Shown: positions 1 through 26,068 of the stretch, in pieces
Position numbering within the stretch: position 1 is the first letter of the stretch
Layout: each line of letters begins with the position of its first letter
Assembly (NCBI GenBank): GCA_965603415.1
Contig: CBFDCX010000001.1
Span: 1 to 26,068, forward strand
Source of the DNA: an uncultured bacterium
GTDB taxonomy: Bacteria; Cloacimonadota; Cloacimonadia; Cloacimonadales; TCS61
Length of the DNA: 26,068 bases
Direction of reading: 5' to 3'
Made by a program: the position numbers and the translations under genes
The notes under the pieces: generated by a model
The model's input: only the letters and a program-made list of their open reading frames with translations
Database searches by the model: none
Told to the model about the DNA's origin: nothing

Positions 1-2
1 AT

Positions 3-89
3 GATTATGGTTGCGAGAAGATCACCGAGTTTTTAAATTATGTTCCCGAAGCAAAGAAAGTTCTGGATGATATCAGGGCAAATATATAA
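3..89 (+). CDS. 3' end of an unidentified CDS truncated by the window edge (DYGCEKITEFLNYVPEAKKVLDDIRANI*)
   Basis: Open frame from base 3 to TAA at 87-89, ending just before a terminator hairpin. Too short to assign a family. Confidence 0.45.
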   Translation, partial: DYGCEKITEFLNYVPEAKKVLDDIRANI

Positions 90-92
90 AAT

Positions 93-118
93 AAAAAAAG
101 CCGCAATAATGCGGCTTT
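93..118 (-). terminator. Rho-independent terminator of the ctpA-ending operon, possibly bidirectional
   Basis: Stem GCCGCA(100-105)-ATAA-TGCGGC(110-115). A7 at 93-99 reads as U7 after the hairpin on the minus strand; TTT at 116-118 on plus. Lies between convergent genes. Confidence 0.8.
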
Positions 119-146
119 CGAATTATCTCAGTTATAACTATTTTAT

Positions 147-1790
147 TTATTTTTCTTCTTTTTCTTTCAAAGCATTCTGTTCCTCAGCATAAAAGAACAT
201 CTCTTCCAGTGTTTTATATTTATCGAATATCTCAAGGGTCTCCTGTAGCTGTGTATCTTCATGGATCGCTATCTTGTATTGCTCAACATCTCCAAACTTG
301 CGCCCGATGATATTACCGTTCAGTTCATTTTCAATCCAGTTATAAGTACTATCTACTTCAGATTGTTCAAATTCAATTTCTGCTTTTTTGGCAAATTGTA
401 AAAATTCCTTGAACAGCTTGTCCCCTATTCTGAAATCCTTTGTGATCTCGTTTTCATGATCTATCATATAATTAACAGAAAAATTGAAGAAGGTATTTTT
501 TCTTCTCAGTTCCACGCCCAGGTTGGTAAGACGGGATTGTTCGATCTCAATATCGGGATTAATACCACCGCCACCGTATACTTTTCTACCATTTGAAGTA
601 TAATAGATATTCTTATGGTTCTCTTCATCAGCTTGCTTTTTCATCTCTTCAATTTCTTCCCGGGTTATATCACCATTCTTTACCCGTTCATCTGTTAAAA
701 GTTTATCATTCAGATCCTTATGAATACACCTGCCGGAATTTATATAATATTTGGCAGTAGTAACTTTAATTCCATTACCATCTGAAAGAGGAAATAATCT
801 TTGTACAGAACCCTTTCCAAATGAGGTTTGACCGACTACAAGTCCTTTATCCCAGTCCTGCAGAGAACCGGCAAAGATTTCTGATGCACTGGCAGAACCG
901 CCATTGATGAGAACAATTAAAGGATATCCCGATCTGATACGATTGTATTTTGTATAATAATCCATGTTTGTCTGTTTAGTTCTTCCTTTGGTGAATACCA
1001 CGCGTTTATTTTTCCCAATAAATTCATTAACTGTATTAATTGCTTCGTTTAAAAGTCCTCCGGGATTAAATCTGAGATCGATGAGAAGACCACGAATACC
1101 TTCGGCTTCCAGGTTATCGAGCGTAGCTCTTAATTCCTTTGTTGTGTTTGCATTGAACTGCCTGATCCTGATGTAACCCACACCACTATCCAATTTGAAA
1201 GCATATGGAATACTCTTTACTTTGATTATGTCGCGTATGATCTCAAAATCCAATTCTCCTTCTACGCCAGGTCGTAAAATGGTGATAGTAACCTTAGTTC
1301 CCGGTTCACCGCGCATCAGCTTGATAGATTCATCAGTTTTCATACCAACAATATTTTTGCCATCTACTTTACTTATTTTGTCACCTGCCATAATTCCCAT
1401 TCTATAGGCTGGTGTTCCTTCGATAGGTGAAACCACAGTGATATAATCACCTTTTTTATCGATCGATATTCCCAATCCACCGAACTCCCCTTTGGTATCT
1501 GTACTAAAGCGGTCAAATTCATCCGGTGTGAAATATGTAGTATGTGGGTCGGTTTCTTTAAGCATACCATCGATGGCAGATTCCACCAATTCATCGATAT
1601 CCAGATCATCTACATAATTTTCCCGCAATTTGAACAATACTTCATTGAATAGTTTTAATTTTTTATACAGGTTAGTTTGATTGGGATTTTTTGCTATTAC
1701 ATTCTGTGTGTTAAATAACAGGATAAAAACAATCAGCCAACCAATAAAGCTAATTGAAATTACCCATTTACTTGTTTTATCCAATTTCAT
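147..1790 (-). CDS. ctpA: Carboxy-terminal processing protease, S41A family (PDZ plus catalytic domain)
   Basis: N-terminal hydrophobic anchor; DPHT..F; GEFGGLGISI PDZ start; GYIRIRQF; DLRFNPGGLL; catalytic NGGSASASEI and FGKGSVQ. Confidence 0.95.
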   Translation of the reverse strand: MKLDKTSKWVISISFIGWLIVFILLFNTQNVIAKNPNQTNLYKKLKLFNEVLFKLRENYVDDLDIDELVESAIDGMLKETDPHTTYFTPDEFDRFSTDTKGEFGGLGISIDKKGDYITVVSPIEGTPAYRMGIMAGDKISKVDGKNIVGMKTDESIKLMRGEPGTKVTITILRPGVEGELDFEIIRDIIKVKSIPYAFKLDSGVGYIRIRQFNANTTKELRATLDNLEAEGIRGLLIDLRFNPGGLLNEAINTVNEFIGKNKRVVFTKGRTKQTNMDYYTKYNRIRSGYPLIVLINGGSASASEIFAGSLQDWDKGLVVGQTSFGKGSVQRLFPLSDGNGIKVTTAKYYINSGRCIHKDLNDKLLTDERVKNGDITREEIEEMKKQADEENHKNIYYTSNGRKVYGGGGINPDIEIEQSRLTNLGVELRRKNTFFNFSVNYMIDHENEITKDFRIGDKLFKEFLQFAKKAEIEFEQSEVDSTYNWIENELNGNIIGRKFGDVEQYKIAIHEDTQLQETLEIFDKYKTLEEMFFYAEEQNALKEKEEK

Positions 1791-2416
1791 ATCGAAACCT
1801 TCCTTAATTTATCTTCCATAATTTTCATTATTTCATTATGAATTTCTTCCACACTTTTCGTACCATCAACAATAATATAACGCATTTTTTCTCTTTTCGC
1901 AATTTCAATAAAACCCACGCGTACCCTTTTATGGAATGCGATGGATTCCATTTCCAGTCTATCGGCATCTTGCTTCGAAATCCTGGATAATCCGATCTCT
2001 GCCGGAAGATCGACCAGGAAAGTAATATCCGGTTTGAGTCCAAACGTTGCAAACTTTGTTATTGTGTCAATAAGCTTTATATCAATTCTTCTGGCAGCTC
2101 CCTGATAGGCAAGCGTGGAATCGTAATAGCGATCGGAAATAACCATCTTGCCTTTTTGTAAAGCAGGGATTATCCATTCACCGGTATGCTGACTGCGACT
2201 TGCCATATAAAGCAGGACTTCTGTTTCGGGAAGCATCTCTTTGTTTTTTGTACTTAAAAGAAGACTCCTTATTGCTTCGGAGATTTTGGGTCCACCCGGT
2301 TCCCTGGTAAGAAAAACATTATATCCTTTTTTTTCAAGATATTCTCTGAGAAGCTTTGCCTGAGTAGATTTACCGCATCCTTCTATTCCCTCAAAAGTAA
2401 TAAATAATCCTTTCAT
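1787..2416 (-). CDS. tmk: Thymidylate kinase
   Basis: FITFEGIEGCGKST P-loop, TREPGG, ISDRYYDSTLAYQG, PDITFLVD. ATGA overlap with ctpA start. Confidence 0.97.
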   Translation of the reverse strand: MKGLFITFEGIEGCGKSTQAKLLREYLEKKGYNVFLTREPGGPKISEAIRSLLLSTKNKEMLPETEVLLYMASRSQHTGEWIIPALQKGKMVISDRYYDSTLAYQGAARRIDIKLIDTITKFATFGLKPDITFLVDLPAEIGLSRISKQDADRLEMESIAFHKRVRVGFIEIAKREKMRYIIVDGTKSVEEIHNEIMKIMEDKLRKVSI

Positions 2417-2880
2417 GAATCATATCCTTCTATCTTTTGCAGCATATTTAATCTCATTATTACAGCATTTTCTACAGGATCTCGATAATAATTACCTCTT
2501 AACCCGATCTGTTCAAAACCAATTTTTTCATAAAGAGCTATTGCTTTCTGGTTCGATTCTCTTACTTCCAGAGTGAATTTAAAACACTTTTCATACAACA
2601 ATTTACTAATAATGAATTTTACCAGTTTTGTACAAAAACCCATTCTCTGGAAATTACCGGTAATACCAATATTTGTTATTGTGAATTCATCGAGAAGCTT
2701 CCAACCGCTGAGATAACCAATGATCTCCTCATTCTCGTCTTTTTGCAGAACATACGCATAATGTCCTTTGATCTCTTCGCTGAACATCGCTTCAGACCAG
2801 GGAACAGAAAAGAGTTCTTTTTCCAATTCCATCATTATCGGAATATCAGCAATTTTCATTTCTCGTATAGTCACTTTCAT
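2413..2880 (-). CDS. rimI: Ribosomal-protein-alanine N-acetyltransferase (GNAT)
   Basis: PWS, ITNIG, FQRMG, TLEVRESNQKAIALYEKIGF..G.R.NYY...ENAVIM. ATGA overlap with tmk. Confidence 0.9.
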   Translation of the reverse strand: MKVTIREMKIADIPIMMELEKELFSVPWSEAMFSEEIKGHYAYVLQKDENEEIIGYLSGWKLLDEFTITNIGITGNFQRMGFCTKLVKFIISKLLYEKCFKFTLEVRESNQKAIALYEKIGFEQIGLRGNYYRDPVENAVIMRLNMLQKIEGYDS

Positions 2881-4355
2881 CAGTAATAAAGCTTCTGTCC
2901 GGGATGAATGATCACAATCCCGTTTTTGTTTTTTAGATTATTCATCGAGATAATTCTATTCTGGGAAACTCCTAATTTTGCTGCTATATTACCTACGGTT
3001 TCACCTTTTTTAACCACGTGATATTTATCACTTTTAGACAAACCTGAGTTAGATGATGAACCGTATAATTTCAATTTCTGTCCGGGATAAATAACATTCG
3101 ATCTCAAATTATTTAAGCTTTTTATCCTGGCTACTGTGGTTTTATACTTCCTGGCAATATCGTAGAGTGTATCTCCCTTTTTTACATTATGATGCGTAAA
3201 AAATCCTGCACTCTTTTTCAGGAATTGCTTCTTGATCTTTGCCAATTCCTGATGGTTGATATTGTTTCCATTGGGAATAATTATCGAATATTCGCCAGGG
3301 GGAAATACTACATTATTGATGGCTGAATATTTCTTCCTGTTTCGTTTATAAATTTTTATCCAGGGATTAAACTCCAGAACTTTTCCAATTGAGGTGCCCT
3401 GAAATTTTGCCCAGTTGTCGATCTTATAATGTCCTTTAAGTTTTATCTTCTCACTATGAGCATTTTTCATAAGTGGCTTTTGACGTTCCAATTTTCTTCC
3501 AAAAATAGCCTTTTCGTTTTCAAATATCATTTTAATGGCAGCTGCACGCCACACATATTGATGGGTTTCATCCACTCTCATCAGGAGATCGAAGAAATCA
3601 TACGCTTCCTGCTGCCGTACAACTTTGGCAATGCTGCCAACTCCGGCATTAAACGAACTCATCGCCAGAAGCCAGTCCTTTGCACTTCTATCGGAAAGAT
3701 AATGATATGCATTTTTCAAGTATTTGGCAGCCGCATCTGTAGATAAAAATACGTTGCGTCTTTCATCTATGAATGAATTGATCCTCATACCGTAACCCTT
3801 AGCTGTTTTGGGCATAAATTGCCAGATGCCAACCGCACCTACGCGAGAACCTGCCATGGGATTTAACTGACTTTCTGCAATTGCCAGGTATTTTGTATCC
3901 AGAGGAACATCGTATTGAGAAAAAACAGAATCAAAAATTGCAAAGTACTTTCCACTGCGGGGAATGAATTTATGAGCAGTTTTCAATTCCTGCCTATAAA
4001 TTGTTTCGAATTTATTGTAGATCCTTTCATTTGTAAGATCAAAAACACGTCCGGCAAATATAATGGAATCCGGAATCTGGAAATCTGTGTTCACAGCTAC
4101 ACGACTGTTGGAAATCTCAAGCTCCTGGTTTAATGAATCCACTGTAAAATTGAGCTCTTCCATAATATTATATAAAGAATCAATTTCAATATTTTTTAAG
4201 TCAATCATTTGCCGCAAAGAATCTTCCGGAGTGAGAACCTGATTCAAAGGAAGTGTTCGTTCATTGTCACTAATAATTTCTTGGGGTATACTTTTATGAT
4301 AACTGCATCCAAATAGTAAAAAAATCAGTAGCAGCAATATTAAAAATAATCTCAT
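2880..4355 (-). CDS. mltD: MltD-like lytic transglycosylase lipoprotein with two C-terminal LysM domains
   Basis: Lipobox LLFGC; SLT motifs LAIAES, GAVGIWQFMPKT, AAAKYL, FNAG; LysM repeats HNVKKGDTLYDIARKY and HVVKKGETVGNIAAKL. TGATG overlap with rimI. Confidence 0.85.
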   Translation of the reverse strand: MRLFLILLLLIFLLFGCSYHKSIPQEIISDNERTLPLNQVLTPEDSLRQMIDLKNIEIDSLYNIMEELNFTVDSLNQELEISNSRVAVNTDFQIPDSIIFAGRVFDLTNERIYNKFETIYRQELKTAHKFIPRSGKYFAIFDSVFSQYDVPLDTKYLAIAESQLNPMAGSRVGAVGIWQFMPKTAKGYGMRINSFIDERRNVFLSTDAAAKYLKNAYHYLSDRSAKDWLLAMSSFNAGVGSIAKVVRQQEAYDFFDLLMRVDETHQYVWRAAAIKMIFENEKAIFGRKLERQKPLMKNAHSEKIKLKGHYKIDNWAKFQGTSIGKVLEFNPWIKIYKRNRKKYSAINNVVFPPGEYSIIIPNGNNINHQELAKIKKQFLKKSAGFFTHHNVKKGDTLYDIARKYKTTVARIKSLNNLRSNVIYPGQKLKLYGSSSNSGLSKSDKYHVVKKGETVGNIAAKLGVSQNRIISMNNLKNKNGIVIIHPGQKLYY

Positions 4356-4364
4356 AACACTCCG

Positions 4365-5444
4365 TTAAACCTTATTGTTGTATTTTTTGTAATAATTCAC
4401 ATATTCACCGGAATGAATATCCTCCACCCATTCCTGGTGATTTTTAAACCAGAGAATTGTCTGCTCCAGACCTTCATCAAAATCTATGACAGGTTTCCAG
4501 CCCAGTTCATTTTTTATCTTGGAAGAATCCATGGAATAACGGAAATCGTGTCCCTGTCTATCCAGAACAAAGTTGATAAGATCATGGGAACATTTCATCA
4601 GATCGAGAATATGCTTAACCAGAGTAAGATTTTCCCATTCGTTTTCTGCTCCGGCATTATACGTTTCACCCGACCGTCCTTTATGAAGAACAACATCGAT
4701 AGCTCTGCAGTGGTCCTCTACATGTATCCAATCTCGAATGTTTTTTCCATTGCCATAAATTGGGAGTTCTTGCCCTTGAAACGCATTATTAATCATCACT
4801 GGAATAAGCTTTTCCGGAAATTGGTAGGAACCATAATTATTACAGCTGCGAATTATGTTTACCCTTTGCCCATAAGTTTGATGAGCAACACGGATAAGCA
4901 TATCAGCAGCAGCCTTGCTGGCAGCATAAGGATTGTTGGGAGCAAGTTTGGCATCCTCTGAAACTGAGCTGTTACTTGGAATAGAACCATAAACCTCATC
5001 GGTAGAAATTAGAACAAATTTCTTCATTTTGTATTCACGTGAATAATTGAGTAGAATCTGCGTACCCAGGATGTTGGTCTGAAGAAAAAGATCGGGATTG
5101 ATGATGCTTCTATCTACATGAGATTCCGCAGCAAAATGAACCACGAAATCGGGATTGAACTGCTCGAATACATTCTTTACCTCTGCCTGGTTGGAAACAT
5201 CACCTCTCATAAAAGCGTAATTAGGATTTTCATCTATCATTTCCAGATTATATAAATTGCCTGCATACGTAAGTTTATCAAAATTTATGATCTTATAATC
5301 CGGATATTTTCTAATCAGGTAGCGGATAAAATTGGAGCCGATAAAGCCTGCTCCGCCGGTAACAAGAACTATTTTGGGCAGGTTTTCATTATTTAATCCC
5401 TTCGCATCGAAGAATGCGAAATTATCTTTAATTTCTTTTTTCAT
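4365..5444 (-). CDS. rfbB: dTDP-glucose 4,6-dehydratase with a short N-terminal extension
   Basis: VTGGAGFIGSNF, DKLTYAG, HFAAESHVDRS, STDEVYG, YAASK, NNYG..QFPEKLIP, RDWIHVEDHC, DRQGHDFRY. Confidence 0.93.
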   Translation of the reverse strand: MKKEIKDNFAFFDAKGLNNENLPKIVLVTGGAGFIGSNFIRYLIRKYPDYKIINFDKLTYAGNLYNLEMIDENPNYAFMRGDVSNQAEVKNVFEQFNPDFVVHFAAESHVDRSIINPDLFLQTNILGTQILLNYSREYKMKKFVLISTDEVYGSIPSNSSVSEDAKLAPNNPYAASKAAADMLIRVAHQTYGQRVNIIRSCNNYGSYQFPEKLIPVMINNAFQGQELPIYGNGKNIRDWIHVEDHCRAIDVVLHKGRSGETYNAGAENEWENLTLVKHILDLMKCSHDLINFVLDRQGHDFRYSMDSSKIKNELGWKPVIDFDEGLEQTILWFKNHQEWVEDIHSGEYVNYYKKYNNKV

Positions 5445-5453
5445 TTAATGTCC

Positions 5454-6239
5454 CTATTTGAAAAAAAAGAGTAGTAGATATAAAATTGGGGCAGCGATCT
5501 GCAAGCTGTCGAATCTGTCCAGAACTCCACCGTGACCGGGTAATATAGATGAACTATCCTTAATTCCCGCATCCCTTTTCAACATGGATTCAAAGAGGTC
5601 TCCCAATTGACCAAAAATTCCAACTGATACAGCCAGCGATATTGCTTGTATTACAGTAAAATCAAAGATCCATGCTGCTGCAAATGCCCCAATTAAAGCT
5701 GCTAATATTCCTGCAAAATAGCCTTCCAGCGATTTATTGGGACTGGCTTTGAATGTTCCGCTATGTTTACCAAAAGTCCTACCGGCAAAGTAAGCTGCTG
5801 AATCTGTGATCCAGATAAGTGAAATCAAGCTTATAATAAGGAAAGCACCACTTTCCAATAAACGTATTTTATAAACAGCCGCCATAAAAAATGCCGTGTA
5901 TATCATGGAGAATATTGTCGCAGCAATTCGATTTAATATTCCTTGTGATCTACTAAGAAAAAGGTCTTTTCCCATTACCAGTATAAATACAATAAGAAGT
6001 GCTGCCAGAATCTGGGGAAATGAATAAAAAATTACAGCCACAAAAACAAGAACGCTTGCAGGAATACTCAATAGCGATAATTCAATACCTTTTATTAGAA
6101 ATATCTCACGCAATTCATACATCTGCACAAATACTACCAGGGCAAGAAAACCAGCCAATGCGATACCACCTGAATAGAAAATAAACAGGATTGCAGGTAT
6201 GAAAAATAATGCTACTAATAATCTTTTTATAAGTTCCAT
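5454..6239 (-). CDS. cdsA: Phosphatidate cytidylyltransferase
   Basis: Polytopic membrane protein with WITDSAAYFAG, SPNKSLEG, GDLFESMLKR..GIKDSSSILPGHGGVLDRFDS. Confidence 0.93.
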   Translation of the reverse strand: MELIKRLLVALFFIPAILFIFYSGGIALAGFLALVVFVQMYELREIFLIKGIELSLLSIPASVLVFVAVIFYSFPQILAALLIVFILVMGKDLFLSRSQGILNRIAATIFSMIYTAFFMAAVYKIRLLESGAFLIISLISLIWITDSAAYFAGRTFGKHSGTFKASPNKSLEGYFAGILAALIGAFAAAWIFDFTVIQAISLAVSVGIFGQLGDLFESMLKRDAGIKDSSSILPGHGGVLDRFDSLQIAAPILYLLLFFFK

Positions 6240-6970
6240 TATCTTGTACCAAACCTTCTTTTTCGTTGTTGAAAATCGAGCATAGCCCGGATGAATTCTT
6301 CCCGATTGAAATCGGGCCAGAGCGTCTGCGTGAACCAGAATTCGGCGTATGCACTTTGCCAGATGAGAAAATTGGAAAGTCTCTCCTCTCCGCTGGTTCG
6401 AATAACCATATCCACTTCTGGCATACCGGCTGTATACAGATAATCACTTACTATCTTTTCGGTTATTTCACCATTCACGATACCAGAACGCGCATCAGTC
6501 AAAATCTCATTAAAAGCATCCAGCAGCTCTTTCCTGCCACCATAATTCATTGCCACATTCAAATGTAAACCGGTATTTTCCCAGCTTTTTTTACATGTTT
6601 CCATAACTCGTTTATTATAAGATTCATCCAGTTTTTCCCTGCTGCCAATAAACCTGATATTTACATTATTCTTTATCAGTTCATCTATTTCTTTAACCAG
6701 AGAATCCATGATAAGTTTCAGCAGATAGGAAACTTCTGTTTTGGAGCGACCCCAGTTTTCAGTGGAAAAAGCATAAATAGTAAGGTATTCCACACCAGCT
6801 TCCACAGCGGTTTCTACAATTCGGCGAACAGCTTTTACGCCTTCTTTATGCCCGTTAATGCGTTTTGTTTTATGTTTTTTTGCCCATCGTCCGTTCCCAT
6901 CCATGATAATAGCAATATGACGTGGCATTTTTGATTTATCTAGTTCATTAATTAATTTCTTATAGTTCAT
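6239..6970 (-). CDS. uppS: Undecaprenyl diphosphate synthase (cis-prenyltransferase)
   Basis: PRHIAIIMDGNGRWA, YAFSTENWGR..EV, NYGGR, IRTSGEERLSNFLIWQSAYAEF, WPDF, RRFG. TAATG overlap with cdsA. Confidence 0.97.
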   Translation of the reverse strand: MNYKKLINELDKSKMPRHIAIIMDGNGRWAKKHKTKRINGHKEGVKAVRRIVETAVEAGVEYLTIYAFSTENWGRSKTEVSYLLKLIMDSLVKEIDELIKNNVNIRFIGSREKLDESYNKRVMETCKKSWENTGLHLNVAMNYGGRKELLDAFNEILTDARSGIVNGEITEKIVSDYLYTAGMPEVDMVIRTSGEERLSNFLIWQSAYAEFWFTQTLWPDFNREEFIRAMLDFQQRKRRFGTR

Positions 6971-6991
6971 CTTGCTTCTCCAACAAACCTA

Positions 6992-7025
6992 TTACCAATT
7001 TAACGAATTTAACTAATTCAACCAT
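6992..7025. repeat. Degenerate 8-9 nt tandem repeat, four units, consensus TTAACNAAT
   Basis: TTACCAAT / TTAACGAAT / TTAACTAAT / TCAACCAT, filling most of the prfB-uppS spacer. Confidence 0.55.
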
Positions 7026-8136
7026 TTATTTTTTCTTCTCAGCCATGAATTTGAGATAGGCGCTCATAAAAGCACTGATATTCCCATCCATAACACTGGA
7101 AATATTTCCGGTTTCATAATTTGTGCGATGATCTTTCACCATTTGATAGGGATGGAAAACATAAGATCGTATCTGATTACCCCAGCCAATATCAGTTTTA
7201 GCATTTTCAAGTTGCTTTCGTTCTTTTTCATGTTCTTCTTCCCGCTGTTGATACAAACGCGACTTTAAAATTTTCATTGCAACATCACGATTAATAATTT
7301 GCGAACGCTCATTCTGGCATTGAACTACAATATTGGTAGGAAGGTGAGTTATCCGCACGGCAGAATCGGTTGTGTTTACGCCCTGTCCACCCTTACCGCT
7401 GGCTCGGTAAGTGTCTATCCTCAATTCCTTCGGATCGATCTCGATATCTGCATCATCTTCAATAATGGGGCATACGAAAACAGATGCAAAGGAAGTCTGC
7501 CTTTTGCCCTGAGCATTAAATGGTGATATCCTAACCAGTCGGTGAATGCCTGATTCCGCCTTTAAATTACCGTAAACAAAATCACCAAAAATTTCTACTG
7601 TAACGCTTTTTAATCCTGCCTCGTCACCCGGCAGATAATCTACGATTTCTGCTTTGAAACCTGATTTTTCAACCCAGCGATTATACATGCGAAGCAGCAT
7701 TTCTGCCCAATCCTGCGATTCGGTTCCACCGGCTCCGGGATGAATAGTTAAGATCGCTCCGTTAAAATCTGTTTTACCATTTAATAAAAACTGAGTTTCT
7801 ACATCATCTATAAAAGGTATTATTTCTAACAGTTCATTAATAGCCTCTTTCAATAATGAATCGTTGAAATCTTCTTCCAGCAACACGATATATGTATGCA
7901 GGTCTTCACTTATCTGTTGTAATTTATTTTCTTTTTCAAGCTGTAAACGCAGCTTACTAATTTCTCTGGTTACTTTTTGTGCTCTTTTCTGATCGTTCCA
8001 GAAAGCGGGTTTGTTCATCTCCTTTTCGTAAAGTTCGATCTGCTGCTCGATCTGGGCAGTGTCAAAGTAACCTCCTGATATAAGAGATTCGATCTGTAAT
8101 TTTCTGTACTTCTTTTTGAAAATCTATATATTCCAT
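7026..8136 (-). CDS. prfB: Peptide chain release factor 2, 369 aa, translated through a +1 programmed frameshift after codon 24
   Basis: ATG at 8136 gives MEYIDFQKEVQKITDRISYIRRLL then TGA. The +1 frame continues DTAQIEQQIELYEKEMNKPAFW into the ORF-track protein, which has GAGGTES, RISPF (SPF) and GKGGQ (GGQ). Confidence 0.97.
8061..8076 (-). promoter_or_regulatory. RF2 autoregulatory frameshift cassette AGGAGG-TTA-CTT-TGA-C
   Basis: Internal SD AGGAGG (8076-8071), 3-nt spacer, slippery CTT (8067-8065), TGA (8064-8062), C (8061). Matches the established prfB motif. Confidence 0.95.
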
Positions 8137-8160
8137 TAATTTCTCCCGCACTTATTATTT

Positions 8161-8190
8161 AAAATATTTGTGAACCATATATTTTGTCTA
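8161..8190 (-). promoter_or_regulatory. Putative sigma70 promoter for prfB operon
   Basis: TAGACA-N18-TATTTT, 24 nt upstream of the ATG at 8136. Confidence 0.35.
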
Positions 8191-8198
8191 ATAATTTA

Positions 8199-9356
8199 TT
8201 AATAAAAACTTCCCGGTAGAAGATAGGTTTTTATTTCTTCATTGTAATACCTGTCGGTCATAGTGGCTATAAAATCCCGTGCCTTTTCTGCAATGGAAAA
8301 AGTATTCATATATTTTTCGCTTTTCCTATTTAGAAATTGTGTAAAGATCTTTGAGTTGTCGTTTTTCTTTTCGATATCCTGCATGTATTGTTCAAAAAGA
8401 ATTTCCATGCTTTTATCAATGATAGTACGGGCTTTTTTTACATTACCATCTGTATAAATGCGTGAATAATTGAATTTCTTCAGTTTAAGAAGGTAGTGGG
8501 AAGTTTCATCATCGAACGCCACAAAATCTTTTTCAAAACTATTTAATATCACACTTTTCACCAGAGTATCAATAATTTGACTGTTCGTATTTCCCAGATA
8601 TTCGGCACAATCTTTAGGTATTTCTTCACGTTCCAGGATGTTCAGGCGAATGGCATCTTCAATATCCTGTCCAATATAAGCGATCGTATCTGAGATGCGA
8701 ACAATGCAACCTTCCAAAGTAACCGGCATCCAGTCAGCTTTTTTACCACTCTTTTTCATTTCTATGTAAATTTTGATATCTTCTTCTGTTTTTTTAAGAT
8801 CAGGTTTTAATACAGTATGATGTACTTCTCCATCGTGTGAAATTATACCATCACGCACCTGAAAGGTCAGATTTAATCCATTACCCTCATGTGAGATGTA
8901 ATCTACAATAAGAAGGCTCTGGATATTATGATGGAATTCTCCTATTCCGTGTTTCACACAGCTATTACTAAGTGCTATTTCTCCATCGTGCCCAAAGGGA
9001 GAATGCCCCAGATCATGACCCAGCGCTATCGCTTCCACCAGTTCCAAGTTCATCATCAACATTTTCCCGATCGTGCGGGAGATCTGGGAAACATAGGTTG
9101 TGTGCAGGCTGCGATTGGAAGTCTCTTCGTCGAACATATTGGTGAATGAAAAGACCTGTGTTTTGCCCTGGTAGCGGCGATAAGCTCCGCTATGAAGAAT
9201 ACGGTCCCGGTCCACTGCAAATGGTGTTCTCATATAACATGTATCTTCCTTTTTCAGGCGGAAGGCATCTTCATTCTTACAGGCGAACGGGCTATAATAA
9301 TTGCTGGCATGCTCGATATTTTTTTCATATATCTTTTTTAGTTTTAATCTATCCAT
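8199..9356 (-). CDS. dgt: HD-domain dNTP triphosphohydrolase (dGTPase-like)
   Basis: RTPFAVDRDRILHS..YRR..GKTQVF, RSLHT..VSQISR, ALGHDLGHSPFGHDGE, SDTIAY..QDIEDA. SD AGGAGA upstream. Confidence 0.88.
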   Translation of the reverse strand: MDRLKLKKIYEKNIEHASNYYSPFACKNEDAFRLKKEDTCYMRTPFAVDRDRILHSGAYRRYQGKTQVFSFTNMFDEETSNRSLHTTYVSQISRTIGKMLMMNLELVEAIALGHDLGHSPFGHDGEIALSNSCVKHGIGEFHHNIQSLLIVDYISHEGNGLNLTFQVRDGIISHDGEVHHTVLKPDLKKTEEDIKIYIEMKKSGKKADWMPVTLEGCIVRISDTIAYIGQDIEDAIRLNILEREEIPKDCAEYLGNTNSQIIDTLVKSVILNSFEKDFVAFDDETSHYLLKLKKFNYSRIYTDGNVKKARTIIDKSMEILFEQYMQDIEKKNDNSKIFTQFLNRKSEKYMNTFSIAEKARDFIATMTDRYYNEEIKTYLLPGSFY

Positions 9357-9387
9357 TGTTTCTCCTAATCCACTTCTGATTGAAAAA

Positions 9388-10017
9388 TTAAATCTTCCTG
9401 TATTTCATAAAAAACGGTTCAGATCCCTCTTCTTTTTTCTTTTTTTCAAAAAATGTTTCGATGTGTTTTTCTTCGAGATTTCTTGAAAATCCTTTATTAT
9501 AAAATGATTCAAAATCTGTTCTCTCCAGGAAGTGTTGAATGATCCAGTTCGCATATTCTTCATGATCGGTGGAGAGTTCTACAATTCCTTCCGGTTTCAG
9601 TATCCTCCAGAGAACATCTATAAAACCATGCTGGATAAGTCTATTTTTATGATGCTTTCTTTTGGGCCACGGATCGGGATGAATAATATAGATCATCTGA
9701 AATGATCCTTCCGGCACATAATCTGTAATTTTTTCATCTACAAATAATTTTATTATCCGTACATTTTTATTGATTTGCGGGTCAAGCTGACGAATGATCG
9801 TTTTGATCCTCTTTTCCTTCAATTCTATCGCCAGAAAATTTACATCGGGATGTTGCACTGATTTATATAAAAGAAATTCTCCCCTGCCGCTGCCGATCTC
9901 CAGGTGAACAGAATTATTGTTTTCAAAGACTTTATAGAAATCCAGCATTTCATTTTCTTCGATCTGCAACTCGAAGATCTTCCTACTCTCTTCTAACATC
10001 TCTTTATCTGTTAACAT
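9388..10017 (-). CDS. trmB: tRNA (guanine-N7)-methyltransferase, m7G46
   Basis: LEIGSGRGEF, LAIE, HPDPWPKRKHHKNRLIQ, STDHEEY. Confidence 0.93.
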   Translation of the reverse strand: MLTDKEMLEESRKIFELQIEENEMLDFYKVFENNNSVHLEIGSGRGEFLLYKSVQHPDVNFLAIELKEKRIKTIIRQLDPQINKNVRIIKLFVDEKITDYVPEGSFQMIYIIHPDPWPKRKHHKNRLIQHGFIDVLWRILKPEGIVELSTDHEEYANWIIQHFLERTDFESFYNKGFSRNLEEKHIETFFEKKKKEEGSEPFFMKYRKI

Positions 10018-10026
10018 ATTGGTTCT

Positions 10027-10054
10027 AAAAAAGTTGATACGCTTTTCATGTCAA
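10027..10054 (-). promoter_or_regulatory. Putative promoter of trmB
   Basis: Perfect -35 TTGACA at 10054-10049, then a T6 run 16 nt downstream. No canonical TAnnnT at normal spacing. Confidence 0.45.
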
Positions 10055-10129
10055 TAAAACAAGCTTGTTAACATCAAAAGAACTAATTGAAGTACAGAGA
10101 GCCTTTTATTCCAAAGTCCCTTTTTTACC

Positions 10130-10166
10130 AAATCTCGTTCCCAAACCCCGTTTGGGAACGAGATTT
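10130..10166. repeat. Perfect 17-bp palindromic hairpin, REP-like
   Basis: AAATCTCGTTCCCAAAC-CCC-GTTTGGGAACGAGATTT. Its terminal 12-mer GGAACGAGATTT recurs at 14809-14820. Confidence 0.85.
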
Positions 10167-10212
10167 AAATAATAAAATGATTTAATTATTTTCTAAAGAT
10201 ATCTGTTTTCAT

Positions 10213-10241
10213 TTGACACAAATTCACTCAAAAAATTTTGT
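10213..10241 (+). promoter_or_regulatory. Putative promoter of the endonuclease gene
   Basis: TTGACA-N17-TTTTGT. An alternative TTCACT-N18-TAGAAT (10223-10252) overlaps it. Confidence 0.4.
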
Positions 10242-10272
10242 TTGAATAGAATTAGTTAAATGGATGGATGAA

Positions 10273-11313
10273 ATGAAAAACATATTGAGTATATTATTTA
10301 CATTAATTGTGTTAAATCTTATCGCACAAATCCCACCCGGTTATTATGATGGCACTGAAGGATTAAGCGGAGATGATCTAAAATCTGCGTTAAACGATAT
10401 TATTGATGGTCACACCGAATTGAGTTATGATAATGTTTGGAATGCACTGCGTGATACTGATGAAGACCCTGATAATACGGATAATGTTATCTTGCTTTAT
10501 ACTGGTTGGTCGGTATCAAATTCTGGTTATCCAATTTGGAATCGTGAGCATACCTGGGCTAAATCACATGGCGATTTTGGAAATGACCCGCCTTGTGGAA
10601 CCGATGTCCATCACCTGCGTCCTACAGATGTTCAGGTGAATGGTGATCGTGGAAACCTGGATTTTGATTACAGTGACAATCCTTACCCGACGATTCCGGG
10701 ATGTTTTTATGATGGTAATTCATGGGAACCTCGCGATGAGGTTAAGGGTGATGTTGCCAGAATGATCTTTTACATGGCAACCCGTTATGAAGGAGAAAAC
10801 GGTGAGCTTGATCTGGTCGCAGTAGATGAAGTTAATACTTATCCAAATCCTGAGCATGGAAAACTTTCAGCTCTTTTGGAATGGAATACATTGGATCCTC
10901 CAAGTGTATTTGAAGAGACACGTAACGACAGGATTTATGATAACTGGCAGGGAAACCGCAATCCCTTCATAGATCACCCGGAATTTGTGGACTTGATCTG
11001 GAATTCAGTTTCAGCAGATAAGAATCAGATGTCTCTTTCATCATTTAATTTATATAATTACCCGAATCCATTCAATCCAGAAACAACAATTTCTTTTTCA
11101 TTAAACAATGAAAACACTGAAGATACTGAAATAATCATTTTTAATCTGAAAGGACAGAAAGTAAAACGTCTTTCAACTATAAACGGTCAGCAGTCAGTAG
11201 TTTGGAATGGCAAAGACTCTAACGGTAATCCTGTGTGTTCAGGAGTTTATTTCTATTATTTGAAAGTGAATAAAAAAACTTTCAGTATTAAGAAGTGCTT
11301 ACTTCTGAAATAA
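10273..11313 (+). CDS. Secreted endonuclease I family nuclease (EndA/Bsn-like) with a C-terminal FlgD-Ig/T9SS type A-like sorting domain
   Basis: Signal peptide MKNILSILFTLIVLNLIA (start 10273 preferred over 10264); NREHTWAKSHG, DVHHLRP...NGDRGN, WEPRDEVKGDVARMIFYMATRY, QGNRNPFIDHPE; tail NYPNPFNPETTI...FNLKGQKV...WNGKD..G..V.SGVYFY...KKCLLLK. Confidence 0.9.
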   Translation: MKNILSILFTLIVLNLIAQIPPGYYDGTEGLSGDDLKSALNDIIDGHTELSYDNVWNALRDTDEDPDNTDNVILLYTGWSVSNSGYPIWNREHTWAKSHGDFGNDPPCGTDVHHLRPTDVQVNGDRGNLDFDYSDNPYPTIPGCFYDGNSWEPRDEVKGDVARMIFYMATRYEGENGELDLVAVDEVNTYPNPEHGKLSALLEWNTLDPPSVFEETRNDRIYDNWQGNRNPFIDHPEFVDLIWNSVSADKNQMSLSSFNLYNYPNPFNPETTISFSLNNENTEDTEIIIFNLKGQKVKRLSTINGQQSVVWNGKDSNGNPVCSGVYFYYLKVNKKTFSIKKCLLLK

Positions 11314-11314
11314 A

Positions 11315-11953
11315 TTAGTATCTTTCTGCAAATCCCACAAAAGGATTATTTCTCTTTTCCTTACCAATTGTAGTCTCCGGTCCATGACCGGGTAGAACTA
11401 TCGTTTCATCGGGCAGTTTAAAAAGTTTATCTTTTATCGAAGATATCAGCATTTCATAATTTCCACCAGGAAGATCTGTGCGACCGATCCCTTTTGAGAA
11501 AAGAGTATCACCCGAAAATAATAGTCCATCCACCAGCAGACAAATACCACCAAGAGAATGTCCGGGAGTGTGAATAACAGTGACTTCATAGTTGCCAAGA
11601 GTGATCTTATCTCCATCTTTAAAGAGAACATCCGCAGGTGGTGAAACGATATCGGCATTCCAGAATTCACTCAGATTAAGTTTGGCTTCAGTAAGTTTGG
11701 CAGCGTCGGCTTCATGGATACTGAGCGGAGCAGAAAAACTATCTTTGATAAGTTGATTTCCTGCAATATGGTCGCCATGCCCGTGAGTATTAATAATGTA
11801 TTTCAAATCTAACTTCAGGTTTTTGATCTCTTCGGTCAGCATTTTATCCGGTGCAGCTGGATCGATTATCATTGCCTGCCGTGATTTTTCATCCCACACG
11901 ATGTAGGTGTTCGTGCCGAATTCGGGAAGGACATTATACACTTTATATTTCAT
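11315..11953 (-). CDS. Metallo-beta-lactamase fold hydrolase, glyoxalase II/YcbL-like, 212 aa
   Basis: THGHGDH (HxHxDH), TPGHS.G, FSGDTLF, PGHGPETT. Start moved from 12004 to the ATG at 11953, which has SD AGAGGA. Confidence 0.88.
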   Translation of the reverse strand: MKYKVYNVLPEFGTNTYIVWDEKSRQAMIIDPAAPDKMLTEEIKNLKLDLKYIINTHGHGDHIAGNQLIKDSFSAPLSIHEADAAKLTEAKLNLSEFWNADIVSPPADVLFKDGDKITLGNYEVTVIHTPGHSLGGICLLVDGLLFSGDTLFSKGIGRTDLPGGNYEMLISSIKDKLFKLPDETIVLPGHGPETTIGKEKRNNPFVGFAERY

Positions 11954-12102
11954 ATTTCCTCTTTCGTACCACAAACATCCTTGTTTGCGATTGGAATTAA
12001 CCATTTTTTCTCAAAGACAGAGCTTCGAGTTACAGATTTATCTTCCATTAAACACTGCTCAGGATTCGTCCAGACTTCGTATAACTTCGGCTCGGCTGGC
12101 AT
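11950..12102 (-). CDS. Candidate 50-aa small protein, below the ORF-track cutoff
   Basis: MPAEPKLYEVWTNPEQCLMEDKSVTRSSVFEKKWLIPIANKDVCGTKEEI*. Fills the spacer and its TGA overlaps the MBL start as ATGA. No clear SD. Confidence 0.4.
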   Translation of the reverse strand: MPAEPKLYEVWTNPEQCLMEDKSVTRSSVFEKKWLIPIANKDVCGTKEEI

Positions 12103-12112
12103 AATAACAACA

Positions 12113-13096
12113 TTAAATAATTATTTTCTCCACTTCTCTTGGATCCATCTTTTCGGTTTCAATCTGATTTTGCAATTGAAATTTTTTCCCATAAACCACT
12201 ATTGATGTTTCGGGAGCTTTATTACAATAACGCAAAAGCAGGGAAACTGCGATCTTGATCTCTTCTTCAATTGGTTGATTCATTGAATTCAATATTCCTA
12301 AAGGTCCGGGAAAATCTTTCGCTTGCAATACTATTTCATCCACTGCTAGGCTGGTGAGAGCATCATTATCCTTTTCATTCCTGCCAACTATTATCTTTAT
12401 ATTATCACTTATCCGGAAATGCCTGCCAATTTTAAGGAATTCAATGAATTTCATCTCCATCATATCATTTTCCATCAAATCTCGCAAGCGTCGTGAATAG
12501 CCAGCATCTGTAAGCAGGCAGCCACCGCCGGGATTCTGATAAAATGTTATCCCATATTTTTCTGCCATTTCTATTTGGAGGTATCTTCCCCTGCCCTGGA
12601 TGTTCAGCATATCTTCTTTTTTTACCCAGCCTTCACGTATTGGAAGGGTATCGGTGAGTAATTTCTGGGAAAGCGGACGTATCAGCAGATCCTTGATTTG
12701 GCTTAATTTTCCCACAGCGTTCAGGGCATCGTGACGCTGGCTCATGGGTCTTTGACCCAGCACTTCACCGGAGATGATCAAATCGATCTTGTATTGCTCC
12801 ATTAATTGCGCAGCTTCCCTGAACATCAAGCCGTGGCAATCTATGCAGGGGTTCATGTTCTTACCAAAACCATAACGTGGATTTTTTAACATTTCCAAAT
12901 GTTTTTGTGAAATATCGTGTACGATCAATTCAAAACCTATCTGCTCTGCTGCTTTCTTTGCATTCTCAGGTCCGAAGAATAAACTCTTAAAGAAAATTGG
13001 AACAACTTCATAGCCAAGTTCGCTCATGTGAAGCACAGCCAACATACTATCCAATCCACCTGAGAAAAGTGCAAAACACCTGTATTTTCTTTTCAT
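12113..13096 (-). CDS. PP-loop tRNA sulfurtransferase-like protein (ThiI/MnmA-like, no THUMP) with an NFACT-R/DUF814-like C-terminal domain
   Basis: FSGGLDS PP-loop, NPCIDC, SGEVLGQRPMSQ, GGGCLLTD, IGRHFR..IIVGRNEKDN. SD GAGGA. Confidence 0.75.
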   Translation of the reverse strand: MKRKYRCFALFSGGLDSMLAVLHMSELGYEVVPIFFKSLFFGPENAKKAAEQIGFELIVHDISQKHLEMLKNPRYGFGKNMNPCIDCHGLMFREAAQLMEQYKIDLIISGEVLGQRPMSQRHDALNAVGKLSQIKDLLIRPLSQKLLTDTLPIREGWVKKEDMLNIQGRGRYLQIEMAEKYGITFYQNPGGGCLLTDAGYSRRLRDLMENDMMEMKFIEFLKIGRHFRISDNIKIIVGRNEKDNDALTSLAVDEIVLQAKDFPGPLGILNSMNQPIEEEIKIAVSLLLRYCNKAPETSIVVYGKKFQLQNQIETEKMDPREVEKIII

Positions 13097-13113
13097 AATT
13101 CCTCAAATAAAAG

Positions 13114-13189
<76 letters not shown>

Positions 13190-13214
13190 ACATTCTTTTA
13201 TTGATACACATAGC

Positions 13215-13244
13215 AGAGAAATTGAATTACACTTTTCAGGTCAA
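13215..13244 (-). promoter_or_regulatory. Putative promoter of the tRNA-Thr / thiI-like operon
   Basis: TTGACC-N18-TTCTCT, 25 nt upstream of the mature tRNA 5' end. Confidence 0.45.
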
Positions 13245-13335
13245 GTTGAAACTTGATTCATAATGATGGAAATTTAAATATTGACGGTTGGATAGAACTA
13301 TATCAATTTACAATAAAATCAGTAACAGGAATATT

Positions 13336-14064
13336 ATGAATAATGTTTTAGCAATTATCTGGGATTTTGATGGAACGCTGATTGATACACGCCAAAAGAA
13401 TCTGAACGTAACCCGCAGAATAATAGAGCAGATAATAATGAAAAAAGCAGATACTTTCCCGGTTTTGTCTTCTCTTGAGAATTACATTTCCGCCACTTCC
13501 AAAGCCACAAACTGGCGTGAGCTGTATACTCGCAAATTCGGGCTTACTAACCGGCAAACAGATCTGGCAGGAACGCTATGGACGAAATATCAACTGCAGG
13601 ACAATACACCAACCAAACTCTTTCCAGGAATTCATGATGTCCTTTTGCAATTACAAAATATACCACATGGTATTGTTTCGCAAAACTCACACAGCAATAT
13701 CCTTAAATTATTAAACGAATATAGATTGGAAGATCTTTTTAAAGCTGTCATCGGCTATGAAGAAGTAGATATCATCAGGCAGAAACCCGAGCCGGATGGA
13801 CTTCTGGCTTGCATCAATAAATTATGCAATTCATCCAGCGGAAACGTGTTTTATATAGGCGATCATGAAACTGATATTGTTTGTGCGAATAATGCTAATG
13901 CTGTTTTGAAAACAAAAAATTCCGGGATCGAAATATCCAGTATTGCTGCACATTATGGTGTGGTCGATGATATTTCAAACTGGAATACCAAATCTGATTT
14001 TACGGCAGAGAAAGTAGAAGATATAATAGAATTTAGCAAGTTGATGGAAATGGATAGAAAATGA
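13336..14064 (+). CDS. HAD-superfamily hydrolase, phosphoglycolate phosphatase-like, 242 aa
   Basis: WDFDGTLID motif I, VSQN motif II, KPEPD motif III, IGDHETD motif IV. Start moved from TTG 13288 to ATG 13336, which has AGGA 5 nt upstream. Confidence 0.87.
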   Translation: MNNVLAIIWDFDGTLIDTRQKNLNVTRRIIEQIIMKKADTFPVLSSLENYISATSKATNWRELYTRKFGLTNRQTDLAGTLWTKYQLQDNTPTKLFPGIHDVLLQLQNIPHGIVSQNSHSNILKLLNEYRLEDLFKAVIGYEEVDIIRQKPEPDGLLACINKLCNSSSGNVFYIGDHETDIVCANNANAVLKTKNSGIEISSIAAHYGVVDDISNWNTKSDFTAEKVEDIIEFSKLMEMDRK

Positions 14065-14744
14065 AGGGAACTCAAAAACCGCGCACCAAGATCTGCTGTA
14101 TTGGCAGTGTGAAAGAAGCTGAAATGGCAATCGAATTGGGAGCATCTGCATTGGGACTTGTTGGTAATATGCCCAGCGGACCGGGTGTAATACCGGACGA
14201 TAAAATTGCTGAAATAGCCAGTATAATTCCATCATCTATTGCTTCATTCCTGCTGACAAGTGAGACGGATGCAGAAAAGATAATCATGCATCAAAAACGG
14301 GTTGGAACAAATACTATACAGATCGTTGATAAATTACAAACAGGAACCTACGAAGATATCCGCTCCGCATTAAATAATATTAAACTTGTTCAGGTAATAC
14401 ACGTTTTAGATGAGAGCTCGATCGATGAAGCAATTGCTGTTTCACAGCATGTGGATGCTGTGCTGCTGGATTCGGGAAATCCAAACTTGAAAGTGAAAAA
14501 ATTGGGTGGAACTGACAGGATTCACAACTGGGAGATCAGTAAAATAATCCGTCAGAAACTGGATATCCCCATCTTCCTGGCAGGTGGAATTAATCCTGAT
14601 AATATTACAAAAGCTATTCGCTTTGTTCAACCATTTGGCATCGATATTTGCAATGGCGTAAGAACCAATGGTAAATTAGATGAGTATAAATTAAAAAACC
14701 TATTTAAAAGAATAAAAACTATAAGAGCAGGATCAAATAATTAA
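14061..14744 (+). CDS. trpF: Phosphoribosylanthranilate isomerase-like TIM barrel, outside any trp operon
   Basis: TKICCI.S..EA..A...GA.ALGLV, LLDSG, GGT.R.H.W, FLAGGINPDN, GIDICNGV. ATGA overlap with the HAD gene. Confidence 0.82.
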   Translation: MKGTQKPRTKICCIGSVKEAEMAIELGASALGLVGNMPSGPGVIPDDKIAEIASIIPSSIASFLLTSETDAEKIIMHQKRVGTNTIQIVDKLQTGTYEDIRSALNNIKLVQVIHVLDESSIDEAIAVSQHVDAVLLDSGNPNLKVKKLGGTDRIHNWEISKIIRQKLDIPIFLAGGINPDNITKAIRFVQPFGIDICNGVRTNGKLDEYKLKNLFKRIKTIRAGSNN

Positions 14745-14750
14745 TTACTT

Positions 14751-14820
14751 CTTGTTCCCATGCTCCCGCGTGGGAACATTTGGTCTTGCGTTCCAACGCA
14801 GGAGCGTAGGAACGAGATTT
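14751..14820. repeat. Inverted doublet of 27-nt REP-like palindromes (REPIN-like) between convergent trpF and tsaD
   Basis: Left CTTGTTCCCATGCTCCCGCGTGGGAAC (14751-14777) matches the reverse complement of 14790-14816 at 22/27 positions; 12-nt spacer; each arm is itself a hairpin. Confidence 0.8.
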
Positions 14821-14829
14821 TAAGTTACA

Positions 14830-15840
14830 TTAAATAAATCTTACACCTTTGGTGGAAAAAGCATTCAGTGATAGATCGGCAAATTCGCTGCGTGCGTATT
14901 TTTCTACTGCAGCAGCACCTATCATTGCAGCATTGTCCATACAGTATTCAAGGGGAGGAAAATAAACTTCAATGCTCATTTTCCTGGTTTGTTCCGTTAT
15001 TTCCTGCCTGAGAAGGCTGTTAGCTGAAACACCCCCCGCTACGATTATTACTTTCGAATTATACTTTTTCGCATAATTAATTGTTTTAGAAACTAAGCTG
15101 TCTACAATAGCCTTTTGAACAGATGCGGTAATATCAGATATATGCTTTTTTTGAAACTCTTTATCATGAGCCAAAAGGTAATTCCGCACTGCAGTTTTAA
15201 AACCGCTGAAGCTGAAATCGAAATTATCTTTTTGTTTCATAGCGCGTGGGAAATCTACAAAGTGTGGATCTCCACCTTTTGCTGTACTATCAATTTGCGG
15301 ACCTCCCGGATAACCCAATCCCAATAATTTCGCTACTTTGTCGAATGCTTCTCCAGCCGCATCATCACGAGTTTTCCCCACGATATCAAAATCATTTATA
15401 GCTCTGAAATCAACCAACTCGGTATGACCACCTGAAACTACCAGAGCCAGGTAAGGAGGATCTAGATCAGGATTCTGGATCTTATTAGCATAGATATGAC
15501 CCAGCATGTGATTCACAGCAATAAGAGGTTTATTCAGGCTATAAGCCAGACTTTTGGCAAAAGAAACACCTACCAATAGTGCTCCGATCAATCCCGGATT
15601 TACCGAAACAGCGATTGCATCGATATCATTGAATGTTACTTCAGCTTTATTCATGGTAATTTGTGTAAGCTTCATAATGTTCTTCATATGCATTCGTGAT
15701 GCCAGTTCGGGAACAACACCCCCAAAATCCTGATGAGCGGTTTGGGAAGAAATGAGATTACTATATACTTTATAATTTGAATCGATTACAGCTACGGAAG
15801 TATCATCACAGGATGTTTCAAAGGCAAGTATCTTAATCAT
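14830..15840 (-). CDS. tsaD: tRNA N6-adenosine threonylcarbamoyltransferase
   Basis: LAFETSCDDTSVAV, GGVVPELASRMH, HMLGH, LVVSGGHT, DDAAGEAFDKVAK.LGLGYPGGP, FSFSG.KT, GGVSAN, CMDNAAMI. Confidence 0.97.
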   Translation of the reverse strand: MIKILAFETSCDDTSVAVIDSNYKVYSNLISSQTAHQDFGGVVPELASRMHMKNIMKLTQITMNKAEVTFNDIDAIAVSVNPGLIGALLVGVSFAKSLAYSLNKPLIAVNHMLGHIYANKIQNPDLDPPYLALVVSGGHTELVDFRAINDFDIVGKTRDDAAGEAFDKVAKLLGLGYPGGPQIDSTAKGGDPHFVDFPRAMKQKDNFDFSFSGFKTAVRNYLLAHDKEFQKKHISDITASVQKAIVDSLVSKTINYAKKYNSKVIIVAGGVSANSLLRQEITEQTRKMSIEVYFPPLEYCMDNAAMIGAAAVEKYARSEFADLSLNAFSTKGVRFI

Positions 15841-15863
15841 GTTCCACCATTGAAGGTAATTTT

Positions 15864-16751
15864 TTACTTATTTTCAATAACCTGTATTTTCTTGGGAGTA
15901 TATTCAATTATCCTAATACCGGAAGGAACTTCGAATTTTACTTCTGCAAATCCCTTTCGTACTTTCGCTAAATTGAGATTGGCAATTATTGAATTATTAT
16001 CAAGTTTTTCCACGATCTCTTTTGGACCACGAACCATTATTGAAACTTTTTGAGGAATTATCGAGACATTTTCTGTTTCCGGGAATTTAATGGGAATCAG
16101 GGAAATTGTGCGGTTGATGATCTTGGTTTGTGTTACTTCGAATATGATCCTGTCTTTTAATAATTCGGCCTTAGCATCGGGTGTGATAAGCAAAACCGAA
16201 AGCTTCCCATTTTTCACCATTTTTTTAGTGATCGGTTCTGTTTGAATTGTTTTAATTGCATTAAGAATGGCCAGCGGACCCTTCACAGTTACCCTCTGTT
16301 GTGTATTTGTGATCTTATTCTCGATGAAGAATTCCTCATCTTTGGCGGAGGCATATTGTATCTCGATAACTTTATTCTTCTCTACCAGTTTGTCCATGTT
16401 CACATTCAGATTTCCGGTTTTATCAATATTGAGTATCTCTAATTGAAGCCGGTGGGAATAGATTAAGTTCTTATCAGTGAATTTGAGTTTGTTTTTTCCG
16501 TATTTGAAGATTTCCGCATCAATTTCGAAATGGGTTTTAGATAATTTTAAAAAAAAAATATCCATTCCTTTTGCACGAATATGAACAGGGATCTCAGGAA
16601 GCTCTTCCTCAAGAAGAAGATCGTGTGGTACATTTACTAATTTTATTGAGACAGGAATTTCTTCTTCATGAATTTTCATTAATGTGAACTGCATCCAGAG
16701 TAAGATCGCAATTATAAGAACCAGAATTTTAATTAAAAGATTTTTTCCCAT
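15864..16751 (-). CDS. YbbR/CdaR-like membrane-anchored protein
   Basis: N-terminal anchor KILVLIIAILLW; YbbR-type repeats VTVKGPLAIL and VSIMVRGPKEIVEKL...IIANLNL...VPSGIRII..TPKKIQV. Confidence 0.75.
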   Translation of the reverse strand: MGKNLLIKILVLIIAILLWMQFTLMKIHEEEIPVSIKLVNVPHDLLLEEELPEIPVHIRAKGMDIFFLKLSKTHFEIDAEIFKYGKNKLKFTDKNLIYSHRLQLEILNIDKTGNLNVNMDKLVEKNKVIEIQYASAKDEEFFIENKITNTQQRVTVKGPLAILNAIKTIQTEPITKKMVKNGKLSVLLITPDAKAELLKDRIIFEVTQTKIINRTISLIPIKFPETENVSIIPQKVSIMVRGPKEIVEKLDNNSIIANLNLAKVRKGFAEVKFEVPSGIRIIEYTPKKIQVIENK

Positions 16752-17582
16752 TTAATAGTTTTTATTTCTTTGTACTATACGCCAGAGCCTTTCACCCATG
16801 TGAGACATATTCTCATTTTCGTCATTCATCCAATCTTTAATTGTTTGTTCGGTTAGAATTACGAATTCTTCAGTTTTATCTCTTCTATTTTTTTGTACAA
16901 CGATATTTGCAAGTTTCTTCATCGAGACCCAGATGGTTTTAATTCTTTGATCGTCAGCTTCAGATAACCATTCTCTTATATAAGGAAAGACAACGATCGG
17001 ATTTACCCGGGCAACCTGAGTAAGTATATGGGTAATTTTTTTCTGAACTTCCATTGTTTCATCATCTATAACTTTTCCTATAAAAGCCATAATGAAGTTT
17101 GGATCGGAGTTTGCTATATTTTCCATCCCGTGAAATGATAACGCTCTTTTATGTGAATTTTCAGATTCAATCCATTTGCTCATTCGTTCTTTCATTAAAT
17201 CGGCATATCGTTTCCACATATCATTTATTATGCTCTCAACTTCCCAGGGCACACTATCGAATGTTTTTTCCAGAATTTCAAAGATCTTTTCAGGTTCTTC
17301 GAAGTTAAAGTTATATAAATAAAATAATGCAGTTGCTCGAACACCATATAATTTATGCTCTAACATACGCTGAGTTATTTTCATCATCTTATCATGATCT
17401 TCATACTTAGTGAGATTTCTTCCCAGATATTCACGAGTGAAGTAATTAGGCGTTTTAGAGATTTCGATCAGTTTTTTCTCTGCCTGAGCTATTTTATTTT
17501 TATCAAGAAGCTTGAAAGTGGCATCAAGAAACGCATTCAATCCTTTGCGATCTTCTCCATTCAGCCGACCTATTTCGTTCAA
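16752..17582 (-). CDS. HEAT-repeat all-helical protein, AlkD/DNA alkylation repair-like
   Basis: TTG start with strong SD AAGGAG (17595-17590); amphipathic helical repeats (GVRATALFYL, SHKRALSF, DDETMEVQKKITHIL). Stop abuts the ybbR ATG. Confidence 0.6.
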   Translation of the reverse strand: MNEIGRLNGEDRKGLNAFLDATFKLLDKNKIAQAEKKLIEISKTPNYFTREYLGRNLTKYEDHDKMMKITQRMLEHKLYGVRATALFYLYNFNFEEPEKIFEILEKTFDSVPWEVESIINDMWKRYADLMKERMSKWIESENSHKRALSFHGMENIANSDPNFIMAFIGKVIDDETMEVQKKITHILTQVARVNPIVVFPYIREWLSEADDQRIKTIWVSMKKLANIVVQKNRRDKTEEFVILTEQTIKDWMNDENENMSHMGERLWRIVQRNKNY

Positions 17583-17703
17583 CTTGAATCTCCTTTAGAG
17601 TTAGTTTCCAATGCTTATTAAATTTAGAACGTTTTCATTTTTAAATTATTATTAAAAGTCTGAATCCTGAAAAAAACACGAAACTCGCTCAAATTCTGTG
17701 GGC

Positions 17704-17732
17704 AAGATAAAAATTTATATAACATCAGTCAA
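17704..17732 (-). promoter_or_regulatory. Putative sigma70 promoter of the HEAT-ybbR-tsaD operon
   Basis: TTGACT-N17-TATCTT, about 120 nt upstream of the TTG start. Confidence 0.55.
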
Positions 17733-17756
17733 CGAATTTTTTTCATTTCTTATTAT

Positions 17757-19418
17757 TTATTGATTATTTTTTACTCTTTCAAGCTCCGGTGATAATTCAC
17801 TTTTATCATCCCTTTTCCAGCGCTTATCAATAGTTGTAGTAACCGGTGAATATTTCTTGATGTATTCTACAATAACATCACGCAGATCCTGCTCATAGCG
17901 AGTTATTTGTGATTCAGGGATCTTGGTAAGTAAAGCCAGACCGGCATTTCCCTGCAATAGAAAATCTGTGGTTGCTATCTGATAGGTTTTGTCAGCATCC
18001 CAGGGTTCTCCACCGATCATGAGTTTTGTAACCCTGTCAAAATTGCTGCGTTTTCTGTTTATTACTACTTGAATACCTGCTACCCTTAAACCGTGTCTGG
18101 AACCGTTAACACGTGTCTCTATAATGTCTTTCAGGAACTTTCCATCCACCTCAAACATAACCACCTGGTTATCGAAAGGCATTACATTAAATACATCACG
18201 ATAAGAAATAGAACCTGCTAAAAGTTCATCTCGTATTCCACCCAGGTTCATAAAACTGAAATCGGCTCCTGTATAGTCCAGTATAGCTTCACAAACCATG
18301 TTACCGATCATGTTTTGTGGGCCAGTTCCACTCTTAGTAATATTTATAGCAGCTTCCCCGATAATTTCATCCATACCTGCTTCTGCAATTTTCTGCATTA
18401 CCAGGATGGTATCGGCTATCTCTTCGTCAGGAATAAATTCATCATCGAAAAGCGTTACTAACACACCTTCCTGGATAGCAGGAGTTTCATATCCGGAAAG
18501 TGTTTTTGTTTCTTTGTCGATTTTCAAAGTTATATGACCGATGTTACTGCCGTAAGCATATCCCTGAAAAACCATTGTATGGGTCAGTGGATCTTCCCAG
18601 GGTTCAGCAAAACCCTTATGCATGTGCCCGCCAAAGAATACATCGATGCCTTCCACTTCGTGCGCAAGTTCTTGTGCATCATATCCCCAATTCCGTGTTT
18701 GCGATGGATCTGGTGTATCAATATAGCGAGATTTGTAAACAGGTTCCGGATAGTATGGCAATCCCATATGTCCCACCACAATAAGCAGATCGATACCTTC
18801 ATTACGAACTGTCTTAATATACCTTTCTAATGATTCTTTAGCCGGCAGGAATTCAACGTTCTTAATGTTATCCGGAAAGCTCATCTTATCTGTATCGGTT
18901 GTTGTAACGCCAATAATACCTATTTTTACTCCCATCTTCTCAAGGATGATATACGGCTGTACATATTCAACCAGCTCAGTAGTTCCTTTGTGAATAATAT
19001 TACAGGAAAGGATGGGAAACTGTGCTAGTTTGTAAGTTTCGATCAGGACATCTTCTCCCAGGTCGAATTCATGGTTTCCTACTACACTAAGATCATAACC
19101 TATCATGTTGAAATACTTTATCACAGCCCTGCCCTGGGTCATTGTTCCTACAGGATGTCCCTGAAAAAAATCACCGGCATCTATCAGCAGATTATCCCGT
19201 GAATTTCCGTTTGATAGTTCTCGTACTTTATTGATATAAGTAGCCGCAGAACCACCGCCACCCAACATTGGCGGAAAATCTGGATTCATGAAAGTAGCTT
19301 TATACCTGTCGATTCCTCCATGAATATCGTTCGAGAATAACACATCCAACAATAGATCTTCTGCCAAAACGATAGTTGTTCCAAATAGCAGAATTATCAG
19401 AATTAATCTAAATTTCAT
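17757..19418 (-). CDS. Secreted bifunctional metallophosphoesterase / 5'-nucleotidase (UshA-like)
   Basis: Signal peptide; SNDIHG, DAGDFFQG, GNHEFD, GHMG, GGHMH; C-terminal domain FMNLGGIR...G.ISYRDV..VMPFDN and ATTDFL. Confidence 0.92.
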   Translation of the reverse strand: MKFRLILIILLFGTTIVLAEDLLLDVLFSNDIHGGIDRYKATFMNPDFPPMLGGGGSAATYINKVRELSNGNSRDNLLIDAGDFFQGHPVGTMTQGRAVIKYFNMIGYDLSVVGNHEFDLGEDVLIETYKLAQFPILSCNIIHKGTTELVEYVQPYIILEKMGVKIGIIGVTTTDTDKMSFPDNIKNVEFLPAKESLERYIKTVRNEGIDLLIVVGHMGLPYYPEPVYKSRYIDTPDPSQTRNWGYDAQELAHEVEGIDVFFGGHMHKGFAEPWEDPLTHTMVFQGYAYGSNIGHITLKIDKETKTLSGYETPAIQEGVLVTLFDDEFIPDEEIADTILVMQKIAEAGMDEIIGEAAINITKSGTGPQNMIGNMVCEAILDYTGADFSFMNLGGIRDELLAGSISYRDVFNVMPFDNQVVMFEVDGKFLKDIIETRVNGSRHGLRVAGIQVVINRKRSNFDRVTKLMIGGEPWDADKTYQIATTDFLLQGNAGLALLTKIPESQITRYEQDLRDVIVEYIKKYSPVTTTIDKRWKRDDKSELSPELERVKNNQ

Positions 19419-19425
19419 TATCTAC

Positions 19426-20841
19426 CTACCATTTAAAACTAATGGATGTTTGAATGTTGAAAAATGTTTCTTTTACAGTATCAGGATTTTCCCAGCCTCT
19501 ATCCTGAATACCGCCATTCAAGCCTATATAATAAGAATTCTCCCATAAATCCTCATATGCTCCATCATCACCCCAATAATAGCTGTCCATAAAGAGGTCT
19601 AAAGCTTCATACTGCCTGTTGGCATATTCTATGGCTATATCGAAATAAAAATTTTCCATGAAAGTGAAACCTGTGCCTGCCGTGAAAGCCGGCATTGTTA
19701 CTTTGTCTGCAAAAACAAGTCCCGAATGATCATTCAGGCAGTAATTTGTCTGGTAATTAAAACCTATGCGGATGGGAATTTTATTCTTTAAACAGTGCTC
19801 TACACCAATGTAAAAATTGTATGCATCATCATATAGTTTATTTATTTCAGACCATTGAACAAATTCAATATCCAGATTAAAATTCGTACGCATGATGTTG
19901 CGTGGTTTATAATTCAAGCCTGTCCTGAATTTTAATGGAGCAGAATATTCGGCATAAGTAAGAGAATCTGTAATAATGACATTCTGTAAAGAATCCAAAG
20001 AAGTGAAATAAGTGTAAACTGCATCTTCCACATTCACACTGTCTTTGATACCGGTAACATCAAAATCTACTTTGGGAGTGATAGATAATCCCACACTTAA
20101 ACGAGGATCAATATTAATTAAAGTTCCTATCTGGACCTGGAAAGCTTCGAAATCCCTTTCCAAAATATTTGTTGTATTTGTTAATAATGTGTCCAGTTTT
20201 CCAAATGAATAATCCGACCAGATAATTCTTCTTTTAAGATTTGCATCTCCCATCAGTTTTGAAAACCTGATCCCGAATGTTGCAAGCTCCTTATATTTCA
20301 CTGCAGTTACTACACTAAAAGCATCGATGCTTCCCTCGCCTTCAATATAGTTCTTTGCAATAACAGGTGGATATGAATTCTCATCGGAATTAGCATCATT
20401 TCTTACTTCTTCCAAATAGTCAGAAGTAAAATCTATATACGGATGATAGATGAAAGAAGCTGCAATATCAAAGTTGGAGAGTTTGTGTTTATAATATACT
20501 CCACCTGCCAATTGTTCGAAAGGATGTACGTTGCTCACGTAGGTTGCATCTCCGCAATAGGCATCGAATGAATTGTACATGGGCAGCGATCTGTCATCAA
20601 AGTTGGTTATTATTCCACCGTAAAACTGAGCACCCAGTTTATTTTGCATCAAAGGCAGGTTCCCGGGGTTAATGATGGTATCCAGCAATCTGTTCCCTCC
20701 AGCCACAGAAGCAGATCCCATCGCTATCGAACGCGGATCGAGACTTCCTGTATAACTCCCTGTTTCTCTTTCTAAAAGAGAGTAGGAAAATAGACTTCCT
20801 GTTAAGATTATCATTATTAGTATTGTAAAAATTTTCTTCAT
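19426..20841 (-). CDS. Outer-membrane beta-barrel, FadL/TodX/PorV-like
   Basis: Signal peptide; N-terminal PRSIAMGSASVA...INPGNL hatch-like motif; alternating beta strands; C-terminal NIQTSISFKW with terminal aromatic; SD GGAGG. Confidence 0.65.
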   Translation of the reverse strand: MKKIFTILIMIILTGSLFSYSLLERETGSYTGSLDPRSIAMGSASVAGGNRLLDTIINPGNLPLMQNKLGAQFYGGIITNFDDRSLPMYNSFDAYCGDATYVSNVHPFEQLAGGVYYKHKLSNFDIAASFIYHPYIDFTSDYLEEVRNDANSDENSYPPVIAKNYIEGEGSIDAFSVVTAVKYKELATFGIRFSKLMGDANLKRRIIWSDYSFGKLDTLLTNTTNILERDFEAFQVQIGTLINIDPRLSVGLSITPKVDFDVTGIKDSVNVEDAVYTYFTSLDSLQNVIITDSLTYAEYSAPLKFRTGLNYKPRNIMRTNFNLDIEFVQWSEINKLYDDAYNFYIGVEHCLKNKIPIRIGFNYQTNYCLNDHSGLVFADKVTMPAFTAGTGFTFMENFYFDIAIEYANRQYEALDLFMDSYYWGDDGAYEDLWENSYYIGLNGGIQDRGWENPDTVKETFFNIQTSISFKW

Positions 20842-20852
20842 TTATCCTCCAA

Positions 20853-23576
20853 TTAAAACTTCCAGTCCAATTGTAATCTTACTATATTTTCTTTTCTTTC
20901 TACTCGTTGGAAATAGTATTCCCCTTCCTCGGGAGGAGGAATTTCGTTATAATCCCTGAATTCGTATTCTCGGGTTATAAATTGTTTATATTTATATTTA
21001 AAGGAAAGGAACAGGTTGTTTGCTATTCTGCTGTGAATGTTGAACCAGTATTTAAATCCCCTGTCACTCTGATCGAAATCAAGTTCCACATCTTCGAAAT
21101 CCCAGAAAGAAGCGCCTTCTGCAAACCAGAAAGAGAAAGCTCCAACAACTTTTAAATTCCGGTTAAAATTGTGTGTATAATCCACATAGATCATATCACC
21201 ATTGGTGAGAGTGCTGGCTTGTGCCATATCTGGTCCACTTGCCAGGGCAGGATTGGAAAGGATGGAAAGATAAGGTGGCTGAAGAACACGGGTATAAACA
21301 TAACCCAGTTGGATCTTATTGAAATTAGAAAGGTAAAACAGTAATTTGATCTCAGATTCATCAGCCTGCGATTCATTTCTATCCTGATCATTATCATAAC
21401 GTTTTAACTGATGTTTATGCCGCAGGCGGATGCGAAACTGGTGAATGGGTTTGAATTCTAATTTTGCTTCAAAGCGAACTCCCCGTCTGGCATCGGATTT
21501 CCTTTCCCAGAGATCGAGATAAGCTCTTGTGATGGTGAGCATTGTATTAAATTGGTAACGTGTTTCAAAGTAGATACCTTTTTCTGCAGAAGGCTGAACA
21601 GAATTAAGGTACATGTCGCTAAGAAGTGTATTATTCAGTGCGTATGTAAGTTTTTCATAAACTGTATCATCGAATCTTTCACTTTCGGAGAAACTACGAT
21701 GATAGGGATTATCAAACTCCAGATCATAGTCACGATAAATAGAAAGCAGGTAGAGATTATCAAACTGTGAATAAGCGCTGAGAATAAGTGCTTTAGGATC
21801 ATCCCCGATCTTTCCAAGACTGCCATCTACTTCCAGTTCGGCATATTCACCTTGGAAAGATGTATTATTAAGAACGGTGCGCCAGTCGAAACCAATAACC
21901 CGTCGATAGTCTCTGTCGCCAATTTCAGGAGAAATGGTAGAATACATGGAAGAAATTTCATTGTCCGTGATTTTCCATTTATCGTAGTAATCGCTGTGAT
22001 AAATTAATATCTCTTTAAGTACATCCTCTTCAGGAACAACAAAATCACGATCATACGTGGCTTCGTAGCCTGTAACACCCAGATGTGTACCGATCCATGG
22101 AGAGAATTCCAAGTGCCCTCCAATGATGTTTTCCTGCAAACAATCTCTGCGAGGTGCAATCCTTACAATATTGGTATTATCGGGATAATCGTTAAAATAT
22201 TCTTCTACAGATTCCAGCTCATCATCTGCAAAACGGTTTGTCATGGAGATGTAGGAGAGAATATAGTCGTCATCATCAAGGATACCATTACCATTGCTAT
22301 CGTAGACCACAGCATCTTTTTGATCTTGCGATAGAAAGAAGACAGCATTAAGATTTTTCCGTTTCCAATCCACAGCAAAGCCGCGCAGGGCATATTCCTG
22401 AGTGCGGGAAACATCACCAATAATGCCTGTGATCCTCTTATTAAATCCAAAACCAGTTTTCCGGGGACTGTAATAATCTGTATTTTCCATTACCAGCCCT
22501 TCCCCGAAAGTAGCCCGGTAATTTCCTGCATATAATTTTATAAAGTTTTTACCATAAAAATCCAACTCTTTTTCATAACCTACATAGAACTTGCAGTCTT
22601 CGAGCAGATTGTTGGTAGTACAATTTAGAATTTCATAGTTACCCTTAGGTGAGTCATATAGTAATCCAGCTTTCCATTCATTCTGATATCGTATTCTTAA
22701 TTTATTGGTAATTGCAGCTCTATCATTCTGCATATTGAAAAAGCCCCAGTAAGATTGTCTTTTGATAGCAGGTGTTTTAGGATCATCAGAATTTGGTGTA
22801 TAGTATCTGATCATTGATTCCCTGTACATATCCATTGTATCATCGGGATAGGGATCATCGGTGTATTTCATCTGATAATCTATGAAAAGATCCTGGGAAA
22901 GCGGTTTATCTTCGTAGTAAACATAGTTCCTGATGTTCCTGGCTCCATAATAAGAAATCCCGGGAGATTTGCGCAAGTCGCGATAACTCGATATGGAATC
23001 TCCAAAGCTGACCCTGTTCAAAATAGCTGCCACATCAATGGGGGATGCATTGGGCAGATTCATTATATCGGAAAAATTGAGTTTATTGATATTGCGTGGT
23101 GTTATCAGGTAATCTTCCCATACATCACTCATACCTTCCTGCAAACCTTCATTACTGCCCAGCCTTTCAATAAGATAATAAATCTCTTCCCTGCGCTGGG
23201 CAGTTTCATCTTGATCGTTGTAATGCGATACTGTGACCAGCGGTTTGATCTTGTCTAATGTAACCTGATCTATAGATTCGATCTCTCTCAGTTCATATAT
23301 ACTCTTAAAGAAGCTTGTATAATCACGATGATCAATAATATCTTCTGCCTGTTCAGATGAAATAGGCAATGTTTTGAACTCTTCATAAGAAGCTGTATTC
23401 AAATCAATTTTTTCCGGTAAAATAATTGCTCCACTAACTTTGGAGGTATTTTTATTTTTTTCTTGATTATATTCTTCTACTAATTCTTTATACTTTGTAT
23501 CAAGCTCTTCTTTTGTTTCGGCTAAAAGCACAATGGAAATGTTTATAATAAGCCATATGAACAATAATTTTTTCAT
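20853..23576 (-). CDS. Exported protein with two ComEA-type helix-hairpin-helix modules fused to a predicted outer-membrane beta-barrel
   Basis: Signal peptide; KIDLNTASYEEFKTLP...AEDIIDHR...FKSIYELREIESI...LDKIKPLV (about aa 56-116); second copy RNINKL...NLP...SYRDLRKSPGIS (about aa 161-220); beta-rich remainder ending VRLQLDWKF. Confidence 0.75.
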   Translation of the reverse strand: MKKLLFIWLIINISIVLLAETKEELDTKYKELVEEYNQEKNKNTSKVSGAIILPEKIDLNTASYEEFKTLPISSEQAEDIIDHRDYTSFFKSIYELREIESIDQVTLDKIKPLVTVSHYNDQDETAQRREEIYYLIERLGSNEGLQEGMSDVWEDYLITPRNINKLNFSDIMNLPNASPIDVAAILNRVSFGDSISSYRDLRKSPGISYYGARNIRNYVYYEDKPLSQDLFIDYQMKYTDDPYPDDTMDMYRESMIRYYTPNSDDPKTPAIKRQSYWGFFNMQNDRAAITNKLRIRYQNEWKAGLLYDSPKGNYEILNCTTNNLLEDCKFYVGYEKELDFYGKNFIKLYAGNYRATFGEGLVMENTDYYSPRKTGFGFNKRITGIIGDVSRTQEYALRGFAVDWKRKNLNAVFFLSQDQKDAVVYDSNGNGILDDDDYILSYISMTNRFADDELESVEEYFNDYPDNTNIVRIAPRRDCLQENIIGGHLEFSPWIGTHLGVTGYEATYDRDFVVPEEDVLKEILIYHSDYYDKWKITDNEISSMYSTISPEIGDRDYRRVIGFDWRTVLNNTSFQGEYAELEVDGSLGKIGDDPKALILSAYSQFDNLYLLSIYRDYDLEFDNPYHRSFSESERFDDTVYEKLTYALNNTLLSDMYLNSVQPSAEKGIYFETRYQFNTMLTITRAYLDLWERKSDARRGVRFEAKLEFKPIHQFRIRLRHKHQLKRYDNDQDRNESQADESEIKLLFYLSNFNKIQLGYVYTRVLQPPYLSILSNPALASGPDMAQASTLTNGDMIYVDYTHNFNRNLKVVGAFSFWFAEGASFWDFEDVELDFDQSDRGFKYWFNIHSRIANNLFLSFKYKYKQFITREYEFRDYNEIPPPEEGEYYFQRVERKENIVRLQLDWKF

Positions 23577-23701
23577 ATTCTATTTCCCTTTGTTATCAAT
23601 CGGACATATATACTAATAAAAGTATATTTCCACGAGTAAATAAAAAAGTGGGCTGGATATTGTAAAGTTTTTTCAATCTAAGAAGGATATGTAAAAAGAA
23701 T

Positions 23702-23731
23702 TTGACAAACGCCCTTGTATTCAGATTCTTT
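23702..23731 (+). promoter_or_regulatory. Putative promoter of the pilin gene
   Basis: TTGACA-N18-TTCTTT, followed by SD GGAGG before the ATG at 23755. Confidence 0.45.
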
Positions 23732-23754
23732 GCTAGAAGAATTTTGGAGGAAAA

Positions 23755-24231
23755 ATGACAGATAACTCTTTAGTTGAAAAAAAAGGTAAATTCTCATTAA
23801 TAGAGCTTTTAATGGTTATAATGTTAGTAGGAATAATCTTCACTTTAACCATTCCGTTAAGAAATGATAGAGTAAACCAGAAAAAAATGAAAGAAGCTAT
23901 TTATAATATTCAGGTTATTGCTCGTGCAGATGTAGATTTCAAAAATGATCCTGCTAACGGATATTATATTTTTGAACATTCAGTAATAAAGCTCAATGAA
24001 GATGGAACCTATTCCGGAGAGGATCTTTTGAACATAATCGAAGATTTACAGAAAACAAAAGATTTCTTCTATTTTGATTATTCCGTGACAGATAGCACTG
24101 TTGTGGCATCCAGCAATAAGAACTTCGGTAAAGTAGGAGCAAAGTTATATTATTATCTTCCATCCGGTCCTTGGGGCGTGGGTGAAGATAAAACATCTAA
24201 AAGTGTATTGGACCCCAACTGGTTGCCATAG
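23755..24231 (+). CDS. Type IV pilin / pseudopilin-like protein
   Basis: Basic leader EKKGK then FSLIELLMVIMLVGIIFTLTIP with F1, E5, G14 and P22 of type IVa pilins. Confidence 0.8.
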   Translation: MTDNSLVEKKGKFSLIELLMVIMLVGIIFTLTIPLRNDRVNQKKMKEAIYNIQVIARADVDFKNDPANGYYIFEHSVIKLNEDGTYSGEDLLNIIEDLQKTKDFFYFDYSVTDSTVVASSNKNFGKVGAKLYYYLPSGPWGVGEDKTSKSVLDPNWLP

Positions 24232-24266
24232 TATGCTTTTTTAGAATATTATGATAAAAGAAATGG

Positions 24267-24303
24267 ACCTTCAGTCTATTGATAAACGGATTGAAGGTTT
24301 TTT
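24267..24303 (+). terminator. Rho-independent terminator after the pilin gene
   Basis: ACCTTCAGTC (24267-24276) pairs with GATTGAAGGT (24289-24298), one G-U, followed by a T run to 24303. Confidence 0.65.
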
Positions 24304-24306
24304 ATT

Positions 24307-25887
24307 ATGTTTTTAACAAATAATCCATTCTGGCATCCGGGATTTTCTTTTATCCCTCTTTTTTTTTCTTATGCAGAGATACACTACCGTTACAGATTTC
24401 TTTATCCAAAGTATTTCAGAAAAGAACCGGAGATAATTGCCGACCTGCCTATTCGCTGCATTAGATCCACATCTTTAAAATTACCTGTTCTGATAATAGT
24501 TAAAGACAGTCACCTATTCCCCATAGAACTCTTATCTGTTCTTATTGATATCTCTGCTAATGGCAGTCATTTTTCTCAGGAATTCGATATTAATGAAAAG
24601 CTCAAGCAACAATATTATTCTAAAATATTGGAAGTTGATATCTCACAGATCAAAGCTGATGAACAATTGAAGATCAATGTAACAATTCAATACCGTATCA
24701 ATGGAAAAGAAAAAACAGTTATAAATGATAACTATCCCGGTTTAAAGAAGACCCCGTTCGAATGTTACTTTACAGAAAGCAAATTACCATTTTCAGAAGG
24801 CTGGTATGCTGGAGAGCCGCACTATCACAGCATATATACATCCGACCAGGTGGAATTCGGTGCCGATATTCCTACCACTGTGAAAATGGCAAAAGCAATT
24901 GGACTATCCTGGCTTTTTATTACCGATCATTCTTATGATCTGGATGATTCCGAAGATTCTTACACGGTTAATGATCCTGACATTCCCAAATGGAAAAAAA
25001 TGCTTGATGATGCGCAGCATAATGATGAGAAGAATTTCAGAGTAATTCCCGGTGAAGAGATCTCTATTGGGAATTCCAAAGGCAGAAATGTTCATCTTTT
25101 GGCCATCAATCACCCAGATTTCATCGAAGGTTCCGGTGACAGTGCAGAAAAATGGTTCCAGAATAAGCCGCAAAGACACCTGAAAGAAATTGAAGAATTG
25201 CAAAACGATAGAAATTTGTTCATTGCAGCTCATCCGAATGATGAAATTCCTTTTCTACAAAAACTTACTCTCCGTCGTGGGAATTGGTCTTTAAATGATT
25301 TTCAAAACAGCGGGATCAAGTTCCTGCAATTGATCAACACTTCTCATTTTCCTGACGTTTTAAAAGCTATTAACCATTGGAGATCGTTGCTTTTGCAGGG
25401 TAATCGGTTTTTCATCCTGGCTGGAAATGATGCACATGGAAACTTTAATGTAATGCGTCAGATCAAAAGTCCATTCTGGAAATTATTTGCTTCTCATGAT
25501 CAGGTTTTCGGTAAGTTTTTCACAGCATTTAAATACAAAAATAATGAGCCCATACAGGGAATTAAAAACGGAGTAATAATTTTAAGTAACGGTCCATTTT
25601 TGAGTTTCCAGTTAAAAGCAAAAAGAAAAATTTATTCGATCGGTTCAAATATAAATGAAAAGAGCGCTGTATTGGAATATGAAACACGCACTGCTCACGA
25701 ATTTGGTAAAATTAGAACGTTGAATCTTTATATCGGCGACACAAATTCAAAGAAAGAAATTAAAATTTCAAACCCGCAAAACAGCCTGAAAATTGAATTG
25801 CCTGATAGAAGCTATGTACGAATGAGTATGAGCACTTCCCAAGGTGGATTTGTGTTAACAAACCCAGTGTGGGTTGATTCTAATTAA
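24307..25887 (+). CDS. PHP-domain (CehA/McbA-like) metallohydrolase with uncharacterised flanking domains
   Basis: GEPHYHS..SD, ITDHSYD, IPGEEIS...HLL, AAHP, AGNDAHG metal-binding motifs. No clear signal peptide; start codon uncertain. Confidence 0.72.
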   Translation: MFLTNNPFWHPGFSFIPLFFSYAEIHYRYRFLYPKYFRKEPEIIADLPIRCIRSTSLKLPVLIIVKDSHLFPIELLSVLIDISANGSHFSQEFDINEKLKQQYYSKILEVDISQIKADEQLKINVTIQYRINGKEKTVINDNYPGLKKTPFECYFTESKLPFSEGWYAGEPHYHSIYTSDQVEFGADIPTTVKMAKAIGLSWLFITDHSYDLDDSEDSYTVNDPDIPKWKKMLDDAQHNDEKNFRVIPGEEISIGNSKGRNVHLLAINHPDFIEGSGDSAEKWFQNKPQRHLKEIEELQNDRNLFIAAHPNDEIPFLQKLTLRRGNWSLNDFQNSGIKFLQLINTSHFPDVLKAINHWRSLLLQGNRFFILAGNDAHGNFNVMRQIKSPFWKLFASHDQVFGKFFTAFKYKNNEPIQGIKNGVIILSNGPFLSFQLKAKRKIYSIGSNINEKSAVLEYETRTAHEFGKIRTLNLYIGDTNSKKEIKISNPQNSLKIELPDRSYVRMSMSTSQGGFVLTNPVWVDSN

Positions 25888-26068
25888 AACCTGAACGATC
25901 TTTGTAACATTATCTGGTGCGTATTTATCTCATCAAATGGTAAAATGTTATAACTATAAGAAATCCTTAATCTTAACGGCAGATCATAGCGCAATGTAAA
26001 GGCATGATAAATACCCATATTGATATCGGTAATCGTCTCTTCCGGTTTTTCGAAACGGGTTTCATAAT
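25884..26068 (-). CDS. 3' end of a probable outer-membrane beta-barrel, truncated by the window edge
   Basis: Frame from 26066 reads YETRFEKPEETITDINMGIYHAFTLRYDLPLRLRISYSYNILPFDEINTHQIMLQRSFRF*, with alternating strands and terminal Phe. TAA at 25886-25884. Confidence 0.55.
   Translation of the reverse strand, partial: YETRFEKPEETITDINMGIYHAFTLRYDLPLRLRISYSYNILPFDEINTHQIMLQRSFRF

What the first reader, a model, noticed from the sequence alone, without database searches (positions are those of the whole stretch)
17757..23576. Candidate extracellular DNA capture and nucleotide-harvesting operon: HhH-barrel, FadL-like barrel, 5'-nucleotidase
Seen: three signal-peptide genes separated by 11 and 7 nt, with SD-like sequences. 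They encode tandem ComEA-type HhH modules on a predicted outer-membrane barrel, a second barrel with a hatch-like N-terminus, and a UshA-like nucleotidase. Established: ComEA HhH binds DNA non-specifically in uptake systems, FadL-type barrels are channels, and UshA-type enzymes dephosphorylate nucleotides in the periplasm. Inference: a secretin-independent route that binds nucleic acid at the outer membrane, imports it or its fragments and releases nucleosides and phosphate. I know of no characterised system with this composition.
Basis: partly seen in the sequence, partly recalled or inferred. Interest (0 to 1): 0.8.

Follow-up and report, generated by a model that had tools for sequence, protein, structure and literature searches.

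The report
Outer-membrane nucleic-acid scavenging operon core
Three tightly packed genes of an uncultured marine-sediment Cloacimonadota bacterium encode a large outer-membrane pore carrying ComEA-like domains, a FadL-type partner barrel and a secreted 5'-nucleotidase; the trio recurs across several related phyla beside nucleases and nucleic-acid-binding surface proteins, so it is probably an undescribed way of taking in and digesting environmental DNA or RNA, though no experiment shows this.

Summary
Three minus-strand genes lie at 20853-23576, 19426-20841 and 17757-19418, separated by 11 and 7 nt. They encode:
- a 907-aa protein with two HhH modules on a predicted 24-strand barrel;
- a FadL-family barrel with a hatch;
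- a Metallophos/5'-nucleotidase.

Linkage is very strong. The FadL-like gene follows in 62 of 63 related loci and a phosphoesterase in 56 of 57, across Cloacimonadota, Marinisomatota, Fidelibacterota and other FCB-group MAGs. In the distant loci the operon gains ExeM/NucH-like EEP nucleases and T9SS surface proteins with LTD, OB-fold and DUF5689 domains. That supports nucleic-acid scavenging.

- The loop/turn pattern places the HhH modules in the periplasm, not on the surface.
- Module 1 has lost both G-x-G hairpins and is acidic, so DNA binding is unproven.
- Surface capture is more likely done by separate T9SS cargo, which in this genome is encoded on another contig.

The closest characterised systems are the ddbABCDEF DNA-utilisation loci of Bacteroidales (2025) and the Riemerella transformation genes. 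Both use a TonB-dependent transporter, which is absent here.

I found no paper on this family. This scan has already flagged the same system at least 12 times on other genomes.

The parts
20853..23576 (-). Gene 1 (P0001, 907 aa): signal peptide, two HhH modules, about 24-strand outer-membrane barrel
   Evidence: ORF; Pfam HHH_3; AlphaFold model pLDDT 83; family found in 185 of 201 Cloacimonadota genomes, single copy
23229..23414 (-). HhH module 1 (aa 55-116): ComEA-like fold, but without G-x-G hairpins and acidic
   Evidence: HHH_3 E 7e-12; VIA Z 12.3, rmsd 1.2 A to ComEA 8dss; net charge -7 and hairpins LPISSEQ / IESIDQ
22911..23099 (-). HhH module 2 (aa 160-222): diverged duplicate of module 1, mildly basic, keeps one PG(L/I)S hairpin
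   Evidence: hhalign 96%, E 1.5e-9; missed by Pfam; charge +3, family mean +1.9; column composition
20859..22889 (-). Barrel domain (aa 230-906): 24 long strands, short turns on the N/C-terminal side, long acidic loops on the other side, loop L3 (aa 357-396) the most conserved, C-terminal Phe
   Evidence: DSSP of the model; generic large-barrel matches only, with ushers aligning over about 370 residues; loop and lumen composition
19426..20841 (-). Gene 2 (P0002, 471 aa): FadL/TodX-family 14-strand barrel
   Evidence: Toluene_X 21.9 bits, below the cut-off; orthologue L062 scores 42.7, above it; profile against PDB gives TbuX 7e-18; model pLDDT 89; Foldseek match to FadL
20647..20784 (-). Hatch-like N-terminal segment of gene 2 (aa 20-65) with the conserved NP(A/G) motif
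   Evidence: Short helices before strand 1; N58 and P59 conserved in at least 90% of 46 family members, consensus NPANL
17757..19418 (-). Gene 3 (P0003, 553 aa): secreted UshA-type 5'-nucleotidase (Metallophos aa 26-268, 5_nucleotid_C aa 366-495)
   Evidence: Pfam; NCBIfam UshA 207.6 bits, below the equivalog cut-off of 600; alignment to 3ivd and UshA with DxH, GD, GNHE, GH and GHxH motifs kept
23577..23754 (.). Divergent intergenic region upstream of gene 1, the presumed promoter region
   Evidence: 178 nt, AT-rich, between divergent starts; no convincing sigma-70 match above the shuffle expectation
10264..11313 (+). Possible functional associate, not linked in most genomes: secreted Endonuclease I with a T9SS C-terminal sorting domain
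   Evidence: Pfam Endonuclease_1 1e-39 plus Por_Secre_tail; a full-length homologue sits in the operon neighbourhood only in L058

Best explanation
The three genes are the conserved core of a TonB- and pilus-independent envelope module that scavenges extracellular nucleic acid.

Proposed mechanism:
1. Nucleic acid is caught and cut at the cell surface by T9SS-exported proteins: OB-fold, LTD or DUF5689 binders and EEP or Endonuclease I nucleases. In this genome these are encoded elsewhere; in other lineages they lie in the same operon.
2. The anionic fragments (oligonucleotides or nucleotides) cross the outer membrane through the 24-strand barrel of gene 1.
3. Its two periplasmic HhH modules either hold the incoming fragments or dock partner enzymes.
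4. The FadL-type barrel of gene 2 works as an obligate partner of the large barrel. SprA with PorV and BamA with its FadL-like partner barrel are precedents for such a pairing.
5. The periplasmic 5'-nucleotidase of gene 3 strips phosphate, giving nucleosides and phosphate for inner-membrane uptake.

Shown here: the gene anatomy, the folds, the family assignments, the cross-phylum synteny and the enrichment of nucleic-acid enzymes among neighbours.

Inferred: the localisation of the HhH modules, the substrate, the direction of transport and the partner role of gene 2.
For: - Synteny: the FadL-like gene follows in 62 of 63 loci and a phosphoesterase in 56 of 57 loci that have enough downstream DNA, over several phyla. 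Distant family members (E 1e-78 to 1e-114) keep the same context.
- In non-Cloacimonadota loci gene 3 is a Metallophos-EEP fusion, followed by a second EEP gene.
- Pfam tally of 83 operon-chained neighbours: EEP 18, LTD 15, T9SS CTD 8, DUF5689 5, OB-fold 5.
- The EEP domains score best against the ExeM/NucH, MnuA and Xth nucleases.
- DUF5689 is the DNA-binding partner DdbD of the experimentally shown DNA-utilisation locus, and its homologue is needed for Riemerella transformation (PMC12478041, PMC8459023).
- This genome encodes an OB-fold T9SS cargo with a PorQ-like barrel on contig C67 and an Endonuclease I with a T9SS tail in the window.
- Gene 3 keeps the nucleotidase metal-site motifs.
- A crude estimate of lumen-facing positions gives 36 K/R against 24 D/E, with nine invariant basic residues.
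Against: - There is no experimental evidence for any member of the family.
- HhH module 1 has lost the Gly hairpins and is acidic; the extracellular loops are acidic too, 28 K/R against 75 D/E. This does not favour direct binding of the DNA backbone unless divalent cations bridge it.
- FadL-family channels are known for hydrophobic substrates, so gene 2 has no obvious role in moving nucleotides.
- The family is near-universal and single-copy in the phylum. This looks more like a core envelope function than the strain-variable ddb loci.
- De novo purine and pyrimidine synthesis genes are present, so salvage is not obligatory.
- In this genome the surface binders and nucleases are not linked to the trio.
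- The lumen estimate is crude, because no model coordinates could be inspected.
Confidence: 0.5

Rival explanations
1. Polymer DNA channel. Gene 1 is a new kind of DNA-conducting outer-membrane pore. Long ds or ss DNA threads through the 24-strand barrel and is pulled in by the tethered periplasmic HhH modules acting as a ComEA-like ratchet. It then feeds periplasmic digestion and possibly ComEC-dependent transformation, without pilus, secretin or TonB.
For: - The fold of module 1 is ComEA-like: rmsd 1.2 A, 32% identity to 8dss.
- The modules lie on the periplasmic side of a barrel as large as usher pores.
- ComEC is present in the genome.
- Riemerella offers a precedent for barrel-dependent, pilus-independent DNA uptake in the FCB group.
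Against: - Module 1 lacks the G-x-G hairpins and is acidic, whereas the genome has two canonical ComEA-like genes and two secretins of its own.
- Long conserved loops L3 and L7 may constrict the pore.
- The operon partners are degradative enzymes, not recombination functions.
Confidence: 0.17
2. Secretion or anchoring platform. The two barrels export or anchor the neighbouring T9SS cargo (LTD, OB-fold or nuclease proteins) on the cell surface. Gene 2 acts like a PorV/PorQ-type shuttle and the HhH modules act as protein-protein adaptors. The nucleotidase is only co-regulated.
For: - Gene 2 has weak PorV/PorQ similarity, and PorV is itself a FadL-like barrel.
- T9SS cargo plus a small PorV/PorQ-like barrel lies directly upstream in many lineages.
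- Acidic, hairpin-less HhH modules fit protein binding better than DNA binding.
Against: - Gene 2 scores far below the PorV cut-off and is closer to TodX/TbuX and FadL.
- In most Cloacimonadota, this genome included, the trio stands without adjacent T9SS cargo.
- The nucleotidase or phosphoesterase is the most constant partner.
Confidence: 0.15
3. Core envelope function unrelated to nucleic acid, for example outer-membrane tethering or biogenesis. The nucleotidase sits in the operon only because of shared regulation, for example under phosphate stress.
For: - Near-universal and single-copy in the phylum: 185 of 201 genomes.
- FadL-like barrels are accessory subunits of the Bacteroidota BAM complex.
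- No Pfam family matches the barrel.
Against: - The repeated, lineage-independent recruitment of nucleases and nucleic-acid-binding domains to the operon is hard to explain by co-regulation alone.
- The family is absent from six closed small genomes of one Cloacimonadota family, so it is dispensable for the envelope.
Confidence: 0.08
4. Scavenging of other phosphoesters, for example phospholipids. The EEP enzymes act as phospholipase-C or sphingomyelinase-like hydrolases, the FadL-type barrel imports the lipid tails, and the nucleotidase-like enzyme releases phosphate from head groups.
For: - The EEP superfamily includes lipid phosphodiesterases.
- FadL-family channels carry hydrophobic molecules; the PDB matches are FadL, TodX and TbuX.
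Against: - The best EEP matches are nucleases: ExeM/NucH, MnuA and Xth.
- OB-fold, DUF5689 and HhH domains point to nucleic acid.
- Gene 3 has the nucleotide-binding 5_nucleotid_C domain.
Confidence: 0.05

Closest known systems
ddbABCDEF DNA-utilisation loci of gut Bacteroidales (Sharan et al. 2025, PMC12478041)
   Same: - An FCB-group envelope locus that combines secreted nucleases, a surface DNA-binding protein and an outer-membrane conduit for use of exogenous DNA.
- The DUF5689 domain of DdbD recurs in the T9SS cargo of related loci of this family.
   Different: - The conduit there is a TonB-dependent transporter (DdbC) with DdbD as its lid. Here it is a plug-less 24-strand barrel fused to HhH modules, plus a FadL-type barrel.
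- Here a 5'-nucleotidase is the constant enzyme.
- Surface proteins here use T9SS tails rather than lipoprotein anchors.
- The family is near-universal in its phylum rather than strain-variable.
Riemerella anatipestifer natural-transformation outer-membrane genes (RA0C_RS04920 DUF5689 protein, RA0C_RS04915 barrel, RA0C_RS02645 HhH protein; PMC8459023)
   Same: Pilus-independent handling of DNA in the FCB group by a surface DUF5689 protein, an outer-membrane barrel and a periplasmic HhH protein. In the present family the barrel and the HhH parts are fused in one protein.
   Different: - The Riemerella barrel has a CarboxypepD_reg/TonB-dependent-type architecture, and its HhH protein is a separate, small, ComEA-like protein with its HhH domain at residues 236-301.
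- Its role is transformation; here the partners are degradative.
ComEA (with PilQ secretin and ComEC) of competent bacteria
   Same: The HHH_3 fold of module 1 (Pfam hit; rmsd 1.2 A to 8dss) and its probable periplasmic location.
   Different: - Below the NCBIfam ComEA cut-offs.
- G-x-G hairpins lost and net acidic.
- Fused to a barrel.
- The genome has separate canonical ComEA-like genes, ComEC and secretins.
Extracellular DNA utilisation of Vibrio cholerae and Shewanella (Xds/ExeM, Dns/EndA, then UshA/CpdB)
   Same: The logic is the same: extracellular nucleases (ExeM-like EEP with LTD, Endonuclease I) followed by a periplasmic 5'-nucleotidase that frees nucleosides and phosphate.
   Different: - Those genes are scattered, and the products cross the outer membrane through general or Tsx-type porins.
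- Here a dedicated pair of barrels is encoded with the nucleotidase.
Large barrel plus FadL-like barrel pairs: SprA-PorV (T9SS) and the FadL-like partner barrel of the Bacteroidota BAM complex
   Same: - A FadL-fold 14-strand barrel is encoded or assembled next to a much larger barrel.
- Gene 2 matches the FadL-like chains of the BAM complexes (TM up to 0.62/0.73) and, more weakly, PorV.
   Different: - Gene 1 is neither SprA (36 strands, about 2,400 aa) nor BamA.
- Gene 2 is below the PorV cut-off, and the genome has its own PorV.

Membership tests
ComEA (TIGR01259 / TIGR00426; Pfam HHH_3) | HHH_3 domain above the Pfam gathering score, with a ComEA-like fold | tested here: met
   Module 1 scores 45.6 bits against a cut-off of 27; Z 12.3, rmsd 1.2 A, 32% identity to ComEA 8dss. 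Module 2 is found only by hhalign.
ComEA (TIGR01259 / TIGR00426; Pfam HHH_3) | Score above the curated NCBIfam ComEA cut-offs | tested here: not met
   37.4 against 152.35 bits, and 21.2 against 53.1 bits.
ComEA (TIGR01259 / TIGR00426; Pfam HHH_3) | Canonical G-hydrophobic-G hairpins and a basic surface for binding the DNA backbone | tested here: not met
   Module 1 hairpins read LP[ILV][TS]xxQ and [IV]xS[I]DQ in 51 family members, with net charge -7 (family mean -3.3). The genome's own ComEA-like modules keep LPGIG/VKGIG and carry +1 to +4.
ComEA (TIGR01259 / TIGR00426; Pfam HHH_3) | Non-specific DNA binding | not testable with these tools
   Needs EMSA or an equivalent assay.
FadL/TodX family (Pfam Toluene_X PF03349) | Sequence score above the Pfam gathering cut-off | tested here: inconclusive
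   The window protein scores 21.9 against 29.7 bits. Orthologue L062 scores 42.7 bits. The family profile hits TbuX at 7e-18 and FadL at about 1e-10.
FadL/TodX family (Pfam Toluene_X PF03349) | 14-strand barrel plugged by an N-terminal hatch that carries the NPA motif | tested here: met
   Model pLDDT 89, with a pre-barrel segment at 20-65. Foldseek TM 0.57/0.62 to FadL; FadL entries for the N33A, P34A and delta-NPA mutants are among the matches. N58 and P59 are conserved in at least 90% of members, consensus NPANL.
FadL/TodX family (Pfam Toluene_X PF03349) | Kink in strand 3 that gives a lateral opening; transport of hydrophobic substrates | tested here: inconclusive
   DSSP breaks strand 3 at 138-139. 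Model coordinates could not be inspected, and the substrate is not testable.
PorV/PorQ (NCBIfam NF033709), a T9SS part | Score above the curated cut-off of 90 bits | tested here: not met
   Gene 2 scores 32.8 bits, or 23.3 bits in the genome scan. A true PorV lies on contig C29 at 200 bits. Foldseek TM to PorV is 0.37.
UshA-type 5'-nucleotidase | Metallophos N-domain with the metal-site motifs, plus the 5_nucleotid_C substrate domain and a secretion signal | tested here: met
   Pfam hits at 9e-13 and 4e-31. Motifs align with 3ivd and UshA. The N-terminal signal-like sequence was read by eye.
UshA-type 5'-nucleotidase | Equivalog-level identity with E. coli UshA (NF007109, cut-off 600 bits) | tested here: not met
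   207.6 bits. The protein is a family member, not an UshA orthologue, and its substrate range is unknown.
ddb DNA-utilisation locus (PMC12478041) | TonB-dependent transporter DdbC as the anchor gene | tested here: not met
   No TonB-dependent receptor, plug or CarboxypepD_reg domain in genes 1-3. The barrel has about 24 strands and no plug domain.
ddb DNA-utilisation locus (PMC12478041) | DUF5689 DNA-binding partner and secreted nucleases in the locus | tested here: inconclusive
   Absent from the window's trio. Present in related loci: DUF5689 in 5 and EEP in 18 of 83 neighbours, and in L100. Endonuclease I with a T9SS tail lies 6.5 kb away in the window.
ddb DNA-utilisation locus (PMC12478041) | Depletion of exogenous DNA depends on the locus | not testable with these tools
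   Needs genetics in a culturable carrier.

The most novel reading that the evidence does not exclude
Gene 1 defines a new class of outer-membrane DNA translocon. It would be a plug-less barrel of about 24 strands through which polymeric DNA is drawn by its own tethered periplasmic HhH modules. With its FadL-type partner, this would give several uncultured FCB-group phyla a route for DNA uptake that is independent of pilus, secretin and TonB, for food and possibly for transformation.
Probability: 0.17. Interest if true: 0.9.

Novelty: new variant of a known kind. Interest (0 to 1): 0.62.

Why it matters
Extracellular DNA is a major pool of phosphorus, nitrogen and carbon in marine sediments and anaerobic digesters, where Cloacimonadota and Marinisomatota are abundant but uncultured.

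Known routes for DNA across an outer membrane use either a type IV pilus with a secretin or, since 2025, a TonB-dependent transporter (ddb loci, Riemerella). A third route built from a ComEA-like barrel fusion and a FadL-type partner would have three consequences:
- It would widen the known set of outer-membrane transport machines.
- It would assign a function to a protein family that is near-universal in a whole phylum.
- It would give a genetic marker for DNA-foraging capacity in metagenomes.

The degenerate, acidic HhH module is also a concrete test case for whether such modules still bind DNA.

Tried and rejected
- **Known T9SS parts.** Rejected. Gene 2 is far below the PorV/PorQ cut-off, and a true PorV lies elsewhere in the genome. 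Gene 1 matches no T9SS family.
- **Specific solved relative of the gene 1 barrel.** None found. Foldseek and VIA-align give only generic barrels with TM below 0.46. AFDB clusters return other unnamed HhH-barrel proteins.
- **DUF6029 relationship**, suggested by the protein atlas. The family has no match in this genome even at E 1.
- **Nucleotide auxotrophy as the reason the family is universal.** Rejected. PurD and PyrF are present in this genome, and PurH, PurD and PyrF in four closed relatives.
- **RA0C_RS02645 of Riemerella as a barrel-fused homologue with genetic evidence.** Rejected. Its HhH domain is at residues 236-301, which fits a small ComEA-like protein.
- **Conserved link to the divergent pilin-like gene and the 526-aa gene.** They are linked only in 11-14 close relatives.
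- **Endonuclease I linkage.** Most tblastn hits were to the T9SS tail only; a full-length homologue occurs only in L058.
- **Transcription evidence.** One metatranscriptome holds four short contigs on genes 1 and 3. The run was picked with this sequence, and DNA carry-over cannot be excluded, so this is not counted as support.
- **Promoter and terminator scan.** The promoter-like count is no higher than in shuffles; terminator-like hits outnumber the shuffles, but none lies between the trio's end and the next gene on the minus strand.

Full report
**1. Observation**

The window comes from a Cloacimonadota MAG. The closest related loci carry that name, and public runs that hold the stretch are marine-sediment and cold-seep metagenomes.

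On the minus strand lie three ORFs of 907, 471 and 553 aa, at 20853-23576, 19426-20841 and 17757-19418. They are separated by 11 and 7 nt, and each is preceded by a purine-rich SD-like motif. Each product begins with a Lys-rich, then hydrophobic, N-terminus without a lipobox Cys (read by eye).

**2. The three proteins**

*Gene 1.*
- It has a Pfam HHH_3 domain at residues 55-115 (E 7e-12). This domain superposes on ComEA at 1.2 A rmsd.
- Pfam finds no second module. Profile-profile comparison of the family sub-alignments shows that residues about 160-222 are a diverged copy of module 1 (96% probability, E 1.5e-9).
- The rest matches no Pfam or NCBIfam family.
- An AlphaFold model built on 51 family members (pLDDT 83, pTM 0.77) gives 24 long strands from 230 to 906 and ends in Phe.
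- Fold searches return only generic large barrels. Usher pores align over the most residues. AlphaFold DB clusters return other unnamed 'HhH domain-containing' barrels.

*Gene 2.*
- It is a FadL-family barrel. The window protein is just under the Toluene_X cut-off, but an orthologue passes it.
- The family profile hits TbuX at 7e-18, then TodX, CymD and FadL, and PorV only at 2e-9.
- The model (pLDDT 89) matches FadL at TM 0.57/0.62.
- The pre-barrel segment keeps the hatch motif N58-P59.

*Gene 3.*
- It is a Metallophos plus 5_nucleotid_C enzyme with its metal-site motifs intact.
- It is a family member, not an UshA orthologue by NCBIfam score.

**3. Linkage**

A scan of one genome per species found 80 loci with a gene 1 homologue.
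- The FadL-like gene follows in 62 of the 63 loci with enough downstream DNA.
- A phosphoesterase gene follows in 56 of 57.
- These counts combine tblastn and ORF clustering. The exceptions are L015 and L080.
- The loci come from Cloacimonadota, Marinisomatota/Neomarinimicrobiota, Fidelibacterota and MAGs labelled Gemmatimonadetes, Lentisphaeria or FCB group.

More distant members, found by an exhaustive profile search (182 clusters at E 1e-30 or better), keep the same neighbours:
- an OB-fold/DUF5689 protein with a small barrel upstream;
- Toluene_X downstream;
- or a 5'-nucleotidase plus two LTD proteins.

Within Cloacimonadota the family is present in 185 of 201 genomes, as a rule once per genome. 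It was not found in six closed 1.5-1.6 Mb genomes of one family; five of these were scanned further, and they keep only weak generic FadL-like matches.

**4. What the neighbours say**

In Marinisomatota-type loci and in one Cloacimonadota clade the operon is longer. Its order is:
1. one or two T9SS-tailed surface proteins with LTD, PKD, DUF5689 or OB-fold domains;
2. a barrel of about 290 aa related to PorV/PorQ;
3. the HhH barrel;
4. the FadL-like barrel;
5. a Metallophos-EEP fusion in place of the nucleotidase;
6. a separate EEP enzyme.

This order rests.

A Pfam tally over 83 operon-chained neighbours from 13 such loci gives EEP 18, LTD 15, T9SS tail 8, PKD 6, DUF5689 5 and OB-fold 5. The EEP domains score best, though weakly, against the ExeM/NucH, MnuA and exonuclease III nucleases.

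In the window's own genome the surface pair is unlinked. Contig C67 carries an OB-fold protein with a T9SS tail, followed by the PorQ-like barrel. An Endonuclease I with a T9SS tail lies 6.5 kb from the trio.

**5. Corrections to the proposed mechanism**

*Location of the HhH modules.* In the model every second inter-strand connection is 2-5 residues long and lies on the side of both termini. The alternate connections are mostly long, 10-48 residues with one of 5. By the usual outer-membrane rule the N-terminal HhH modules are then periplasmic. This is an inference; coordinates could not be inspected.

*DNA binding by module 1.*
- Across all 51 members both G-x-G hairpins are lost; they read LP[ILV][TS]xxQ and [IV]xS[I]DQ.
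- The module is acidic: -7 in the window protein, family mean -3.3.
- The linker is acidic (mean -6.4) and module 2 only mildly basic (mean +1.9).
- The same genome's two canonical ComEA-like proteins keep LPGIG and VKGIG and are basic.
- DNA binding by the HhH region is therefore an open question, not an established step.

*Charge of the barrel.* The extracellular loops are strongly acidic, while crude phasing of the strands suggests a net basic lumen with nine invariant Lys/Arg.

*Canonical competence genes.* The genome has ComEC and two secretins of its own. The trio is thus separate from the canonical competence route.

**6. Comparison with what is known**

Full-text searches found no paper on an HhH-barrel fusion. 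The search term DUF5689 led to two relevant papers:
- In Riemerella anatipestifer, transformation needs a DUF5689 surface protein, a CarboxypepD_reg barrel and a separate HhH protein (PMC8459023).
- In Bacteroides thetaiotaomicron the ddbABCDEF locus is required for depletion of exogenous DNA. It encodes three nucleases, the TonB-dependent transporter DdbC and the DUF5689 protein DdbD (PMC12478041).

The present system shares the logic and the DUF5689, LTD and OB-fold surface components. It replaces the TonB-dependent transporter with the HhH barrel and a FadL-type barrel, and it makes a 5'-nucleotidase the constant enzyme. It is therefore best called a new variant of the DNA-utilisation or uptake locus, not a member of the ddb family.

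**7. Other checks**

- De novo nucleotide synthesis genes are present, so auxotrophy does not explain the family's ubiquity.
- A metatranscriptome holds four short contigs on genes 1 and 3. Choice bias and possible DNA carry-over make this weak.

**8. Earlier notes of this scan**

The near-place look-up pointed me to the pilin-like neighbour and to the T9SS nuclease. I made the later look-ups after my own analysis. They show that the scan has met the same operon at least 12 times in other genomes (Krumholzibacteriota, Fermentibacterota, Marinimicrobia/SAR406, Cloacimonadota), with follow-ups reaching much the same reading. That is repetition, not independent proof.

New in this report:
- the hairpin and charge analysis of the HhH modules against the genome's own ComEA;
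- the phylum-wide count;
- the exclusion of auxotrophy.

**9. Verdict**

The most likely function is nucleic-acid or nucleotide scavenging through a dedicated pair of outer-membrane barrels with a periplasmic nucleotidase (confidence about 0.5). A true DNA translocon is the most novel reading that the evidence leaves open (about 0.17).

Noticed in passing
window 10264-11313 (+): Secreted Endonuclease I with a T9SS C-terminal sorting domain (Pfam 1e-39, plus Por_Secre_tail/CHU_C). It could supply fragments to the operon, but it is linked to it only in L058.
   Followed up: partly
window 23755-24231 (+): A 158-aa protein with a type IV pilin-like N-terminus (KKGKFSLIELLMVI), divergent from gene 1. 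Pfam N_methyl scores only E 1.4. It keeps this position in 14 close relatives only.
   Followed up: partly
window 24307-25887 (+): A 526-aa protein with no Pfam match. By eye it carries His/Asp motifs (ITDHS, HLLAINHP, AAHPND, GNDAHG) that recall PHP-type metal phosphoesterases. It is conserved beside the pilin-like gene in 11 close relatives.
   Followed up: no
L099 (own genome, contig C67) 1292-5128: A PNP_UDP_1 nucleoside phosphorylase (1292-2104) lies three genes before the OB-fold T9SS cargo (3002-4273) and its PorV/PorQ-like 280-aa barrel (4289-5128). In other lineages that pair sits directly upstream of the HhH barrel.
   Followed up: partly
genomes G002, G005, G008, G017, G023, G065 (one Cloacimonadota family): Six closed genomes of 1.5-1.6 Mb lack the HhH barrel. 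The five scanned further (all but G065) keep only weak FadL-like matches. This is a reduced lineage that has lost the module.
   Followed up: partly
L102 8001-11756: A 1251-aa variant of the HhH barrel with an N-terminal TPR extension. It is followed by a 466-aa gene, a 5'-nucleotidase and two LTD proteins, with a CarboxypepD_reg protein upstream and a DHH/DHHA1 phosphoesterase nearby.
   Followed up: no
L062, L066, L072, L058 (gene 3 position): The UshA-like C-terminal domain is replaced by an EEP (DNase I-like) domain fused to the Metallophos domain. I have not seen this domain combination described.
   Followed up: partly
window 12983-13551: Contig depth in the DNA run X1 jumps to 159 against about 13 elsewhere. 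The likely cause is a tRNA gene shared with many other organisms in the sample.
   Followed up: no
window about 16536-16554 and 23981-24002: One contig of run X6 (depth 82) touches both places, with 33 other letters between them. The matches are very short, so this is probably a dispersed short repeat rather than a deletion variant.
   Followed up: no
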